From an uncultured delta proteobacterium (lineage in GTDB: Bacteria; Desulfobacterota; Binatia; DP-6), in NCBI GenBank assembly GCA_963815115.1, contig CAWFFN010000007.1, positions 224,001-288,000 on the forward strand: a stretch of 64,000 nt of DNA, in the 5' to 3' direction. The notes under the pieces were generated by a model that saw only the letters and a list, made by a program, of their open reading frames with translations, had not been told where the DNA came from and made no database searches. The translations under genes and the position numbers were made by a program. Positions within the stretch are counted from its first letter, which is position 1. Each line of letters begins with the position of its first letter. Shown in pieces: positions 1 through 64,000 of this stretch.

Positions 1-996
1 ATCGAGGTGGCGCCGCAAACGGTGATCGGGTCGGTCGAGGACAAGCTCGCCGATCAGGAGTTCTTCGCCGAGCTGGCGCGTGCCAGCGGCAAGATCGTCT
101 CCTGGGCGCCGCTGCTCGCGAGCCCCTTCCTGCCCGACGTGGGCCCGCGCTGCCTCGATGCGGCGGCGGAGATGCAGCGCGACGGGACCATGGTCGTCCC
201 GCAGGTAGGCTGCCGGCCTCTGGAGCTGCGCTTCGACTTCGCGACCCCCGGCTTCGGGCTCGACAACAACGGCTTCTGGCGGCCCATCATGGCGAAGCCG
301 CGCGCCGAGCGGCGGCGGCTGTTCGCCGACCCCGAGTTCCGCGGCGAGCTGGGAGCCATCCGGGGGCCGTTCGTGGCCGCCCTCGCCCAGGGCTGGGAGC
401 GCCTGGTGCTTCGCATGCCGGGCTCGGAGCGCACGACGCGCTGGCAGGACCGGAGCGTGGTGGAGATTGCGGCGGAGCGCGGCACCAGCGCGCTCGACGC
501 CTTCTGCGACACCGTGCTGGACGACGATCTCGAAGGCCAGTGGGGCGCCCTGATGCTCAACTTCGACGAAGCGGCGGTGGCGGCGATGCTGCGTCACCCC
601 GCGGGGGTGATCGCGCTCTCCGACGCGGGCGCGCACATGGACACGCTGTGCGACCAGGGGTTCACGACCTATCTCCTCGGCCACTGGGTACGCGAGCGCG
701 GTGCGCTCGCGCTCGAGGAGGCCGTGCGGCTCGTCACCAGCGTGCCCGCGGAGCGCTACGGCCTCGTGGGCCGCGGGCGTCTCGCCCCGGGCCTCGCGGC
801 CGATCTGGTGCTCTTCGATCCCCGTCGCGTCGGCACCAGCCCCACGACGATGGTCTACGATCTCCCGCAGCGCCAGCGCCGCCTGCTCCAGGGCGCGGAG
901 GGTGTCGAGCACGTGCTGGTGAACGGGGTCGCCGTGGTGGAGCGCGGCGTGCCCACCGGCCGGCGTGGAGGCCGCATCCTGCGCGGCGGGACCTGA
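1..996 (+). CDS. Amidohydrolase, N-acyl-D-amino-acid deacylase family (5' truncated by window edge)
   Basis: SDAGAH motif, 'GRLAPGLAADLVLFDP' and 'GVEHVLVNG' C-terminal amidohydrolase motifs; frame is open from base 1. Confidence 0.85.
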   Translation: MEVAPQTVIGSVEDKLADQEFFAELARASGKIVSWAPLLASPFLPDVGPRCLDAAAEMQRDGTMVVPQVGCRPLELRFDFATPGFGLDNNGFWRPIMAKPRAERRRLFADPEFRGELGAIRGPFVAALAQGWERLVLRMPGSERTTRWQDRSVVEIAAERGTSALDAFCDTVLDDDLEGQWGALMLNFDEAAVAAMLRHPAGVIALSDAGAHMDTLCDQGFTTYLLGHWVRERGALALEEAVRLVTSVPAERYGLVGRGRLAPGLAADLVLFDPRRVGTSPTTMVYDLPQRQRRLLQGAEGVEHVLVNGVAVVERGVPTGRRGGRILRGGT

Positions 997-1017
997 GACC
1001 AGCGGTACGGGAGACGC

Positions 1018-1653
1018 ATGAGGACGGACGACGAAGCCCGGCGGCAGATCGTCGAGATCGCGAACGATCTCTTCGCCATGGGCCAGCTCACGCCGACCGG
1101 CGGCAACATCAGCGCCCGGGCAGCCGACGACGACAAGATCTGGATCACGCCGAGCCAGCTCTACAAGGGCAGTCTCGCGGCCGACTCCCTGCTCTGCATC
1201 ATGGCCGATGGCACGCTCGTCGCCGGCGAGGGCAAGCCATCGGTCGAGTACCAGATGCACTGGCAGTCCTACGGGGCGCGGCCGGAAGCGACGGCGGCGG
1301 TACACACCCACGCGCCGTACGTCACCGCCTTCGGCATCACCAACCAGAAGTTCCCGCCCATCAACACCGACGCGATCTTCCTGGCCGACACGCAGATCGT
1401 GCCCTGGCTGATGCCCGGCTCCAGGGAGCTGGCGGACGCGGTCGGCGAGGCGCTCAAGGTGAGCCGCGGCGCCATCCTTCAGTGTCACGGGCTGATGGCC
1501 GTCGGCAAGACCATGCGCGACGCCGCCACCCGGGCGATGATGCTCGAGGAGACGGCGAAGCTGGTCGTCTACTGCAAGCAGTTCGGCGGCGAGCTGGCGT
1601 TGATCCCGCCGGAATGGGTGGAACGCCTGGCCTCGGTGGCGAGTTTCCTCTGA
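1018..1653 (+). CDS. Class II aldolase/adducin family protein
   Basis: GGNIS, KPSVEYQMH, VHTH and CHG metal-binding motifs. Confidence 0.9.
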   Translation: MRTDDEARRQIVEIANDLFAMGQLTPTGGNISARAADDDKIWITPSQLYKGSLAADSLLCIMADGTLVAGEGKPSVEYQMHWQSYGARPEATAAVHTHAPYVTAFGITNQKFPPINTDAIFLADTQIVPWLMPGSRELADAVGEALKVSRGAILQCHGLMAVGKTMRDAATRAMMLEETAKLVVYCKQFGGELALIPPEWVERLASVASFL

Positions 1654-1660
1654 GACGCGC

Positions 1661-2446
1661 TCAGGGCCGTCGCAGGAAGAGCGACGCTGCCATCGCGCAG
1701 CCGACCCCGATCACGAAGGCGCGCACGGCGCTCGCAGGCATGCGTCGCGCCAGCCGGGCGCTCAGCCACGAACCCGCGATCTGACCGGCCGTGAGGACGG
1801 CGGCATCCGGCCAGTCGACCGTGCCGCGCAGGATGAAGTAGACGGCGGCGATCCCGTTGATCCAGATCGCGTAGACGTTGCGGAGCGCGATCATGCGATG
1901 AATGGCGGTGAAGCCGACCAGCGCCAGGCCGGCGAGCATCATGATGCCGATGCCCGCGCCGAAGTAGCCGCCGTAGAGCGAGACGAGGAACTGGTAGAGC
2001 AGCACGCGCCCCCAGCGCGGATGCGAGGGCACGCCGTGGTCGCGTCCGCCCTCGGCGGTCGCGTGACGGCGAGCAAAGCGCGTGATCGGCGCCGAGAGGG
2101 CGAAGAGCGCCGTCGCGAACGCGATCAGCCACGGCACGAGCCCCTCGAAGAGCTGCGACGGCGTCCGCAGCAGCAGCCATCCGCCGGCGTAGCCCCCCAG
2201 GATCGACGGAATGCTGCCCCAGACCACCCAGCGCTCGAGCCCCTCCAGCTCGTGGCGGAAGCCGTGGAGCGCTGCCACCGACCCGGGTGCGAGCGAGACC
2301 GTGTTGGTCGCGTTGGCGAGGATGGGCTCCCGCCCGAGCCAGATCAGGATCGGGAAGGTGATCAGCGAGCCGCCACCGGCAACGGCGTTGACGGCTCCCG
2401 CGACGGTCGACGCGGCGAGGAGGATCAGGGCGTGGGACGAGGGCAG
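1661..2446 (-). CDS. TauE/SafE sulfite exporter family membrane protein
   Basis: YGGYFGAGIG motif. Reading upstream of the listed ORF gives the in-frame N-terminal motif AGAVNAVAGGGSLITFP, so the start is probably a CTG near 2446 (start uncertain). Confidence 0.85.
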   Translation of the reverse strand: MPSSHALILLAASTVAGAVNAVAGGGSLITFPILIWLGREPILANATNTVSLAPGSVAALHGFRHELEGLERWVVWGSIPSILGGYAGGWLLLRTPSQLFEGLVPWLIAFATALFALSAPITRFARRHATAEGGRDHGVPSHPRWGRVLLYQFLVSLYGGYFGAGIGIMMLAGLALVGFTAIHRMIALRNVYAIWINGIAAVYFILRGTVDWPDAAVLTAGQIAGSWLSARLARRMPASAVRAFVIGVGCAMAASLFLRRP

Positions 2447-2452
2447 GGGACC

Positions 2453-2920
2453 TCAGTAGACGCCTGCACCGAGCTTTGCGTGGTCCCAGCTCGAGATCCG
2501 CTCCGGCCGCACGCGGATGATGCAGCGCTTGCTGGCCTGCCCGCGGAGCGCGTCGCGCAGTCCCTCGGTCACGATGGCGGGATTGTATTTCCGTTGCACC
2601 GCCTCGAGGACGTCGAGGACATGCTCGGTGTCGTCGTCGATCGACGCTCGCCCGCGGATGATCAGTCCCTTCAGCTCGACGTAGGTGCGACCGCTCTCCA
2701 CCAGGAGCGTGCAGCGCGGATCGCGTCGCAGGTCGAGCGCCTTCTGCGACTTCCGGAACGTGGTCATGGCCACTACGCCGTCGGGGTCGACGAGGTACCA
2801 CATCGGCACCGGGAGCGGGAAGCCGTGGCGGCCGTTGCTCACCAGGATGATGGTGTGGGACTGCGCGAGGTACTCGCGTTGCTCCTCCGCCGTGAGGGCG
2901 ATCTGCGCGCGTCGATTCAT
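2453..2920 (-). CDS. Pyridoxamine 5'-phosphate oxidase-like (PPOX class, probably F420-dependent) protein
   Basis: 'PMWY...TFRKSQKALDLRRDPRCTLLVESG...SWDHAKL' pattern; start MNRRAQI at 2920. Confidence 0.85.
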   Translation of the reverse strand: MNRRAQIALTAEEQREYLAQSHTIILVSNGRHGFPLPVPMWYLVDPDGVVAMTTFRKSQKALDLRRDPRCTLLVESGRTYVELKGLIIRGRASIDDDTEHVLDVLEAVQRKYNPAIVTEGLRDALRGQASKRCIIRVRPERISSWDHAKLGAGVY

Positions 2921-2983
2921 GGCGGCCCTGCGTATCCCGGGCCGCGCTTTTTTTCCAGCCGGCGAGCCGATATGCATCACGGG

Positions 2984-3492
2984 ATGCGACGTGAGATATA
3001 CGCCGGGCGCATCGTCGACCTCGGCATCGAGCGGGTGACGCTGCCGAACGGGGCCGAGGTCGATCTCGAGGTCATCCGCCACAAGGGGGCGGCGGCGGTC
3101 GTCGCCCTGGACGACGCGGAGTGCGTCGTGCTGATCCGCCAGTTCCGCCACGCGGCGGGCGGCTACGTCTGGGAGCTGCCGGCCGGGGTGCTCGACCATC
3201 GGGGCGAGTCGCCGGAGTCGTGCGCGGCGCGAGAGCTTCGCGAGGAGACCGGCCTGTGCGCAGGGCGCCTCGCGCCCCTCGGGGCCATCCTGACGACTCC
3301 GGGCTTCACGGACGAGCGCATCCATCTCTTCGTGGCGCACGACCTGGCGCAGGCGGAAGTCGCGCGCGATCACGATGAGGTGATCGCCGAGATCGCCCGT
3401 GTTCCGCTGGACGAGGCGCTGGCCATGGTCCGGCGGGGCGAGATCGTCGATGCCAAGACCATCTGCGGACTTCACCTCGCGGCGGAGGCGGC

Positions 3493-3496
<4 letters not shown>
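2984..3496 (+). CDS. NUDIX hydrolase (ADP-ribose pyrophosphatase-like)
   Basis: Nudix box ELPAG...AARELREETG; QFR and TPGFTDE motifs. Confidence 0.9.
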
Positions 3497-4530
<1,034 letters not shown>

Positions 4531-4774
4531 TCAAGGGATTCTCGGGGTTTGACAGCGATGTCACCGCGGCCTCGACCGCGCCGCGGCGGGATTGGACTGC
4601 GCCGCGGCTCGCGTGTTCACGGAGCCGCGCCGTACGATGGGGACGGTTGCCGGCACGTGACCGTACGGAATTCCCCCGGCGGCGTTTCGCGGGGTTGGGA
4701 AAAGACGGCCGTTTCATTCCGACCGATGCGGCTGGGTTGCCGCGTTCCCGGGTGTACTCCCAGGGGAAGGCGGA

Positions 4775-4790
4775 GGGCATGATCGTTGCT
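4775..4790 (+). promoter_or_regulatory. Putative sigma54 (-24/-12) promoter upstream of the DUF1329 gene
   Basis: GGGCAT-GATCG-TTGCT fits GG-N10-GC. Confidence 0.55.
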
Positions 4791-4972
4791 CCGAACGCGC
4801 CCGAGAAGAGGTCAGATGCGCAGATGAAATGAAGAATGACCCAGAAAGGCCCCCGCGAGGTTCCTCCGAGTCAGTCGACTAGCGGGCGGCAACCGTCGAG
4901 CACGTGCACAGGTCGATCGCCGACCTTCCACTCGTCGGCGCGCCAGCGAGGGAAGGTCAAAGGAGAGAGTTG

Positions 4973-6238
4973 ATGAACATGGGTCGTTCCTGGTGTGCCG
5001 CAATCGCACTGGTCCTGTCGGCGCTCGCCGCGAGCGTGCATGCCGACGTTGTCCCCGGCGACAAGATCGACGGGACGAACGTGGCGAAGGCAAAAGACCT
5101 GATCTCGCCGGGACTCGAGTGGTGCATCAAGCGGGGATTCCCGATCACGGTCGGCGAGACCAAGCGGATCGAGTGGCCGAAGGCGTACAAGGAGGCCACC
5201 GAGAAGTACGCGCCGCAGGTAAAGCTGTCGGCGGACGGCCTCACCGTGAGCAACTATGTCGCGGGTCAGCCGTTCCCGAACCTCGATCCCAAGGACCCGC
5301 AGTTCCCTGTCAAGATCATGTGGAACTACGAGTACGGGTTCGCGAACGGGCTGGACGACACCGACCTGCGCAACTTCGACGCCGACACGGGCACGATCCC
5401 GCAGAACGGCCCCATGACGGTCGAGCGGCACTTCCTGCTCGATCACTTGCGCCGCCTGTTCTGGACTGGCCGGCTCTACGTCGATCCCAAGCCCGAAAAG
5501 CCGAACCCGAACGGCTACCGGGTGCAGCAGGGGCTGTATCCCATCCTCGAACCCTTCGACCTGAAGGGGGTGGGCGGGCTCGGCAACCGCTACATCGAGT
5601 CCGGCAAGCAGGACGACTCCTGGCTCTACCTGCCGTCATTGCGGCGCGTGCGGCGGCTGTCGACGGCGCAGCGCTCCGACGCGCTCTTCGGCCAGGACGT
5701 CGACATCGACAGCTACTACGGCTACGCCGGGCAAGTCTCCTGGATGGACTGGAAGTACCTCGGTGAGAAGGAGGTCCTGGGCCCGGTGCACGCAGAACAC
5801 TTCCCGGTGAAGTGGAACTCCAAGATCGACTGGGCCTTCGACGACGTGTGGGAGAAGCGCAAGGTCTACGTCGTCGAGGGCACGTCGAAGCTGCCCCAGT
5901 ATGCGTACTCCAAGCGGGTGCTGTTCATCGACAAGGAGTCCTGGGGCGTCATATTCAGCGACATCTATGACCGCTCCGGAGAGCTGTGGAAGGTCTGGAT
6001 CAACGACGTCAGCTTCCGGAAGTCGGTTCCGGGGAACAATGCGATCGTGTACGAGGATGAGATGCCCTTCGCGCCCGCCATCGTCATGGTCGATCTGCAG
6101 CTCGAGCACGCGACCAAGGCGTCGCTGCCGAGCCCGCGTTTCCCCGGCGAGCAGGGGTGGTACTTCCACCAGGGCGAGAAGGCGGGGGCCACCGACGACT
6201 GGTTCACGGTCGCTGCGCTGGTGGCGGCAGGGCGGTGA
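4973..6238 (+). CDS. DUF1329 family exported protein (lipoprotein-sorting fold)
   Basis: Signal peptide; GQPFP, 'WLYLPSLRRVRRLS', 'YSKRVLFID' and 'YDRSGELWK' motifs; AGGAG RBS. Confidence 0.85.
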   Translation: MNMGRSWCAAIALVLSALAASVHADVVPGDKIDGTNVAKAKDLISPGLEWCIKRGFPITVGETKRIEWPKAYKEATEKYAPQVKLSADGLTVSNYVAGQPFPNLDPKDPQFPVKIMWNYEYGFANGLDDTDLRNFDADTGTIPQNGPMTVERHFLLDHLRRLFWTGRLYVDPKPEKPNPNGYRVQQGLYPILEPFDLKGVGGLGNRYIESGKQDDSWLYLPSLRRVRRLSTAQRSDALFGQDVDIDSYYGYAGQVSWMDWKYLGEKEVLGPVHAEHFPVKWNSKIDWAFDDVWEKRKVYVVEGTSKLPQYAYSKRVLFIDKESWGVIFSDIYDRSGELWKVWINDVSFRKSVPGNNAIVYEDEMPFAPAIVMVDLQLEHATKASLPSPRFPGEQGWYFHQGEKAGATDDWFTVAALVAAGR

Positions 6239-6412
6239 TCCGAGGTCGGTGAGGGTCCCGAACCCGCTGACGGCCGTGATGCCGCCCCGGGAGAAGCTCA
6301 ACCCGGGACGGCTGGCGGGCGTTCATCCGTCTGTACCGGCCGCACGCGGTTGGAGCGTGGCGTCAGAAGCGCGGACCGACTACTCGACGCCGATGGGCTC
6401 GCTGTTTCTTGC

Positions 6413-7609
6413 ATGGACCGGCATTTCGCTGTGAGCGCATCGGCCGGCTGCCCACCGCCAGTCGGGCCGGAACGCGAGCTCGGCCGGCTACGCGAACTTG
6501 CAGCCGTATTCTTGCGCTTGGGGCTCACCGCGTTCGGCGGTCCCGCCGCGCACATCGCCATGATGGAAGACGAGGCCGTCGTGCGCCGGCAGTGGATCAC
6601 GCGCGAACGATTCCTCGACCTGCTCGGCGTCTCCAACCTCCTCCCCGGTCCGAGCTCCAGTGAGGTGGCGATCTACCTCGGCTACGTGCGCGCCGGCTGG
6701 CCCGGGTTGGTGGTCGGGGGTGCCTGCTTCATCGTGCCGGCCGCGTTGCTGGTTGCCGTACTCGCGTGGATGTACACCCGATTCGGCTCGCTGCCGGAGA
6801 TGGCGGGCGTACTCTACGGCATCAGGCCGGTCGTCGTGGCGATCATCCTTCAGGCGGTCTGGCGGCTCGGCTGGGCGGCGATCAAGGATGGGTTCTCGGT
6901 GGGGGTCGGGGTCGCCGCAGCCACGCTGACCGTTGCCGGGGTGGCACCCGTCACGGTACTCCTCGTCTCGGGCATCGCCATCGCCGGAATGCGTCACGCC
7001 AGACAGGTCGGCCGGGGCGGCGTCGCAGTCGCGTTGCCGCTCGCGTCCTCGGTCGCCGCCGGTGCCGGCGGGAGTCCGGTCGCGCTCACGAGCCTGTTTC
7101 TCGTCTTCGTGAAGATCGGGGCGCTCGTCTTCGGCAGCGGGTATGTGCTGCTGGCGTTCCTGCGGGCCGATCTGGTCGAACGGCTGCAATGGCTCACCGA
7201 GCATCAGTTGCTGGACGCGGTGGCGGTGGGACAGGTGACGCCGGGACCGGTCTTCACGACGGCCACCTTCATCGGCTACCTGCTCGCGGGCTGGGCGGGC
7301 GCGTGCGTCGCCACCCTGGGCATCTTCCTGCCGGCCTTCGTGCTCGTCGGCGCGAGCGGTCCATTCCTGCCGTTCCTCCGCGAATCCCGCCTCGTCGCGT
7401 CGATCCTCGATGGCGTGACGATCGGCGCCCTCGCGCTGATGGCGGTCGTCACCTGGCAACTCGGCCGCGCAGCCGTCGTGGATGTCCATACGGCGGTGCT
7501 CGCAATCGGGAGCGCTGTCCTGCTCGTCCGCTTCCGGCTCAATGCGAGTTGGTTGATCGTCGCCGGCGCGGGGGCCGGGACGATTCTCGGCATCGTGCGG
7601 GCACCGTAG
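6413..7609 (+). CDS. chrA: Chromate efflux transporter, CHR family
   Basis: FGGPAAHIAMM, LPGPSS, FGSGYVL and GQVTPGP motifs. Confidence 0.92.
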   Translation: MDRHFAVSASAGCPPPVGPERELGRLRELAAVFLRLGLTAFGGPAAHIAMMEDEAVVRRQWITRERFLDLLGVSNLLPGPSSSEVAIYLGYVRAGWPGLVVGGACFIVPAALLVAVLAWMYTRFGSLPEMAGVLYGIRPVVVAIILQAVWRLGWAAIKDGFSVGVGVAAATLTVAGVAPVTVLLVSGIAIAGMRHARQVGRGGVAVALPLASSVAAGAGGSPVALTSLFLVFVKIGALVFGSGYVLLAFLRADLVERLQWLTEHQLLDAVAVGQVTPGPVFTTATFIGYLLAGWAGACVATLGIFLPAFVLVGASGPFLPFLRESRLVASILDGVTIGALALMAVVTWQLGRAAVVDVHTAVLAIGSAVLLVRFRLNASWLIVAGAGAGTILGIVRAP

Positions 7610-7617
7610 GGTCGACG

Positions 7618-9078
7618 GTGAGCCGCTTGCCTCCGTGGTTGGCAGCGGTGCTGTTGCTGGCGTCGAGCGTCGCCGGGTGCGATCGCCAAACGCCGCGCAA
7701 CCCCGCGATCGGGACCGCGGTGGCGGAGCCGCCGAGCGGCGCGCCGCTCTTCGAGCCCCCCGTCCTCGCGAGCGGCGCCGGGCGGCTGACGGTGGACCTC
7801 GACGCGGCTCCGGGCTCGTTCGTGATCGGCGGCGAGCAGTTCGCCGGGATGCTCTACGACGGCGCGTACATCCCGCCCGTATGGCGCGTCCGCCCGGGCG
7901 ACGTCCTGACCGTCACACTCCATAACCGCTTGCCCGAAATGACCAACCTGCACTTTCACGGCATGGAGGCGCCCCCGAGCGGAAACGGCGACAACATCTT
8001 CGTCCACGTCCAGCCGGGCGCTTCGTTCACGTATTCGTTCACCGTGCCCGAGCATCCCGGCCTGTTCTGGTACCACCCGCATGCGCACGGCCGAACCAGC
8101 CCGCAGATCATCGGCGGTATGTCGGGCGCCATCCTCGTGGACGGCGACGAGCGCTACTACCCGTTCCTCGCGGGGATGCGGGAGCGGCTGCTGCTCCTGA
8201 AGCACATCCCGCATCCGCAGGCAGACTACCAGGAGCTGGTCACGGTGAACGGCCAGCTCGCGCCGGCCATCTCCATCCGGCCGGGCGAGGCACAGCTCTG
8301 GCGGGTTGCGAACATCGGCGCCGATCTGTTCCTGAAGATCGCCGTGGCGGGTATGCCCTTCTACGTGGTGGCCACCGACGGACACTACCTCGGCCACCCG
8401 ACACGCATGGACGAGGTGCTGCTGGGTCCGGGCGGGCGGATCGAGGCCGTGGTGGTCGGAGGACCGAAGGGCCGCTACGCGTTCGAATCGATCCCGTTCG
8501 TGATGGAGCAGGGCCGGCCCCCGCTACCGCGGCATGCGCTCGGAACGGTGCTGTCCGAAGGTCCCGCAGCCGACGTGGACGCGGTCGCATCACGCGTCGA
8601 GGGCGAGACGGTCAACCAGTCGCGCTACATCGACGCGCTGCGGGCGAGCCCCATTGCGCGGCGCCGGACCATGACGTTCTCGCGTACCGCGGATCGCTCC
8701 AAGTTCTTCATCAACCAGCGGCAGTTCGATGAGGCCCGAACCGACGTCACGGTCGAGCTCGGCGACATCGAGGAGTGGACGCTGGTCAACGCGGACAACC
8801 AGCTTCACAACTTCCACATCCACCAGACCGAGTTTCTCGTCACGGAAATCGACGGCGCACCGCAGCGGATGGACAGCCTCTACGACACGTTCGCGTTGCC
8901 CGCCGCGAAGGATGGCAAGCCGAGCAGGGTCAAAGTCGTGATCCCCTTCACCAACCCGGCGATCGTGGGGCGGTTCGTATTCCACTGTCACGTCGTGAAG
9001 CACGAGGACAAGGGCATGATGCAGACCATCGAGGTGGTCGCCCTGTCCCCGCGCCGCCCGCGACGGCGAGCGCGGTGA
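7618..9078 (+). CDS. Multicopper oxidase, probable lipoprotein
   Basis: TNLHFHG, WYHPHAHG, HNFHIH and FHCHVVKHEDKGM copper-binding motifs; lipobox VAGC; GTG start at 7618. Confidence 0.92.
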   Translation: MSRLPPWLAAVLLLASSVAGCDRQTPRNPAIGTAVAEPPSGAPLFEPPVLASGAGRLTVDLDAAPGSFVIGGEQFAGMLYDGAYIPPVWRVRPGDVLTVTLHNRLPEMTNLHFHGMEAPPSGNGDNIFVHVQPGASFTYSFTVPEHPGLFWYHPHAHGRTSPQIIGGMSGAILVDGDERYYPFLAGMRERLLLLKHIPHPQADYQELVTVNGQLAPAISIRPGEAQLWRVANIGADLFLKIAVAGMPFYVVATDGHYLGHPTRMDEVLLGPGGRIEAVVVGGPKGRYAFESIPFVMEQGRPPLPRHALGTVLSEGPAADVDAVASRVEGETVNQSRYIDALRASPIARRRTMTFSRTADRSKFFINQRQFDEARTDVTVELGDIEEWTLVNADNQLHNFHIHQTEFLVTEIDGAPQRMDSLYDTFALPAAKDGKPSRVKVVIPFTNPAIVGRFVFHCHVVKHEDKGMMQTIEVVALSPRRPRRRAR

Positions 9079-9092
9079 TCACGAAGGGAGCA

Positions 9093-9131
9093 TCCCGGCG
9101 CCGGTCGGGAGGACCGGCGCCGGGAGCTTTT
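9093..9131. terminator. Long hairpin between convergent genes (probable bidirectional terminator)
   Basis: TCCCGGCGCCGGTC-GGGAG-GACCGGCGCCGGGA followed by GCTTTT on the + strand. Confidence 0.75.
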
Positions 9132-9161
9132 GCTTACGAGCTACTCTACGAAGCGCGTGCC

Positions 9162-11321
9162 CTAGGGCACGACCGTGAACGTCGCATTCCCGGGCAGGCT
9201 GATCGAGCCCGGTCCGGGCAGATCGGCGATGCCGTCGACCGACAGGTTGCCGGTCATCGGGATGCAGAAGATGCTCACCAGGGTCGACGGATGCGGCAGG
9301 CCATCCGAGCCGTCACCCGCGGGCGAGCCCGTCTGGGTGATCTGCTCGGCGGTCGACTGTCCGAAGGCGCCAGCATTGATCTGGCCCGGACAGAAGATGC
9401 CGTCCGCGGCCGTCTGGGTAGCGGAGCCGGTCGTGAGCGGGGTCAGGTCGACCGGCAGCGTGGCGACGAAGCTCCCTGCACCAGGCATGCAGTCGAGGCT
9501 CGTCTGGTTGACGTTGGTGGTGGTGCAGGCCTGGCCCGCGTTCTCGCCGTAGCTGCAGGCGCCGCCGATGCACTGCGGGCAGGCCGTCGGCTGGCCGAGG
9601 CTCAGGAAGACGCGCGAGGCGAGGTTGATGCTGACGGACGACTCGCCCGTGAGGACGTCGAGCGTTCCGCTGCCGTCGGTCGCGAAGGTGTTGACCACGC
9701 AGGTCGAGGGGAAGCCGTTGACCGGCACCGGCGGTCCGAAGAAGCAGGTGGGGTCGAATGCACAGGCGCCCAGGAGCCCGGTGCAGTCGGCGTCGCTGGT
9801 GCACTCCACCGCCGGGTTGTTGACGCAGTGCTGGGTCGGCTGCGGGCCCGTGGTGCAGTCCGCCCGGCTGGTGCCGAGGCTGGCGATCAGGTTCACGTTG
9901 TCCGTCGTCTCGAAGATCGAGGTGGCATTCTCGGGAATGAGCGACGGGGGCTCGCTGGAAGCGCCGCCACCGATGTACAGGCAGCCGAGACCGAGCTGCA
10001 GGACCGGCATCGTGCCACCCGTGTCGGAGGACAGCTGGCCCGAGAAGGGTCCGAGCCCGACGTCCGGGTTGTTCTCATTGGGCTGCTGGCAGTCCGAGCC
10101 CACCACGGTGGTGAAGCTCAGGTGGGTGCCGAGCGGCGGAGGCTCCGTCGTGGTCGTGGTGGACGTCGTCGTCGTGGTCGTGCTCGTGGTCGGCACGGTC
10201 AGGGAGCGCGACAGCGCCTGGGCGAAGATGTCGATCGCCGTCTCGATGGGTGTGAGCTGGTCAGGGGTGCCGCACGTCTTGAGCGCGCCGTTGAAGGACG
10301 AGCCGGCCTTGGGGCCACAGCTCTCGGCCACTGCGAGTCCGGAGCTCGCGGCCTTGGACCAGCACTTCGCGACGGCCTGGGCCTTCTTGCCGACCGCGGC
10401 CATCTTCTTGCCGGCGCAGATGTCCGGGCCCGGCGCGCCGCTGCTGACGATCTGCAGGGTGCTGGCGATCATGTTGTCGACGGCGGCCTCGAACGTGGCC
10501 GGGTCGAGGTTGTCCCCGTGGCGGCCGCCGACCAGGCAATCGCCCTTGTCGCCCGCCTTCGCGAAGCCGCTGTCGAAGGCGTTGACGGCCTTCTGGATGC
10601 AGTTCGCGTCGACCGGGACGCCCTTCTGGAGCGCCTTGGAGTAGCAGGTGGCCTCGGCCTTGGCCTTCTTGCCAGCGGCGTCGATGGCGCCCTGCGCGCA
10701 CTTGCTCGGCGAGCCGGTCCCCACGATCGTGAAGCCCATGTTGTCCACGGTGAGGATCTCGACGGCGGCGAAGAGGCCGGACGTGCCGCACGAGTGTGTC
10801 GTGGTGAGGCTGACCGTCGTTGCGGGAGCGCTGAAGTCGAGGGAGATCGTGAGGCCACCGGCCGGGATGGTCGTGGTGCTGGTCCCGACCAGGGCCTGGC
10901 TCTCGTCGAAGCCCTGGAGCGTCACGGCCATCGTGCCCATGCAGTCGAGGCCGAGCGTGGTGGCGTCGAACTGGAGGTGGGTGATCGGCGGATAGAAGAA
11001 CATGGTCTCGGGCGACTGCGGGATGCCGCCGCTGCCCATCGACACGAAGCTCGCGAAGACCAAGACATTGGGCGGCGAGATACCCGGCTGGCTGCTCCCG
11101 ATGTCGAAGATCGTGCCGCCATTCTCGCCGAAGCCCATGAACTGGACGCCGAGATCGGCTTCCTCGTTGGTCGCGGGAACAGCCGTGGTGATGGACTCGG
11201 GCGAGCCGACGTTGTCGAAGTTCACCAGCACGTCGCTGGGGGAGACCGGCGTGAACTGGGCCGTCGCATTGCGGGCCAGCGCCGCCAGCACGAGGGCGCT
11301 CACGAGGAGGAATCGTTTCAT
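9162..11321 (-). CDS. Secreted Cys-rich multidomain protein with Thr-rich linker (paralog A)
   Basis: Signal peptide MKRFLLVSALVLAALARNATA; AAGGAG RBS; two 'GKKAxAxxxCxSKA' repeats; TTSTTTTT linker; tandem paralog upstream. Confidence 0.85.
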   Translation of the reverse strand: MKRFLLVSALVLAALARNATAQFTPVSPSDVLVNFDNVGSPESITTAVPATNEEADLGVQFMGFGENGGTIFDIGSSQPGISPPNVLVFASFVSMGSGGIPQSPETMFFYPPITHLQFDATTLGLDCMGTMAVTLQGFDESQALVGTSTTTIPAGGLTISLDFSAPATTVSLTTTHSCGTSGLFAAVEILTVDNMGFTIVGTGSPSKCAQGAIDAAGKKAKAEATCYSKALQKGVPVDANCIQKAVNAFDSGFAKAGDKGDCLVGGRHGDNLDPATFEAAVDNMIASTLQIVSSGAPGPDICAGKKMAAVGKKAQAVAKCWSKAASSGLAVAESCGPKAGSSFNGALKTCGTPDQLTPIETAIDIFAQALSRSLTVPTTSTTTTTTSTTTTTEPPPLGTHLSFTTVVGSDCQQPNENNPDVGLGPFSGQLSSDTGGTMPVLQLGLGCLYIGGGASSEPPSLIPENATSIFETTDNVNLIASLGTSRADCTTGPQPTQHCVNNPAVECTSDADCTGLLGACAFDPTCFFGPPVPVNGFPSTCVVNTFATDGSGTLDVLTGESSVSINLASRVFLSLGQPTACPQCIGGACSYGENAGQACTTTNVNQTSLDCMPGAGSFVATLPVDLTPLTTGSATQTAADGIFCPGQINAGAFGQSTAEQITQTGSPAGDGSDGLPHPSTLVSIFCIPMTGNLSVDGIADLPGPGSISLPGNATFTVVP

Positions 11322-11380
11322 GTCGCACTCCTTCCGCAGAATGTTCGGTTCGGTCGTTCGTCCGCCGTCGAGCGCGCGCA

Positions 11381-11569
11381 CCGTGGCCGGCAGCGGGGAT
11401 CTGAGGGTCAGGTCAACCGACTCTCATGCATTGCCCTCCCGAAGGGGCCGGTTGCTCGCGAGGTCGGCGAGCGCGTCGAGTGCTTCGATCATCCCCAGAA
11501 CCTCCCGGCGCCTCGCGGGCACTTGGTTCACGAGGCGGCGTGCTGGGCGACCCGGTCCGGAGTGACAGC
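11381..11569 (-). ncRNA. Candidate structured 5'-leader element, copy A (family unknown)
   Basis: Conserved blocks shared with 13948-14137 (68/72 and 35/39 nt identical by manual count) within otherwise poorly alignable intergenic DNA; stems and a cUUCGg loop. Confidence 0.55.
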
Positions 11570-11650
11570 TTCGGAGTCAGGTCGGTGTGGCCGGTTTGCA
11601 GCTTCTCCGTCTGAAACCTCGTTGCAACGTGTCGCTCATCGAAGAAGACA

Positions 11651-11687
11651 GCTCCCGGCGCCGGTCGGGAGGACCGGCGCCGGGAGC
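11651..11687. terminator. Hairpin downstream of paralog B (copy of the hairpin at 9093)
   Basis: GCTCCCGGCGCCGGTC-GGGAG-GACCGGCGCCGGGAGC, a 16-bp perfect stem. Confidence 0.7.
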
Positions 11688-11721
11688 GTTTACTTACGAG
11701 CTATTCTGCGAAACGCGTGCC

Positions 11722-13887
11722 CTAGGGCACGACGGTGAACGTCGCATTCCCGGGCAGGCTGATCGTGCCCGGACCGGGCAGATCGGCGATGCCGTCGACC
11801 GACAGGTTGCCGGTCATCGGGATGCAGAAGATGCTCACCAGGGTCGACGGATGCGGCAGGCCATCCGAGCCGTCACCCGCGGGCGAGCCCGTCTGGGAGA
11901 TGGCCTGGGCGGTGTCCTGTCCGAAGGCGCCGGCATTGATCTGGCCCGGGCAGAAGATGCCGTCCGCGGCCGTCTGGCTGGCGGTGCCGGTCGTGAGCGG
12001 GGTCAGGTTGACCGGCAGCGTGGCGACGAAGCTGCCCGACCCAGGCATGCAGTCGAGGGTCGTCAGGTTGACGTTGGTGGTGGTGCACGGCTGCCCGACC
12101 TGGTCGCCGTCGTTGCAGACGTTGCCGATGCACTGCGGGCAGGCCGACGGCCGGCCGAGGGTCAGGAAGACCCGCGAGGCGAGGTTGATGCTGACCGACG
12201 ACTCGCCCGTGAGGAGATCGAGGGTGCCGCTGCCGTCGGTTGCGAACGAGTTGACCACGCAGGTCGAGGGGAAGCCGTTGACCGGCACCGGCGGCCCGAA
12301 GAAGCAGGTCGGGTCGAAGGCACAGGCGCCCAGGAACCCGGCGCAGTCGCCGTCACTGGTGCACTCGACCGCCGGATTGTTGACGCAGTGCTGGGTCGGC
12401 TGCGGGCCCGTGGTGCAATCCGCGCGGCTCGTGCCGAGGCTGGCGACCAGGTTCACGCTGTCCGGCGACTCGAAGATCGAGGTGGCGTTCTCGGGAATGA
12501 GCGACGGCGGCTCGCTGGAGTTGCCTCCACCGATGTACAGGCAGCCGAGACCGAGCTGCAGGACCGGCATGGTGCCGCCCGTGTCGGAGGAGAGCTGGCC
12601 CGAGAACGGTCCGAGCCCCACTGTCGGGTCGAACTCATTCGGCTGCTTGCAATCCGAGCCCGGCGTGGTGGTGAAGCTCAGGTGGGTGCCGAGCGGCGGG
12701 GGCTGCGTCGTGGTCGTGGTGGACGTCGTCGTCGTGGTCGTGCTCGTCGTCGGCACGGTCAGGGAGCGCGACAGCGTCTGGGCGAAGAAGTCGATCGCCG
12801 TCTCGATGGGTGTGAGCTGGTCAGGGGTGCCGCACGTCTTGAGCGCGCCGTTGAAGGACGAGCCGGCCTTGGGGCCACAGCTCTCGGCCACTGCGAGTCC
12901 GGAGCTCGCCGCCTTGGACCAGCACTTCGCGACTGCCTGGGCCTTCTTGCCCACCGACGCCATCTTCTTGCCGGCGCAGATGTCCGGGCCCGGCGCGCCG
13001 TTGCTGACGATCTGCAGGGTGGTGGCGATCATGTTGTCGACCGCGCCCTCGAACGTGGCCGGGTCGAGGTTGTCCCCGTGCCGGCCGCCGATCAGGCAAT
13101 CGCCCTTGTCGCCGGCCTTCGCAAAGCCGCTGTCGAAGGCGTTGACGGCCTTCTGGATGCAGTTCTGATCGACCTCGACGCCCTTCTGGAGGGCCTTGGA
13201 GTAGCAGCTCGCCAGGGCCTTGGCCTTCTTGCCGGCGGCGTCGATCGCGCCCTGCGCGCACTTGCTCGCGGTGCCGGTGCCCACGATCGTGAAGCCCATG
13301 TTGTCGACGGTGAAGATCTCGACGCCGGCGAACAGGCCCGACAGGCCGCACGCGTGCCCGGAGGTGAGGACCACCGTCGTGGCGGGAGCGGAGAACTCGG
13401 TCGAGATGGTGAGGCCCTCGACCGGGACGTTCGTGGTGCTGCTCCCGACCGGCGCCTGGCTCGCGTCGAAGCCCTGGACGGTCACGTTTGCGGTCCCCTG
13501 ACAGTCGATGCCGAGCGTCGTGGCGTCGAACTGGAGCGAGGTGATCGGCGGGTAGAAGGTCAGGGTTTCGGGCGTCTGCGGGACGCCACCGTTCGCCATC
13601 GAGAAGAAGCTCGCGAAGACCAGCGTGTTGGGCTCCGAGATCCCCGGGGTGTTGGGGCTGCCGAGATCGAAGAGGAACCCGCCGTTCTGGCCGAAGCCGG
13701 CGAACTGGACACCGAGATCGGCGACTTCGTTGGTGAACGGGACAACCGTGGTGATGTCGCCCGTCACGGGGGGCAGGTTGTCGAAATTCACCAGCACGTC
13801 GCTCGGGGATACCGTGACGAACTGCGCCGTCGCGGTCCGAGCAAGTGCCCCGAATACCAGGGCGCTCACGAGCAGCATTCGCTTCAT
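11722..13887 (-). CDS. Secreted Cys-rich multidomain protein with Thr-rich linker (paralog B)
   Basis: Signal peptide MKRMLLVSALVFGALARTATA; AAGGAG RBS; colinear with paralog A. Confidence 0.85.
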   Translation of the reverse strand: MKRMLLVSALVFGALARTATAQFVTVSPSDVLVNFDNLPPVTGDITTVVPFTNEVADLGVQFAGFGQNGGFLFDLGSPNTPGISEPNTLVFASFFSMANGGVPQTPETLTFYPPITSLQFDATTLGIDCQGTANVTVQGFDASQAPVGSSTTNVPVEGLTISTEFSAPATTVVLTSGHACGLSGLFAGVEIFTVDNMGFTIVGTGTASKCAQGAIDAAGKKAKALASCYSKALQKGVEVDQNCIQKAVNAFDSGFAKAGDKGDCLIGGRHGDNLDPATFEGAVDNMIATTLQIVSNGAPGPDICAGKKMASVGKKAQAVAKCWSKAASSGLAVAESCGPKAGSSFNGALKTCGTPDQLTPIETAIDFFAQTLSRSLTVPTTSTTTTTTSTTTTTQPPPLGTHLSFTTTPGSDCKQPNEFDPTVGLGPFSGQLSSDTGGTMPVLQLGLGCLYIGGGNSSEPPSLIPENATSIFESPDSVNLVASLGTSRADCTTGPQPTQHCVNNPAVECTSDGDCAGFLGACAFDPTCFFGPPVPVNGFPSTCVVNSFATDGSGTLDLLTGESSVSINLASRVFLTLGRPSACPQCIGNVCNDGDQVGQPCTTTNVNLTTLDCMPGSGSFVATLPVNLTPLTTGTASQTAADGIFCPGQINAGAFGQDTAQAISQTGSPAGDGSDGLPHPSTLVSIFCIPMTGNLSVDGIADLPGPGTISLPGNATFTVVP

Positions 13888-13947
13888 GTCACTCTCCTTC
13901 CGGGTAGTCTGTGTACGGTCCATCTTCATCCGCTGTTGACTGCGAGA

Positions 13948-14137
13948 CCGCGGTCGGCAGCGGGTCTCACGCCTGGGTCAGCCGGCTCTCATGCTTCGCC
14001 CTCCCGAAGGGGCCTATTCCCCGGGCGGTCGGCGGGTGGGTGTATCGGGTTCAGGCTTGGGCCCCGAACCTCCCGGCGCTTCGCGGGCACTTGGTTCGCG
14101 AGGCGGCGTGCTGGGCGACCCGATCGGGAGTGACAGC
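13948..14137 (-). ncRNA. Candidate structured 5'-leader element, copy B
   Basis: See copy A. Confidence 0.55.
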
Positions 14138-14307
14138 CCCAGACCATGGTCGGAGTCGATTTTCGCGAGTTTTTTCGGCTACTTTCCGGGGTCAGTGCGC
14201 AAGCTCGGCGGGAGAGTGCTCCAAGCCCGCCTACCGGCGCGAGCGCCGATCGTCGCGAGGCGCCGTCCCGTACCTTCGGGCGCCTAGAGTCATTGCGACA
14301 CGCCGAT

Positions 14308-14364
14308 ACTGACATGTCAGTTTACCGAGTGCCTGCTCTAGACGAGGCGCCGGCATTTTGTCAA
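14308..14364 (-). promoter_or_regulatory. Putative sigma70 promoter for paralog B with a palindromic operator
   Basis: TTGACA on the - strand at 14359-14364; perfect palindrome ACTGACATGTCAGT at 14308-14321. Confidence 0.45.
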
Positions 14365-14526
14365 CGAACAATTTTGTAGAGAGTCAGAAAAAATCGTTCA
14401 TCTCGACGTGAATGGGCAGCATCGTCGCTGAGCGGATGACGACGCGCCGTGCCATCCCGACCTCGTGGGCGGCCGGCGGACCGTCGCTGTTGACACGGCC
14501 GGGCGCTCAGGGGGACGAAGGGCATC

Positions 14527-15204
14527 ATGGTCGACCTCTACACCGCCCCCACGCCGAACGGTCACAAGGCCTCGATCACCCTGGAGGAGCTCGGGATTCC
14601 CTACGAGGTACACGTGGTGAATCTGATGGGAGGAGACCAGAGGAAGCCGGAGTTCCTCGCCATCAACCCCAACGGCCGCATCCCCGCCATCGTCGACCGC
14701 GACGAGGGCGACTTCGCGGTCTTCGAATCGGGCGCCCTCATGATCTATCTGGCCGAGAAGGCGGGGCGCCTGCTGCCCTCGGATCGCCGGGGCCGCTCGC
14801 TGGTCATCCAGTGGCTGATGTTCCAGATGGGCGGCATCGGGCCCATGATGGGCCAGGCGAACGTCTTCTATCGCTACTTCCCGGAGAAGATCCAGCCGGC
14901 CATCGATCGCTACCAGCACGAGTGCCGCCGGCTGTTCGAGGTACTCGAAGGGCAGCTCGCCCACGGCGAGTGGCTGGCCGGCGACTACTCGCTCGCCGAC
15001 ATCGCGAACTGGTCATGGGTGCGCACGCACAAGTGGTCGGGCGTCCCCGTGGAGGGACTCGAGCACCTGCAACGCTGGATGGGGCAGATGGCCGCCCGTC
15101 CGGCGTGTCAGCGCGGGATCGACGTGCCGTTCCGGATGCCGGACCTGACGGAAGTGGACGCCGAGCAGTTCGCCAAGGGCGCCCAGTCCATCCTGCAGCG
15201 CTGA
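14527..15204 (+). CDS. Glutathione S-transferase, YfcG/YghU (Nu) class
   Basis: [19 protein letters not shown] and [16 protein letters not shown] motifs. Confidence 0.93.
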
Positions 15205-15220
15205 GGAGGCCTCTCCCGCC

Positions 15221-17527
15221 TCAGAGCGTGACGGCGTCCGGGTAGCACCATCCCCAGTCCTCCCCGGGCTCCAACGACTTGATGATGGGATGATGGGAGG
15301 CGTGGTTGTGTGCTGTGGCGTGCTTGTTGGGTGACGAATCGCAGCAGCCGACGTGGCCGCACGTCATGCAGATGCGGAGATGCACCCAGCGATCACCCGT
15401 GCGCAGGCAATCCTCGCAGCCGCGGGCGCTCGGCATCACGCGCTTGATCTGTCCGAGGTGCCCGCAGCGCACCCCTGGCTGAGGGTCGAGCTCGACGGGG
15501 CGTTCGGTGTCCACCACGGTCCGAGTGTCCGCCAGGGCATCGGACATCGCAACCGGGTCGAGCGTGCCGACCCGGAAGAGCGGCGCCGCCTGCGCGAACA
15601 TGTCGGCCGTACCGGCGAGGATCAGCTCGTCGCCGGCCCGGATGGTCTCGCCCGCCGGCGGCGCCGGCTGCTCGAGCGTGCCGCGGCGAAGCCGCTCGAC
15701 CGTGAGCGGGAGGTCTCCGAGCGACAGCCCTTCCACGGGCGCGCCCGCGCGGATCGTTACCGTGCGGCGCGCGAGACAGTCGACTCCCAGGTCGCACTCC
15801 ACGACCGGCGATGCCGGCTGCTGATCGTCGCGCAACGCCGCGTAGCCGCCGCGCCGCACGACCTCCTCGTTGCGGTCGATCTCTTCCGCCGGCAGATCGT
15901 AGCTCCGCATGACGTCGGCGAACAGCTGCACGACGCTCTCGAGCTCGGCGGCGATGACGCGATCGGCCCCGGCTGCGATGAGCGGCTCCACCTCGGCGAT
16001 GTAACGCGTGCGCACGATGATGCGCATGGTCGGATTCGTGATTCGGGCGACCGAGGTCACGCGGTGTGCCATGGCCGGGTCGTCGTCCGGCACCACCAGG
16101 ACCTTGGCGCGGTCGGCGCCCGCCAGCAGCAGCGTGTGCGTGCGGCTCGCATCGCCGAGCAGCACCGGGAGCGACGCCGCGGCCGCCTCGGTCGCACCCT
16201 CGGGGCTGAGGGTCGTGATGACGAACGGAATGTGCGAGCCGTGGAGGACCCGCACGAGGCCGCGGGCGCCCTGGCCATAGCCGGCGACGACCACGTGGTT
16301 CTCGCGCCGTGGCCCCTCGAGAGCCGGCGCGGCGCTGTCGTCCTCCGGGAGGGGCGCCTGACGCGCCACCCGGTGCGCCCCGGCTGCCCCGAGCGCGGTG
16401 AGGAACGGCGTCAACACCATCAGGACGACGGTGGTGGCGATGAACGCCTGCGAGCCGGCGTCGCCGAGGCCGGCGGGTGACAGGCCGGCGACGCGGCCGG
16501 CACGCTCGAGCACGAAGGAGAACTCCCCGACCTGCGCGAGCATGAGCGCGGCGGCGATCGCCACCGGAAGGCGCTCGCGGAGGGCGAGCACGCCGGCACC
16601 GGTCGTGAGGATCTTCACCAGGAGGACCGCCGCGATGCCCGCCGCCACCAGCGGCAGATGGCTCACCAGGAAGCCGAGATCGAGCAGCATGCCCACCGAC
16701 ACGAAGAAGGTCGCGCTGAAGAGTATCTGGAGCGGCAGTATCTCGCCGAGCGCGTGCTGGCTGAAGCGGCTCTCGCTGACCACGAGACCGGCGAGGAAGG
16801 CGCCCAGCGACAGGCTCACACCCGCCAGGTTGGTGAGGAACGCGGTACCGAAGCAGATCGCGATCACGGTGAGCAAAAACAGCTCCGGCGAGCAGGTCCG
16901 CGCGACCTGCTCGAGCACGAGGGGCATGAGCCGGCGGGCGACGAGGAGCACGGCAACGATGATGCCGCCCGCCTTGGCGAGCGCCCACACGATATCGGTG
17001 CTCGAACCGCCGGTGCCCCCGAGCATCGGCACGAGCAGCACCATCACCACGACGGCGAGGTCCTGGAAGATGAGGATGCCGAGGCCGATCCGGCCGTGCG
17101 CCGTGGCGGTTTCGTTCCGGTCGGCGAGCAGCTTGAGGACGATCGCGGTGGAGCTGAGCGAGACGAGGAAGCCCGTGAAGAGACCGCTGCGCCAGTCCAC
17201 ACCGAACGCCAGCAGCAGGGCGAGCGTCCCGAGGGAGGCGAGCGCGACCTGGAGACCGCCGCCCGCGAAGATGGCGGTCTTCATCTCGGCAAGGCGCTCC
17301 AGGCTGAACTCGATGCCGATCGTGAAGAGCAGGAACATGACGCCCACTTCCGCGGCCGCGTCGACCACCGCCTGGTCGTGCACGAGCCCGAGCGCATTGG
17401 GACCGATGACGACTCCTGCGACGAGGAAGCCAACGATCGGCACCAGGCCGATGCGGAAGCAGACGTACGCGATGCTCGCGCCGGCGATGACGAGCGCGAC
17501 CGAGTCGGTGAGGAAGGAGTGCGGCAT
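15221..17527 (-). CDS. CPA2/Kef-type cation:proton antiporter with RCK-N, RCK-C and a C-terminal UBP-type zinc finger
   Basis: LSSTAIVLK, FQD and QVGEFSFVL motifs; GYGQG KTN motif; C-terminal 'CEDC...WVHLRICMTCGHVGCCDSSPNKHATAH'. Confidence 0.9.
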   Translation of the reverse strand: MPHSFLTDSVALVIAGASIAYVCFRIGLVPIVGFLVAGVVIGPNALGLVHDQAVVDAAAEVGVMFLLFTIGIEFSLERLAEMKTAIFAGGGLQVALASLGTLALLLAFGVDWRSGLFTGFLVSLSSTAIVLKLLADRNETATAHGRIGLGILIFQDLAVVVMVLLVPMLGGTGGSSTDIVWALAKAGGIIVAVLLVARRLMPLVLEQVARTCSPELFLLTVIAICFGTAFLTNLAGVSLSLGAFLAGLVVSESRFSQHALGEILPLQILFSATFFVSVGMLLDLGFLVSHLPLVAAGIAAVLLVKILTTGAGVLALRERLPVAIAAALMLAQVGEFSFVLERAGRVAGLSPAGLGDAGSQAFIATTVVLMVLTPFLTALGAAGAHRVARQAPLPEDDSAAPALEGPRRENHVVVAGYGQGARGLVRVLHGSHIPFVITTLSPEGATEAAAASLPVLLGDASRTHTLLLAGADRAKVLVVPDDDPAMAHRVTSVARITNPTMRIIVRTRYIAEVEPLIAAGADRVIAAELESVVQLFADVMRSYDLPAEEIDRNEEVVRRGGYAALRDDQQPASPVVECDLGVDCLARRTVTIRAGAPVEGLSLGDLPLTVERLRRGTLEQPAPPAGETIRAGDELILAGTADMFAQAAPLFRVGTLDPVAMSDALADTRTVVDTERPVELDPQPGVRCGHLGQIKRVMPSARGCEDCLRTGDRWVHLRICMTCGHVGCCDSSPNKHATAHNHASHHPIIKSLEPGEDWGWCYPDAVTL

Positions 17528-17590
17528 GCGGCTGCGCAACCATTCCGTGCCGCTGCAGGCGGCACAAGGGGGTTCCTGGCGCGGCGGGGC

Positions 17591-18775
17591 TCAGGGCGTC
17601 GGATGCAGGAGGCCGACGGTGTGGCGCGCGATCATCAGGTTCTCGTCGGTCGGTACCATCCAGGCCGACGCGGGCGAGCCCTGCGGGGACAGGCAGGGCC
17701 CGCCCCGCCGATTTGCCTCCTCGTCGAGCCGGATTCCGAGCCAGGCCGCGTCGCGGCAGATGCGCGCGCGGATCGGCACCGCGTGCTCGCCGATGCCGCC
17801 GGTGAAGACGAGCGCATCGACGCCGCCGAGGGCGGCGGCCATCGAGCCGAGCTCGCGGCCGATCCGGTAGACGAAGAGATCGACCGCCTCGCGCGCGTGC
17901 GGGTCGTCGTTCTCCAAGAGCGCGCGCATGTCGCTCGACACGCCCGAGACGCCGAGCAGCCCGGACTCGTAGTAGAGGAGGTGCTCGAGCGCGCGAGCGT
18001 CCATGCCGTGGTGGTCCATCAGGTAGATCAGGGCACCGGGATCGAGCGCGCCCGGACGCGTCCCCATGACGAGGCCGTCGAGGACGCTGAAGCCCATCGT
18101 CGTCGCCACGCTCTGGCTGGCGCGCATCGCGCACAGGCTGGCGCCGTTCCCGAGATGCGCGACGACCACGCGGGCCGATGCCAGTCCGAGATCCGGAAGG
18201 CGTGACGCGATGAACTCGAAGGACAGGCCGTGAAAGCCGTATCGCCGCACGCCGCCGTCGGTGTACGCGCGCGGAAGGGCGAACGTGCGAGCGAGCCGCG
18301 GCTGGGTGTGATGGAACGCGGTGTCGAAGCAGGCCACCTGCGGCAGGTCCGGGTTGGTGGCGAGCAGGGAGCGGATCGGCGCCAGGTTGTGGGGCTGGTG
18401 CAGGAGAGCGAGCGGGACGAGACGCTCGAGGGCCGCGAGCACGTCCGGGGTCACGCGCACCGGCTCGGTGAAGGTCTCGCCCCCGTGCACGACGCGGTGC
18501 CCGACCGCCGCGAGCGGCCGGCCAGCGAGCTGATCGTCGACACAGGCCCGGATCGCGGCCATGGCACCATCGTGATCGAGCACTTCGGAAGGGCGACAGT
18601 CACGTTCGGCCAACGGCTCGCCCCGCGGCCCCGTGACGTGCAGCCGCGGCCGCACGCCGATACCCTCCAGCTCGCCGTGCGCTTCCGCCGCCAGGTCTCC
18701 GTCTGCCGCCCCGACGTAGAGCGAGAACTTCACGCTCGACGAGCCGGCGTTGACGACCAGGATGCGATCGGTCAC
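17591..18775 (-). CDS. ackA: Acetate/propionate kinase
   Basis: NAGSSSVK, GHRVVHGG, RRYGFHGLS, HLGNGAS and FTGGIGEH motifs. Confidence 0.93.
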   Translation of the reverse strand: MTDRILVVNAGSSSVKFSLYVGAADGDLAAEAHGELEGIGVRPRLHVTGPRGEPLAERDCRPSEVLDHDGAMAAIRACVDDQLAGRPLAAVGHRVVHGGETFTEPVRVTPDVLAALERLVPLALLHQPHNLAPIRSLLATNPDLPQVACFDTAFHHTQPRLARTFALPRAYTDGGVRRYGFHGLSFEFIASRLPDLGLASARVVVAHLGNGASLCAMRASQSVATTMGFSVLDGLVMGTRPGALDPGALIYLMDHHGMDARALEHLLYYESGLLGVSGVSSDMRALLENDDPHAREAVDLFVYRIGRELGSMAAALGGVDALVFTGGIGEHAVPIRARICRDAAWLGIRLDEEANRRGGPCLSPQGSPASAWMVPTDENLMIARHTVGLLHPTP

Positions 18776-20067
18776 GCGGCCGCCCCCTGTGCCCGCCAGT
18801 GGCTGTACAGCACGGCCACCGCGCAGCTCGCCATCTTGGCGCGCACGCTGTCGGCACGGCTGGTGAGGATGACGGGGGCGCGCGCCCCGAGCACGATCCC
18901 GGCGGCGTCGGCGCGCAGCAGGAAGGTGAGCTCCTTGTAGAGGATGTTGCCGGCTTCGAGGTCGGGGCAGAGCAGGATGTCGGCGTCGCCCGCCACCGGC
19001 GATGCGATGCCCTTGGTCCTGGCAGCCGCCGGGCTGATGGCGTTGTCCAGGGCGAGCGGGCCGTCGATCACCGCACCGGTGATCTGGCCGCGATCGGCCA
19101 TCTTGCAGAGCGCCGCGGCGTCGAGCGTCGAGGGGATGCGGGGCGTCACCGTCTCGACCGCCGAGAGCACGGCGACCTTGGGCGTGGCGATGCCGAGCGC
19201 GTGCGCCAGCTCGACGGCGTTGCGCAGGATGTCGATCTTCTCCTCGATTCCGGGGGCGATGTTCACCGCCGCGTCAGTGACGAAGAGCGGCTTGGGGTAG
19301 GTCGGGACGTCGAGGATGAAGACGTGGCTGATGCGCCGGGTGGTGCGGAGCCCGGTGTCGCGGGCCATGACCTCGTGCATGAGCTCGTCGGTGTGCAGAC
19401 TCCCCTTCATCACCACGTGGGCCCGGCCGCTGCGGACCAGCTCGACGGCGGCCAGCGCGGCCGATTGGCTGTCCGGCCGATCGAGCACCTCGACGCCGGC
19501 GAGGTCGAGGTGGCGGTCGGTGGCGAGCGTACGGATGGTGGCTTCGCGGCCGACCAGAATGGGCCGGATCAGCCCGATCCGGGCGGCGTCGAGGGCCGCC
19601 TCGAGGGAGCTGTCGTCGCACGGATGGGCGACCGCGGCGGTGAGCGTGACCACCTCGGCGACGCCGGCGAGGACCGTTCGCCGGTGCTGGTTCACCACCA
19701 CGCACTCGAGCACGACGGTGCGGTCGGCGGCGCGCTTCTCCGTCACGGTGAGCGTGGCCGTCAGGCTGTCGCCACCCTGGACGGGCTCGAGGAAGCGCAG
19801 GGTCTGCCCGCGATACACCGTGCCCGGTCCGGGGAGTGCCGTGCCGAGCACGACGGGCACGAGCATGGCCGCCAGCGCGGCATACCCGACGGGATAGGTC
19901 GGACCGTCGCGACCCGCGGCGGTCCCCGACACCTCCTCCGACTGGAGGCCGTGCGCCAGGACGGCCAGCATGGCGGCATCCTCGCGGGTGATCGTCCGCG
20001 TGAGGCTCGCCGCATCACCGACGGAGAGCTGGTCGAAGGTGCGGTTCTCGATGCTGTCGTCGGCCAT
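18772..20067 (-). CDS. MaoC-like domain fused to phosphate acetyl/butyryltransferase
   Basis: N-terminal LPGPGTVY hotdog fold; MKGSLHTD, DGPLALDNA, PDLEAGN and LTSRAD motifs. Confidence 0.88.
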   Translation of the reverse strand: MADDSIENRTFDQLSVGDAASLTRTITREDAAMLAVLAHGLQSEEVSGTAAGRDGPTYPVGYAALAAMLVPVVLGTALPGPGTVYRGQTLRFLEPVQGGDSLTATLTVTEKRAADRTVVLECVVVNQHRRTVLAGVAEVVTLTAAVAHPCDDSSLEAALDAARIGLIRPILVGREATIRTLATDRHLDLAGVEVLDRPDSQSAALAAVELVRSGRAHVVMKGSLHTDELMHEVMARDTGLRTTRRISHVFILDVPTYPKPLFVTDAAVNIAPGIEEKIDILRNAVELAHALGIATPKVAVLSAVETVTPRIPSTLDAAALCKMADRGQITGAVIDGPLALDNAISPAAARTKGIASPVAGDADILLCPDLEAGNILYKELTFLLRADAAGIVLGARAPVILTSRADSVRAKMASCAVAVLYSHWRAQGAAA

Positions 20068-20204
20068 CGCCCTGCGCGGCCCGGTCGTCCGGGCAAGTGG
20101 CTCGCACACCCGCGGCGTCGCGACAAGAGGCCCCGCGCGGACGGACGAGCCGGCCGCGCGCGCCGCTTCCGCTGGCGGCACCGCTGCGCTAGGGTCCGCC
20201 CGTC

Positions 20205-21407
20205 ATGGCGCACGTCACCTTCAAGCAGATGATGAACGAGGTGGTGGACTTCGGCAGCTGCTGCGAATGCGGCACCTGCGTCCTCGTGTGCCCCCACAAC
20301 GTCATCGACTACATCGAGGGCAAGCCGAAGCAGGTGGCCAAGGCCACGGCAGCCTTCGACTACTGCGGGATCAGCGAGGGGATCGGCTGCGACGTGTGCG
20401 CGCAGGTCTGTCCCCGCCTGGGCATTCGCGAGTTCGACATGCGCGATGCCGTCCTGCCGGTCGAGGCCGGCGTGTACGATGGACTCTTCGGTCGCTATCG
20501 CCGGGTAGTCGCCGCCCGCTGCAAGGACCCCGCGATCCTCGCCCGCTGCCAGGACGGCGGCGTCGTGACGGCCATCCTGTGCCATGGGCTGCGCGAGGGG
20601 CTGTTCGACGGCGCGTGCGTGTCGGCGGCCGACGAGAGCCTGCCCGCCGCTCCCAAGCCGAAAGTGGTCACCACGGTCGAGGACGCGATCGCCAGCGCCA
20701 GCTCGTGGTACACGTACTGCCCGAACGACCTCGCTCTCGCCGACGCCGAGCGCATGGGTCTGAAGCGCGTCTGCTTCGTCGGCGTGCCCTGCCAGGTGAC
20801 GCCGGTGCGCAAGATCCAGCTCGCGGATCCGGCGTTCCTCACCAACGGCCGCAAGAAGGAGAAGCACATCGAGCGCCAGACGAAGTTCCTGAAAGGCTTC
20901 GGCGAGATCGTCGATTTCACCATAGGCCTCCTGTGCACGGAGGTCTTCACCTACGAGGGCCTGATGGTCCAGAAGATCGAGCAGGAGATGGGCATCCCGC
21001 TCGCCGACGTGAAGAAGTTCAACGTGAAGGGGAAGGTGCTGATCTACCGGAAGGACGGCGAGGTGGTGGAGATGAGCCTCCACAAGGCGCAGGAGTACGC
21101 GCGCCCCGAGTGCCATCACTGCGGCGACTTCACCGCCGAGCTGGCGGACATCTCCTGCGGGGGCGTGGCGTGCATGGACTGGACGATCACCGTACTGCGG
21201 TCGGCCCGGGGCGAGGCGCTGTTCGACGACATGGTACGGCGCGGGCTGCTCGAGACCCGGCCCATGGAGGAGTTCGAGAACTCGATGCAGGTGATGCTGC
21301 GGCTCACGCGCAAGCAGCGCGAGCGCGTCCCGGTGCCGCCAGGCCGCACGCCGCGCGCCGTCCGGCCCGCCGGCTATCCGGCGGTCGCTTCCGATCCGGG
21401 TGCGTGA
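20205..21407 (+). CDS. FrhB/FdhB (F420 hydrogenase/dehydrogenase beta subunit) family protein with N-terminal ferredoxin
   Basis: CCECGTCVLVCP, QDGGVVT, VGVPCQ, GLLC and 'CHHCGDFTAELADISCG' motifs. Confidence 0.9.
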   Translation: MAHVTFKQMMNEVVDFGSCCECGTCVLVCPHNVIDYIEGKPKQVAKATAAFDYCGISEGIGCDVCAQVCPRLGIREFDMRDAVLPVEAGVYDGLFGRYRRVVAARCKDPAILARCQDGGVVTAILCHGLREGLFDGACVSAADESLPAAPKPKVVTTVEDAIASASSWYTYCPNDLALADAERMGLKRVCFVGVPCQVTPVRKIQLADPAFLTNGRKKEKHIERQTKFLKGFGEIVDFTIGLLCTEVFTYEGLMVQKIEQEMGIPLADVKKFNVKGKVLIYRKDGEVVEMSLHKAQEYARPECHHCGDFTAELADISCGGVACMDWTITVLRSARGEALFDDMVRRGLLETRPMEEFENSMQVMLRLTRKQRERVPVPPGRTPRAVRPAGYPAVASDPGA

Positions 21408-21526
21408 ACGTGCCCGCGTCCGAGGCGGCGCGGGCTTGGCATCACGCGCGCGGCCTGTGCTAGAGTCCTCGCGCCCCTGCGGTCGCGTGCCTCACGCCCC
21501 GCTCATTCCCAGCAAGGAGGTTGTTC

Positions 21527-22714
21527 ATGGCCAAGGCAGTCATCGTGAGCGCGACGCGGACCGCGATCGGGACGCTGGCTGGGGCGCTCGCCCAGCAGCC
21601 CGCCACCAAGCTCGGCGCCGTCGCCGTCCGTGAGGCGGTCAGCCGGGCGAAGCTCTCACCCGAGCAGGTCGACGAGGTCATCCTCGGCCACGTGCTGCCC
21701 GCCGGCCTGGGGCTGAACCCGGGACGCGTGGCAGCCCTCGAGGCGGGGCTGCCGAAGGAAACCACCTCCTTCACCGTGAACAAGGCCTGCGGCTCCGGCC
21801 TGAAGGCGGCCGTGCTCGCCGCGCAGGCGGTCACGCTGGGCGACGCGGACATCATCGTCGCCGGGGGCATGGAGAGCATGAGCGGCGCGCCGTACATCTT
21901 GAAGAAGGCGCGCTTCGGCGTCCGCATGGGCCACGATCAGCTGCTCGACTCGATGATCGCCGACGGGCTCACGTGCCCGATCACGCTCGTACACATGGGC
22001 ATCACGGCGGAGAACATCGCGGCGAAGTACGGCATCAGCCGCGAGGAGCAGGACGAGTTCGCGGCCGAGAGCCAGCAGAAGGCCGCCGCCGCCATCGAGG
22101 GCGGGCACTTCAAGGACGAGATCGTGCCGGTCGAGGTCGCCGGTGCGAAGAAGGGCGAGACCTTCCGGTTCGAGGTCGACGAGCATCCGCGCGCCGGCAC
22201 GACGGCGGAGAAGCTGAAGCCGCTGCGTGCCGCCTTCAAGCCCGACGGGGGCACCGTCACCGCCGGCAACGCCTCGGGCGTCAACGACGGCGGGGCCGCG
22301 GTCGTCATCATGTCCGATCGCAAGGCGAAGGAGCTCGGCCTGACGCCGCTGGCCACGATCCGAAGCTACGCCTCGGCCGGGGTCGACCCGTCGATCATGG
22401 GGATGGGCCCCTGGCCGGCATCGGAGAAAGCCCTCGAGCGTGCCGGCCTGCGCAAAGAGGAGATCGACCTCTGGGAGCTGAACGAGGCCTTCGCCGCGCA
22501 GTCGCTCGGCGTGCAGCGCGAGCTGAAGCTTCCCAAGAACCGAGTCAACGTCAACGGCGGTGCCATCGCGCTCGGGCATCCCATCGGCGCCAGCGGCGCC
22601 CGGGTGCTGGTGACGCTGCTCCACGCCATGGCGGCGCGCGACGCCCGGCTCGGGGTCGCGTCGCTCTGCATCGGTGGCGGCCAGGGCATCGCCATGGTGG
22701 TCGAGCGCGGCTAG
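21527..22714 (+). CDS. Acetyl-CoA C-acetyltransferase (thiolase)
   Basis: [19 protein letters not shown] and LCIGGGQG motifs. Confidence 0.95.
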
Positions 22715-22718
22715 TCAC

Positions 22719-23005
22719 TCGACCCGAGACTCCGTCTCGGGTCGAAGCGGAGACGAGCGTGTGGCGTTCGGTGGATGAGACACACGTCATGCCGCGGCCG
22801 GCAAAGCCGGCGCGGCAAAACGTGGCACCCTCTCGGCGCCGGCCGAATCCGTCCTGCCCCGCCCGCAAGCGAGCCGTGCCGGCTCGCAGCTCGCGCTCTG
22901 GAACATCTGCCGCGCCGGCTTTGCCGGCCGCGGCACGACGCCCGCACTGTTCCTCGCGCCTCATGCTTGGATCTCCGTCTCGACCCGAGACGAAGTCTCG
23001 GGTCG
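22719..23005. repeat. Nested palindromic intergenic element (REPIN/MITE-like)
   Basis: Terminal hairpins CGACCCGAGAC-NNN-GTCTCGGGTCG at both ends; internal 33-bp inverted repeat at 22785-22817 and 22908-22940 (1 mismatch). Confidence 0.8.
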
Positions 23006-23016
23006 TTGTGTAGGCC

Positions 23017-23709
23017 GTGGCGGTTGCAGCCCTCTTCGACATCGACGGGACGCTGCTCGCGCGTAACACGGCCCACCTCTACATGAATCACCTCCGACGT
23101 ACGGGCCAGGCCCGGCGTCGGGACGTGGCGCGAACCCTCTACTACCTGTTCTGGTACAAGCTCGGGCTGCTCGACGTTCGCTCCGCGCTCGAGGTGTCGA
23201 TGGCCTTCGTGCGTGGGCGTGACGAGGCGGCACTGGCCGCCGACTGCGTCGCCTGGTATCGCGAGGCGGTCCGTCCCTACGTCTTTCCGAGCATGGCAGC
23301 GCTGGTCGAGGCGCATCGCCGTGCCGGTCACCTGACGGTCATCCTGACCAGCGCGACGCGCTACCTGGCCGAGCCCCTGGGCGCCGACCTGGAGATCGGT
23401 CACTTCCTGGTCACGGAGCTGGTGGTGCGCGACGGGCGATTCACCGGCGAGGTGATCGAGCCCGTGTGCTACGGGCGTGGCAAGGTGTACTGGGCCGAGC
23501 GCTTCGCGGCCGAGCATGGAGTCGATCTCGGACGCAGCTACTTCTACACCGATTCGATCACGGATCTGCCGGTGCTCGATCGCGTCGGGCACCCGCGTGT
23601 GGTACATCCCGATCCACGGCTGCGGCGGCTCGCGCAGCGTCGAGGCTGGCAGGTACTGCGGCCCCGACTGGGAGAGTTCGTGGAGGCGTCGGCAACCCGC
23701 GTGGTCTGA
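23017..23709 (+). CDS. HAD-IB family hydrolase (SerB1-like)
   Basis: FDIDGTL, TSAT, GK and YTDSITDLP motifs. Confidence 0.9.
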   Translation: MAVAALFDIDGTLLARNTAHLYMNHLRRTGQARRRDVARTLYYLFWYKLGLLDVRSALEVSMAFVRGRDEAALAADCVAWYREAVRPYVFPSMAALVEAHRRAGHLTVILTSATRYLAEPLGADLEIGHFLVTELVVRDGRFTGEVIEPVCYGRGKVYWAERFAAEHGVDLGRSYFYTDSITDLPVLDRVGHPRVVHPDPRLRRLAQRRGWQVLRPRLGEFVEASATRVV

Positions 23710-23742
23710 CGCACCAGGCGGCGGGGAGAAAGGACGGGCGGC

Positions 23743-23883
23743 ATGGGGCAGTATGGTGGAGGGAAGCAGAGCTCCCCGGCGCGGGCCCTGGTCCGGCCGG
23801 TGCTGATGCTCGTCGTCGGCCTGGCCGCGGGACTCCTCATGTGGCAGGTGCTCATGGCCGACTCCGGCATCCCGCTGCGCTGA
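23743..23883 (+). CDS. Putative 46-aa single-pass membrane protein (absent from the ORF track)
   Basis: MGQYGGGKQSSPARALVRPVLMLVVGLAAGLLMWQVLMADSGIPLR*; AAGGA upstream; fills the gap before dnaB. Confidence 0.5.
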   Translation: MGQYGGGKQSSPARALVRPVLMLVVGLAAGLLMWQVLMADSGIPLR

Positions 23884-23890
23884 CGCGCGC

Positions 23891-26527
23891 ATGGCCAGCA
23901 TCGAGGACAGCCTCCGCCGGGTGCCCCCGCAGAGCATCGAGGCCGAGCAGTCGGTACTCGGCGGCATCCTGCTCGAGAACGCGGCGATCGATCGTCTGGC
24001 GGAAGTCCTCCAGGCCGACGACTTCTACCGCGAGGCGCACCGCAAGGTGTTCCGTGCCATGCAGGCCCTCTCGGAGCGCAACGAGCCGGTCGACCTGATC
24101 ACGCTCCCCGAGGAGCTGCGCGCGCGCGGGGAGCTCGCGGCGATCGGAGGCGCCGCCTTCCTCGCCGAGCTCGCCGAGCGCGTGCCGACCGCCGCCAACA
24201 TCGTCAACTACGCCCGCATCGTGCGCGAGAGGGCAATTCTTCGCGGCCTCATCGCGACCGCCACCAGCATTGCCGCGCGCGGCTACGACCCGGGCCAGGA
24301 CGTCAAGGAGCTGGTCGAGCGCGCCGAGCAGGAGATCTTCGCCATCTCCGATCGCGAGGTACGGCCGGCGTTCGTTCGCATCGACCGGCTGCTGGGCGAC
24401 GCGTTCCGCACCATCGACCGGCTGCACGAGGAGCGCCAGCCGGTGACCGGCGTGCCCACGGGGTTCGCCGACCTCGATCGGCTGACGGCCGGGCTCCAGC
24501 GATCCGATCTGGTCATCGTCGCCGGTCGTCCCAGCATGGGGAAGACGGCCTTCTGCCTGAACATCGCCGAGCACGCGGCGCTGCGGGCCGAGGCCGGGGT
24601 CGCCGTATTCTCCCTCGAGATGTCGAAGGAGCAGCTCGCGATGCGCATGCTGTGCTCCGAGGCGCGCGTGGATCTGGCCCGGGTGCGCACCGGCCACCTG
24701 ACCGACCGCGAGTTTCGCGAGCTGGCCGAGGCGGCGGCACGGCTCTCCTACGCGCCGATCTACGTCGACGATACGCCCGCGCTGTCCATCCTCGAGCTGC
24801 GCGCGAAGGCCCGCCGGCTGCATCGCGATCCCGAGGCCAAGCTGAAGCTCGTCATCGTCGACTACCTCCAGCTCATGCGGAGCAGCGAGGGCAAGGACAA
24901 CCGCGAGCAGGAGATCTCCGAGATCTCGCGCTCGCTGAAGGCGCTGGCCAAGGAGCTCAACCTTCCCGTGCTCGCGCTGTCGCAGCTCAACCGCCAGGTC
25001 GAGAACCGCAATCCGCCGAAGCCCCGGCTGGCCGATCTGCGCGAATGTGTCACCGGCGATACGCGCGTCGTGCTCGCCGACGGACGGCGGGTCGCCATCC
25101 GCGAGCTCGTTGGAACGGCGCCCCGGGTGCTTGCCGTGTCGGGCGATCAGAAGATCGTTCGCGCAGCGTCCGACAAGGTCTGGCCCGTGGGTCGCCGGCA
25201 GGTGTTCGACGTTCGACTCGCGAGTGGTCGCTCGCTGCGTGCGACGGGTCGGCACCGGCTCCTCGGCGCAACCGGGTGGGTGCGCGTCGAGACGCTGTCA
25301 CCGGGCGCTCGCCTCGCCCTCGCACGAGGGCTGCCCGAGCCGGAATGCCCGGCACATTGGACCGACGCGCGCGTGGTCCTTCTCGCGCACCTCGTGGGCG
25401 ATGGGAGCTACCTGCCTCGCCAACCGCTCCGCTACACGACGGCGTCCGAGGAGAACAGCCAGGCCGTCCGGCACGCGGCGGAGACGGAATTCGGTGCACG
25501 AGTGAGTCGCCAGCCGGGGCGGGGACGCTGGCACCGGCTGGTGATTGCGGGCAACGGCAACCGCTGGCATCCGGCCGGTGTGGGGCAGTGGCTGCGCGAG
25601 CTGGAAATCCACGGGCAGCGCTCGCATGAAAAGCGGTTGCCGGCCGTGGTATTCACGCTCTGCAGCCGGCAGATTGCCCTGCTCCTCCGACACCTGTGGG
25701 CGACCGACGGGCACATTTCGGTGCGGAGCCCCGGAAGCCGTGGGCCTGGCCGCGTCTACTTCGCGACTTGCGGCCGGGGTCTCGCCGATGACGTCGCAGC
25801 CTTGCTGCTGCGAATCGGTATCGTGGCGCGGATCCGGACGGTGGCACAGCGCGGCCATCGCCCCGTCCATATCGTCGATGTGTCGGGGGCCGAGTTCCAG
25901 AGTCGGTTCCTCGAGGTCGTGGGTGCGTTTGGCCCCCGCGCGATTCCTGCCGCGTGCCTCGCGGAGGTCGTCGCCGAGCGGTGCCCGAACCCCAACGTCG
26001 GTACCCTGCCGCGGGAGGTGTTCGGGCAGGTGAAGGCGGCGATGGCCGCCCGCGGCATCAGCCAGCGGGCGATGGCAGCCGGCCGCGGCACGTCATACGG
26101 CGGGACCTCGCACTTCCGATTTGCGCCCTCCCGCGCGACGGTGTCGAGCTACGCGCGGATTCTCGAGAACGACGGCCTCCGGCAGGCGGCGGAGAGCGAT
26201 CTCTTCTGGGACCGTGTGGTGGAGGTGAGCCCTGCGGGCGAAGAGGATGTCTTCGACCTGACCGTCCCGGGTCCGGCCTGCTGGCTGGCGGACGGAATCG
26301 TCAGCCACAACTCGGGCGCGATCGAGCAGGACGCCGACGTGATCGCGTTCATCTACCGCGAGGAAGCGTACGACGAGGACACCGACAAGCGCGGGGTCGC
26401 GGAGATCATCGTCGCCAAGCAGCGCAACGGCCCCGTCGGCAACGTCGAGCTGACCTTCCTGCGCGAGTACACGCGCTTCGAGAACCGCGAGGTGCTGCAG
26501 GAGGAGGCGGGGCAGGGCCCCGGCTAG
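23891..26527 (+). CDS. dnaB: Replicative DNA helicase, intein-containing
   Basis: PPQSIEAEQ, GRPSMGKT, VDYLQL, SQLNR and DLRE|intein|SGAIEQDAD motifs. Confidence 0.97.
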   Translation: MASIEDSLRRVPPQSIEAEQSVLGGILLENAAIDRLAEVLQADDFYREAHRKVFRAMQALSERNEPVDLITLPEELRARGELAAIGGAAFLAELAERVPTAANIVNYARIVRERAILRGLIATATSIAARGYDPGQDVKELVERAEQEIFAISDREVRPAFVRIDRLLGDAFRTIDRLHEERQPVTGVPTGFADLDRLTAGLQRSDLVIVAGRPSMGKTAFCLNIAEHAALRAEAGVAVFSLEMSKEQLAMRMLCSEARVDLARVRTGHLTDREFRELAEAAARLSYAPIYVDDTPALSILELRAKARRLHRDPEAKLKLVIVDYLQLMRSSEGKDNREQEISEISRSLKALAKELNLPVLALSQLNRQVENRNPPKPRLADLRECVTGDTRVVLADGRRVAIRELVGTAPRVLAVSGDQKIVRAASDKVWPVGRRQVFDVRLASGRSLRATGRHRLLGATGWVRVETLSPGARLALARGLPEPECPAHWTDARVVLLAHLVGDGSYLPRQPLRYTTASEENSQAVRHAAETEFGARVSRQPGRGRWHRLVIAGNGNRWHPAGVGQWLRELEIHGQRSHEKRLPAVVFTLCSRQIALLLRHLWATDGHISVRSPGSRGPGRVYFATCGRGLADDVAALLLRIGIVARIRTVAQRGHRPVHIVDVSGAEFQSRFLEVVGAFGPRAIPAACLAEVVAERCPNPNVGTLPREVFGQVKAAMAARGISQRAMAAGRGTSYGGTSHFRFAPSRATVSSYARILENDGLRQAAESDLFWDRVVEVSPAGEEDVFDLTVPGPACWLADGIVSHNSGAIEQDADVIAFIYREEAYDEDTDKRGVAEIIVAKQRNGPVGNVELTFLREYTRFENREVLQEEAGQGPG
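25046..26311 (+). mobile_element. Intein (422 aa) with LAGLIDADG homing endonuclease domain
   Basis: Begins CVTGD after RE and ends VSHN before S; LAHLVGDGS and LRHLWATDG motifs. Confidence 0.93.
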
Positions 26528-26615
26528 GCTCCCCCAGGCCCGCGAGGGTGCGGCGCGACGTCGGGGGATTGGACGAGCTGATAGTGGGATCTGATTCGGC
26601 TCCTCGGCCCAGGCG

Positions 26616-29336
26616 TCAGTACCTTGCTGCTACCACAGTAGCGCCGTGCGGAAAGACAACGTACGAGCCGGCCACTGCCCCGGCGGCCGTGCTCGGACCG
26701 CTCCATACGACCTCACCGCTTCCAATATCATAGATTGCGTTCGTGTCTCGAGAGTACAAGCGCACTCCCGATATCAGTTGCAAGTTTGCAATTGCTGGCA
26801 GCGGAGACTGGGAGACGAAATTCCCCGAGGAATCGTAGATCATCCCGGGAGTAACGCCATCGGCTGTAACTTCGCCACCAACGAGCAAGCGGTCGTCGGC
26901 AAGCCACCCCACCGCACTACCGGCTACCGCAGTGACAAAAACACCATCGTCATAGATCCGGGTTATTTCTCCGCCCATTAGCTCAGGAAGTGCAACCAAA
27001 TGGCTATTCGGGGAGATGAGAATGACCGGCAAAGTGCCCGGTCCCTCGTCAACCAGAACGGTGACGCTTCCCGTCAAATCTGTCACCAGGCGCCTGTACT
27101 GCCAGAACGGCGCGTTGAACGTGCCAAATACCTGACCCAACCGTGTGCCACCTCTGGAGAGCACAAAGTCGAAGAAGAGGGAAGGATATGTGGACCAGCT
27201 GTAGGGCCAAGTTACAACCTCAGCGGCGGTTGGAAGCGAGAACACCTTGAGGGACCGATCTGCCCAATATTGGGAGTCAACGGTATTTCCCGATGCCGCA
27301 AGGATCATCGCATCTGCTGACATCTCAACGTGGGCGCTCGCGAACGGAATCTCCGTAGACAGCTTCGCGGGGCCCGATGAGAGATCGAAAAGCACTATCC
27401 TTCCGCTCGCCGTGGCAATCGCGCCCATGCCTGTGCCCGAGCCGGCGACGCTAAACGCCGCTCCGTAGCTGAGGGAGCGCGGGCCTCCCGGCAGCGCGAT
27501 GTTGGCGCTGTCAAACACGACACCATGGACATTGCCTACGGACCAGTTGCCCTGGAAATCTCCGGCGAAGGCTGTAAGGTAGGCGACGGGCACAGAGATC
27601 GGCGTCTGCGTTACCTCTGTGAGATCCAGGTCCACAATATTGATACTGCCCTGGCCAAACGGAATGAGGCCGAGCAGTCTACCCGCCGGAATCGCAAGGC
27701 CGTCTACACCAGGCGAGAAGGTCGCGACCGGTACGGCACCGAGGCTGCGCATGGCGTAGATGTCAACGGGGTATCCGGGCGTCCTTTCCCGGTAAGTCCA
27801 GACGTAGCCCGCTTGGCCCGTCAGGTTCTCGATGGTCGGAAGGACTCCGGTCGCCTCTTGAACGCCGTCCTTTGAGTATATCCAGACTCTGGTGGACAAG
27901 TTGCTGATGAATCGCTGCCCGTCGACGAACCAGGAGTGAAAACTTCCCGAGAAGGGAGGTGTTAGCGTGTCAGAGCCGTCCGAGATCGATACAAGTTCGA
28001 CCCGATCAGCCCCTGCAGGACCGCGAGCAATGCGAAGCTCCCCCGAAGCACCGAAGATACTTGCAGCGCCATAGTTGCCCCCTCTGACAACGAGGAGGTC
28101 GCCACTCGCTGCGGCCCATACGGAAAGGCCTTCGGCAGTGGCAGTCCACAGATAGCTACCATCAATTGCGAGACGAACTGCCCCGGACACGTCCGTGATG
28201 GTCGACCGCAACGACCCGTCGGATGCGTTCCTGACTTCTACAAGACCTCCGTGCTGGACTATGATCGTGTCCCCTGCCAGTGCGGCGTAGGCCGAACCAT
28301 CCAGGACCTTCGTACGACCCGTGGTCTCCCACAGCACCCAGTGACCCGTAGAGTCCGTGCTGAGAACACGAGTGCCGGAGTGCGTGAGGGACGCTATGGG
28401 TGTGGCGTGTCCGAGATCGAGGACTTCGATCCCGAGGGTGGTCGTAGTCGTGCCACTACTGGTCGATGTGCTGGTCGCGCTTGTGCTTGTTGTCGATGAC
28501 GTGCTCGTACTGGTCGAACTTGACGTGGTCGTTGTCGGCACCGTGTCCTTGAACGCCGGCACGCACAGCTCGGTCACCGCGTGAGCGACGAGCACTGTCG
28601 GCCCGAAGTTCGTGTTGTTTACGGACACGGTCTGTGAGTGGAACGTTACCTGTGGCGCCTGCTTCGCGAGCTTCGCCTCGTAGCAGACGAGGTAGCCGAG
28701 ATGATGGGGAGCGGTGGGGTCCTCGTTGCTCTTGTTGGTTGGCGCACAGAGCTTGGTGATCTTCTTCAGATCGTAGACGGCAGCGCCGAAGTGGTCCGCC
28801 ACTGTTACGTTCGGGATCATTCCGAACTTCGGCGTCTTCTTCAATGTGCCGACTCGGTAGCACGCGAAGTGATCGATACCCGCGCTGTTGACGAGCCCGG
28901 CGCCGCCCGGCCCGAGGGCCATCGCCGAAGGCACCAGCAGAGCCACGGGCTTCACGACGGTCAGGGGATGCTGGCCAAACTGGTCGATCGCCGTGTGGGC
29001 GCTCTTCACGAACTTTGCCTGCCCCTTCGCAACGTTCAAGCGGTAGTCGACCTGGTGAACGTCGGACCGGACCCCAGACGGCTCCGTGTTCTCCTGCGCA
29101 GGATTACACATCTCGTCGGGCTTCTTTACCGTCACCAAGCGCGTGCCGAACTGGTCTTCAAGAGTCTTCCGCGATGGTATGAAATTCGGCTGGCCCCGCA
29201 CGGTCCCAGCCTTGTAGCAGAGGTAGCGATCGCCAGGCGGGACGCTCTGCTGGCCCGTCGCCCATAGCGGACCCAAGGCGACCGCCATTGCCAGGATCCT
29301 GGCGAGGAGCACGCTCAATCTGGCGACGTTCCTCAC
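26616..29336 (-). CDS. Large secreted modular protein: Cys-containing 'DQFG' repeats, Thr/Ser linker, probable beta-propeller
   Basis: Signal peptide; three repeats containing CY, D(Q/H)FG and LCxP-like motifs; TTTTSSSTST linker; beta-rich C-terminal half. Confidence 0.75.
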   Translation of the reverse strand: MRNVARLSVLLARILAMAVALGPLWATGQQSVPPGDRYLCYKAGTVRGQPNFIPSRKTLEDQFGTRLVTVKKPDEMCNPAQENTEPSGVRSDVHQVDYRLNVAKGQAKFVKSAHTAIDQFGQHPLTVVKPVALLVPSAMALGPGGAGLVNSAGIDHFACYRVGTLKKTPKFGMIPNVTVADHFGAAVYDLKKITKLCAPTNKSNEDPTAPHHLGYLVCYEAKLAKQAPQVTFHSQTVSVNNTNFGPTVLVAHAVTELCVPAFKDTVPTTTTSSSTSTSTSSTTSTSATSTSTSSGTTTTTLGIEVLDLGHATPIASLTHSGTRVLSTDSTGHWVLWETTGRTKVLDGSAYAALAGDTIIVQHGGLVEVRNASDGSLRSTITDVSGAVRLAIDGSYLWTATAEGLSVWAAASGDLLVVRGGNYGAASIFGASGELRIARGPAGADRVELVSISDGSDTLTPPFSGSFHSWFVDGQRFISNLSTRVWIYSKDGVQEATGVLPTIENLTGQAGYVWTYRERTPGYPVDIYAMRSLGAVPVATFSPGVDGLAIPAGRLLGLIPFGQGSINIVDLDLTEVTQTPISVPVAYLTAFAGDFQGNWSVGNVHGVVFDSANIALPGGPRSLSYGAAFSVAGSGTGMGAIATASGRIVLFDLSSGPAKLSTEIPFASAHVEMSADAMILAASGNTVDSQYWADRSLKVFSLPTAAEVVTWPYSWSTYPSLFFDFVLSRGGTRLGQVFGTFNAPFWQYRRLVTDLTGSVTVLVDEGPGTLPVILISPNSHLVALPELMGGEITRIYDDGVFVTAVAGSAVGWLADDRLLVGGEVTADGVTPGMIYDSSGNFVSQSPLPAIANLQLISGVRLYSRDTNAIYDIGSGEVVWSGPSTAAGAVAGSYVVFPHGATVVAARY

Positions 29337-29442
29337 CTTCCAGCCATCCTTCCGTGACTCATCCCCCGATCCCTTCTGGGTGCCCGGCTTCGTTGGCCCA
29401 ATACCGGGAAAACGGGGGCGGTCTGCATGCTCGTATCGACGC

Positions 29443-29458
29443 AGCAGAAGTCGTGCCG
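29443..29458 (-). promoter_or_regulatory. Putative sigma54 promoter for the 26616-29336 gene
   Basis: CGGCAC-GACTT-CTGCT on the - strand; palindrome TTTCTCATGAGAAA at 29540-29553 upstream. Confidence 0.55.
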
Positions 29459-29746
29459 AGAGCCCGGCGCAGCGGACGGGATGAGAGTGCGAGGTTTGCC
29501 CGCAGATCTTGTCACGGACAGGAAGCGTGCGGGGGGCGGTTTCTCATGAGAAAGAACTCAGGCCCGGATCACGACCGCTCCGTCTCTGTAGGACAGGTCC
29601 GAAAAGCTCGGCAGCGCGGCCGCCGAGGTTCCAGCGGCGTCAGCGGCGCCCTCGCGATCAGCAGACCATGATGCAGCATGACGCGGCGGTGAAACCATTT
29701 GAGCGGCCGCAGCGCGTAGGCCAGGAGATCGCGATCGGAGGGAGCG

Positions 29747-29983
29747 ATCACGCCGAGCAGGAACGATGACACAACGGTCTACAAGCTGGACGTGAAGGAT
29801 GACATCACCGCTAAGAAAGCCGGCGACGGCTCAGTCGCCATCCAGTTCGGCGGTTGCGACGGGAAGATCCCGAACTGCCTGCCGATCACGAAGGGCTGGA
29901 ACTACATGGTGCGCCTCTACCGCCCGCGCGCCGAGGTTTTGAATGGGAGTTGGCACTTCCCCGAAGCGCAGGCGGCGAGTTGA
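29747..29983 (+). pseudogene. C-terminal remnant of a DUF1254/DUF1214 protein
   Basis: 'QFGGCDGKIPNCLPITKGWNYMVRLYRPR' is a typical C-terminus; N-terminus is absent and there is an apparent internal deletion. Confidence 0.7.
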
Positions 29984-30278
29984 GAAAGAGGTGCCCGATG
30001 GTCAGCGGCACGCCAGCGCGCCGCGTTAGATCGCTCGATTGGCGCAGTTCGGGATGAAAGGGCGCAAGAGCCGGCGAGCCGGCTCCTGCACGCGACGCCC
30101 GGGACTCCATTGACAATACCTTGTTTCATGAGTGGATCCGGACATTTTGCTCAGGCGACTCGACCTTGCACGGGCACGCCCGACGTACCAAGGCCGGTTT
30201 GACTGTGGCGCGCAGCGCGGAGAGTGCAGCATCGCTCCGTAGAGCTCAGGCCGCTACGTCTCCGCGTGTGTGCTTCAG

Positions 30279-31871
30279 TCAGCCGAATGCCGCAGCGCCT
30301 CCGACGACCGCGAGAGAGACGCCGAGGAGGGCAAGGATGAGCGGCCAGACGAACCGCAGGTACCTGTCGTAGTCGACCTTTGCGATGGCGAGCCCGCCGA
30401 CCAGGACCACGGAGGTCGGCGACACCAGGAGAGTGAGGCCATGGCCCATGATCCAGGCGGTGATGGTGGTCGGGCGGTTGACTCCGGCAAAGTCGGCGAG
30501 CGGAGCGAGCAGCGGCATGGCCAGGGTGGCGTGGCCAGAGCTGGAGGGGATGAGGAACGCCAGCGGGATGTTGATCAGCTCGATGGCGGCCGCGAAGACT
30601 GCGGCGGATGATCCGCTGACCAGGTGCTCCATCGAATTGAGGATGGTGTCGAGCGTCTGGGTGTTGGTCATGATGACCGACACGCCGCCCGCGAGGAGCA
30701 CCACGAGGGCCGGTCCCATCATGTCGGAGGCGCCGGCGGCGATCAGCCGGACGATCTCCTTCTCGTTGAAGCGCGCAACCAGCCCGACGACGACCGCGGC
30801 GATGATGAACAGCATCGACAGCTGGGGGAACCACCAGCTGAGCTCGAACCAGAAGGGCGCCGCAGCGGTCTTGTGCAGGTACAGGTCGTCGGCCGGCCCG
30901 GTGGTGGCTCCCAGGATGCTCGACCACGGGACCACGGAGAAGATCATCAGGCCGAACGTCAGCGCGGTGATGGCGAGTACCCAGTTCTGCGTTCTCGTCA
31001 GCGTGAGCGCACTGACCGGCGGCTGGCGTTCGAGGTCAGCGGTCATCCGGTTGGCGGCGGTCGCCTGGTCCCCGTCGGGGCCGTCCCAGCCGACGAGCGA
31101 CGCGCTCGGGTCACGGCGGACCTTCGCGGCGTACCGCAGCACCCAGGCCACCGCGATCGTGGTGAGCACGGCCCAGAGGGCGACCCGCAGCGCGATCCCG
31201 TCGCCGATGGAGACGGCAGTCTCTCCGGCCGCGACGCCGATCGAGAACGGGTTCACCGTGGCGCCCATGACGCCGACGAGAGCGCCGATGATGATCATTG
31301 CGGCGGTGACGAGACGGTCGTAGCCGAGCGCGGCCATCAGCGGAAGGAACAACGCGTAGAAGCCGAGGGTCTCCACCGAGAAGCCCATCGTCGAGCCGAG
31401 CAGGGAGAAGAGCACCATCACGGCGGTGATGAGCAGCCAGCCCTTGGACCGCAGCCGGTTCGCCAGCGCCGCCACCGCGACCTCCAGGCTCTTGGTGGCG
31501 AAGGAGACGGAGATGAACGCGCCGATCGACATGATGAAGACGATCACGCCGATCTGGCCGAAGATCCTACCGACGGTCTCGGTGCTGACGAAGGTCGTGT
31601 CGGGGTTGCGGAGCCCGTACACGCCGTTGACCGGAGCCAGGACCAGCTGTTGCAGCGTCTCCCCGAAGTCGAGCGGAGAAGGCACGTGGTGGAAGCTTCC
31701 AGGGATCGGGGAGCCGTCCGCCGCAGTCTTGTACTGGCCGGCGGGGAGGAACAGTGCGGCGATCCAGACCAGTAGCGTAACGATGGCCAGCGTCGTGACG
31801 GCGGACGGGAACTGGAACGACCGCCTCGCGCTGGGTCTGGGCTCGGCTTTCGAGGCCGCCTCGGTGGCCAC
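30279..31871 (-). CDS. YfcC family transporter (ArcD/C4-dicarboxylate carrier-like)
   Basis: FPSA, TVNPFSIGVA, IPSSSGHA and SPTS motifs; multiple TM segments. Confidence 0.88.
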   Translation of the reverse strand: MATEAASKAEPRPSARRSFQFPSAVTTLAIVTLLVWIAALFLPAGQYKTAADGSPIPGSFHHVPSPLDFGETLQQLVLAPVNGVYGLRNPDTTFVSTETVGRIFGQIGVIVFIMSIGAFISVSFATKSLEVAVAALANRLRSKGWLLITAVMVLFSLLGSTMGFSVETLGFYALFLPLMAALGYDRLVTAAMIIIGALVGVMGATVNPFSIGVAAGETAVSIGDGIALRVALWAVLTTIAVAWVLRYAAKVRRDPSASLVGWDGPDGDQATAANRMTADLERQPPVSALTLTRTQNWVLAITALTFGLMIFSVVPWSSILGATTGPADDLYLHKTAAAPFWFELSWWFPQLSMLFIIAAVVVGLVARFNEKEIVRLIAAGASDMMGPALVVLLAGGVSVIMTNTQTLDTILNSMEHLVSGSSAAVFAAAIELINIPLAFLIPSSSGHATLAMPLLAPLADFAGVNRPTTITAWIMGHGLTLLVSPTSVVLVGGLAIAKVDYDRYLRFVWPLILALLGVSLAVVGGAAAFG

Positions 31872-32243
31872 GGCTGGGAGTTTCGCTCCGGAACTCGATG
31901 AGTCGCTGATCCTAGAACTCGACGGGAACGACGATCGGCGGGCAGATCATGCAGTGCCCTCCGCCGTCTCGCTCCAGCTGCGGGTGTCTGCCGGCGTGAG
32001 CGCACCGGTCGGCAAGGGTCGTCGTCACTGCATCACCTTCCTCGCCATGTCATCCGAGGGCGATGTCTTGGGCACGCGCTGGTTGACGCTGGACCGGTCG
32101 GGCGGGGTGGACGAGACGGAATCTGCCGCCTGCTCGCCCTTAGGGAAATCCATCGAGAGAGTCAATCACATTCGCTGACGCACCACCCTCGAGCTCACCG
32201 CGCAATCAGGGGACAGCTCCTACGCTTCGTTTGCAGCGCGGCG

Positions 32244-33554
32244 TCAGCCCCTGCCCGAGCGCCGGACATATGAACGGACCCGCCGGATCCGCCGCTGCAC
32301 CCGGCGGGCCTTCTCGCTCAGCCACTTGTAGAACGAGGCTCCCACCAGCGTACCCAGCGCGATCGAGGCCATCGCGAACACCACGGTCGTCAGGCCCTCG
32401 AGTCCCGCCGCGCGGTCTCCCAGCATGCGCGCCACACTCTCCAGCCCGAGCGATCCGGGCACGAGCAGCCAGAAGCTCGGCAGGAAGGTCACCGTCGCCG
32501 GCGGCCCCCGGAAGCGCTGCTGGATCAGGTAGGCGAGCGGCGTGGCGACCAGGGTACCGAAGAAGCCGCTGATCATGCTGCCGAACAGCCCTGCACCCAG
32601 CCGCTGAGCCGCCAGCGCGACGAACATCACGAAGAGCATCCACCCGAGGGACCTCGGCGGCGCGGAGAGGTGGATGTACAGGCCGACTCCGAAGAGGACC
32701 ACGCCGGCCGCCGCGGCCCACGGCGCTCCCGTGACCTGTGTGGTCGGTTCGAGGAGGTACGTGCTCGGTTCCCCCACCAGCGTCGCGCCCGCCACGAGCC
32801 CGAACGCGAGCAGCACCAGCTGCACGAAGCCGGTGATGAGTCGGCTCGAGCCGCTCACCATGTCGCCGTATGCGAGCTCCTTCATGCTGAGCGCGAGCAT
32901 GGCGCCCGGCAGGAAGGTGACCAGCGGCGGCACGACCGCCGACAACGCATTCACCGCCAGGCCTCGCTTCTCGGCGTACAGGACGAGCGCTGACACGAGC
33001 GCCGCCGCCACGACCGGCAGCGGGACCGCGAGCATCGTGCGTCCCCTGTTGAGCTCCTTCAGGACCCCGATCACGGTGCCGAGCGCCGCCGCCGCGACGA
33101 GATTGTCGAGCGAAGGCCGGAGCACGATCGCCAGCCCGACCGTCAGGATCGTGTGGCCCACGATGCTGCCGACGGGTCCGAAGCGCGCGGGTGTGCGCAG
33201 GATCGCCGCCAGTCGCTCCAGGCCTTCGCGCGGCGTCATCTCGCCGCGTTGAGCGGCGTCTCCCAGCACGTACACCTCGGCGATCTGGTCCAGACGCAGG
33301 GTCTGTGCCGGTCCCTCGGACAGGGTCACCCGCTCGCCTTGGCCGTCGTCCAGCGAGATGAACACGGCAGTCGGGAACGTCACGACCCGCGCTCCGCGCA
33401 TGCCGTATGCCAGCGCGACGTCGCGCACGATGCGCTCCAGTTCGGCCGTCTGCTCACCGCAGGCGAGATACGCCTGCGCGAGGCGGAACAGGAACTCGAG
33501 CAGGGCGGGTGTTTCGCTTGGCGCCAACTCGGCGGTACGGGGCTGCATGGCCAC
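32244..33554 (-). CDS. Threonine/serine exporter, ThrE family
   Basis: FPTAVF, FLPGAML, VSGSSRL and LLVPG motifs; about 10 TM segments. Confidence 0.85.
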   Translation of the reverse strand: MAMQPRTAELAPSETPALLEFLFRLAQAYLACGEQTAELERIVRDVALAYGMRGARVVTFPTAVFISLDDGQGERVTLSEGPAQTLRLDQIAEVYVLGDAAQRGEMTPREGLERLAAILRTPARFGPVGSIVGHTILTVGLAIVLRPSLDNLVAAAALGTVIGVLKELNRGRTMLAVPLPVVAAALVSALVLYAEKRGLAVNALSAVVPPLVTFLPGAMLALSMKELAYGDMVSGSSRLITGFVQLVLLAFGLVAGATLVGEPSTYLLEPTTQVTGAPWAAAAGVVLFGVGLYIHLSAPPRSLGWMLFVMFVALAAQRLGAGLFGSMISGFFGTLVATPLAYLIQQRFRGPPATVTFLPSFWLLVPGSLGLESVARMLGDRAAGLEGLTTVVFAMASIALGTLVGASFYKWLSEKARRVQRRIRRVRSYVRRSGRG

Positions 33555-33837
33555 CCCCCACCTACCGAACGGTGTCCATCGATCAAGTGCGCTCCGGCTT
33601 CACCTCGGTGAGCTGGCGGCTCATGGCGGGGCTTGCCGGTGGAGCGTGGCTCGCCCGCTGTGCACCTCGTCGTCGCGGCCTGATGGCCGATCTTCCCGCC
33701 CGGCGCGTGCTTCGCGCTCTGCAGCGGGCGGGCTCCATGCTCATGCGGCGGCGCGGGTCTGCGATCGCAGCGGATCGGGGAAGGCGCGGCGGGTCATGTG
33801 CGTGACCCCGGCAGCGTGATCAGCGGCGAGAGTTCGT

Positions 33838-34463
33838 TTACGCCCCGCCCAGGCGTGCCAGGGTGTGGCGCACGGCGGCGGCGACGTCGGGCGAGCGCAC
33901 GAGCGCGTCGATCATGGCGACGGCGTCGGCGCCGGCGGCGCGGACGGCGGCCGCCGCGTCCGGAGTGACACCCCCGATGGCGACCAGCGGCAAGGAAACG
34001 GCGGCGCGCACGGCGCGCACCAGATCGAGGCCTCGCGGCGGAAGGGCGCCGCGCTTGGTGGCGGTCACGAACACGGGGCCGACGCCGACGTAGTCGGCGC
34101 CATCCCCGGCGGCCGCGCGGGCCTGCGCGACGTCGTGGGTCGAGACGCCGACCAGGGGGCCGGGGCCGAGGACGGCGCGGGCGGCCGCCACCGGCAGGTC
34201 GTCCTGGCCGAGGTGGACGCCGTCCGCGTGCGCCGCCAGCGCCACGTCGGGGCGGTCGTTGACCAGCAGCAGCGCGCCCGCCCGCGTCGTCTGCACCCGC
34301 ACGGCGCGCGCCGCGGCGAGCAGCTCGCGGCTGCTGGCGTCCTTCAGCCGGAGCTGCAGGAGCCGTGCGCCACCGGCGAGGAGGGCCGCCGCGAGGTCCT
34401 CAGCGGTTCGACCGGTGTCGAGCGGGTCGACGATGGCATAGAGCGGCGGGAGCGCGAGCCGGC

Positions 34464-34467
<4 letters not shown>
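33838..34467 (-). CDS. thiE: Thiamine phosphate synthase
   Basis: QLRLK, VNDR, GVHLGQDD, GVSTH, GPVFVTATK and AIGG motifs. Confidence 0.95.
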
Positions 34468-35898
<1,431 letters not shown>

Positions 35899-35918
<20 letters not shown>

Positions 35919-37041
35919 GATCCTCACTGACCGGAAGGGTGACGATGAAGCGGGTACCGCGTCCGGGGCGCGGCTCGTAGACGATGATGCCCCCGTGCTC
36001 GGCGACGATGCGATGGCAGACCGCCAGCCCGAGGCCGGTCCCGCGGGCCTTGGTGGTGAAGAAGGGCGAGAAGAGATGGCTCCGGGCGTCCTCGGGGATG
36101 CCCGGGCCGTCGTCCGCGATCGTGACCGAGAGGAACTGGTTGCGATGCGAGCGGCGGCGAACGTGGTAGCGCGTCTCGATGCGGGTCGCGACCGTGAGCT
36201 CGCCGTGACCCCCGAGGGCCTCGACCGCGTTGCGCACCAGGTTCAAGAACACCTGCGTGAGCTGCGCCCGGTCGCCCAGCACCTCGGGGAGGCTGGGGTC
36301 GAACTCGGTGCGAAGGGCGGTGGTTCCCCAGTCCGGGGCCTGGCGCTGGAGAGCGAGGACGTCGTTCAGGATGCGGTGGATGTTCAGCGGCGCGAGCTGC
36401 AGGCGGGGCGGGGTGCCGAGGCTCTTCAGCTGCTCGATCAGCTCGTCGAGACGATCGACCTCGCGGACGATGATGTCGGTGGCCTGGATCTGGCCCTGGT
36501 CCATGAGCTGAGCGCGGAGGAGCTGGGCGGCTCCCTTGATGCCACCGAGGGGGTTGCGGATCTCGTGGGCGAGCCCGAGCGCGACGTCGCCGAGGGCCGC
36601 CAGCTGATCGGCCCGGCGCGTGGTGATGTCGAGCGCGCGCTCGAGGGTGAGGTCGTGGAGCACCAGAACGACGCCGCGCAGCTCGCCCTGCTCGTCGTGT
36701 ACCGGAGCGCAGGAAGCGCTCACCGCGATCTCGTGCTCGCGAGCCCGGAGGCGGTCCTCGCCTCGCCGTCGCGCCAGTCCTTGCTCCAGCGTCGATAGGG
36801 CGAGCTCGGCCAGCCACGCGTTCGCCGAACGGTCACCGAAGAGATCCTGGATCGGGAGGCCGAGCGCCTGGGAGGCGGCGACTCCGGTGAGATGCTCCGC
36901 GGCGGGATTGAGGGCGCTCAGGATGCCGGCGGCATCGAGGGCGATGACGCCGTCGGAGATGCTCGCCAGGACGTCGGCCCAGCGCAGGCGATCGGCCCCC
37001 CGCGGGCTCCCCTCCCGTCTGGGATGGGTGCGCGGCGGCAC
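35899..37041 (-). CDS. ntrB: NtrB-like PAS histidine kinase
   Basis: LAHEIRNPLGGIKGAAQLL H-box; NLVRNA, DDGPG and FFTTK..GTGLGL motifs; start uncertain (37041 or 37098). Confidence 0.85.
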
Positions 37042-37042
37042 G

Positions 37043-37402
37043 CTAGAGGTCGTCCTCGCCGCCCGCGTCGCCACCGTCCGCCTCGCCGGCTCCGTCACCC
37101 GCCTCGAGCTCGTCCACCATCTCGTCGAAGTCCTCGCCGGCGTCCTCGCCCAGCTCCTTGCCCATCTTGCGCATCCAGCGTGCGACGGTCTTCGGGTCGT
37201 TCTCGTCGAGGCCGGCCGCGTCGTCGCCGAGGCCGTCCATGCGGTCGTCGTCCGAGCGCGGCATCGCGAAGCGGGACATCAGGCGGCTCAGATGGGCGCT
37301 CCCGCACCGGTCGCAGGTCGGCGAGACCTCCTCCGAGATGCGGAGCGTGAGCACGGTGACCTTTTTGCCGCACCCCGCGCAGCGGTACTCGTAGATCGGC
37401 AT
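37043..37402 (-). CDS. FmdB family zinc-ribbon protein
   Basis: MPIYEYRCAGCG...CDRCGS. Confidence 0.9.
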   Translation of the reverse strand: MPIYEYRCAGCGKKVTVLTLRISEEVSPTCDRCGSAHLSRLMSRFAMPRSDDDRMDGLGDDAAGLDENDPKTVARWMRKMGKELGEDAGEDFDEMVDELEAGDGAGEADGGDAGGEDDL

Positions 37403-37468
37403 GACGGCGGGATTATAACGCCCCGCGCCACCCAGGCCAGCCGGGCAGGTGCCAGGGCGAAGGACGAT

Positions 37469-38896
37469 CTACTTGGCAGCCTTGGCCGCGAAGCCCTTCT
37501 CGCCGTAGGTGAGGGTGGCCTTCTTGCCGTTCATGACCGTGTCGAGCACCACGTCGCGTCCCCAGAGCCGGTGTACGTAGGAGAGGGTGCGCTCGGCGTT
37601 CTCGAGCTGCAGGTCGCGGCCGTCGTGGGCGTGGGAGAGCAGGAGGGTGCGGTTGCCCCCGTGGTCGGCGTCCTCGATCCGGATGACCGGCACGGAGCCC
37701 ATGCCGACGCTTTTCAGCAGCAGCTCCTTCACCGTCCGCCAGCCTTCCTCGTCGGACACGTCGCTGATCACGAGGTCGTCGCCGCGAGGCTCGATGCGGA
37801 TGAGATCGAGCTCCCGCATGAGCTCCTCGCCCAGCCAGCGGCGGATGAACGACACGTCACGGTCGACCTCGCGGGTCTCGAAGAGCAGGTCGCGCCCGGT
37901 CTTGCCGGGCGGAATCCGCTCGCGCTCGTCGGGCGTCGGATCGTTGCCGCAGCGCTCGATGTCCTCCCACATGCGCAGCCCGAGGTGGTAGGGGTTGAGC
38001 CCTCCCGGGATCGGCCGCACCACCTGGTTGTGGCGGACGAGGAACTCGAGGTGTAGCGCCTGCGGCAGGTCGAGGCTGTCGAGGATGCGCTTGTGCCAGA
38101 ACGAGGCCCAGCCCTCGTTCATGATCTTGGTCTCGATCTGCGGGATGAAGTACTGCGCGCTCTCGTGGACGATGGTGAGGAGATCGCGTTCCCAGTTGGT
38201 GAGGAAGGGATTGTGGTCGCGGATGAACAGGAGGACGTCCTCCTCGGGCGACGGGGGCGTGCGCTTCAAGTCGACCTCGACCTGCTCCTGGCGCTTGTGG
38301 ATCTTCTGGAAGGGATCCGGGGGGCGGATCGCCGCTTCCGCCAGGCGATCACGCTCCGCGGCGGTCGAGAGCTTGCGTACGGCGAGGTTGCGGCGGCACT
38401 GCAGCGACAGCGAGTGGGCGGCATCGAGAATCGACTCGACCTTGTCGGAGCCGATGCTCGGATCCTCGGCGTAGCTGCGTACCCGATCGGCGTGCGACTT
38501 GAACGTGCCGGTGGTGAACTCGGCGCGCGTGGAGCCGAAGGTGAAGTTGGACTTGAAGAAGTCGTTGTGCCCGTAGACGTGGGCGATGGTGAGGATCTGG
38601 AGGCAGAGGGTGTTGTCCCGCATCAGGTAGGCGAGGGCGGGACTCGAGTTGATCACCATCTCGTACGGCAATCCGGAGACGCCGTGGTCGTACAGGGTCT
38701 TCAGCTTCTCGTAGGCCTTGCCGTACGACCAGTGGGGGTAGTGCGACGGCATGCCCGAGTAGGCCATGTAGCCGAGCATCTGGTTGTGGTCGCACAGCTC
38801 GAACTCCTGCGCATAGCAGTCGAGACCGAACTCCTCGACCTTCTCGCGGACGCGGGCGTCCCAGTACTCGAGATCCTTGACCGTGTAGTTGGCCAC
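37469..38896 (-). CDS. SpoVR/YcgB family protein
   Basis: YPHWSYGK, YEMVINS, AHVYGHNDFFK and TKIMNEGWAS motifs; GTG start at 38896. Confidence 0.93.
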   Translation of the reverse strand: MANYTVKDLEYWDARVREKVEEFGLDCYAQEFELCDHNQMLGYMAYSGMPSHYPHWSYGKAYEKLKTLYDHGVSGLPYEMVINSSPALAYLMRDNTLCLQILTIAHVYGHNDFFKSNFTFGSTRAEFTTGTFKSHADRVRSYAEDPSIGSDKVESILDAAHSLSLQCRRNLAVRKLSTAAERDRLAEAAIRPPDPFQKIHKRQEQVEVDLKRTPPSPEEDVLLFIRDHNPFLTNWERDLLTIVHESAQYFIPQIETKIMNEGWASFWHKRILDSLDLPQALHLEFLVRHNQVVRPIPGGLNPYHLGLRMWEDIERCGNDPTPDERERIPPGKTGRDLLFETREVDRDVSFIRRWLGEELMRELDLIRIEPRGDDLVISDVSDEEGWRTVKELLLKSVGMGSVPVIRIEDADHGGNRTLLLSHAHDGRDLQLENAERTLSYVHRLWGRDVVLDTVMNGKKATLTYGEKGFAAKAAK

Positions 38897-38904
38897 CGGC
38901 CGCC

Positions 38905-40119
38905 TCAGCTCTGGTCCCGGGCGCCGCGATCCTTGCCCAGGAACGCCTTGAAGGAGGGCCAGATGTCCTCCTTGCGCTCGATGAGGACGGTCTGGAAGTT
39001 GTCGGCGTCGAGGCGGCGGAAGATGTTCAGCATGGAGCTCTCGTAGTAGCGGGAGCCGAGCGGCTTGATCTCGCCGTAGCCGAAGAGGTTGCAGACGTCG
39101 CTGAGGTCGCGCGCGGCGCGCAACGCCTGGGGGTTGTCGGAGTCGAAGTTGTCGCCGTCGGAGCAATGGAAGGCGTAGATGTTCCAGAGCGACGGGTGGT
39201 AGCGCGCCTGCACGATGTCGAGGGCCTTCAGATAGGCGGACGAGATGAACGTGCCCCCGGACTCGCCCTTGTGGAAGAACTCCTCCTCCGTGACCTCCTT
39301 GGCCTCGGTGTGATGGGCGATGAAGGCGATCTCGACGTTGCGATACTTGGTGCAGATGAACTGGTAGAGGAGGAAGAAGAAGCTGCGCGCCAGGTACTTC
39401 TTCATCGTGTCCATCGAGCCGGACGTGTCCATCAGGCAGAGGACCACCGCGTTGGACTCCTTGCGCGTGTCGGTGATCATGTGCCGGTAGATGAGGTCGT
39501 CGTCGTGGAACGGGAAGCGGCGCGGCGACTGCGATTCGGGCGCGGCCGGCGAGTCGAGGCGATCGGCGGTCTGATGCTGGATCACGGCCATGCGCCGGCG
39601 AGCCCGTTCGCGGGCCGTCCGGCGCTTGTCGAGACGGATGCGAATGCCGACCGAGCGATAGCCCTTGCGCTTCGACATCCGGAAGGCCTCGATCTGCCGC
39701 AAGGCCTTGCGCTCGAGGTCGGGGAGCTCGAGATCCTCGAACATGATGTCGATGAGCTCCTCGAGCGTGACGTCGGTCTCGTAGTAGTCGGCGCCGGGCT
39801 GGTCGCCGGCCTTGTCCTCGCCGGCGCCCTGCGAGCGCGCCTTGCCGACCACCTGGCCGCTCTCGGAGTCGCCGTTGCCCTGCCCGACGCCGGGCGCGTT
39901 GTCGCCGTAGACGAAGCGGTACTCGCGGATCCCGCGGATCGGCACCTTGATGATGCGATCGCGGTTCTGCCCGATGATGGACTCCTCCGCGATGATGTCC
40001 GCGATGTTCTCGCGGATGGACTCGCGGACCTTCAGGCGATGCCGCGCACGGTCACCGGCGGAGCGGTCGCTCCGTTCGGCGTCCGACGGCGTGTACGGAC
40101 GGAAGATGGCGTCGGTCAT
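38905..40119 (-). CDS. YeaH/YhbH (DUF444) protein
   Basis: MDTSGSM vWA motif; ESGGT and HCSDGDN motifs. Confidence 0.93.
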   Translation of the reverse strand: MTDAIFRPYTPSDAERSDRSAGDRARHRLKVRESIRENIADIIAEESIIGQNRDRIIKVPIRGIREYRFVYGDNAPGVGQGNGDSESGQVVGKARSQGAGEDKAGDQPGADYYETDVTLEELIDIMFEDLELPDLERKALRQIEAFRMSKRKGYRSVGIRIRLDKRRTARERARRRMAVIQHQTADRLDSPAAPESQSPRRFPFHDDDLIYRHMITDTRKESNAVVLCLMDTSGSMDTMKKYLARSFFFLLYQFICTKYRNVEIAFIAHHTEAKEVTEEEFFHKGESGGTFISSAYLKALDIVQARYHPSLWNIYAFHCSDGDNFDSDNPQALRAARDLSDVCNLFGYGEIKPLGSRYYESSMLNIFRRLDADNFQTVLIERKEDIWPSFKAFLGKDRGARDQS

Positions 40120-40144
40120 CCGGGTCGGCTTGCCCGGGAGACCC

Positions 40145-42076
40145 TCAGTCCTTCCAGAGGTTGTTGGCGGCGTACTTGAGCACGACGTCGACGCAGCTCA
40201 TGCAGTAGCCGGACTCGAGGAGGTTCTGGACCATGGCGTCGTATTTCTCGGTCTGCTCCTCGTCACGGGTCCGCGCCTTGGTGATGATCCGGCTGATGTC
40301 ACGGACGGAGGTCATCAGCTTCTTCTCGATGGCCTCCTTGAGGGGCTCGTAGGAGCGGTAGGACACGCGCTCCCCTCGCCGGCTGGACGCCCAGAGATAC
40401 GCGATGACCTCCTGCCGGAAACCCTCTGCCGCGGAACCGATGATCGCGATCTGCTCCTCGATGGACTTGAGGAATCCCTCGTCGGGCTGCAGCTCCTCCT
40501 TGGTGTTCCGGTCCTTGACCCTCGTCTTGTTGACGAACGCCTCGGCGTGGTCGAGGTAGTTCTGGAAGAGCGCCTCGGCCTGCTCCTGGTAGGAGAAGAC
40601 GAAGGCCTTGGTGATCTCCTTCTCGAGAATCTCGAGGTACTCCTTGTGCAGCACGTCCTGGAGGAACTCGAGATACTGCTTGCGATTGTCGTCGGGAAGG
40701 TCGGTCTCCTTCACCATGTTGATCAGCGCCTCGCGGACGTTGATCGGATTGATGCAGTTGCCTTCGACGTTGTCGGACAGCGCATTGTCGAGGGCCTTCA
40801 TGATGAAGCGGGTGGAGATGCCGTTCATGCCCTCGCGCTTGGTGTCGTCACGCAGCTCCTGGGCGTCGAGCTTCTTGGTCTTGCCCTTCTCGACGACCTC
40901 TTCGCCGTTGTAGAGCTTGAGCTTCGTCATGAGGTCGCACTTGGGCGTCGGCTCGAGGCGCGACAGGATCGCGAACATCGAGGCCACGTCGAGCGTGTGC
41001 GGCGCGACGTGGGCGCGGAAGTCCGAGTGGCGGATGATCTTCTGGTAGATCTTCACCTCCTCGGAGAGGCGCAGGTTGTACGGCACCTTCACGACGACGA
41101 TGCGGTCGAGGATGGCCTCGTTCGTGTGATCGGCCTTGAACTTCTGCCACTCCGCCTCGTTGGAATGGGCGACGATGCAGGTGTCGACGTAGACCATGCC
41201 GTGACGGCCGGGCGCGGGAATGACCTTCTCCTGCGTCGCGGTGATCATGGCGTGGAGATACTCGGTCTCGTTCTTGAAGACCTCGATGAACTCGACCATG
41301 CCGCGGTTGCCGACGTTGAGGGCGCCGTTCAGGTCGAGCACGCGGGGATCGCCCTCACTGTAGAGGTCGAGCTTCGAGATGTCCTCGCTGCCGATCAGGA
41401 CCGAGGTGTCCTGGTTGTTCGGGTCGACCGGCGGCACGACGCCGATGCCGACGCGGTTGCGCTTGGAGAACTCGCGCGTGACGACCGGGAACTCCTCGTA
41501 GCGCGTGCTGAACTCCTCCTTCAGGCGGAAGCGGCACACCGGGCACAGGTCGCCCTCGATGTTGACGCCGAGCATCTTCTCGAATTCCTTGCGCAGGTGG
41601 CGGGGGAGGAGGTGGAGCGGCTCTTCGAACATCGGACAGCCGTCGATCGTGTACACGGCGTCGGATTGTTCGAGGCCACGCTGCAGCTTTTCCACCAGGG
41701 AGCTCTTGCCGGAGCCGACGGGCCCCATCAGGTAGAGCACCTGGCGACTCTCCTCGCCCTTCAGCGACGCGGAGTGGAAGTAGCGGACGATCTGACTGAT
41801 CGTCTTCTCGATCCCGAAGAACTCGTCGCGAAAGAAATTGTAGACCTTGAGCGCCTCGTCTTTGTAGAGGCGTTTCACGCGCGGGTCTTCGGACTGGAGG
41901 ATGTCCTGCGTCCCGTCTCGCATGATCATGTCGTAGAGACGGCCGTGGGTGAGCTTCGAGAGGCCAGGACCCTGGCGAACCATCTCGAGGTACTCCAGGA
42001 ACGTCCCGCGCCAGCGCTTCGATTCGCGCGCCGCGCGGTCTTCGCGGATCAACTGCTCGAAGGAGGGCTTGTCCAT
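40145..42076 (-). CDS. prkA: PrkA/YeaG family serine kinase / AAA protein
   Basis: GPVGSGKS, CPMFEEPL, NRGMVEFIE, HSNEAEW and EGMNGISTR motifs. Confidence 0.95.
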   Translation of the reverse strand: MDKPSFEQLIREDRAARESKRWRGTFLEYLEMVRQGPGLSKLTHGRLYDMIMRDGTQDILQSEDPRVKRLYKDEALKVYNFFRDEFFGIEKTISQIVRYFHSASLKGEESRQVLYLMGPVGSGKSSLVEKLQRGLEQSDAVYTIDGCPMFEEPLHLLPRHLRKEFEKMLGVNIEGDLCPVCRFRLKEEFSTRYEEFPVVTREFSKRNRVGIGVVPPVDPNNQDTSVLIGSEDISKLDLYSEGDPRVLDLNGALNVGNRGMVEFIEVFKNETEYLHAMITATQEKVIPAPGRHGMVYVDTCIVAHSNEAEWQKFKADHTNEAILDRIVVVKVPYNLRLSEEVKIYQKIIRHSDFRAHVAPHTLDVASMFAILSRLEPTPKCDLMTKLKLYNGEEVVEKGKTKKLDAQELRDDTKREGMNGISTRFIMKALDNALSDNVEGNCINPINVREALINMVKETDLPDDNRKQYLEFLQDVLHKEYLEILEKEITKAFVFSYQEQAEALFQNYLDHAEAFVNKTRVKDRNTKEELQPDEGFLKSIEEQIAIIGSAAEGFRQEVIAYLWASSRRGERVSYRSYEPLKEAIEKKLMTSVRDISRIITKARTRDEEQTEKYDAMVQNLLESGYCMSCVDVVLKYAANNLWKD

Positions 42077-42226
42077 TGACGTGAGCTCCTCTCGGCTCGC
42101 CGTATAGTCAGCTGCATCAGGGGCCGGCTCGACCGGTCTTCCCCCCTGCGATGGTCAGCGCTGCGTCGCAAAGAACCACCGTCGCAATACCGGGCACGCT
42201 GCATTGGCGCTCCGGGATCCGAACGA

Positions 42227-42242
42227 AGCAAGCCTTGTGCCG
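42227..42242 (-). promoter_or_regulatory. Sigma54 promoter of the prkA operon
   Basis: CGGCAC-AAGGC-TTGCT on the - strand, a near-consensus -24/-12 site. Confidence 0.75.
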
Positions 42243-42521
42243 TGACGGAAAGATGCAGGCCTGTGGCGAGGTGACAGGCCCCATTCCTTCAATCCCGTGC
42301 AGGGTGCGGGGGATGACTCCCTCCGACGAACTCAGCGTCTCGCTGTGCCGCGCCGCTCCCGACTTCCACAACCACCTCAGACGTGCGTTCGGACGCTCTC
42401 GGATCGCCCCTACACGCAAAGCGTGGGCCAGGTTACCGCGCAGCCCGCACGGTGTCAAGTTTCGTCGGTGGCGCCAGGACTTCGGCGCGCGAGGCGCACG
42501 GCGTCAACGGAGAGAGCAGAG

Positions 42522-42593
42522 TGGTCCCAGGGGGAATCGAACCCCCGCTACCGACGTGAGAGGCCGGTGTCCTAGCCGCTAGACGATGGGACC
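42522..42593 (-). tRNA. tRNA-Glu(CTC)
   Basis: Cloverleaf with GGTCCCA/TGGGACC acceptor stem, anticodon loop CTCTCAC, and GTTCGA. Confidence 0.95.
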
Positions 42594-42601
42594 GGCGGGA
42601 G

Positions 42602-42674
42602 CTGAGGAGGGAGGACTCGAACCTCCAATCGCCTGATCCAGAGTCAGGTGGCTTACCAATTAGCCCACTCCTCA
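42602..42674 (-). tRNA. tRNA-Gln(CTG)
   Basis: TGAGGAG/CTCCTCA acceptor stem; CCTGA-CTCTGGA-TCAGG anticodon arm; GTTCGAG. Confidence 0.95.
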
Positions 42675-42710
42675 AGAACGCGCGGACGCTAGTGCAAGGG
42701 ATGCGGGGAG

Positions 42711-44135
42711 TCAAGGCAGAGGAGCAGCTTGCGCCGGTCCGAGTCGCGCAAGTGCCGCGCGCAAGCGCGCGATCGTGCGATCGCGCCCGAGGACCTCGAG
42801 CACCTCGAAGATGCCCGGACTCGAGGTGCCACCCGTCACCGCGACGCGTACCGGCTGTGCGAGCTTTCCCAGCGTCAGGTCGTGCGTCGACAGCGTACGG
42901 TGGAAGGCTTCCTCTATGGAAGTCGTATCCCAACGCGGCAGTGTTTCCAAAATAGCCGCGAGGGTCTGCAACGCGGGCGCGATCTCGGGACGCAGGTGCG
43001 CCGCGGCCGCCTTCGGCGATGGCTGGACGTCATCGCACACGTAGAAGCGCAGGAGGTGCGCCAGCTCGCCCAGTGTCTTCGCGCGCTCCTGGAGGGTCGC
43101 GACCGCGCGCGTCAGCCATGCCCGGTCGGTGGGCACCGGGAGGCCCGCCTGCTCAAGGAAGGGGCAGACGCGGTCGGTGAGCTCCGGTGCGGGGAGGGCT
43201 TTCATGTACTGGAAGTTGAGCCATAGAAGCTTCTCGGCGTTGTAGACCGCCGCGGCCTTGCCGACGTGCTCGAGCGAGAAGTGCTCCACGAGCTCGGCAC
43301 GGGTGAAGATCTCCTGATCGCCGTGCGACCATCCCAGGCGGGCGATGAAGTTCACCATTGCCTCCGCGAGGTAGCCCCGCTCATGGTATTCGAACACCGA
43401 GCCGGCCCCGTGGCGCTTCGAGAGCCGCGTCTTGTCGGCGCCGAGGATCAGCGGCAGGTGGGCAAACTGCGGCAGCGCGGCCTCGAGCGCTCGATAGAGC
43501 AGTATCTGGCGCGGGGTGTTGGCCACGTGATCGTCGCCGCGCAGCACGTGGCTGATGCGCATGTCGACGTCGTCCACCACGACGCAGAAGTTGTAGACGG
43601 GTGACCCGTCGGAGCGCTGGATGATGAAGTCGTCGAGGTCCGCGTTCTGGAAGACGATGCGACCCTTGACGAGGTCGTCGATGACGGTCTCGCCGTCGAG
43701 CGGCGTGCGGAAGCGCACCGTGAAGGCGGTGCACCCAGGTGGCGGCGTCGGCCGCTCCCGGCAGGCACGATCGTAGGCCGGTCGTCGTCCCGCCGCGTTC
43801 GCGGCCTCGCGTCGCGCTTCCAGCTCCTCGGCGGTACACCAGCAGCGATAGACCTTGTCGCGCTCGAGGAGCCATCGGCCGTACTCGGCATAGAGGGGGT
43901 ACCGCCGCGACTGAAAGAACGGTCCCTCGTCCCAGTCGAGCCCGAGCCACTGAAAGCCCTCGAGGTATTCCTGCACCGAGGCCTCCGTCGAGCGCTCGCG
44001 ATCGGTATCCTCGAAGCGGAGGATGAACTGCCCGCCGTGGTGACGGGCGAAGAGCCAGTTGAACAGCGCGGTACGCGCGCTTCCGAGGTGGAGGTGGCCG
44101 GTGGGACTGGGCGGAAAGCGGGTGCGGACCGGCAT
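42711..44135 (-). CDS. gltX: Glutamate--tRNA ligase
   Basis: RFPPSPTGHLHLG, RFEDTD, RGDDH and RLSKR motifs. Confidence 0.97.
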   Translation of the reverse strand: MPVRTRFPPSPTGHLHLGSARTALFNWLFARHHGGQFILRFEDTDRERSTEASVQEYLEGFQWLGLDWDEGPFFQSRRYPLYAEYGRWLLERDKVYRCWCTAEELEARREAANAAGRRPAYDRACRERPTPPPGCTAFTVRFRTPLDGETVIDDLVKGRIVFQNADLDDFIIQRSDGSPVYNFCVVVDDVDMRISHVLRGDDHVANTPRQILLYRALEAALPQFAHLPLILGADKTRLSKRHGAGSVFEYHERGYLAEAMVNFIARLGWSHGDQEIFTRAELVEHFSLEHVGKAAAVYNAEKLLWLNFQYMKALPAPELTDRVCPFLEQAGLPVPTDRAWLTRAVATLQERAKTLGELAHLLRFYVCDDVQPSPKAAAAHLRPEIAPALQTLAAILETLPRWDTTSIEEAFHRTLSTHDLTLGKLAQPVRVAVTGGTSSPGIFEVLEVLGRDRTIARLRAALARLGPAQAAPLP

Positions 44136-44264
44136 GGCCGCGACCTAACGGGAGGGATCCTCGATGTCAAACTTCCGGGGGTCCCGGGCAGATACGGGTT
44201 TGAGCCTCCTCGGAGGCGGCTGCATACTGAAGGGGCCGGCAGGGGGCTGCCGGCACTCGCGGCG

Positions 44265-44648
44265 ATGGCAGGCAAGAAGATCCTGGTAGTCGAGGACAAC
44301 GAGGACAACCGCCGGATACTCGTGTACCGCCTCCGGAAGATCGGTGAGTTCGACATCCGGGAGGCCACCAACGGCCTGGAGGCGCTGGACCAGGTGCAGC
44401 GCGATCCGCCGCACCTCATCTTCATGGACCTGAAGATGCCGGTGATGGACGGATGGGAGGCCACACGCCGGATACGCGAGATGGCCGGCGGGGACGCGGT
44501 GCGGATCATCGCGCTCACGGCGCAGGCGATGGAGGGCGACGAGGAGAAGGCGCTGGCGATCGGGTGTGACGACTACCTCGCGAAGCCGGTGGTCGACCCC
44601 TCGCTGGTGCGCGAGAAGCTCGAGCGGCTCCTGGGCGTGGCTGCCTGA
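44265..44648 (+). CDS. Single-domain response regulator (DivK/CheY-like)
   Basis: VEDN, MDLKMP, ALTA and AKP motifs. Confidence 0.92.
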   Translation: MAGKKILVVEDNEDNRRILVYRLRKIGEFDIREATNGLEALDQVQRDPPHLIFMDLKMPVMDGWEATRRIREMAGGDAVRIIALTAQAMEGDEEKALAIGCDDYLAKPVVDPSLVREKLERLLGVAA

Positions 44649-44800
44649 GAGCGGCGGGAGCGTACCCTCTCCCTTCCTTCACCGTACCTTCATGGACAAG
44701 ACGCTATCAGTATGTTCCCTTCCTGCCGGTGGTAGCGAGGTCCGGCGGGGAAGGCACTCTGAAGAATGAGCCAAGCGTCTGCCGTTCGGCGGGAGCGCCG

Positions 44801-47164
44801 GTGACCGGGGCCGCTCCGCCGAAGGCCGCCGAGCTCCTGAGCGTCGTGGTCCCGGCGTACGACGAGGCGCCGAACCTGGAGCGGCTCGTGTCCGAGGTCC
44901 GCGATGCGCTCGACGCGGCCGGTGTCGCCTGGGAGCTGATCGTGGTCGACGACGGCAGCAGCGACGAGACGCCCGCCGTCCTGGATGCGCTCGCCGCGGC
45001 GGAGCCTCGCCTCCGCCCCCTCCGCCACGCGACGCGACGCGGGCAGACCGCGGCCATCGCGACCGGTTTCGGCGCAGCACGCGGCGAGCTGATCGCCACC
45101 CTCGACGCCGACCTGCAGTGTCGCCCGGAAGAGCTGCCGCGTCTGCTCGCGGCGCTGGGCGATGCCGACGCCGTCTGCGGGGTGCGCATCGGGCGACAGG
45201 ACCCCGGGTCGCGCCGCCTGGCGTCCATGCTGGCGAATGGCGCCCGGCGCATGCTCCTCGCGCCGGGCCTGCGCGATCTGGCGTGTCCCGCGCGCGTGAT
45301 GCGGGCGAGTGCGCTGGCGCGGCTCGCCGACGTGACGCCGCTCTTCGACGGCGCCCACCGCTGGCTGCCTGCGCTCTTCGCGCTGGCGGGGCTTCGTGTC
45401 GTACAGGTCCCGCTTCGCCACTGGCCCCGCCACGCGGGCGTTTCGAAGTACACCACGCGCGGGCGGCTCGGCCCGATCGCGCGCGAGACCGTTCGCGTGG
45501 CCCGGCTCACGTTTCGACGCTCCTGGCGGCAGCGTACGTTCTTCGCCGCAATCGTGCTCGTGCTCGTCGCCACGCCGTACTTTTACGCGCTCGGGCGTTG
45601 GCCGCTCATCGAGCCGGACGAGGGCCGCAATGCCGAGGTGGCGCGCGAGATGCTCGAGCTCGGGCGCTGGAGCGTGCCCCACTTCAACCAGATCCCGTAC
45701 CTCGACAAGCCCACGATGCTCTTCTGGCTCATCGCGGGCTCGTACAAGGTCGTGGGCGTGAACGAGTTCGCCGCCCGCTTGCCGGCGGCAATGAGCGCCG
45801 TCGCGACCGTCGGACTCACCTGGGCGCTCGCGCGGCGGCTCGTGGGAGGCCCGCGAGCGCTACTCGCCGCAGCCATCGTGGCGACGGCGCCGCTCGTCCT
45901 GATCTTCGCGCGCCTGGCGATCTTCGACATGCCGTTCACGGCCTTCGTCACCCTCGCGCTCTGGTGCCTGGTGCGCGCTCGCCTGGACGGTGGAGCAGGG
46001 TGGCTGGTCCCGCTGGCCGGCCTGGCCATGGCCGCCGCGACGCTCACCAAGGGGCCGGTCGGCGTCGCGCTTCCGCTGCTCTCCTGGCTGGCCGGTCGCG
46101 GAGCGCTGCCCGCGCCGCGGGAGCGCACCCCTCGGCGCGCGTTGCTCCTCGCCGGTCTCCTGTTCGTGGCGGCGGTCGGATCCTGGATCGCCATGGTCCA
46201 GCGCTACGAGCCCGGCTTCCTTCACTACGCCCTGGTCGACGAGACCTTCCTGCGCTTCACGTCGGTCGATCGCTTCCGTCGGGGTGGCGCGCCGTACCTC
46301 TACCCGCTCACGCTGGTGTGGGCCCTTGCGCCCTGGAGCGTGTTGCTGGTCGGGGTAGCGCCCGAGCTCGGACGGTGCTGGCGCTTGCCGACGTCCGACG
46401 GGACGGCGCTGCGGTTCGCGACCCGGGTGGCGGGGACCATGATCGTCTTCTTCACCCTCTCCGCCTCGAAGCGGCCCCAGTACATCCTTCCCGCCCTGGT
46501 TCCGCTCGCGATCGTGTGCGCTGTCGGGATCGCCAGACGGCCGGAACGAGCCGCTGGCGCGCTGCGTGCCGGCGCGCTGGGCGCGGTGGTCGGCGGGAGC
46601 GCCCTGGTGGTTGGTGCCATGCACGGGCTGCACCTCGAAGGGGCGGAAGCCTCGGCGGCGTCGGCCTCCGTTCTCATGGCGGGTGGTCTCGTCCTCGTTG
46701 CATGGGGCGCGTTCACCGTCGCAATCCACCGGGTCGGCGCATGGCCGACCATCGCCTGCGCGACGCTCCTCTCGCCCGGAGCCGGGTTCGTCCTTCTCGG
46801 GGCGCTGGCTCCGTGGGTCGACGTGCGCTCTGCGCGCACCCTGGCGACGCTCGTGCCGCCGGGCGCGAATATCGTCGCGTTCCAGCAGTTCCGCACCAGC
46901 TTGCCGTTCTACCTGCGGCGCCCCGTCCCGCTGCTCAGCACGACGGCCGGCGAGCTCACCAGCAACTACATCTGCGCCAACCGGAGTCGCTTCGCCGGCG
47001 GTCCGAACCTGGCGCGCCCCCCCGCCCTCAGGACGATGCTTGCGAGCGGCGAGCCCCTCTACGTCGTCACGCGGCACTCCAAGCTCGACCAGGTCGCCGA
47101 GCTCTCGGGCGGCGCGCTGCGTCCCGTCGACGCGGATGCGCGCAGCGTGCTCCTGCGGCGCTAG
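44801..47164 (+). CDS. Fusion of GT2 (ArnC/DPM-like) and ArnT/PMT-type (GT-C) membrane glycosyltransferase
   Basis: VVPAYDE, VDDGS, DADLQ and GVSKY motifs, then EPDEGRNAE, YLDKP, LTKGPVG and SKRPQYILP; start uncertain. Confidence 0.88.
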   Translation: MTGAAPPKAAELLSVVVPAYDEAPNLERLVSEVRDALDAAGVAWELIVVDDGSSDETPAVLDALAAAEPRLRPLRHATRRGQTAAIATGFGAARGELIATLDADLQCRPEELPRLLAALGDADAVCGVRIGRQDPGSRRLASMLANGARRMLLAPGLRDLACPARVMRASALARLADVTPLFDGAHRWLPALFALAGLRVVQVPLRHWPRHAGVSKYTTRGRLGPIARETVRVARLTFRRSWRQRTFFAAIVLVLVATPYFYALGRWPLIEPDEGRNAEVAREMLELGRWSVPHFNQIPYLDKPTMLFWLIAGSYKVVGVNEFAARLPAAMSAVATVGLTWALARRLVGGPRALLAAAIVATAPLVLIFARLAIFDMPFTAFVTLALWCLVRARLDGGAGWLVPLAGLAMAAATLTKGPVGVALPLLSWLAGRGALPAPRERTPRRALLLAGLLFVAAVGSWIAMVQRYEPGFLHYALVDETFLRFTSVDRFRRGGAPYLYPLTLVWALAPWSVLLVGVAPELGRCWRLPTSDGTALRFATRVAGTMIVFFTLSASKRPQYILPALVPLAIVCAVGIARRPERAAGALRAGALGAVVGGSALVVGAMHGLHLEGAEASAASASVLMAGGLVLVAWGAFTVAIHRVGAWPTIACATLLSPGAGFVLLGALAPWVDVRSARTLATLVPPGANIVAFQQFRTSLPFYLRRPVPLLSTTAGELTSNYICANRSRFAGGPNLARPPALRTMLASGEPLYVVTRHSKLDQVAELSGGALRPVDADARSVLLRR

Positions 47165-47167
47165 GCC

Positions 47168-49015
47168 GTGTGCGGCATCTACGGAGTCGTCGGGCCGGCG
47201 AGCGACACGCTCGCCGGGGGAATGGGCGCCACGCTGGCGCATCGCGGACCGGACGGCGACGGGACGCGCACGGTGGGCGACGCCACGCTGGGATGCCGGC
47301 GCCTGGCGATCATCGACGTCGCAGGGGGTGCGCAGCCTCTCACCAACGAGACCGGCGACGTGGTCGCGGTCTGCAACGGTGAGATCTACAACCACGCCGC
47401 GCTCCGCGACCGCCTCACCGCGCGCGGCCATCGCTTCCGAACGCGCAGCGACGCCGAGGTGCTCCCGCACCTCTACGAGGAGCACGGACCGGACCTGGTG
47501 CACGAGCTCGAAGGGATGTTCGCGCTCGCCGTCTGGGACGTGCGCGCACGCCGGCTCGTGCTGGCCCGTGACCGTCTGGGAGAAAAGCCGCTCTACCATG
47601 CCGTCGCCGGCGACCATCTCCTCTTCGCCTCGGAGCCGAAGGCGCTCATCGCGACCGGCGCGGTGCGTGCCGAGCCGAACTGGTCGGCCCTCGGCTCATA
47701 TCTCTGCCAGGGCTACGTTCCGTGGCCGGCGAGCGCGTTCGCCGGCATCGAGAAGCTGCCGCCGGGCGGACGGCTGGTACGAGGCCCCGACGGCGCACGG
47801 GTGGATCGCTACTGGAACGCGCCGGCCTGGTGCGCCGCGCCGGCGCTCGACGTCGACCTGTCTTCGGCCGCCACGCAACTGCGAGCGGAGCTGACCCGCG
47901 CGGTACAGGCCGCGCTCATGAGCGACGTGCCGCTCGGTCTCTTCCTGTCGGGCGGCCTCGACTCGACGGCGATGGCCGCGCTCGCCCGGCCCAACCTCGA
48001 CGCGCTCGCCACGTTCTCCATCGGCTTCGACGTGCCCGGGTTCGACGAGCTCGACTACGCGGGCCAGGCGGCGCGCGCCTTCGCGACGCGGCACCGCACG
48101 CTGACCGTCACGCCGGCACTGCTGCTGGAGGGCGTCCATGCGCTGGCGCGCCAGCTCGACGAGCCGCTGGCCGATCCGGCCGTCGTTCCGACGTTTCTCC
48201 TCTCCCGGATGGCACGCGAGGACGTCAAGGTCGTGCTCGTGGGGGAGGGCGGCGACGAGCTCCTCGCCGGCTACCCGACGTACCTGGCAGCGAGGCTGGC
48301 GGCGCGCTACCGCCGCCTCCCGGCCGTGGCGCGCGGGTGGCTCGCGTCGGCGGCCCGATCGGCGGGCGCGTCCGCCGGCAACACCACGCTGCGCTATCTG
48401 GTGCGGCGCTTCATCGAGGAGGCGGATGCAGCGCCCGCCGCCCGCCACCGCGCCTGGACGGGCTGCATGTCGAACGCGCGGCTCGCCGCGATGGTCGCCC
48501 CCGGCAGCCCACTCACCATCCCGCCGGAGCCGGCGGCCGTGACCGCCCGCACGGAGCTCGACGGGCTGCTCGCGCTCGATCTCGAGGGCTACCTGCCCGA
48601 CGACCTGCTTGCCAAGATCGATCGCGCCGGCATGGCGGCATCGCTCGAGGCGCGCGCCCCCTTCGTGAACCATCGTTTCGTGGAGTTCGCCTGCCGGCTT
48701 CCGATCGGGCACAAGCTGCGCGGCCTGCAGACCAAGCGCGTCCTGCGCCGCGCCATGACCGGCCTCGTCCCGGCAGCGATCGTGCGCCGGACGAAGCGCG
48801 GTCTCACCGTTCCGCTCGCCACCTGGCTCGCCGGCCCGCTGCGCGAGTTCGCCACCGACACGCTCGGCCGCCTGGACAAGCGGCTGATCCGGGAAGACGC
48901 GGTGCGCGAGCTGCTCGGGGATCACGTCGCCCGCCGCCGGGACAACCGGCGCGAGCTCTGGGCATTGATCATGCTGCAGCTCTGGCTGGAGCACTTCGTG
49001 ACGCGCGGTCGCTGA
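47168..49015 (+). CDS. asnB: Asparagine synthase (glutamine-hydrolysing) family amidotransferase
   Basis: MCGI, HRGPD, NGEIYN, LSGGLDS, GEGGDE and SLEARAPF motifs. Confidence 0.92.
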   Translation: MCGIYGVVGPASDTLAGGMGATLAHRGPDGDGTRTVGDATLGCRRLAIIDVAGGAQPLTNETGDVVAVCNGEIYNHAALRDRLTARGHRFRTRSDAEVLPHLYEEHGPDLVHELEGMFALAVWDVRARRLVLARDRLGEKPLYHAVAGDHLLFASEPKALIATGAVRAEPNWSALGSYLCQGYVPWPASAFAGIEKLPPGGRLVRGPDGARVDRYWNAPAWCAAPALDVDLSSAATQLRAELTRAVQAALMSDVPLGLFLSGGLDSTAMAALARPNLDALATFSIGFDVPGFDELDYAGQAARAFATRHRTLTVTPALLLEGVHALARQLDEPLADPAVVPTFLLSRMAREDVKVVLVGEGGDELLAGYPTYLAARLAARYRRLPAVARGWLASAARSAGASAGNTTLRYLVRRFIEEADAAPAARHRAWTGCMSNARLAAMVAPGSPLTIPPEPAAVTARTELDGLLALDLEGYLPDDLLAKIDRAGMAASLEARAPFVNHRFVEFACRLPIGHKLRGLQTKRVLRRAMTGLVPAAIVRRTKRGLTVPLATWLAGPLREFATDTLGRLDKRLIREDAVRELLGDHVARRRDNRRELWALIMLQLWLEHFVTRGR

Positions 49016-49029
49016 AGCGCCCACCGCGC

Positions 49030-49770
49030 TCAGAGACTCTCGAGGATCGCGCGGCGCTTCGCATCGTATTCTGCTGGTGTGATCGTTCCGCCGGCGCGCA
49101 GCCGTTCAAGTGCTTGGAGCCTTTGCTCCACGGTCGCCGCAGCAGTTCCCGCTGGCGGGTTGTGACTCTCCGCGAACGCCTTCGCCGCAGGGCGTTCCGG
49201 CGGCGCGTTGCGCCGGTACTCCCCTGTGTAGACCATCCGGCTCACGAGCTTGGCCGTCCGTACCATCGCGTTCTCGACCGCACCCTCCTCGCTCCAGCCC
49301 TTGTTGGCGCCACGGCTTTCGGTGAACTCACCCACCACGCTTCCGTCCGCTCGTCTCACTGTGCCGTATACGTCGAACTCCGAGTGGCCGGCCCCCATCC
49401 CGATGAGTATGCGCTTCGCTGTGCTACCGCCGTTGATCGCATCGATGCTGCCTGTGATGTTGAGCTGCCCAGTGAGGGGCGCACCCTCGGGGATCACCAC
49501 GGCTTGATAGCCAAGGCCCGATAGCTGCTCGGCGAGAACTTGAGCGTATCGCATGCCGATCGTTTGGAGGGAGCCCGAGTATCGCCGGACGACTGCATCA
49601 CTCGGCACCGCGAACTCCTGTACCGAAATACTCGCGCCACTCGGAGCGCCCGTTCGCGGCGTGGGGCAGCCGCACAGAGCGACGAGCAGCGTCAGGCTGA
49701 TCCAGTCCAGCCGCCCGAAGTTCTGGCTGGAGGCGTTACCGCTCGGGCCGTTCCAGCGGATGGTGGGCAT
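49030..49770 (-). CDS. DUF4410-like lipoprotein with C-terminal SHOCT domain
   Basis: Lipobox LCGC; 'GSTAKRILIGMGAG'; C-terminal 'LERLRAGGTITPAEYDAKRRAIL'. Confidence 0.72.
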   Translation of the reverse strand: MPTIRWNGPSGNASSQNFGRLDWISLTLLVALCGCPTPRTGAPSGASISVQEFAVPSDAVVRRYSGSLQTIGMRYAQVLAEQLSGLGYQAVVIPEGAPLTGQLNITGSIDAINGGSTAKRILIGMGAGHSEFDVYGTVRRADGSVVGEFTESRGANKGWSEEGAVENAMVRTAKLVSRMVYTGEYRRNAPPERPAAKAFAESHNPPAGTAAATVEQRLQALERLRAGGTITPAEYDAKRRAILESL

Positions 49771-50068
49771 CGTGGACCATGTACCAGGCTCTCTCGGCGC
49801 CTTACAAGCACATTCCGGGGCGGGCTAGATCGTTGCGCTGACGGTGTGGTGCTGTCCGGGGACACTACGCTCGCATGGACGTGGAAGCCGACTGGACGAT
49901 CCGACCTGCGAGGTTGGGGTTGCCGTGCGCCGCAGACGCCTGCGCCCGGGGGCGGACGCTGCGGACGCGTTGGGAGTGCAGCAGATGGGTTCCTGAACCC
50001 CGACCCGTCGCCTCACAGGAGGTTGCGAGCACCGACGTGGCCGTGTAACTCCGCGAGTTACTTACGTC

Positions 50069-50105
50069 GAGCCGTTAGCTCAGTCGGTAGAGCAGCTGCC
50101 TTTTA
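50069..50105 (+). tRNA. tRNA-Lys(TTT), 5' half (positions 1-37) of an interrupted gene
   Basis: GAGCCGTTAGCTCAGTCGGTAGAGCAGCTGCCTTTTA, followed by unrelated sequence. Confidence 0.9.
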
Positions 50106-50764
50106 CGGTGACCGCCAACACGTTGATCGGCGGTACGACAAGCACGACGAGTACGACGAGTACGACGACCACGCGACCCTGCACGAGCGCGGCCTGTACG
50201 ACGACCACGCTACCCTGCACGAGCGCGACCTGTACCTTGCGAGCTGCCCTCACTGGCGCCGCGTGCGTAGGTCAGCCCATTCCGGCAAGCGTCGCCGGTA
50301 AGCTCACGACGGCCGCGTATCTCATCGATAAGGCCACCATGGCTTCCGCCAAGAAGGCCCGCAAGCTCCGCCAGCGAGCGAAGCACCTCCTCAAGCGGGC
50401 GGGTGCGACGGCGACGCATGCCGCGAAGGGCAAGAAGGCGAAGCTGTCGGCCGCGTGCGCCACCGCCCTGAAGGACGCCGCGCGGGCAGTGTGGCCGCGC
50501 GGACCACTCGGAACACGGGCGCGCTGATCGCGCGGGCCGCTCCGAAGGCGAGGTCTCGTTTGGAACGTGCGACTACTCCCCCCGCTCGGCAGCGGGTCCA
50601 AGTGGTATGCCCTCGATTGGCTTGTACTCGGTGTGTACCGGGTGTGTACCGGAACGGGTCCCCATCCCTCGCCATCCCGGGCGTGGGCGAAGGACGAAAG
50701 GCTCGCCGTTTCGCGCCTGGGATGGTGTCGGATGGGCTGGTGCACAGCACGATGGCGCCTTTTA
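50098..50764. mobile_element. 659-bp insert (integrative-element remnant) bounded by the direct repeat GCCTTTTA
   Basis: Direct repeat at 50098-50105 and 50757-50764; tandem GGTGTGTACCG x2 at 50630-50651; no integrase gene. Confidence 0.7.
50102..50527 (+). pseudogene. 3' fragment of a secreted-protein gene (Thr linker plus Cys/Lys/Ala-rich C-terminal domain)
   Basis: FTVTANT...TTSTTSTTSTTTT...CTSAAC...ACVGQPIP...AAKGKKAKLSAAC; no signal peptide or RBS. Confidence 0.6.
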
Positions 50765-50800
50765 AGCAGCGGGTCACTGGTTCGATCCCAGTACGGCTCA
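50757..50800 (+). tRNA. tRNA-Lys(TTT), 3' half (positions 30-73)
   Basis: GCCTTTTAAGCAGCGGGTCACTGGTTCGATCCCAGTACGGCTCA; pairs perfectly with the 5' half. Confidence 0.9.
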
Positions 50801-51003
50801 CTCGTTTCCGCCGGCGGTTCAGGGGCTTGGCGGCCCAACGCCGCAGCAGCCTTCTCTGGTAGCCGCTCGGTGCTACCTGTGGTTGCTACTCGATCGCGTG
50901 CGACGCGTTGCGCGGCGTCGAGCTTGTGGGCGGCGCAGCGCAACGAAGGCCGACGCAGCGGCGCTCGCCACGAGCGCGAAGGGCGGCCGGCTCACGAGGC
51001 TGT

Positions 51004-51471
51004 TCACCGCGAAGCCGGCGCGCGCTTCGAATTGAGTTCCTTCCAGCGCCGGATCATGTCGTGCCCTTCGGCGCGTCTCTTCTCGAGGTGCTCGTACCAC
51101 GGCTCGTCGAACTGGGTGAATTCGACCACGTTGCTGTCGGGGTCGCGGATCGCGGTGATCGTCATCGGCCCCATCTTCCGCGGCGGATAGAGGAGCTGCA
51201 CCCCGTGCGCCGCGAGCCTCTTCACGTGAACCTCCATATCGAACACCTCGAACGCGAGCTTCACGGAGCCCACGCCGCAGCCTTCCCCCGCGAAGTTCTC
51301 GACGGGGTGGATCGCGAAGTGGAGGTCGCCGAGTTCGCAGCCATAGTGCTTGAGCGACGGCCCGTGCTCCTCCTCCTCGAGCGGCACGCCGATCACGTCG
51401 CGGTAGAAGGCCGCCAGGCGATCGTGGTTGGGGGAAGCAAGTAGCACGGCGCCGAGGAACTCTACCTTCAT
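51004..51471 (-). CDS. VOC/glyoxalase family protein
   Basis: 'LAAFYRDVIG', 'LAFEVFD' and 'IRDPDSNVVE' motifs; GGAGG RBS. Confidence 0.85.
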   Translation of the reverse strand: MKVEFLGAVLLASPNHDRLAAFYRDVIGVPLEEEEHGPSLKHYGCELGDLHFAIHPVENFAGEGCGVGSVKLAFEVFDMEVHVKRLAAHGVQLLYPPRKMGPMTITAIRDPDSNVVEFTQFDEPWYEHLEKRRAEGHDMIRRWKELNSKRAPASR

Positions 51472-51554
51472 GAAGACCTCCAAGCGGCCAGCATGGCCGG
51501 CGACTGGTGATGGACGAGCCTCGGAAGGGTGTCGCTGACGAGTCGAGTCGTGCG

Positions 51555-51602
51555 TTGACTTAGCGGATCGGCTAATCATATGCTTAGCTCAGGTGCTAAG
51601 CA
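51555..51602 (+). promoter_or_regulatory. Promoter overlapped by two TTAGC-N6-GCTAA operators (probable ArsR-family sites)
   Basis: TTGACT at -35 and TATGCT at -10; palindromes at 51560-51575 and 51581-51602. Confidence 0.7.
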
Positions 51603-51615
51603 AAGGAGGTTCGCG

Positions 51616-51948
51616 GTGAGCACGGAACACGGCGAGACGGTGATCTGCCACTACCACGTGAAGTCCGGCTCCGAGAAGGAGTTCGAAGCGCTGCTGCGCC
51701 GGCACTGGTCGACGCTGAAGCGACTCGGGACCGTGACGGACGAGCCGAGTCAGATCTATCGAGGCGTTGACGGGAAGGGCCGTCCGACGTTCTGGGAGAT
51801 CTTCACCTGGAAAAGTCCAGGGGCCTTCCAGCAGGCGCACACTCATCCGGACGTGCTCGCGATCTGGGAGCCGATGGACGTGCTGTGCGAGCCGCGCGAC
51901 GGGCGTCCGAACATGGAGTTCCCGCACGTCGAGCGCCTCGAGCTGTGA
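51616..51948 (+). CDS. Small dimeric alpha-beta barrel (ABM-like) protein
   Basis: 'YHVKSGSEKEFEALL...EIFTWKS...AHTHP'; AGGAGG RBS. Confidence 0.7.
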   Translation: MSTEHGETVICHYHVKSGSEKEFEALLRRHWSTLKRLGTVTDEPSQIYRGVDGKGRPTFWEIFTWKSPGAFQQAHTHPDVLAIWEPMDVLCEPRDGRPNMEFPHVERLEL

Positions 51949-52331
51949 GCCGCGACCGCCCATCGCTCGCGGAGCAGCTCGACGAGCTCGACCGCGTGTT
52001 CGCCGCGCTCGGGCACGCCTCGCGCCGTCACATCCTGGGCGTGCTGAAGGCGCGAGGCAGCCGCGTCCGGGCGGGGGACATCGCACGCCGCTTCGCGTGC
52101 AGCTGGCCCACCACGACCCGGCACCTGCGCGTGCTTGAGAACGCAAGACTCGTGCGCATCGAGCAGAAGGGGCGGGAACGCTGGTACGTACTCGAGGCGG
52201 AACTCCTCCAGCGCGTCGCCGGGGGCTGGTTGGCGGCATTCCGCAGCGCGGCGGGCAGACCCGCGCCGAGCCGGCGGGCCGGTCGGGGGGGTAGGGGCAA
52301 CGAGAATCGACCGCTACGTCACCATTCCTAG
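51945..52331 (+). CDS. ArsR/SmtB family transcriptional regulator
   Basis: 'VFAALGHASRRHIL...TTTRHLRVLENARLV...GRERWY'; GTGA overlap with the upstream gene. Confidence 0.88.
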   Translation: MSRDRPSLAEQLDELDRVFAALGHASRRHILGVLKARGSRVRAGDIARRFACSWPTTTRHLRVLENARLVRIEQKGRERWYVLEAELLQRVAGGWLAAFRSAAGRPAPSRRAGRGGRGNENRPLRHHS

Positions 52332-52473
52332 GCTTCTCGCGACTACGGCCTCGACCACGACGCCAGCCCCAGCTCCACGACGAGCGCGAATTCCACCTCC
52401 ACCACCGGGCGGTCTCGACGTCGACCACTTCGACCTCATCTCAACAAGTTGCTGACAAAGGACGGCGACCTCG

Positions 52474-52959
52474 ATGATGCCGTCCGCCGCCGCATCTTCG
52501 CGACCGTTGATCTGCCGCGCAGCGCCTCGGGAAGATCGGTCCGCCATTCTTGCACGATGCCCGTGTGTATCTCGGCCGGTTCACGCGCAATCGTATGGCC
52601 GCCGGCACCGTGGTGACGAACAGCGAGGTGACGAATGCGCCGCTCGCGGTGCGCACTTTGGACGACGCCATCCGTGCGGCAATAGAGCTGCACGATCTCC
52701 CAGCCCGGACGACCGCAATACGCCCGACAGACCTGGTGCGGGGTGTCCGATCCCGCCCGGCGAGATCACCGACGACGACATCGTCGGCGTGGCGGTGAAT
52801 CTCGCGGCGCGCATCCAGGCCGCCGCCGCGCCCGGTGAAGTGCTCGTCTCGTCGACGGTCAAGGACCTGGCTGCCGGCGCGGGCCACGGGTTCGCGAGCC
52901 GCGGCGAGCACCAGTTGAAGGACGTCGAAGAGCCGTGGCGCCTGTGGGCGGTGGGCTGA
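52474..52959 (+). pseudogene. Degraded class III adenylate/guanylate cyclase gene
   Basis: Intact C-terminal 'DIVGVAVNLAARI...PGEVLVSSTV...RGEHQLK'; the upstream part is frameshifted and eroded. Confidence 0.7.
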
Positions 52960-53041
52960 GGGGCCTCGGGCGGTGCCCGCGCGCTTCGAGCAGCACGTCT
53001 CGGGATGGCCGCCGGGGCCGGGCGGCGCTATCGTGCCCGGC

Positions 53042-54589
53042 ATGAGTGGATCCGACTCCAAGGAACTGCAGGGCCCCGACCTTCAGACCGGCATAGACAT
53101 CGATCAGCTGCACGAGGGTCAGCCGCTGCTGGGGCACGCGCACGGGCAGGCCGTAGTGCTGGTCAAGCGCGGCAACGCCTGCTTCGCGGTCGGCGCGACC
53201 TGCACCCACTATTCGGGACCGCTGGCCGAGGGGCTGGTCGTGGGCGACACCATCCGCTGCCCCTGGCACCACTCGCGGTTCGATCTGGCGACCGGCGTGC
53301 CTCTCGGCGGGCCCGGCATCAACCCGCTGCCCTGCTTCCAGGTCGTGCGCCAGGATCGCCTGGTCCGGATCGCGGATCGGCGTCCGGCGCCCGCGGCCAA
53401 GGCGGCCGTGCGTGGCCCCGATCGGGTCGTCGTCATCGGCTCGGGCCCCTCGGGCGCGCTGGTCGCCGAGACCCTGCGCAACGAAGGCCACGCCGGATCG
53501 ATCACCTTGGTGGGCGAAGAAGGCATCCCGGTCGATCGGCCCAATCTGTCCAAGGACTACCTGGCCGGGACGGCGCCCGAGGAATGGCTGCCCCTGCGGG
53601 ACGCGGGCGCGCTGGCGGAAATGAAGATCAGCCTCGTGACGGTGCGGGCGCGCCAGATTGATCTGGCGGGCAAACGTCTGATCGTCGAGGGCGCGGCCGA
53701 CGTCGGCTTCGACGCGCTGGTGATCGCCACGGGAGCCGCGCCCATCCGGCTGCCGATTCCGGGCGCGGATCTGCCCCACGTGCATCTGCTGCGCACTCTG
53801 GCCGACAGCCGCGGCATCATCGCGGCGGCCGCGGGCGCCAGACGCGCGGTCGTCATCGGCGGCGGCTTCATCGGCCTCGAGGTGGCGGGATCGCTGCGCG
53901 CCCGCAACCTCGAGGTCACGGTCGTCCTGCGCGAGACCGTGCCGCTCGAGAAGGTGCTGGGCGAGGCCCTGGGGACCTTCGTCGAAGCCTTGCACAAGGA
54001 ACACGGCGTGGCGTTCGTGCGCGACACGACCGCCTCGATCGATCGTACCAGCGTCACCCTGGCGAGCGGCAAGAAGCTGGACGCCGATCTGGTCGTGATG
54101 GGCGTGGGTGTGCGCCCGAACACCCAGCTGGCCGAGGCCGCGGGTCTGCGCTGTGACGACGGCATCATCGTCGACGACCACCTGCGCACCAGTGCGCCCA
54201 ACGTCTTCGCCGTGGGCGACGTCGCCCGCTTCCCCTGGGGCCCCGACGGCACCCTCATCCGGATCGAACACTTCGTTCACGCCCAGCGCATGGGCTTCGT
54301 CGCCGCCCGCAACGTCCTCGGCCGCGACCACGCCTTCAAATTCGCCCCGTTCTTCTGGAGCCAGCACTACGACGTCCCCATCGCCTACGTCGGCGGCGGC
54401 GCCTGGGACCAGGTCCAGGTCGTGGGTGATCCCGCCAAACGCGACCTCCTGGCGGTCTACCGCCGCGCCGGCCGCGCCGTTGCCCTGGCGTCGATCTACC
54501 GCGATCAGGACAGCCTACGCTTCGAAGAGATGCTCGAACGCGGGGACGACGCCGGGATCGAGGCGCTGGTCCGCGCGGCGGCGGGGTAG
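53042..54589 (+). CDS. Rieske [2Fe-2S] domain fused to FAD/NAD-dependent ferredoxin reductase (AIF-like)
   Basis: CTHYSGPL...CPWHH; GSGPSG, DRPNLSK, GGGFIG and PFFWSQHY motifs. Confidence 0.92.
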   Translation: MSGSDSKELQGPDLQTGIDIDQLHEGQPLLGHAHGQAVVLVKRGNACFAVGATCTHYSGPLAEGLVVGDTIRCPWHHSRFDLATGVPLGGPGINPLPCFQVVRQDRLVRIADRRPAPAAKAAVRGPDRVVVIGSGPSGALVAETLRNEGHAGSITLVGEEGIPVDRPNLSKDYLAGTAPEEWLPLRDAGALAEMKISLVTVRARQIDLAGKRLIVEGAADVGFDALVIATGAAPIRLPIPGADLPHVHLLRTLADSRGIIAAAAGARRAVVIGGGFIGLEVAGSLRARNLEVTVVLRETVPLEKVLGEALGTFVEALHKEHGVAFVRDTTASIDRTSVTLASGKKLDADLVVMGVGVRPNTQLAEAAGLRCDDGIIVDDHLRTSAPNVFAVGDVARFPWGPDGTLIRIEHFVHAQRMGFVAARNVLGRDHAFKFAPFFWSQHYDVPIAYVGGGAWDQVQVVGDPAKRDLLAVYRRAGRAVALASIYRDQDSLRFEEMLERGDDAGIEALVRAAAG

Positions 54590-54721
54590 GAGAGTGCCCA
54601 TCCGCCATGCGCAGCGACGTCTGCCGAGCGGATTGCCGCTACGTGGCTTCGCACGTGACGAGGCGGTAGCAGTGTTGACGCCGGCGAGTTCTCGACAGCG
54701 GGCACCGCAGCGAAAGGCCCG

Positions 54722-55339
54722 TCAGTCTTCGAGATGATGACCGTCGTTCCAGGTTGCGACGACGGGGTGCGCTGCGTCGACGCCGAGCTCGCTCAGGGCG
54801 GCGGTGTCGAGGTTGAAGATTCTCCCATCGTGCGGCGAAAGACCCACCCAGCGAGCCCCGAGGGCACGCAGCACGTGGCCATGCGCGAACACCGCGACGA
54901 CGCCGGAGCTCGGCTGCCAGCCCGGAGCACCGACGATCGCTCGCACCTCGGCGATGATGCGATCGACCCGGGCGGCCACGTCGTCGGGCGACTCGCCGCC
55001 GGGGCAGCCGTCCCGCCAGAGGTCCCAACCCGGATGGCGGGCGTCGATCTCTTCGTGCGTGAGCCCTTCGAGATCGCCGTAATGCCACTCGGCGAGATCG
55101 GCACGAACCTCTGCCCGTTCGCCGAGCCCGGCGAGGTCACAAGTTTCTCTCGCGCGAAGGAGCGGGCTCGTGAGCACTTTCGCGAACGTCCGTCGCGACA
55201 AGGACGGCGCGAGGCGGCGCGCTTGCGCTCTACCTTCTTCGGTGAGCGTCAAGTCGGTGCGCCCCGTGTGGCGACCGAGGCGAGTCCATTCGGTCTCGCC
55301 ATGGCGAACGAGCAAGAGCTGGGTGGCGCGCCGACTCAT
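54722..55339 (-). CDS. Histidine phosphatase (phosphoglycerate mutase family)
   Basis: RHGETEW, SPLLRA and AHG motifs. Confidence 0.92.
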   Translation of the reverse strand: MSRRATQLLLVRHGETEWTRLGRHTGRTDLTLTEEGRAQARRLAPSLSRRTFAKVLTSPLLRARETCDLAGLGERAEVRADLAEWHYGDLEGLTHEEIDARHPGWDLWRDGCPGGESPDDVAARVDRIIAEVRAIVGAPGWQPSSGVVAVFAHGHVLRALGARWVGLSPHDGRIFNLDTAALSELGVDAAHPVVATWNDGHHLED

Positions 55340-55406
55340 GCGAGCGGCACGATAGCATCCGTGGCGCCATCGCCCACACGAATGATGGACGGGTTGCCGC
55401 GGTCGG

Positions 55407-56075
55407 TCAGTACACCCAGGGCACGAGCCGCCACGTCCGCCGCCGGTAACCTGCGTACCGGTCGCCGAACTCGGAGGCGAGCAGGGCTTCCTCGGCCCGG
55501 ATGCGTGCCAGGATGAGCCAGACGAAGGGCAGCACGAGCAACAAGCCGGCGACGCTCCGGAAGACGAGCGCCCAGCCGACCCCGCCGATGAGGTAGCCGA
55601 GGTAGCTCGGGTTTCTGATCCAGCGGTACACCCCGTCGGTGACCAGCCGGTGACCCTCCTGGATGGCCACCAGACCGCTGAAGCGCCGGCCCAGCACGAA
55701 CATCGGCCATATCCGCAGCACCCCGCCGACGACGAGCAGCGCCAGCCCGAGCCAGCGAACCGCGTCGCCGTCGATCACCCAGCGGTTGCGGTGATCGAGG
55801 AAGGGGGGGAGCCAGATTGCCAGCAAGGCGAACACCAGCCCGACCGGCACGATCCACAGGTCCCCGACATCCGCACGCCGGCCGCTACTCAGGTTGAAGG
55901 GAGAGAACGCCCCCACCAGAGTGAGGACCAGACCCGCCAGGAGAGCGCCCCGGCGGGCCGGGTTGGCGAGCAATCCCGACCAGCTCCCCCAGGCGCGCGC
56001 GCTGAGATCGAAGCACAGCAGGGTGATGACGAGCAGGATCGCTGCGACCGGCAAGCGCGAGAGGACGGTGCGCAT
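55407..56075 (-). CDS. Isoprenylcysteine carboxyl methyltransferase family membrane protein
   Basis: 'LVTDGVYRWIRNPSY...EEALL..FG..Y..Y...RLVP'. Confidence 0.88.
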   Translation of the reverse strand: MRTVLSRLPVAAILLVITLLCFDLSARAWGSWSGLLANPARRGALLAGLVLTLVGAFSPFNLSSGRRADVGDLWIVPVGLVFALLAIWLPPFLDHRNRWVIDGDAVRWLGLALLVVGGVLRIWPMFVLGRRFSGLVAIQEGHRLVTDGVYRWIRNPSYLGYLIGGVGWALVFRSVAGLLLVLPFVWLILARIRAEEALLASEFGDRYAGYRRRTWRLVPWVY

Positions 56076-56254
56076 GGCTACGGCGCGAGCCTACTCCGTT
56101 CCGCGCGACGGTGCCCTCGGCTTCCGACGAGGGGCGCTTCGGAGGCGTTTTCCGCGGTCAGTGCCCGCCCCGTGCGCCTGTCAGCCCGCCACCCTTCCGC
56201 CGCGGAGACGGAGTGTGCTAGCCGATCTGGCAGCCCGCTGCCCGGAGGGTTCAC

Positions 56255-57679
56255 ATGCGCCGCCCACCTGAGGACCGTGCGATCGTCCCGTTTCCCACCC
56301 ACGCAGTCTCCAACATGGAGTGGGTCCCGACCGGGATCACCGGGAAGCAGAGGCTCGCCGAGCGGCTGATCGCCGACGAGTGTGCCGAGCGGGCCAAGCG
56401 GCACGGGATGAGCCGGGCCCAGTTCCTGCGCACGGCGGCCGCCACGGCCACCGCCTTCATGGTGCTGAACAGGCTGCACGGGTCGACGGCGTTCGCCGTC
56501 AAGAAGGAGCATTGCGACGACCTGGACGCGGGACGGGAGCTGCTCGACAAGAAGATGTTCGTGATGGACGTGCAGCAGCACCACGTCGACCTCGATCTCT
56601 ATCCCGATGGCTTGGGGTGCTCTCTCCGCTTCGTCGACCGCATGGCGGCGGGCGGCTGCCCGGCGAGCCTCGGGCAGGCGAACTACGTGAAGGAGATCTT
56701 CGTCGACAGCCACACCGACGTCGGCGTCATCAGCGGACTGCCATTCGGCGGCATCCCGCTGGGCCCCGCGGCCATGCTCGAGACGCGAGACCTGGTGAAC
56801 GAGCTCGCCGGCTCGGAGCGCTGCATTGCCCAGGCGGTGTGCGACCCGGCGCCGCAGTTCCAGAACGGGGCAACGGCGATCTCGACGCTGTCCGCGCAGC
56901 GGGCGAAGGGTACGCGCGCGGTCAAGTGCTACACCTACAGCGGCAACTGGCGCATGGACGACGAGACGGTCGCCTATCCCATGCTCGAGGAAGTCGAGCG
57001 GGTCGGGTTCCGGCTGGTGAACGTGCACAAGGGGCTGCCCGCCATGTTCGCGCCCGGGAGCCAGGAGACGGTCCGGGCGACCGATTTCCCGAAGGCCGTC
57101 CACGACTGGCCCGGGCTCAGCTTCTGCGCGTATCACTCGGCCTACTTCGGCTCCAACGACCACCATCCCGAGGGGAAGGTCGGGCTGACCGAATGGCTGG
57201 AGGTGCTGGCGAGCATCCCGAAGAAGGAGCGCAAGCGCGTCTACTCCGAGATCGGGTCGACGTTCGCAATCGTCCTGGCGCAGGGTCCGGACGCCGCGGC
57301 GCACTTCATCGGGCAGCTGCTGAAGGCGCTCGGACCGAGGAACATCCTCTGGGGGACCGACTCCATCTGGTGGGGATCGCCGCAGTGGCTGATCGACGCT
57401 TTCAGTGCGCTGACCATCCCCGAGGAGATGCAGGAGGAGTTCGGGTACCCGGCCCTCACCGAGCGGAAGAAGCGTCTCATCCTCGGGCTCAACTCGGCGC
57501 GTCTCTACGGAGTGAAGCCGAGGGCGGAGCGCTGCAAGCTCACGGCGAACCGGCTCGCGGAGTTCCAGGGCGAGCAGGGTGGATCGCGCGAGGGGCGGGC
57601 GCTCGTTGCGCACGGTCCCACCACGCGCCGCGAGTTCTTTGCGCTCCTGCGAGCTGAGAAGCGCGCGCAGCTCGGTTGA
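56255..57679 (+). CDS. Amidohydrolase_2 family metal-dependent hydrolase
   Basis: DVQQH, KCY, VHKG, YHS and WGTDSIWWGSPQ motifs. Confidence 0.85.
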   Translation: MRRPPEDRAIVPFPTHAVSNMEWVPTGITGKQRLAERLIADECAERAKRHGMSRAQFLRTAAATATAFMVLNRLHGSTAFAVKKEHCDDLDAGRELLDKKMFVMDVQQHHVDLDLYPDGLGCSLRFVDRMAAGGCPASLGQANYVKEIFVDSHTDVGVISGLPFGGIPLGPAAMLETRDLVNELAGSERCIAQAVCDPAPQFQNGATAISTLSAQRAKGTRAVKCYTYSGNWRMDDETVAYPMLEEVERVGFRLVNVHKGLPAMFAPGSQETVRATDFPKAVHDWPGLSFCAYHSAYFGSNDHHPEGKVGLTEWLEVLASIPKKERKRVYSEIGSTFAIVLAQGPDAAAHFIGQLLKALGPRNILWGTDSIWWGSPQWLIDAFSALTIPEEMQEEFGYPALTERKKRLILGLNSARLYGVKPRAERCKLTANRLAEFQGEQGGSREGRALVAHGPTTRREFFALLRAEKRAQLG

Positions 57680-57739
57680 GCGGGCGAGGTAGCCAGGCCG
57701 GCCGTCGGCGCGCGCTCCGGCCACGCCGCCTCCGATCGC

Positions 57740-58461
57740 CTACCGGCTGCCCGACGAGTGACCGCCGCGGCCCCCGGACGTCCCGCGGTGGACGTCGGTC
57801 ACCACGTTCTCGATCCAGTCGATCTCGGAATCGAGCGCGAGCATCAGGCCAGCCTGCTGCTCCGGCGAGAGGCCGGGCAGGACGCCCTGGAAGAGGCGAG
57901 CGCCGTAGGGCTCGACGATGCGGACCTGCAACCAGCCGACCGGCCCGCCGTCCTGGTCCCGGATCGTGGCGCGATAGGTACCCTGGATGTCCAGAGTGGT
58001 CTGCGCGTTGCGGGTCAGAACGCTGTAGCCGCTGTTGCCGTCGAGGCGTTCGAAGGGGCCGAGCCGAAGCGGCGTCCCGGTGGCCGGCAAGAGGGTCAGG
58101 TGCACGGCGCTGGCGTCCCAGGCCGGCGCGACGCCGGCAGCTGGGTGTGCGCCGGCGTCGTAGATCACGACCTGCGCAGGCGCGGTGACTCGCAGCGTGC
58201 CCTGGGTGCCCCGGGTCGTCCGCACGCGGAACGGGGCGTTCCGCTCAGGTTGATCCACGCCGGTGGCTCCACGATGCCGGTGTCGCTGCCCGGGAGCCGA
58301 TCCAGCAGGAAGCCGTCGTGTACCTGGTGGGCGGCGAAGGTGGCCTGGGGATCCAGCTCGGAGGTCTGGAGGGCGGTCGGCGCGCAGCCGCTCGCAGCAT
58401 AGGCGAGCACGAGGCCGATGGCGACGAGCGCGGTCCGCACCGGAGACATCTGTTGTCGCAT
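57740..58461 (-). pseudogene. Hypothetical lipoprotein with an apparent 1-nt frameshift near 58235
   Basis: The lipobox ORF (ASGC) at 58461 continues protein-like in the other frame (PFRVRTTRG...) across a C4 run. Confidence 0.6.
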
Positions 58462-58519
58462 GCGTGCGCCGGCGTCGCGGGTCGGTCAAGCCGCCCAGGC
58501 AGGCACGGGCGCCGAGGCG

Positions 58520-59431
58520 TCAGCGATAGCCGGTCACGTCGGCTGGTTTCCCCGCGTCCTGGACCTCGGTGATGTACCGCCAGCAGTCGGGTTGGCTGCC
58601 GTCGAGGTCGGTGAAGCCGTAGATCTTCGCCAGCTGGCCGCTGGACAGCGACGCTCCGTTCCAGCGCGACACGTCGGGGTCGCCGGCCAGCGCCACGACG
58701 GCCCGGCCGACGAACGCCGGAGTCTCGGAGATGGCGAAGTGGGGCGAGCGCGTCGTCGCGTCATGCCAGCTCGACTCGGTGACGCCGTAGGCCTCGAGCA
58801 TGGCCTCCGATCGGAGCCAGCCCGGCGTGAGTGACACCGCTGTCGCGTGGCGGGGTCGCAGCTCGTGGGCCAGCGCGAACGCCATCCGATTCACCGCCGC
58901 CTTCGCGAGGTCGTAGAAGAACGAGACCCGGTAGTTGGTCGCGTTGTAGTCATCGGTGCCGTCGGTCATCTCGACGACCAGCCCGCCCGGCATCTCGATG
59001 AGCAGGGGGATCGCGAAGTGGCTGGTGATGGCGTGCGTGTCGACCGCCAGCCGCAGGGTGCGCAGTCCATTCTCCAGCGACGATTCCCAGACCGACTTGC
59101 TCCACTCCATCGTGGTGGCACCCCAGATGTCGTTGACGAGAACGTGCAGGTGGCCTTGCTCGTTCCGGATGCGCGTCACCAGCGCCCGTACCTCGTCGGG
59201 AACGAGATGGTCTACCTGGACCGCGATGCCGTGGCCGCCGGCCTCGTCCACGAGTGCTGCGGTCTCCTCGATGGTCTCCGGTCGGTTCATCTCCGATCGA
59301 TGCGACCGGGTCGTTCGCCCGCTGACGTAGACCGTCGCTCCGGCGGCACCGAGTTCGACGGCGATTCCGCGGCCGGCTCCCCGGGTCCCCCCGGCGACCA
59401 AGGCGACCTTTCCTGCGAGCGATGTCCCCAT
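58520..59431 (-). CDS. Short-chain dehydrogenase/reductase (DHRS1-like)
   Basis: AGGTRGAG, LVND, YDLAK and PGWLRSE motifs. Confidence 0.92.
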   Translation of the reverse strand: MGTSLAGKVALVAGGTRGAGRGIAVELGAAGATVYVSGRTTRSHRSEMNRPETIEETAALVDEAGGHGIAVQVDHLVPDEVRALVTRIRNEQGHLHVLVNDIWGATTMEWSKSVWESSLENGLRTLRLAVDTHAITSHFAIPLLIEMPGGLVVEMTDGTDDYNATNYRVSFFYDLAKAAVNRMAFALAHELRPRHATAVSLTPGWLRSEAMLEAYGVTESSWHDATTRSPHFAISETPAFVGRAVVALAGDPDVSRWNGASLSSGQLAKIYGFTDLDGSQPDCWRYITEVQDAGKPADVTGYR

Positions 59432-59513
59432 GCCGCCCAGTCTAACCGTGATGTGATCGCGGATCACGATGCAACGGCGTGCGACGACCTGCACGTCGTG
59501 GACGGTCGGCCGG

Positions 59514-60749
59514 TCACGAGTCGAGGCGCCCCTTGCGCACCAGGAACGGGCGCTCCACGAAGCGGTAGCTCAACGCGGAGAGCGCGAGGCACATGGCCGT
59601 GAGGGCCGCGATGACCAGCGCCGAGGAAACGCTCCATCCGTTGAACTGCCCCGGCCATGTGCGCCGGACGGCAAGGAGCGACAGGTGCATGAAGGGCGCG
59701 TGGATCATGTAGATCGAGTAGGAGAGGATGCCGAGCCGCGCCAGGACGGCGTTCGAGAAGAGCGCCTTCCCGCGCAGCGGCGCGAGCAGCAGCACGAGGA
59801 TGAAGGCGGCCCACAGCGCGCCGTTGACGACGTGCCAGGGCTGATCGGGATACCCCATCTGCCGCGTCGGACCGATCGAGACGAGCCACTTGAGGAAGAC
59901 GGCGTTCGTGAGGATCAGCGTGAGAAGCAGGAGATCGGCTCCGCCGCGAGAGAGCCAGTGCGTTCGGGCGAGGCGTGCGCGAATGCTCCCGCCGAAGCGT
60001 CGATACAGCGCCGCGGCTCCCACGCCCCAGGCGAACAGGGGGCCGCGCCCGAACACGGAGTTGATGAGCGCCATCTCTCCGTCGACGGACCGCATCTGGA
60101 GGACGCCCCGTACCATCGCGGCGTAGGCGACGACGTAGCCGCAGAAGAGCATCCCGCCGATCCAGCGGCCGCGCGGGGAGCGCCAGAAGAGCGCCAGGAA
60201 AGGAAGGAGCAGGTAGAACTGCACCTCGGTCGCCAGGCTCCACCAGACGTTGCTGTACGGCTCCAGCGAGGTGCGAACGCCCGGGAACGAGTTGAGGAAC
60301 AGGAGATAGGGGAACGCCCAGCGGAGCTCGGCGAGGTGCTGCGCGGTGAGCACGGTCCCCACCACGACCGCGACGTAGTACAGGGGCAGGATGCGGAGCG
60401 CACGGCGAAGCGCGTACCGGCGGACGACGACTCGCCTGCCGTCCGACGCCTCCGCGAGGAAGGGCAGCGACAGGAGGAACCCGCTCAGGACGAAGAACAG
60501 GTCCACGCCGGTGAAGCCGGCGCGCACGAACGCCAGCGAGAGCGGTGTCGATTGCACGACCGAGAAGGGGAAGCGGGCGAAGCCGTCGACGTGGAACGTG
60601 AAGACGAGGAGGACGGCGACGCCGCGGACGGCCTCCAGCTCCGGGATGAACACGCTCGAGCGGCGGAGCCCGACGAGTGCCTCGCCGGGTTCGGCGCGCG
60701 ACGCGGCCGCCGCATCGTCGAGAGAAGCGACAGGGGGAGCGGTCATCAC
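59514..60749 (-). CDS. Acyltransferase 3 (OafA-like) membrane protein
   Basis: GVDLFFVLSGF, RRALRILPLY, WSLATEVQFY, SYSIYMIH and VERP motifs. Confidence 0.92.
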   Translation of the reverse strand: MMTAPPVASLDDAAAASRAEPGEALVGLRRSSVFIPELEAVRGVAVLLVFTFHVDGFARFPFSVVQSTPLSLAFVRAGFTGVDLFFVLSGFLLSLPFLAEASDGRRVVVRRYALRRALRILPLYYVAVVVGTVLTAQHLAELRWAFPYLLFLNSFPGVRTSLEPYSNVWWSLATEVQFYLLLPFLALFWRSPRGRWIGGMLFCGYVVAYAAMVRGVLQMRSVDGEMALINSVFGRGPLFAWGVGAAALYRRFGGSIRARLARTHWLSRGGADLLLLTLILTNAVFLKWLVSIGPTRQMGYPDQPWHVVNGALWAAFILVLLLAPLRGKALFSNAVLARLGILSYSIYMIHAPFMHLSLLAVRRTWPGQFNGWSVSSALVIAALTAMCLALSALSYRFVERPFLVRKGRLDS

Positions 60750-60875
60750 GACGCGAAGCTAGCCCGGCCCGCGCACGCCGGTCAAAAGCAACGGGGTCGC
60801 CGGCGCGGGGAGGGCTTTCCGCCCACGGACGGCGAGGCGCTGAGCGCCCGACTCGCCTGACGCTGCCGCGCGCGG

Positions 60876-61964
60876 TTACCCCGCCGGGCGCACGGCGGGT
60901 ACGCGGACCGTGAACACGCAGCCGCAGCCAGGCCGGTCGCGCAGCTCGACGTGCCCGCGATGCGCCTCGATCGCCTGGCGCACGATGGCGAGGCCGAGCC
61001 CGAGACCGGTCCGGTCCGCCGCGCGCTGCACGAACGGCTCGAACAGGTCCGGCCCGACGTCCGGAGGCAGGCCGCCGCAGCCATCCTCGACCTCGATGAC
61101 CACCTCGGTGTCCCGGGCGTAGCCGCGCAGGGTGACGGTGGCGCCCCGCTCGCTGAACTTGACCGCGTTGCGCGCCAGGTTGCCGATCGCGGAATGGAGC
61201 AGGCGCTCGTCGCCGTCCAGCTCGAGCCCCGCGGACACGTCGGTGACGATGGTGAGACCGCGATCCTCGGCCTCGGGCGTCGCATCGAGCGCGACCGCCC
61301 GCAGCAGGCCGGCGACGGCGATTCGCGTGTACTCGGGCGTCACCCCGCCTCCCAGTCGCCCGGCGACGAGGACGTGATCGATCAGCTCGCGCAGTCGGAC
61401 GAGGCTGCGGTCGAGGAGCTCGACGGCACGGAGCGGGGCCTGCTCGAGCGTCCGCCGGATGATGCTGAGTGACGTCCAGGCGGTGCTGAGCGGACCGCGG
61501 AGCTCGTGTGCGACGAAGCTGAGATGGCGCGCGCTCTGCTGGCGCTCCTCCTCGTCACGCCGGCGCGCGTAGGCGTTGACGGCCTCGGCGGCGCCGGTGT
61601 GGAGGCTGGTGAGCAGGATGCGCGCCTCGCGGGCCGAGATCGTCCCGCCGTCGTCGTTCACGGCCGCGAGAATCGTGTCGCCCAGCAGACCGTACTCGCG
61701 GACCACCTCGTCGACGTCGAATCCCGTTCGCCAGCGCTGGCGTCCATGCTGCGGCGCCACCTCGCTGTCCTCGGGCAGGGCGCTCGGCCGTGCCGGGTCG
61801 AGCGCCGCCACCAGCTCCGCGACGAAGGCCGGCATCTCGTCGACGAGCTCGGCACGGCTCAGGTCGTCGGTGCCGAGACGCTCGCGGAGCCGGTGCCGCC
61901 ATCGTTCGATGAGGCTGTCTCCGCGGTCGCGCAGGAAATCGTGCAGGGTGGTGATCGTCGGCAT
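60876..61964 (-). CDS. Histidine kinase with N-terminal RsbRD-N-like domain
   Basis: HGRQR..GF....VVREY; AHELRGPL, NAVKF, DGCGG and GLGLGL motifs. Confidence 0.88.
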   Translation of the reverse strand: MPTITTLHDFLRDRGDSLIERWRHRLRERLGTDDLSRAELVDEMPAFVAELVAALDPARPSALPEDSEVAPQHGRQRWRTGFDVDEVVREYGLLGDTILAAVNDDGGTISAREARILLTSLHTGAAEAVNAYARRRDEEERQQSARHLSFVAHELRGPLSTAWTSLSIIRRTLEQAPLRAVELLDRSLVRLRELIDHVLVAGRLGGGVTPEYTRIAVAGLLRAVALDATPEAEDRGLTIVTDVSAGLELDGDERLLHSAIGNLARNAVKFSERGATVTLRGYARDTEVVIEVEDGCGGLPPDVGPDLFEPFVQRAADRTGLGLGLAIVRQAIEAHRGHVELRDRPGCGCVFTVRVPAVRPAG

Positions 61965-62117
61965 GCGTGGCGGTCAGGAAGGCGTGAGACTGACCGACCG
62001 TGGACCACCTGTCCAGCGGTCGTATGGCTCGGCGGTCACTGTGCTGGCAGTCGGGTACCGGGGCGCCCGTGTGGTTGCGGAGGTCCTGCGGGGCGTGCAG
62101 AGGGATCCTCGTCGACG

Positions 62118-64000
62118 ATGGAGAACGCAAGGGACCCTCGCGCGCCCGTGGCCGATGCGCTGCAGGCGCTCGACGTGCGGAACCTGACCCTGTGCATCCA
62201 CGACGCCAGCTTCCCCGGCGACGCCGACGAGGACATCGGCCGCGGAGCCCCGTCCTCGCGCGGCGGGCTCCGCTTCCTGGACTTCGTGCGGACGCTCGGA
62301 TTCACCGGATTGCAGCTCGGTCCGGACGGGATGACACCGCCCGACGAGCCGTCGCCGTATCGCGGGGCGGCGTTTCCGAAGCAGATCCTCTCGATCGCGC
62401 TCGCGCCGCTCGCCGGGGATGCGGAATGGGAGGGTCTGCTGCCGGCCGACGCGCTCGCGCGGGCGGTCGCGGGAAGACCGGCCGGTGCAGGCGAGCATGC
62501 CGATCACGAGGAGGCCGCGCGCCTCCAGGCGCGCGCGCTGCGGGCGGCGTTCGCCGCGTTCGCCGGCCCCGGCCGGAAGTCCTTCGCGGGCGTCGCTGCC
62601 GAACAGCGGCGCTTCGAGGACGCCAACGCATGCTGGCTCGAGCGCTACGAGCTCTTCGAGGCGTTGCGCGGGGCGTACGGCACCGGTGACGTGGGCGCCT
62701 GGGGAAGTCCGGCGGGTCGCTCGCCCGATGCGAGACTCTGGGACCCGGAGTGCGCGGGAGCCGTCGAGCGCCGGCGCGCGATTCGTGCCGCCCATGCCGA
62801 GGCGATCGCGTTCTTCCGCTTCACGCAGTTCATCGCGCACGCGCAGCGGAAGCGATTCTCCACGACGGCGCGGAGCCTGGGCCTGCGCCTTTTCGGGGAC
62901 CTCCCCATCGGGTTGTCGACCGAGGACGAATGGTGCCATCCGGGACTCTTCCTCGAGGCCCATCGCATGGGCGCACCGCCCAGTCGGACGACTTCGGAGG
63001 GCCAGCCCTGGGGCTATCCCGTGTTCGACCCGCGCCGGTACGTCGAGGGTGGTTCGAGGCCCGGACCCGTGCTGGCCTTCCTCGCCGCGCGGCTCGAGCG
63101 CATGTTCGCCGACGTCGACGGCGTCCGCGTCGATCACCCGCACGGGCTGGTCTGCCCGTGGGTGTACGACGCTCGCAGCGGCGACGACGCGCGAGCAGTC
63201 AAGACCGGGGCGCGTCTCTTCGAGTCGCCCGCGCTGGCCGATCACCCCGACCTCGCGGCGTACGCGATCGCGCGGCCGGACCAGCTCAATCCGGATCCAG
63301 GAACGCCGCGGTACGCCGACGACTGGGTGGTCGCCCTCGACCCCGAGCAGGTTCGGCGCTACGCGGTCCTCGTCGACGTCATCGTCGCGGCGGCGCACAG
63401 GTTCGGACGCAGCACGGATGACGTGGTGTGCGAGGTGCTCTCGACGCTGCCCACACCGCTCGCGCGCGTGCTCGGCGCTCACGGCCTCGGCCGGTTCCGC
63501 GTGACGCAGAAAGCCGTGCTGTCGAATCCGGCCGACGCCTACCGGAGCGAGAATGCACGGCCGGAGGACTGGATCATGGTGGGCACCCACGACACGCATC
63601 CGATCTGGGCGGTGGTCGGGACGTGGGGCCGCTCCGGCGAGGTGCGAGCGCGAGCCGGGTATCTCGCCAGCCGCCTGGCTCAGCGTCCCGGTGGGCGGGA
63701 GGCCCTGGCGCGCGCGCTGGCCGCCGACACGGGACTGCTGGTGCACGCCCAGTTCGCCGATCTGTTCGCCAGTCCCGCGCGCAACGTGATGGTCTTCTTC
63801 GCCGACCTGTTCGGCCTGCGCGAGTCCTACAACGTGCCGGGGACGGTCGGGCCGAAGAACTGGAGCCTGCGTGTCCCGCCCGACTACGCCGCCGGCTACC
63901 GGACGGATCGTCGCGCGGGACGCGCGCTCGACCTGCCACTCGCGCTGGCGATGGCGCTCCGGGCGAGAGGGGTCGAGGAGGGCGATCTGCTGCGGGGGCT
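62118..64000 (+). CDS. malQ: 4-alpha-glucanotransferase (GH77), runs off the window and is absent from the ORF track
   Basis: Manual translation: LQLGP..SPY, FGDLPIG, GAPP..GQPWGYP, VRVDHPHG, GTHD, YNVPGTVGPKNWSLR. Confidence 0.88.
   Translation, partial: MENARDPRAPVADALQALDVRNLTLCIHDASFPGDADEDIGRGAPSSRGGLRFLDFVRTLGFTGLQLGPDGMTPPDEPSPYRGAAFPKQILSIALAPLAGDAEWEGLLPADALARAVAGRPAGAGEHADHEEAARLQARALRAAFAAFAGPGRKSFAGVAAEQRRFEDANACWLERYELFEALRGAYGTGDVGAWGSPAGRSPDARLWDPECAGAVERRRAIRAAHAEAIAFFRFTQFIAHAQRKRFSTTARSLGLRLFGDLPIGLSTEDEWCHPGLFLEAHRMGAPPSRTTSEGQPWGYPVFDPRRYVEGGSRPGPVLAFLAARLERMFADVDGVRVDHPHGLVCPWVYDARSGDDARAVKTGARLFESPALADHPDLAAYAIARPDQLNPDPGTPRYADDWVVALDPEQVRRYAVLVDVIVAAAHRFGRSTDDVVCEVLSTLPTPLARVLGAHGLGRFRVTQKAVLSNPADAYRSENARPEDWIMVGTHDTHPIWAVVGTWGRSGEVRARAGYLASRLAQRPGGREALARALAADTGLLVHAQFADLFASPARNVMVFFADLFGLRESYNVPGTVGPKNWSLRVPPDYAAGYRTDRRAGRALDLPLALAMALRARGVEEGDLLRG

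Follow-up and report, generated by a model that had tools for sequence, protein, structure and literature searches.

A candidate structured 5' leader with a sequestered SD and a four-codon mini-ORF upstream of a secreted-protein family in Binatia

Results

Two related leaders precede two paralogous genes

The window analyzed here is the whole 64,000-nt stretch taken from an uncultured member of the Binatia (DP-6; assembly GCA_963815115.1, contig CAWFFN010000007.1, positions 224,001-288,000). Two paralogous genes of a secreted-protein family lie on its minus strand, and each is preceded by a leader, copy A upstream of paralogue 1 and copy B upstream of paralogue 2 (Table 1). An earlier note on this DNA had described two such leader copies, and both are present; both lie on the minus strand, in sense with the genes, and a BLAST search of their own genome matches 216 nt of one to the other with 78% identity (E 5e-30). 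The identities it had given were exact, at 68 of 72 positions in the first conserved block and 35 of 39 in the second, and the spacers it had called divergent (45 and 48 nt) are indeed unalignable. The element ends where it had been said to end, about 60 nt before the start codon (60 and 61 nt from the ATGs at window positions 11321 and 13887). At the other end the region was right and the 5' edge was not: the conserved unit begins ~15 nt further 5', because the first hairpin (hp1) had been halved at its loop. Context decides the strand question, which had been left open, in favor of the minus (mRNA) strand; counts of G-U versus A-C (29 vs 18) favor it only mildly.

The coding sequences of the two paralogues are 88.4% identical overall and 82.5% identical at four-fold-type third positions, and this identity is a mosaic: third positions agree at 58% over the first 60 codons, beside the leader, and at up to 97% near the 3' end. 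The adjoining synonymous sites (58-83%) are less well preserved than the leader blocks (94 and 90% identical), so the likeness of the leaders exceeds duplication noise. Comparison of four DNA contig sets revealed no variants in the leaders, with identical contigs alone over 13906-14311. Among listed RNA runs, none covers window 11000-14450.

Table 1. Positions of the leader features and the genes they precede, in window coordinates.
Feature	Position	Strand	Basis or detail
hp1, copy A	11548..11584	-	MFE fold; covariation in alignment A9; loop CUGUCA 11563-11568
hp2, copy A	11506..11540	-	stem CGCCUCGYG/CGCGARGCG of the earlier note; 11-nt loop ending in GUGCC
SD hairpin hp3, copy A	11433..11449	-	alignment A8 and single-sequence folds
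Mini-ORF, copy A	11413..11427	-	4 codons, MRVG, stop TGA; 6 nt after SD
Main SD and start codon, paralogue 1	11319..11335	-	SD GGAAGGAG 11328-11335; start codon 11319-11321
Paralogue 1 CDS	9162-11321	-	
Terminator-like 16-bp hairpin	11651..11687	-	between paralogue 2 stop (11722) and leader A
hp1, copy B	14117..14151	-	loop CUGUCA 14131-14136
hp2, copy B	14074..14108	-	fold and covariation
SD hairpin hp3, copy B	13998..14014	-	folds and alignment A8
Mini-ORF, copy B	13978..13992	-	4 codons, MRAG, stop TGA
Main SD and start codon, paralogue 2	13885..13901	-	SD 13894-13901; start codon 13885-13887
Paralogue 2 CDS	11722-13887	-	
14-nt perfect palindrome ACTGACATGTCAGT	14308..14321	.	184 nt upstream of copy B hp1 loop
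TTGACA, -35-like hexamer, copy B promoter	14359..14364	-	43 nt upstream of palindrome

The element recurs in related genomes and soil metagenomes

Binatia are abundant soil bacteria that are still uncultured, and a literature search returned no papers on structured RNAs or riboswitches in them. The earlier note had cautioned that there were only two copies and had proposed collecting homologues. A covariance model gives 27 copies in total (25 distinct), 9 of them in the own genome, where the search found nothing more up to E 0.1. These copies extend well beyond the duplication, being spread over 4 of 25 genomes of one Binatia family and 12 soil-metagenome contigs. Among stretches from pattern scans, the model was passed by 12 of 74 from metagenomes and 3 of 52 from genomes, the latter with bit scores equal to those of the G001 and G003 copies; the others matched by chance and came from unrelated taxa. 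The element was absent from 133 genomes of 18 other families of the same class, and among the relatives it occurs only in genomes with the full-length secreted-protein family or its remnants (G003, G019 and G001).

The earlier note had been unable to match the element to the consensus of cobalamin, glycine, SAM, ZTP, c-di-AMP or c-di-GMP riboswitches, and no family in Rfam 15, these included, matches it. At gathering score the whole window contained two tRNAs only; at E<=10 the region 11200-14500 gave three chance matches, none of them on the element; and at E<=1 six other loci gave one sub-threshold serC-leader match, which lies off the element. The element is non-coding, with stops in every frame in at least 5 of the 25 copies and an inter-anchor spacing that varies from 45 to 49 nt; a protein-coding reading was rejected for both strands.

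hp1 covaries clearly and hp2 is conserved mainly in sequence

We found that the 5' part of the element forms a hairpin, hp1, which the earlier note had overlooked and which clearly covaries around an invariant CUGUCA hexaloop. In an ungapped, structure-blind alignment (A9), 11 of its 13 pairs are changed on both sides, although these events are few and related since all sequences come from one narrow clade. Its covariation score was 0.358 versus 0.171 ± 0.023 in shuffles (0 of 500 as high), slid registers scored no more than 0.157, and 77.3% of its cells are paired versus 66.0 ± 1.7 in shuffles (again 0 of 500). The hp1 stem has 12-14 perfect pairs in D-, E- and L019-type copies and is imperfect in copies A, B and C; in copy A the lower stem covaries and the apical GAAG/CUCC stem carries one A-C mismatch. 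A loop that stays constant while the letters of its stem change indicates a folded strand and not a duplex DNA site.

The stem that the earlier note had drawn corresponds to the second hairpin, hp2. It is conserved in sequence; its covariation is thin, with 79.5% of cells paired and double changes in 6 of 11 pairs but in only 8 cells, mostly from two sequences, and the pairing slid by +2 scores 0.125 versus 0.130 for hp2 itself. In 21 of 25 sequences the stem has C.C mismatches at two positions, and the ~11-nt loop ends in an invariant GUGCC. The alternative pseudoknots proposed for this loop are not conserved: only 7 of the 27 copies have the GCAC partner, and only 2 have the AACC loop word. 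The CAC of the hp1 loop and the GUG of the hp2 loop are complementary and invariant, with a perfect 5-nt match in L020 and L022; cognate and non-cognate duplex energies gave p=0.16 for a loop-loop (kissing) pairing of hp1 and hp2, and a permutation test gave p=0.16 for a helix closing hp2 (linker to 3' flank). No conserved alternative pairing, pseudoknot or enclosing helix was found, and no junction is supported. Fold-energy z-scores against shuffles were unremarkable for copies A and B (sense, -0.07 and +0.97; antisense, -1.26 and -0.37).

A hairpin carrying an SD is followed by a four-codon mini-ORF

A small hairpin, hp3, lies 99-136 nt after the hp1 loop. In an alignment of 16 leaders (A8), an invariant 5' arm, GGC[C/G]CCU, pairs with a GGAGG-type SD at a fixed distance from an ATG; the hairpin is predicted in 16 of 16 leaders, with single-sequence folds of -5 to -15 kcal/mol. 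The earlier note had described a cUUCGg hairpin, and the hairpin is kept across copies while the UUCG loop is limited to A and B. The register of hp3 differs between subtypes, and the region from hp2 to the SD is not conserved between them. In four leaders (E, F, L037 and L081) the hp3 SD starts the main gene directly, which argues that it is a real ribosome-binding site.

In 11 of the 13 other leaders, an ATG and a stop stand in register behind this SD, making a short ORF with its own SD whose position and frame are conserved, as in a leader peptide or uORF. Nine of these mini-ORFs are exactly 4 codons long and two have an extra leading ATG; across the genome, 1.2% of ATGs open a 4-codon ORF. 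The inner codons vary (MRVG, MRAG, MRSV, MGAA, MKAA, MRLG and MGIV), leaving the peptides with only M-[R/G/K] in common. Several of them begin M-R/K (MRLG, MRVG and MKAA).

Modeled SD accessibility was inconsistent between copies (0.01 to 0.74), and folding with versus without the 5' arm of hp1 had no consistent effect on it. There is no intrinsic terminator within leader A or B, the hairpin downstream of the paralogue 2 stop being the sole terminator-like site in 11300-14520.

A putative promoter and a palindrome precede many of the leaders

The palindrome upstream of copy B has 12 sites in the genome, and an exact TTGACA lies 32-43 nt upstream of 10 of them. In 13 copies, promoter and palindrome precede the hp1 loop by 31-225 nt. 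Copy A has no recognizable promoter and no palindrome, and a strict sigma-70 scan with a TATAAT-type -10 gave no match for the copy B promoter. The palindrome at locus C includes the start codon (ATG) of a TetR-family gene (PF00440, E 3e-16), which implies that transcripts begin at or before the palindrome. The palindrome is probably a TetR-type DNA operator at or near the transcription start.

Most copies precede one secreted-protein family

In the own genome, 8 of the 9 copies lie directly upstream, and in sense, of 8 of the 15 full-length paralogues of the secreted-protein family; the remaining 7 paralogues have no element. Tabulating downstream genes and their orientation, as the earlier note had proposed, showed that every copy with a family gene behind it is in sense and that all belong to this one family; the 17 copies that have an SD module all share the orientation of the downstream gene. 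The blocks persist even where the proteins of two paralogues have just 51-60% identity, and they recur in four genomes. The function of the family drew no match in Pfam, NCBIfam or ESM Atlas, and its homologues, some from Candidatus Binatia MAGs, are all annotated as "hypothetical". An AlphaFold model (pLDDT 84) matched only jelly-roll binding domains in the PDB (gingipain cleaved-adhesin, CBM4/6/22 and BtuJ/DUF4465; TM ~0.5 on target).

A distinct set of 8 of the 27 copies, which we call D-type, has no SD module and no family gene behind it, and these copies score best against the model. In G000, G001 and 6 metagenome contigs they are conserved along with the flank upstream of them. An alpha/beta-hydrolase fusion gene stops ~105 nt before them, and the genes downstream of them vary (convergent paralogue, ArsC-like or NmrA-like).

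Discussion

We favor, with confidence evenly poised between right and wrong, the explanation that the element is a new lineage-specific, cis-acting structured 5' leader that gates translation of one secreted-protein family in a small Binatia clade. It builds on features observed here, namely the copies and their gene association, hp1 covariation, SD-module conservation, ORF length and absence from Rfam. We infer that the element is transcribed, most likely from the TTGACA-type promoter, and that a TetR-family repressor probably reads the palindromic operator in the start region. The leader RNA would fold into hp1, with its CUGUCA loop, and hp2, with its GUGCC loop and two C.C mismatches; the small hairpin further 3' would carry the SD in its 3' arm, and that SD would start either the main gene or the 4-codon mini-ORF. 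Together, hp1 and hp2 may be what a trans-acting factor recognizes, and a protein is a likelier candidate for that factor than a metabolite; the regulated step would be ribosome access to the hp3 SD. This sensing step is putative, as is any direction of regulation. Where a mini-ORF intervenes, its translation may in turn be coupled to the downstream gene via Rho-dependent polarity or refolding of the mRNA. The undescribed riboswitch-like or protein-binding leader that the earlier note had proposed survives in its Rfam status, homologues, hp1 covariation and sense position; the pseudoknots are not supported, and the covariation of hp2 is thin.

The leading alternative is a metabolite riboswitch in which hp1 and hp2, perhaps docked through their loops, form the aptamer and a ligand opens or closes the SD hairpin; we consider it unlikely. 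Invariant loops, conserved internal C.C mismatches in hp2, the complementarity between the two loops, a leader position in sense with no Rfam match, and an SD-sequestering hairpin at a fairly fixed distance are all what such a sensor would provide. The element nevertheless consists of just two independent hairpins, for which neither a junction nor a pseudoknot nor a closing helix is supported, the stretch joining hp2 to the SD is not conserved between subtypes, and the modeled regulated protein shows a jelly-roll binding domain only. Its association is with one gene family in 4 of 25 genomes of one family, with no metabolic gene among its partners. Its simple two-hairpin build, its narrow distribution and its mini-ORF fit a leader read by a protein or by the ribosome better than they fit a metabolite riboswitch.

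Next in rank, and doubtful, is an mRNA processing or stability element, in which GC-rich hairpins guard a 5' end or mark a cleavage that separates cistrons and nothing is sensed. A stabilizer of this kind needs neither invariant hp1 and hp2 loops nor a module of SD and mini-ORF at a set distance, and hp1 is imperfect in copies A, B and C, despite the long perfect hp1 stems elsewhere and two copies that do lie between cistrons (C after tetR and A after the paralogue 2 terminator).

A more elaborate form of the sensor idea is a long shot: docked through their loops, hp1 and hp2 would bind a signal of the extracellular state and gate a mini-ORF that licenses the secreted family, D-type copies would act as decoys in trans, and the leader and the TetR operator would together make a two-layer switch private to Binatia. 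D-type copies also underlie the improbable reading that the element is, at least in part, a stand-alone small RNA or decoy that titrates the factor reading the leaders, as might fit their number, their top model scores and their retention with the upstream flank above varying genes. This leaves the 17 leaders with an SD module unexplained, no promoter or terminator was identified for the D-type copies, and they may simply be the 3' UTR of the alpha/beta-hydrolase fusion gene.

We regard it as very improbable that the element acts as DNA, whether as an operator, a roadblock or a recombination site. The hp1 loop does contain TGTCA, a half-site of the 14-nt palindrome, the sense strand is favored only mildly, and folding of A and B slightly favors the antisense strand. 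However, only the single half-site is present, the element stands in one orientation to its genes, a separate perfect palindrome probably already serves as operator at the promoters, and hp1, with its constant loop and covarying stem, shows the opposite pattern to a protein site on duplex DNA. Least probable of all, and disfavored, is a functionless relic of tandem duplication and gene conversion, which would suit the mosaic identity of the A and B genes but not blocks that outlast protein divergence to 51-60% identity across four genomes, compensatory changes in hp1, unalignable spacers between the blocks, or a mini-ORF whose start and stop stay in register while its inner codons change.

Two known protein-read leader classes were considered and rejected. 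A CsrA/RsmA-bound leader is rejected for lack of a PF02599 match in the genome, which is 100% complete, in a search that detected the protein in control genomes. ANTAR target RNAs have two tandem hairpins whose hexaloops begin with A and have G as their fourth letter, and the second hairpin overlaps a terminator. The Binatia element resembles them in having two tandem leader hairpins, the first with a hexaloop, that are plausibly read by a protein; it differs in that the hp1 loop (CUGUCA) has C1 and U4, the hp2 loop is ~11 nt long, no terminator is overlapped and Rfam gives no match.

The leader peptides of erm and cat belong to the ribosome-sensing class of uORF, and uORFs of the toiL/erm/cat kind have 8 or more codons. 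In toiL-topAI of E. coli, a regulatory uORF is reported to sense the state of the ribosome and to act through Rho (PMC12121999). The Binatia leader shares with toiL-topAI and the erm/cat leaders a short ORF in a long leader and no intrinsic terminator before the main gene, whereas their uORFs are longer and are not known to have a conserved upstream two-hairpin domain.

The odc1 motif (uORF-25-1) of alpha-proteobacteria is described as cis-regulatory control of a translation initiation site (PMC8632094). As described there, odc1 has the RBS as the shoulder of a hairpin, a mini-ORF of fixed length and one type of downstream gene (PMC8632094), as does the Binatia element. The two have no sequence or model similarity, and the odc1 uORF encodes 11 conserved residues and lies 2 nt from the main start (PMC8632094), whereas the Binatia mini-ORF has 4 codons and a poorly conserved peptide, lies 95-190 nt before the main start and is preceded by two extra conserved hairpins. 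More broadly, the element resembles orphan riboswitch candidates and protein-binding hairpin motifs in being a covarying leader defined by comparative analysis (PMC5737381, PMC11109978 and PMC8632094). It differs in being outside Rfam 15 and in being narrower than most published motifs, with 27 copies in one clade of an uncultured class.

This narrow distribution and the absence of a known signal set bounds to its reach. Within those bounds, the leader is a well-delimited candidate, with covariation, a clear gene association and an unusual, fixed 4-codon mini-ORF behind a sequestered RBS. The E-type leaders, at ~180 nt, offer a compact test case for the cooperation of very short uORFs with folded leaders, and the element marks the 15-member secreted-protein family and the TetR-linked palindrome regulon as a co-regulated system worth characterizing.

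Conserved leader blocks and their fold

Paralogues 1 and 2 each encode ~720 residues with a signal-peptide-like N terminus, and their leaders (copies A and B) align to each other on the minus strand. The identities first reported for the conserved blocks were exact on recount (68/72 in block 1 and 35/39 in block 2), the spacers between the blocks (45 and 48 nt) are unalignable, and the distance from element to start codon, previously put at ~60 nt, measured 60 to 61 nt in both leaders. The coding sequences are 88.4% identical, falling to 82.5% at four-fold-type third positions and to only 58% at the third positions of the 60 codons nearest the leader; because block identity exceeds third-position identity, the leader blocks are better kept than nearby neutral sites. 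Along the pair (window 9162–13887), third-position identity starts at 58% at the 5' end and reaches 93 to 97% in the middle and at the 3' end, a mosaic that suggests gene conversion. A near-identical 16-bp GC-rich terminator-like hairpin stands after many family paralogues (between the two genes in the window, at G000 C8:362025, 364261, and 366513, and at other sites); its recurrence was seen as BLAST matches to leader positions 36 to 69.

Coordinates of the leader-associated features
Feature	Position	Strand	Remark
Paralogue 1 ORF	window 9162-11321	minus	
Paralogue 2 ORF	window 11722-13887	minus	
Terminator-like hairpin	window 11651-11687		upstream of copy A, which follows it
Palindrome of copy B	window 14308-14321		
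Locus C TetR/palindrome site	L010:721-1503 (G000 C8:358798-359580)		
D-type copies (n=8)	L009:1501-1615 (G000 C5:465961-466075), L019, L064, L076, L039, L096, L066, L095		

The element begins with a hairpin, hp1, which the earlier note had missed because its coordinates start at the hp1 loop. This hairpin has a CUGUCA hexaloop closed by a G-C pair, an upper stem that is mostly GAAG/CUUC, and a lower stem whose sequence and length vary among copies, reaching 14 perfect pairs. A poorly conserved linker of ~12 nt leads to hp2, the stem described originally, with ~11 pairs, a C.C mismatch at two positions in 21/25 sequences, and a loop of ~11 nt ending in an invariant GUGCC; the stretch 3' of hp2 is variable and subtype specific.

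We examined hp1 in an ungapped alignment anchored on the loop alone (23 sequences, 21 distinct), where 11/13 pairs showed changes on both sides. Paired cells amounted to 77.3% (66.0 ± 1.7 in shuffles; 0/500) and the covariation score to 0.358 (0.171 ± 0.023 in shuffles), figures to be read with the caveat that related sequences may beat shuffles without any structure. For hp1, this concern is answered by the slid-register control, in which every register scored ≤0.157, and by the pattern of conserved loop and variable stem. The model-fitted alignment agreed with the ungapped one, and hp1 is an RNA structure. Covariation, clear in hp1, is thin for the stem originally proposed: hp2 showed double changes in 6/11 pairs, in just 8 cells contributed chiefly by L024 and L023, and a +2 slide scored 0.125 versus 0.130. 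Folding energies of the element are ordinary. The element is not coding, since no reading frame is open in every copy and the anchor spacing varies (45 to 49 nt). The strand had been left open, with some G-U wobbles fitting the plus strand better; gene orientation and the Shine–Dalgarno (SD)/ATG module fix it as minus, and the count of 29 G-U pairs against 18 A-C mismatches mildly favors this sense.

The alternative pseudoknots envisaged earlier did not survive comparison, as the upstream GCAC occurs in 7/27 copies and the loop AACC in 2/27. The hp2 loop often resembles the hp1 5' arm, and CAC in the hp1 loop faces a complementary GUG in the hp2 loop. Cognate pairs of hp1 and hp2 loops were no better than noncognate ones (p = 0.16), and a helix closing around hp2 was likewise unsupported (p = 0.16). 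Modeling of the leaders gave no consistent switch, and there is no intrinsic terminator in leaders A or B.

A Shine–Dalgarno hairpin and a four-codon ORF

In 17 copies, a third hairpin, hp3, starts 99 to 136 nt past the hp1 loop, with an invariant 5' arm, GGC(C/G)CCU, and a 3' arm that is a GGAGG-type SD followed 5 to 9 nt later by an ATG. Single-sequence folds of hp3 range from −5 to −15 kcal/mol, and one suggestive co-change is seen, the arm going from GGCCCC to GGCGCC where the partner G is C or U; the hp3 register differs between subtypes.

The linked ATG is the main ORF start in four leaders (E, F, L037, and L081) and opens a mini-ORF in 11 of the remaining 13; the exceptions are L021, with a GTG-initiated 5-codon ORF, and L022, without a start codon. 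Nine mini-ORFs have exactly four codons (MRVG, MRAG, MRSV, MGAA three times, MKAA, MRLG, and MGIV) and two carry one extra ATG in front (MMRSV), against a background in G000, the genome of the window, of 1.2% of ATGs opening a 4-codon ORF. The nine letters between start and stop have changed without shifting the two out of register. The main gene, with an ordinary SD and start, follows the mini-ORF after 95 to 190 nt. Copy A also has a second ATG in another frame, placed 4 nt before the mini-ORF start (window 11427–11433, minus), which would give a 7-codon ORF (MHESRLT) and is missing in copy B.

Distribution of the element and its gene family

Rfam 15 gave no match to the element at gathering score, at E ≤ 10 on 11200–14500, or when six further copies were searched at E ≤ 1. 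The window's only gathering-score hits were two adjacent tRNA genes (window 42522–42674, minus). Homologs extend beyond the duplication. BLAST and DNA searches of the whole of G000 (6.9 Mb, 70% G+C) recovered the 5' block four more times, and covariance models brought its total to nine with nothing further up to E 0.1. Four of 25 genomes of the same taxonomic family carry the element (G000 nine copies, G001 three, G003 two, and G019 one); a class-wide sample had it in 3/151 genomes, all from one genus, and with stricter filters it was not found in any of 133 genomes from 18 families outside this one. Scanning with an exact pattern yielded 74 metagenome and 52 genome stretches, of which the covariance model passed only 12 and 3; the three genome stretches, from MAGs titled "uncultured delta proteobacterium," have bit scores equal to known G001 and G003 copies. 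In total there are 27 copies, 25 of them distinct.

By tblastn, G000 has 15 full-length paralogues, eight with the element directly upstream, five with other leaders, and two in tandem behind the locus C gene with spacers of 77 to 79 nt. Full-length members occur in G000, G003, and G019 and fragments only in G001, so that genomes with the family or its fragments are exactly those with the element. In one G001 stretch (L023, C7:813507 onward), promoter, palindrome, hp1, and hp2 are joined to the final ~40 codons of a decayed family gene, and the usual terminator hairpin follows; this looks like an internal deletion leaving a gene remnant. Homologs of the downstream protein are all named "hypothetical protein," several in Candidatus Binatia MAGs. 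In its four-part model (pLDDT 84), an N-terminal beta-sandwich is followed by a helical domain containing Cys, then by a linker rich in Thr and a Cys-rich beta domain; PDB neighbors cover the jelly-roll part only (gingipain cleaved-adhesin, CBM4/6/22, and BtuJ; E about 1e-4).

The ninth G000 copy (D) lies 105 nt past an alpha/beta-hydrolase fusion gene, opposite the 3' end of a paralogue that runs toward it. Among all copies, perfect hp1 stems are longest in the D-type ones, which lack the SD module and are not followed by a family gene; they are conserved jointly with the 3' end of the fusion gene, and the downstream gene is NmrA-like, ArsC-like, or the convergent paralogue. Such copies may belong to a 3' UTR or represent a small RNA, and a rival reading makes them a decoy sRNA.

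A palindrome upstream of the element

A 14-nt perfect palindrome occurs at 12 sites in G000, 10 of them with an exact TTGACA 32 to 43 nt upstream and at least nine preceding family members or partial relatives. In 13 copies it precedes the hp1 loop by 31 to 225 nt; copy A lacks one. At locus C, the ATG of a TetR-family gene (PF00440, E 3e-16) falls inside the palindrome; this gene would be nearly leaderless, and it ends where element C begins. We infer that the palindrome is a putative operator of this repressor and a mark of the transcription start region, probably within a TetR regulon that comprises about 12 promoters. Because the palindrome would mark that region, the element would lie inside the transcript; a rival reading of the element is a DNA site.

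Proposed mechanism

We propose that the leader would act in cis to control ribosome access to the hp3 SD, with hp1 and hp2 as a surface that might be read by a trans factor and the mini-ORF possibly coupled to the main gene via Rho or refolding. CsrA was excluded as the reader because no csrA gene was found in the genome. The earlier note had allowed for either a riboswitch-like or a protein-binding leader. We favor a protein- or ribosome-centered mechanism over a metabolite aptamer because the element is a simple hairpin pair with invariant loops and no supported junction or pseudoknot, and because it combines a single gene family, a narrow distribution, and a fixed-length mini-ORF. Besides a riboswitch, the rival readings include a stability or processing element and, finally, a relic.

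Among the published work consulted, the closest analog is the odc1 motif, which pairs an RBS-sequestering hairpin with an upstream ORF whose length does not vary (PMC8632094); it is the same kind of element as the Binatia leader, but structure, ORF length, and ORF position all differ. Upstream-ORF sensors such as toiL are a looser analog (PMC12121999). Our literature search on Binatia returned no riboswitch papers and nothing relevant on other RNA elements. We rate the element as a real, well-delimited candidate regulatory RNA of an uncultured host.

Follow-up and report, generated by a model that had tools for sequence, protein, structure and literature searches.

How does a bacterium read AAA codons when its only tRNA-Lys(UUU) gene is cut in two within the anticodon loop, and what is the DNA that separates the two parts? 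The insert could be an intron, or an element excised from the DNA, so that the gene works in spite of it, or it could be what recombination has left behind in a broken gene. The reading that fits the results best is the last of these, namely a DNA-level recombination scar in the organism's only tRNA-Lys(UUU) gene, the remnant of an island that has lost the regenerated half of the tRNA gene and not an intron. We give this reading a probability of about one half. The genome is that of a soil bacterium, assembled as 12 contigs totalling 6.89 Mb with 70% GC and listed as 100% complete with 3% contamination. The window is the whole stretch of DNA analysed, 64,000 nt of contig C7, and coordinates given without a contig are those of the window, with all features on the forward strand.

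Layout of the split gene

Reading of the sequence places the tRNA-Lys(UUU) gene in two parts, 50069-50105 and 50757-50800, with the cut in the anticodon loop. The 5' half (50069-50105, tRNA positions 1-37) contains the first acceptor strand, the D arm, the 5' strand of the anticodon stem and the loop as far as A37. Its last eight bases (50098-50105, tRNA positions 30-37) are GCCTTTTA, and a second copy of this repeat (repeat family D13) at 50757-50764 opens the 3' part. With the junction placed as far to the right as possible, the 3' half is 50765-50800, tRNA positions 38-73, comprising the 3' strand of the anticodon stem, the variable loop, the T arm, the second acceptor strand and the discriminator A at 50800, which is the end of the gene; CCA is not encoded. 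There are 651 bases between the junctions (50106-50756), and the distance from repeat start to repeat start is 659 bp. Since the 8-mer GCCTTTTA occurs only seven times on both strands of the 6.89-Mb genome, two of the seven being the junction copies, and the second copy is 659 bp away, the presence of the repeat at both junctions is not due to chance.

Upstream of the 5' half a promoter-like block, TTGCGA followed by a 17-nt spacer and TG-TAACTC, may be recognised at 50023-50051. The block TTGC...TGTAACTCCGCG also stands upstream of the intact tRNA-Lys genes of the relatives G002 and G018. In a consensus scan no promoter passed the thresholds here.

Plain ARAGORN called no tRNA at the locus and the Rfam tRNA match was weak, 16.4 bits over 50734-50800. 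With its intron option, ARAGORN rebuilt a tRNA-Lys(ttt) with a 659-nt insert. This option is permissive in a genome of 70% GC, giving 227 calls genome-wide compared to 60 without it, and the rebuilt tRNA is therefore weak evidence when taken alone, so that the decisive proof is the comparison with relatives. ARAGORN at the 80% threshold was useless, with 20522 calls. As assembled, the locus is unable to yield a tRNA, and the gene can be restored only by a precise deletion between the 8-bp repeats.

The locus in related genomes

A query of 1101 nt found matches in 39 of the 41 genomes searched, the organism's own included. Of the 11 loci of relatives that were fetched, 10 have the two halves together, with an overlap of exactly 8 bp, the eleventh (L011) having matched only a paralogue of the insert. 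The 5' half is 100% identical to the intact genes of G001, which belongs to the same genus, and of G012 and G005, while the 3' part is 100% identical in G001, G012 and G018. ARAGORN confirmed an uninterrupted tRNA-Lys gene in G001, G002, G005, G006, G009, G010 and G018. Together with the ARAGORN rebuild, these intact genes bear out the earlier sequence-only reading, which had described a split tRNA-Lys(TTT) that becomes flawless on removal of 659 bp and had pointed to the same locus in relatives as a check; the gene is uninterrupted in those 10 loci. The insert is absent from all 40 relatives searched and is lineage-specific.

The flanks of the gene vary within the genus. The conserved block stops at 44649, and in G003, of the same genus, the tRNA lies 210 bp beyond it. 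Here 5.4 kb of extra genes (44650-50068) stand between the conserved block and the tRNA and encode a GT2-PMT fusion glycosyltransferase, an asparagine synthase and a DUF4410-SHOCT protein. None of the three same-genus genomes compared has these genes here, each carrying different ones instead. Synteny with G002 returns 21 kb downstream.

The tRNA set and the decoding of AAA

Infernal found 45 tRNAs in the genome and all were also called by ARAGORN. The other split boxes are complete (Glu UUC/CUC, Gln UUG/CUG, Arg UCU/CCU and Leu UAA/CAA), and Lys UUU is the one anticodon missing from a full bacterial set. A search for another Lys-TTT gene with ARAGORN and Infernal found none in the assembly and none inside the insert, the sole other Lys tRNA being CUU (gene anticodon CTT) at C8:393055-393127. 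By established decoding rules a tRNA with C34 reads AAG only. AAA occurs 1159 times in the 3131 confident ORFs of high GC3, making up 4.5% of their Lys codons, and is present in 856 of these ORFs. The earlier claim that tRNA-Lys(UUU) is normally needed is thus upheld by the lack of a second copy and by the 856 ORFs with AAA. Disruption of the single tRNA-Lys-TTT gene of Mycobacterium smegmatis without complementation gave no transformants and the gene is essential there, according to PMC10865867.

As to the puzzle of how AAA is read by cells with this allele, the allele is most likely a recent or a minority variant among the mixed strains from which the assembly was made, or else a complementing tRNA-Lys(UUU) may be present on unassembled or unbinned DNA.

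Proposed removal of the insert from RNA or DNA

The puzzle would disappear if the interrupted gene were functional, the 659 nt being removed either from the DNA by a tyrosine recombinase acting in trans or from the RNA by an undescribed cut-and-ligate process, for example one using RtcB. If this were true, then AAA translation would be gated by an excision or an RNA-processing step. In favour are the sole tRNA-Lys(UUU) gene of a 100%-complete genome with AAA in so many ORFs, the undecayed state of both halves and the promoter-like block upstream. The genome encodes RtcB and has 18 matches to the tyrosine integrase family PF00589, although none of the 18 lies in C7:224001-288000, as the earlier statement that no integrase is present would require. 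Furthermore, in the MFE fold the arms of the cloverleaf stay paired while the insert projects out of the anticodon loop, as would also be in keeping with a functional gene.

Nine placements of the junction are possible and these give, as the last letters of the exon and of the insert, T/C, G/G, C/C, C/C, T/T (four times) and A/A. None of the nine joins a 5' exon ending in U to an insert ending in G, so the ends of a group I intron are not found and the junction logic of the sequence-only reading holds. The group II start GUGYG is likewise found in none of the nine placements. Rfam cmscan of 49500-51500 at E<=10 returned no group I or group II intron family, its four weak matches being to other families. 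No bulge-helix-bulge is formed at the junctions in the MFE fold, the insert end repeating the loop and not being complementary to it. The search for the splicing endonuclease EndA (PF01974) gave 0 matches in the 100%-complete genome, while the control search found four archaea.

Two apparent signs of an intron were rejected. The z-score of the RNA fold, -2.9 from 20 shuffles, which might have indicated a structured intron, is at least partly due to pairing of the tRNA halves with each other. The second was a 172-nt contig, X5, from an RNA run, with a joint skipping the 659 nt as a spliced product would. However, 94 letters upstream of the tRNA in X5 differ from the genome studied here and match G001 and, because they match the upstream region of G001, X5 represents an intact gene from a different organism. 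The one RNA contig that looked 'spliced' thus counts against a functional gene.

Removal at the RNA level, as had been proposed, is not supported given the lack of a group I or II match, of a bulge-helix-bulge and of EndA, and given that the insert is coding debris, a gene fragment (see below), which is not conserved at the site in any relative. Nothing was found in support of the other proposal, excision by a recombinase in trans. Close homologues of the tRNA-Lys integrases of relatives are missing from the genome, the best match being 32% identical. This best match is a tyrosine integrase directly beside the tRNA cluster Lys(CTT)-His-Arg(TCT)-Pro(TGG), in the region C8:391898-393438. As for the undecayed halves, these would be expected anyway after a recent event. 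A functional interrupted gene, by whichever route, is therefore held to be very improbable.

Content of the insert

The insert (50106-50756) is present in a single copy, BLASTN against the genome giving a full-length match to itself alone. From 50108 to 50527 it holds the tail of a 5'-truncated gene, which ends in a stop codon at 50525-50527 and encodes a linker rich in Thr followed by a C-terminal domain of ~90 aa rich in Cys and Lys; the third-position GC signal agrees with this frame. The tail matched no Pfam family, but contig C4 encodes a 420-aa protein whose C-terminus shares 58% identity with it over 88 aa (E 3e-24) and whose N-terminus, from reading the printed sequence, looks like a signal peptide.

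This C-terminal module forms a family with several copies per genome, having a poly-Thr linker, a PCT..C motif and a Lys-rich region of ~90 aa (KKARKL...AAKGKK...C). It is joined to different secreted-looking proteins and is also found in the soil metagenome contigs L038-L040. Five paralogous C-termini (42-51%) are located at C4:31554-31916, C9:613628-613987, C5:1123534-1123923, C9:1369312-1369689 and C7:880261-880629. One paralogue of the gene tail lies 2.6 kb from an integrase at C9:613-617 kb, with no evident link between the two.

Soil metagenome contig L038 is 89.6% identical in DNA to 50198-50527, and the intergenic DNA natively 3' of the gene tail (50528-50669) has 133 of 141 aligned bases (94%) the same as L038. 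Past 50669 the similarity is at the random level, 37 of 87 bases, and so ends 87 bp short of the repeat. Because the match to L038 spans 50198-50669 and then drops to random, the insert is the tail of a 5'-truncated gene for a secreted protein, the native spacer of that gene and an 87-bp arm of separate origin. The arm (50670-50756) abuts the right repeat and has no homologue in L038, in the relatives or in the rest of the genome; it may be read as the element-side arm of an attR-like junction. There is no tRNA on L038 and the remainder of that contig is essentially without counterpart in the genome, the sole other match being 65 nt on C8.

The intergenic spacer contains a tandem TGTACCGG motif at 50630-50653. 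Within 50580-50669 this tandem is followed by GGAAC...CCATCCC, and the stretch, although non-coding, is at 94% better kept relative to L038 than the adjacent coding DNA. This conserved TGTACCGG stretch might act in regulation or as a promoter, and a 43-nt sequence resembling the motif is found in a second intergenic region, C8:380838-380878. Overlapping the end of the spacer is an imperfect hairpin (50661-50736, inverted pair I3) with 23-nt arms that are 83% complementary. No T run follows this hairpin and no terminator was called there.

The insert ORF, searched for by protein pattern, gave three confirmed relatives in metagenome contigs and none in genome contigs or viral contigs. Exact 27- and 28-mers from the insert ends gave 0 matches in metagenome contigs and 0 in genome contigs, and neither the conserved spacer as a 34-mer nor the 3' half as a 42-mer gave any match in viral contigs. 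A decayed 3' half inside the insert, suggested by a 10-nt copy of GCAGCGGGTC at 50589-50598, was rejected as 28 of 500 shuffles scored equally well.

The 8-bp direct repeat is of the kind made by target-site duplication of an insertion sequence or MITE. Other features of such elements were absent: 0 of 23 inverted pairs join the insert ends, the insert is in single copy and its sole ORF is the tail of a structural gene, not a transposase.

The content of the insert bears on the main rival explanation, illegitimate recombination without an integrase. According to this, the tRNA gene suffered a break that was filled by copying or capturing part of a foreign gene locus, or of one since lost, the outcome being the same dead allele. 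It could have happened by a microhomology template switch that returned via GCCTTTTA, or by end-joining capture at a staggered break, giving the 8-bp duplication. An insert that consists of plain DNA of chromosomal type and has a truncated gene on its left side is as expected for such an event, as is the combination of one genome copy, no terminal inverted repeats and no transposase. The closest relative of the insert, L038, also sits in a context without a tRNA and no integrase is nearby. Against this, the donor is absent from the genome, which means that the template would necessarily have been transient DNA, and the last 87 bp are foreign to the donor-like locus. The position of the break, examined next, also counts against it.

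The anticodon loop as an integrase site

Two relatives, G018 and G006, have at this tRNA gene a 5' half with CTTTTAAG, an island of 10-12 kb, a tyrosine integrase (PF00589) and an intact tRNA, in that order. The integrase gene ends just before the intact tRNA in both and the two integrases are 68% identical. These islands at tRNA-Lys(UUU) are prophage-like, L013 (G018:C7, 811-12776) and L014 (G006:C9, 1209-11549), and a phage terminase (gpA) gene is also present in the G018 island. Both islands are in the rarer orientation, in which it is the 5' half that is replaced, and the original one, displaced, lies upstream. On the IMG/VR contig L041 (4818-6849) a tyrosine-integrase ORF ends beside an attP with an exact 38-nt 5' half plus CTTTTAAGCAG, and this attP is flanked on both sides by GGTGGAAG(AACGGTGGAAG) repeats resembling arm-type sites. 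L041 appears, from its sequence, to come from a phage whose integration replaces the target tRNA's 5' half. Two further relatives, G009 and G010, contain extra 3' halves starting at CTTTTAAGCAG, 3 and 7 kb downstream of the intact gene; no integrase was found near these extra halves in the ORFs scanned, which were one of two candidates in G009 and three of eight in G010.

The repeat GCCTTTTA overlaps the CTTTTAAG common to the att junctions of G018, G006, G009, G010 and L041, as a crossover segment should. Since the att junctions of the relatives and of L041 fall there, strand exchange takes place in the anticodon loop, in the CTTTTAA segment, as duplicated here. The cut in the gene lies within CTTTTAA, the segment used for recombination by the tyrosine-integrase elements of this bacterial family, and this supports a scar left by such an element, whereas a break exactly in the crossover segment of integrases is not what recombination without one would predict. 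The right junction is like those of G009 and G010, in that identity to the tRNA begins at the loop and GATGG is found at -28 to -24 from CTTTTAAG in all three, though this motif was picked post hoc and at 0.0015 per nt genome-wide is expected ~0.12 times per 80 nt. The positioned GATGG, in common with other att junctions, is a further point against the integrase-free routes. The left junction cuts into coding sequence, which again supports a scar.

Several things that an element might have left were not found. The insert has no similarity to the G018 and G006 islands or to the viral contig L041, none of the nine flanking ORFs scanned matches PF00589 and the genome contains no regenerated tRNA nor any further copy of either half, only the two complementary halves. 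On balance, illegitimate recombination without an integrase is considered unlikely, though it is the rival to be taken most seriously.

Assembly, strains and public reads

Parts of the small contigs C2, C3, C4, C6 and C10 are 98.5-99.2% identical to stretches of large contigs and so are haplotigs, which indicates that at least two strains, about 1% apart, were co-assembled. A repeat of 1.48 kb, of 99.8-100% identity and like an insertion sequence, is found twice on C5 and also on C2 and C4.

Given this mixture of strains, the split gene could be an assembly error, as was also proposed from the sequence alone, or a rare structural variant, with the living cells having an intact tRNA-Lys(UUU). 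This would remove the difficulty that otherwise an essential tRNA is missing. In G003 the tRNA-Lys(UUU) halves are at the ends of two contigs (L017 and L018; G003:C2:1-38 and G003:C20:1-35), broken inside the anticodon loop and with no other copy, and an 18-kb contig, G003:C23 (L031), a 99.9% haplotig of another contig, ends ~4 nt past the anticodon loop of tRNA-Leu(TAA). Because of these contig ends at tRNA-Lys and tRNA-Leu(TAA), assemblies in this genus seem to break at tRNA anticodon loops, which is in favour of an artefact or variant. The breaks in G003 are perhaps due to island polymorphism and, taken with the sequences compared here, suggest that populations of this genus commonly vary at the anticodon loops of their tRNA genes. 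Other candidate junctions in G003 were rejected: a second GTAGAGCAGCTGCC, on contig C12, is a chance match within coding-looking DNA, and 0 of 4 GCCTTTTA sites are junctions, two being the same locus on a haplotig.

Several observations speak against an error. The split locus is inside a contig of 1.24 Mb, assemblers need much more than an 8-bp overlap to make a join and the junctions are clean, one of them being att-like. Public reads were sought in 17 runs, the best of which contained 0.24 of the sampled words, and four runs were examined at a depth of 2-3. No public contig bridges either junction, but gaps at such depth prove nothing. Contigs X1 and X2 are exact over the flanks and not the insert, while X3 (208 nt) is exact over 50290-50497 and not the flanks. 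An exact public match to the insert is a point against an artefact, though X3 may come from a donor locus. Overall, an assembly error or a rare variant of mixed strains is judged distinctly unlikely.

A probable recombination scar

Returning to the scar of an island, to which we give roughly an even chance, the events may have been as follows. An integrative element would once have been inserted here, with the tRNA regenerated at the left end of the element and the displaced original 3' half at its right end, where 50670-50800 would be attR. Later, a deletion would have taken place with one end at position 37/38 of the regenerated tRNA and the other in a cargo gene close to the right end, either by an integrase cut at the core being joined to a secondary site or by an ordinary illegitimate deletion. 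This would have taken away the integrase and the regenerated 3' half together with most of the island. What remained would be 5' half, core, 651 bp, core and 3' half, i.e. an attL-like stump and a genuine attR.

Such an aberrant island deletion was among the proposals made from the sequence alone and, of these, it fits best as regards the site of crossover, the right junction like those of G009 and G010 and the left junction in coding sequence. The absence at the locus of any integrase, island remnant or regenerated half that would prove a former element counts against the scar. So do the lack of similarity between the insert and the islands of G018 and G006 or the viral contig, the post hoc choice of GATGG, the extra 3' halves of G009 and G010 with no integrase among the ORFs scanned there and the lack of a public contig across either junction. 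In addition, a null allele of an essential gene should be lost fast, yet no other allele is present in an assembly that is 100% complete and has all the other anticodons expected.

Should the reading as a scar be correct, the locus is an ordinary by-product of the traffic of mobile elements at a tRNA hotspot and its main value is cautionary. A split tRNA that can be rebuilt perfectly, with a 37/38 junction, is not necessarily interrupted by an intron, even though intron-aware tRNA finders report one. The missing tRNA for AAA would reflect strain mixing in the bin or a hidden complementing element or, much less likely, a new means of rescuing a broken tRNA.

Comparison with known systems

Group I introns are found in the anticodon loops of bacterial tRNA genes, e.g. 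in tRNA-Leu UAA of cyanobacteria and tRNA-Ile of Azoarcus. The present insert shares this location within the anticodon loop of a bacterial tRNA gene. Unlike those introns, it has no U...G ends and no detected catalytic core, is not conserved in relatives and has coding debris inside.

The CIMEs of Streptococcus thermophilus are cis-mobilizable remnants of islands that keep functional att sites and an intact target. The locus resembles these in being a short remnant between attL-like and attR-like junctions without a recombinase of its own, but differs in that the left junction cuts coding sequence and the target tRNA is destroyed.

Islands that regenerate their target tRNA offer a closer parallel. 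A class of these with crossover in the anticodon loop was reportedly distinguished by Williams in 2002. To our knowledge, the standard form of such islands always leaves one intact tRNA, whereas here there is no intact copy and the element is down to 651 bp. The likeness is in the crossover in the anticodon loop and the displaced tRNA fragment at the end of an element, the standard form being found in G018, G006, G009, G010 and the viral contig. Integration of genomic islands and prophages in tRNA genes with the target regenerated is described in the paper on the Islander database (PMC4383910).

The closest described system is the tRNA-dependent lysogeny of actinobacteriophages, Fionnbharth and others (Guerrero-Bustamante & Hatfull 2024, PMC10865867). 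There, attL and attR bound a complete prophage with an integrase and a tRNA-Lys-TTT of its own, on which survival depends. Both cases involve the single tRNA-Lys-TTT gene of a high-GC host and a short core, about 10 bp there and 8 bp here, with no tRNA rebuilt at either junction. The difference is that here the junctions enclose only 651 bp of gene debris, with the integrase missing and a replacement tRNA found nowhere in the assembly. The locus, read as a scar, is thus a natural example from outside the actinobacteriophages of a single-copy tRNA-Lys(UUU) anticodon loop being hit without repair, and a hidden complementing element, if there is one, would place tRNA-dependent lysogeny in a new phylum-level setting.
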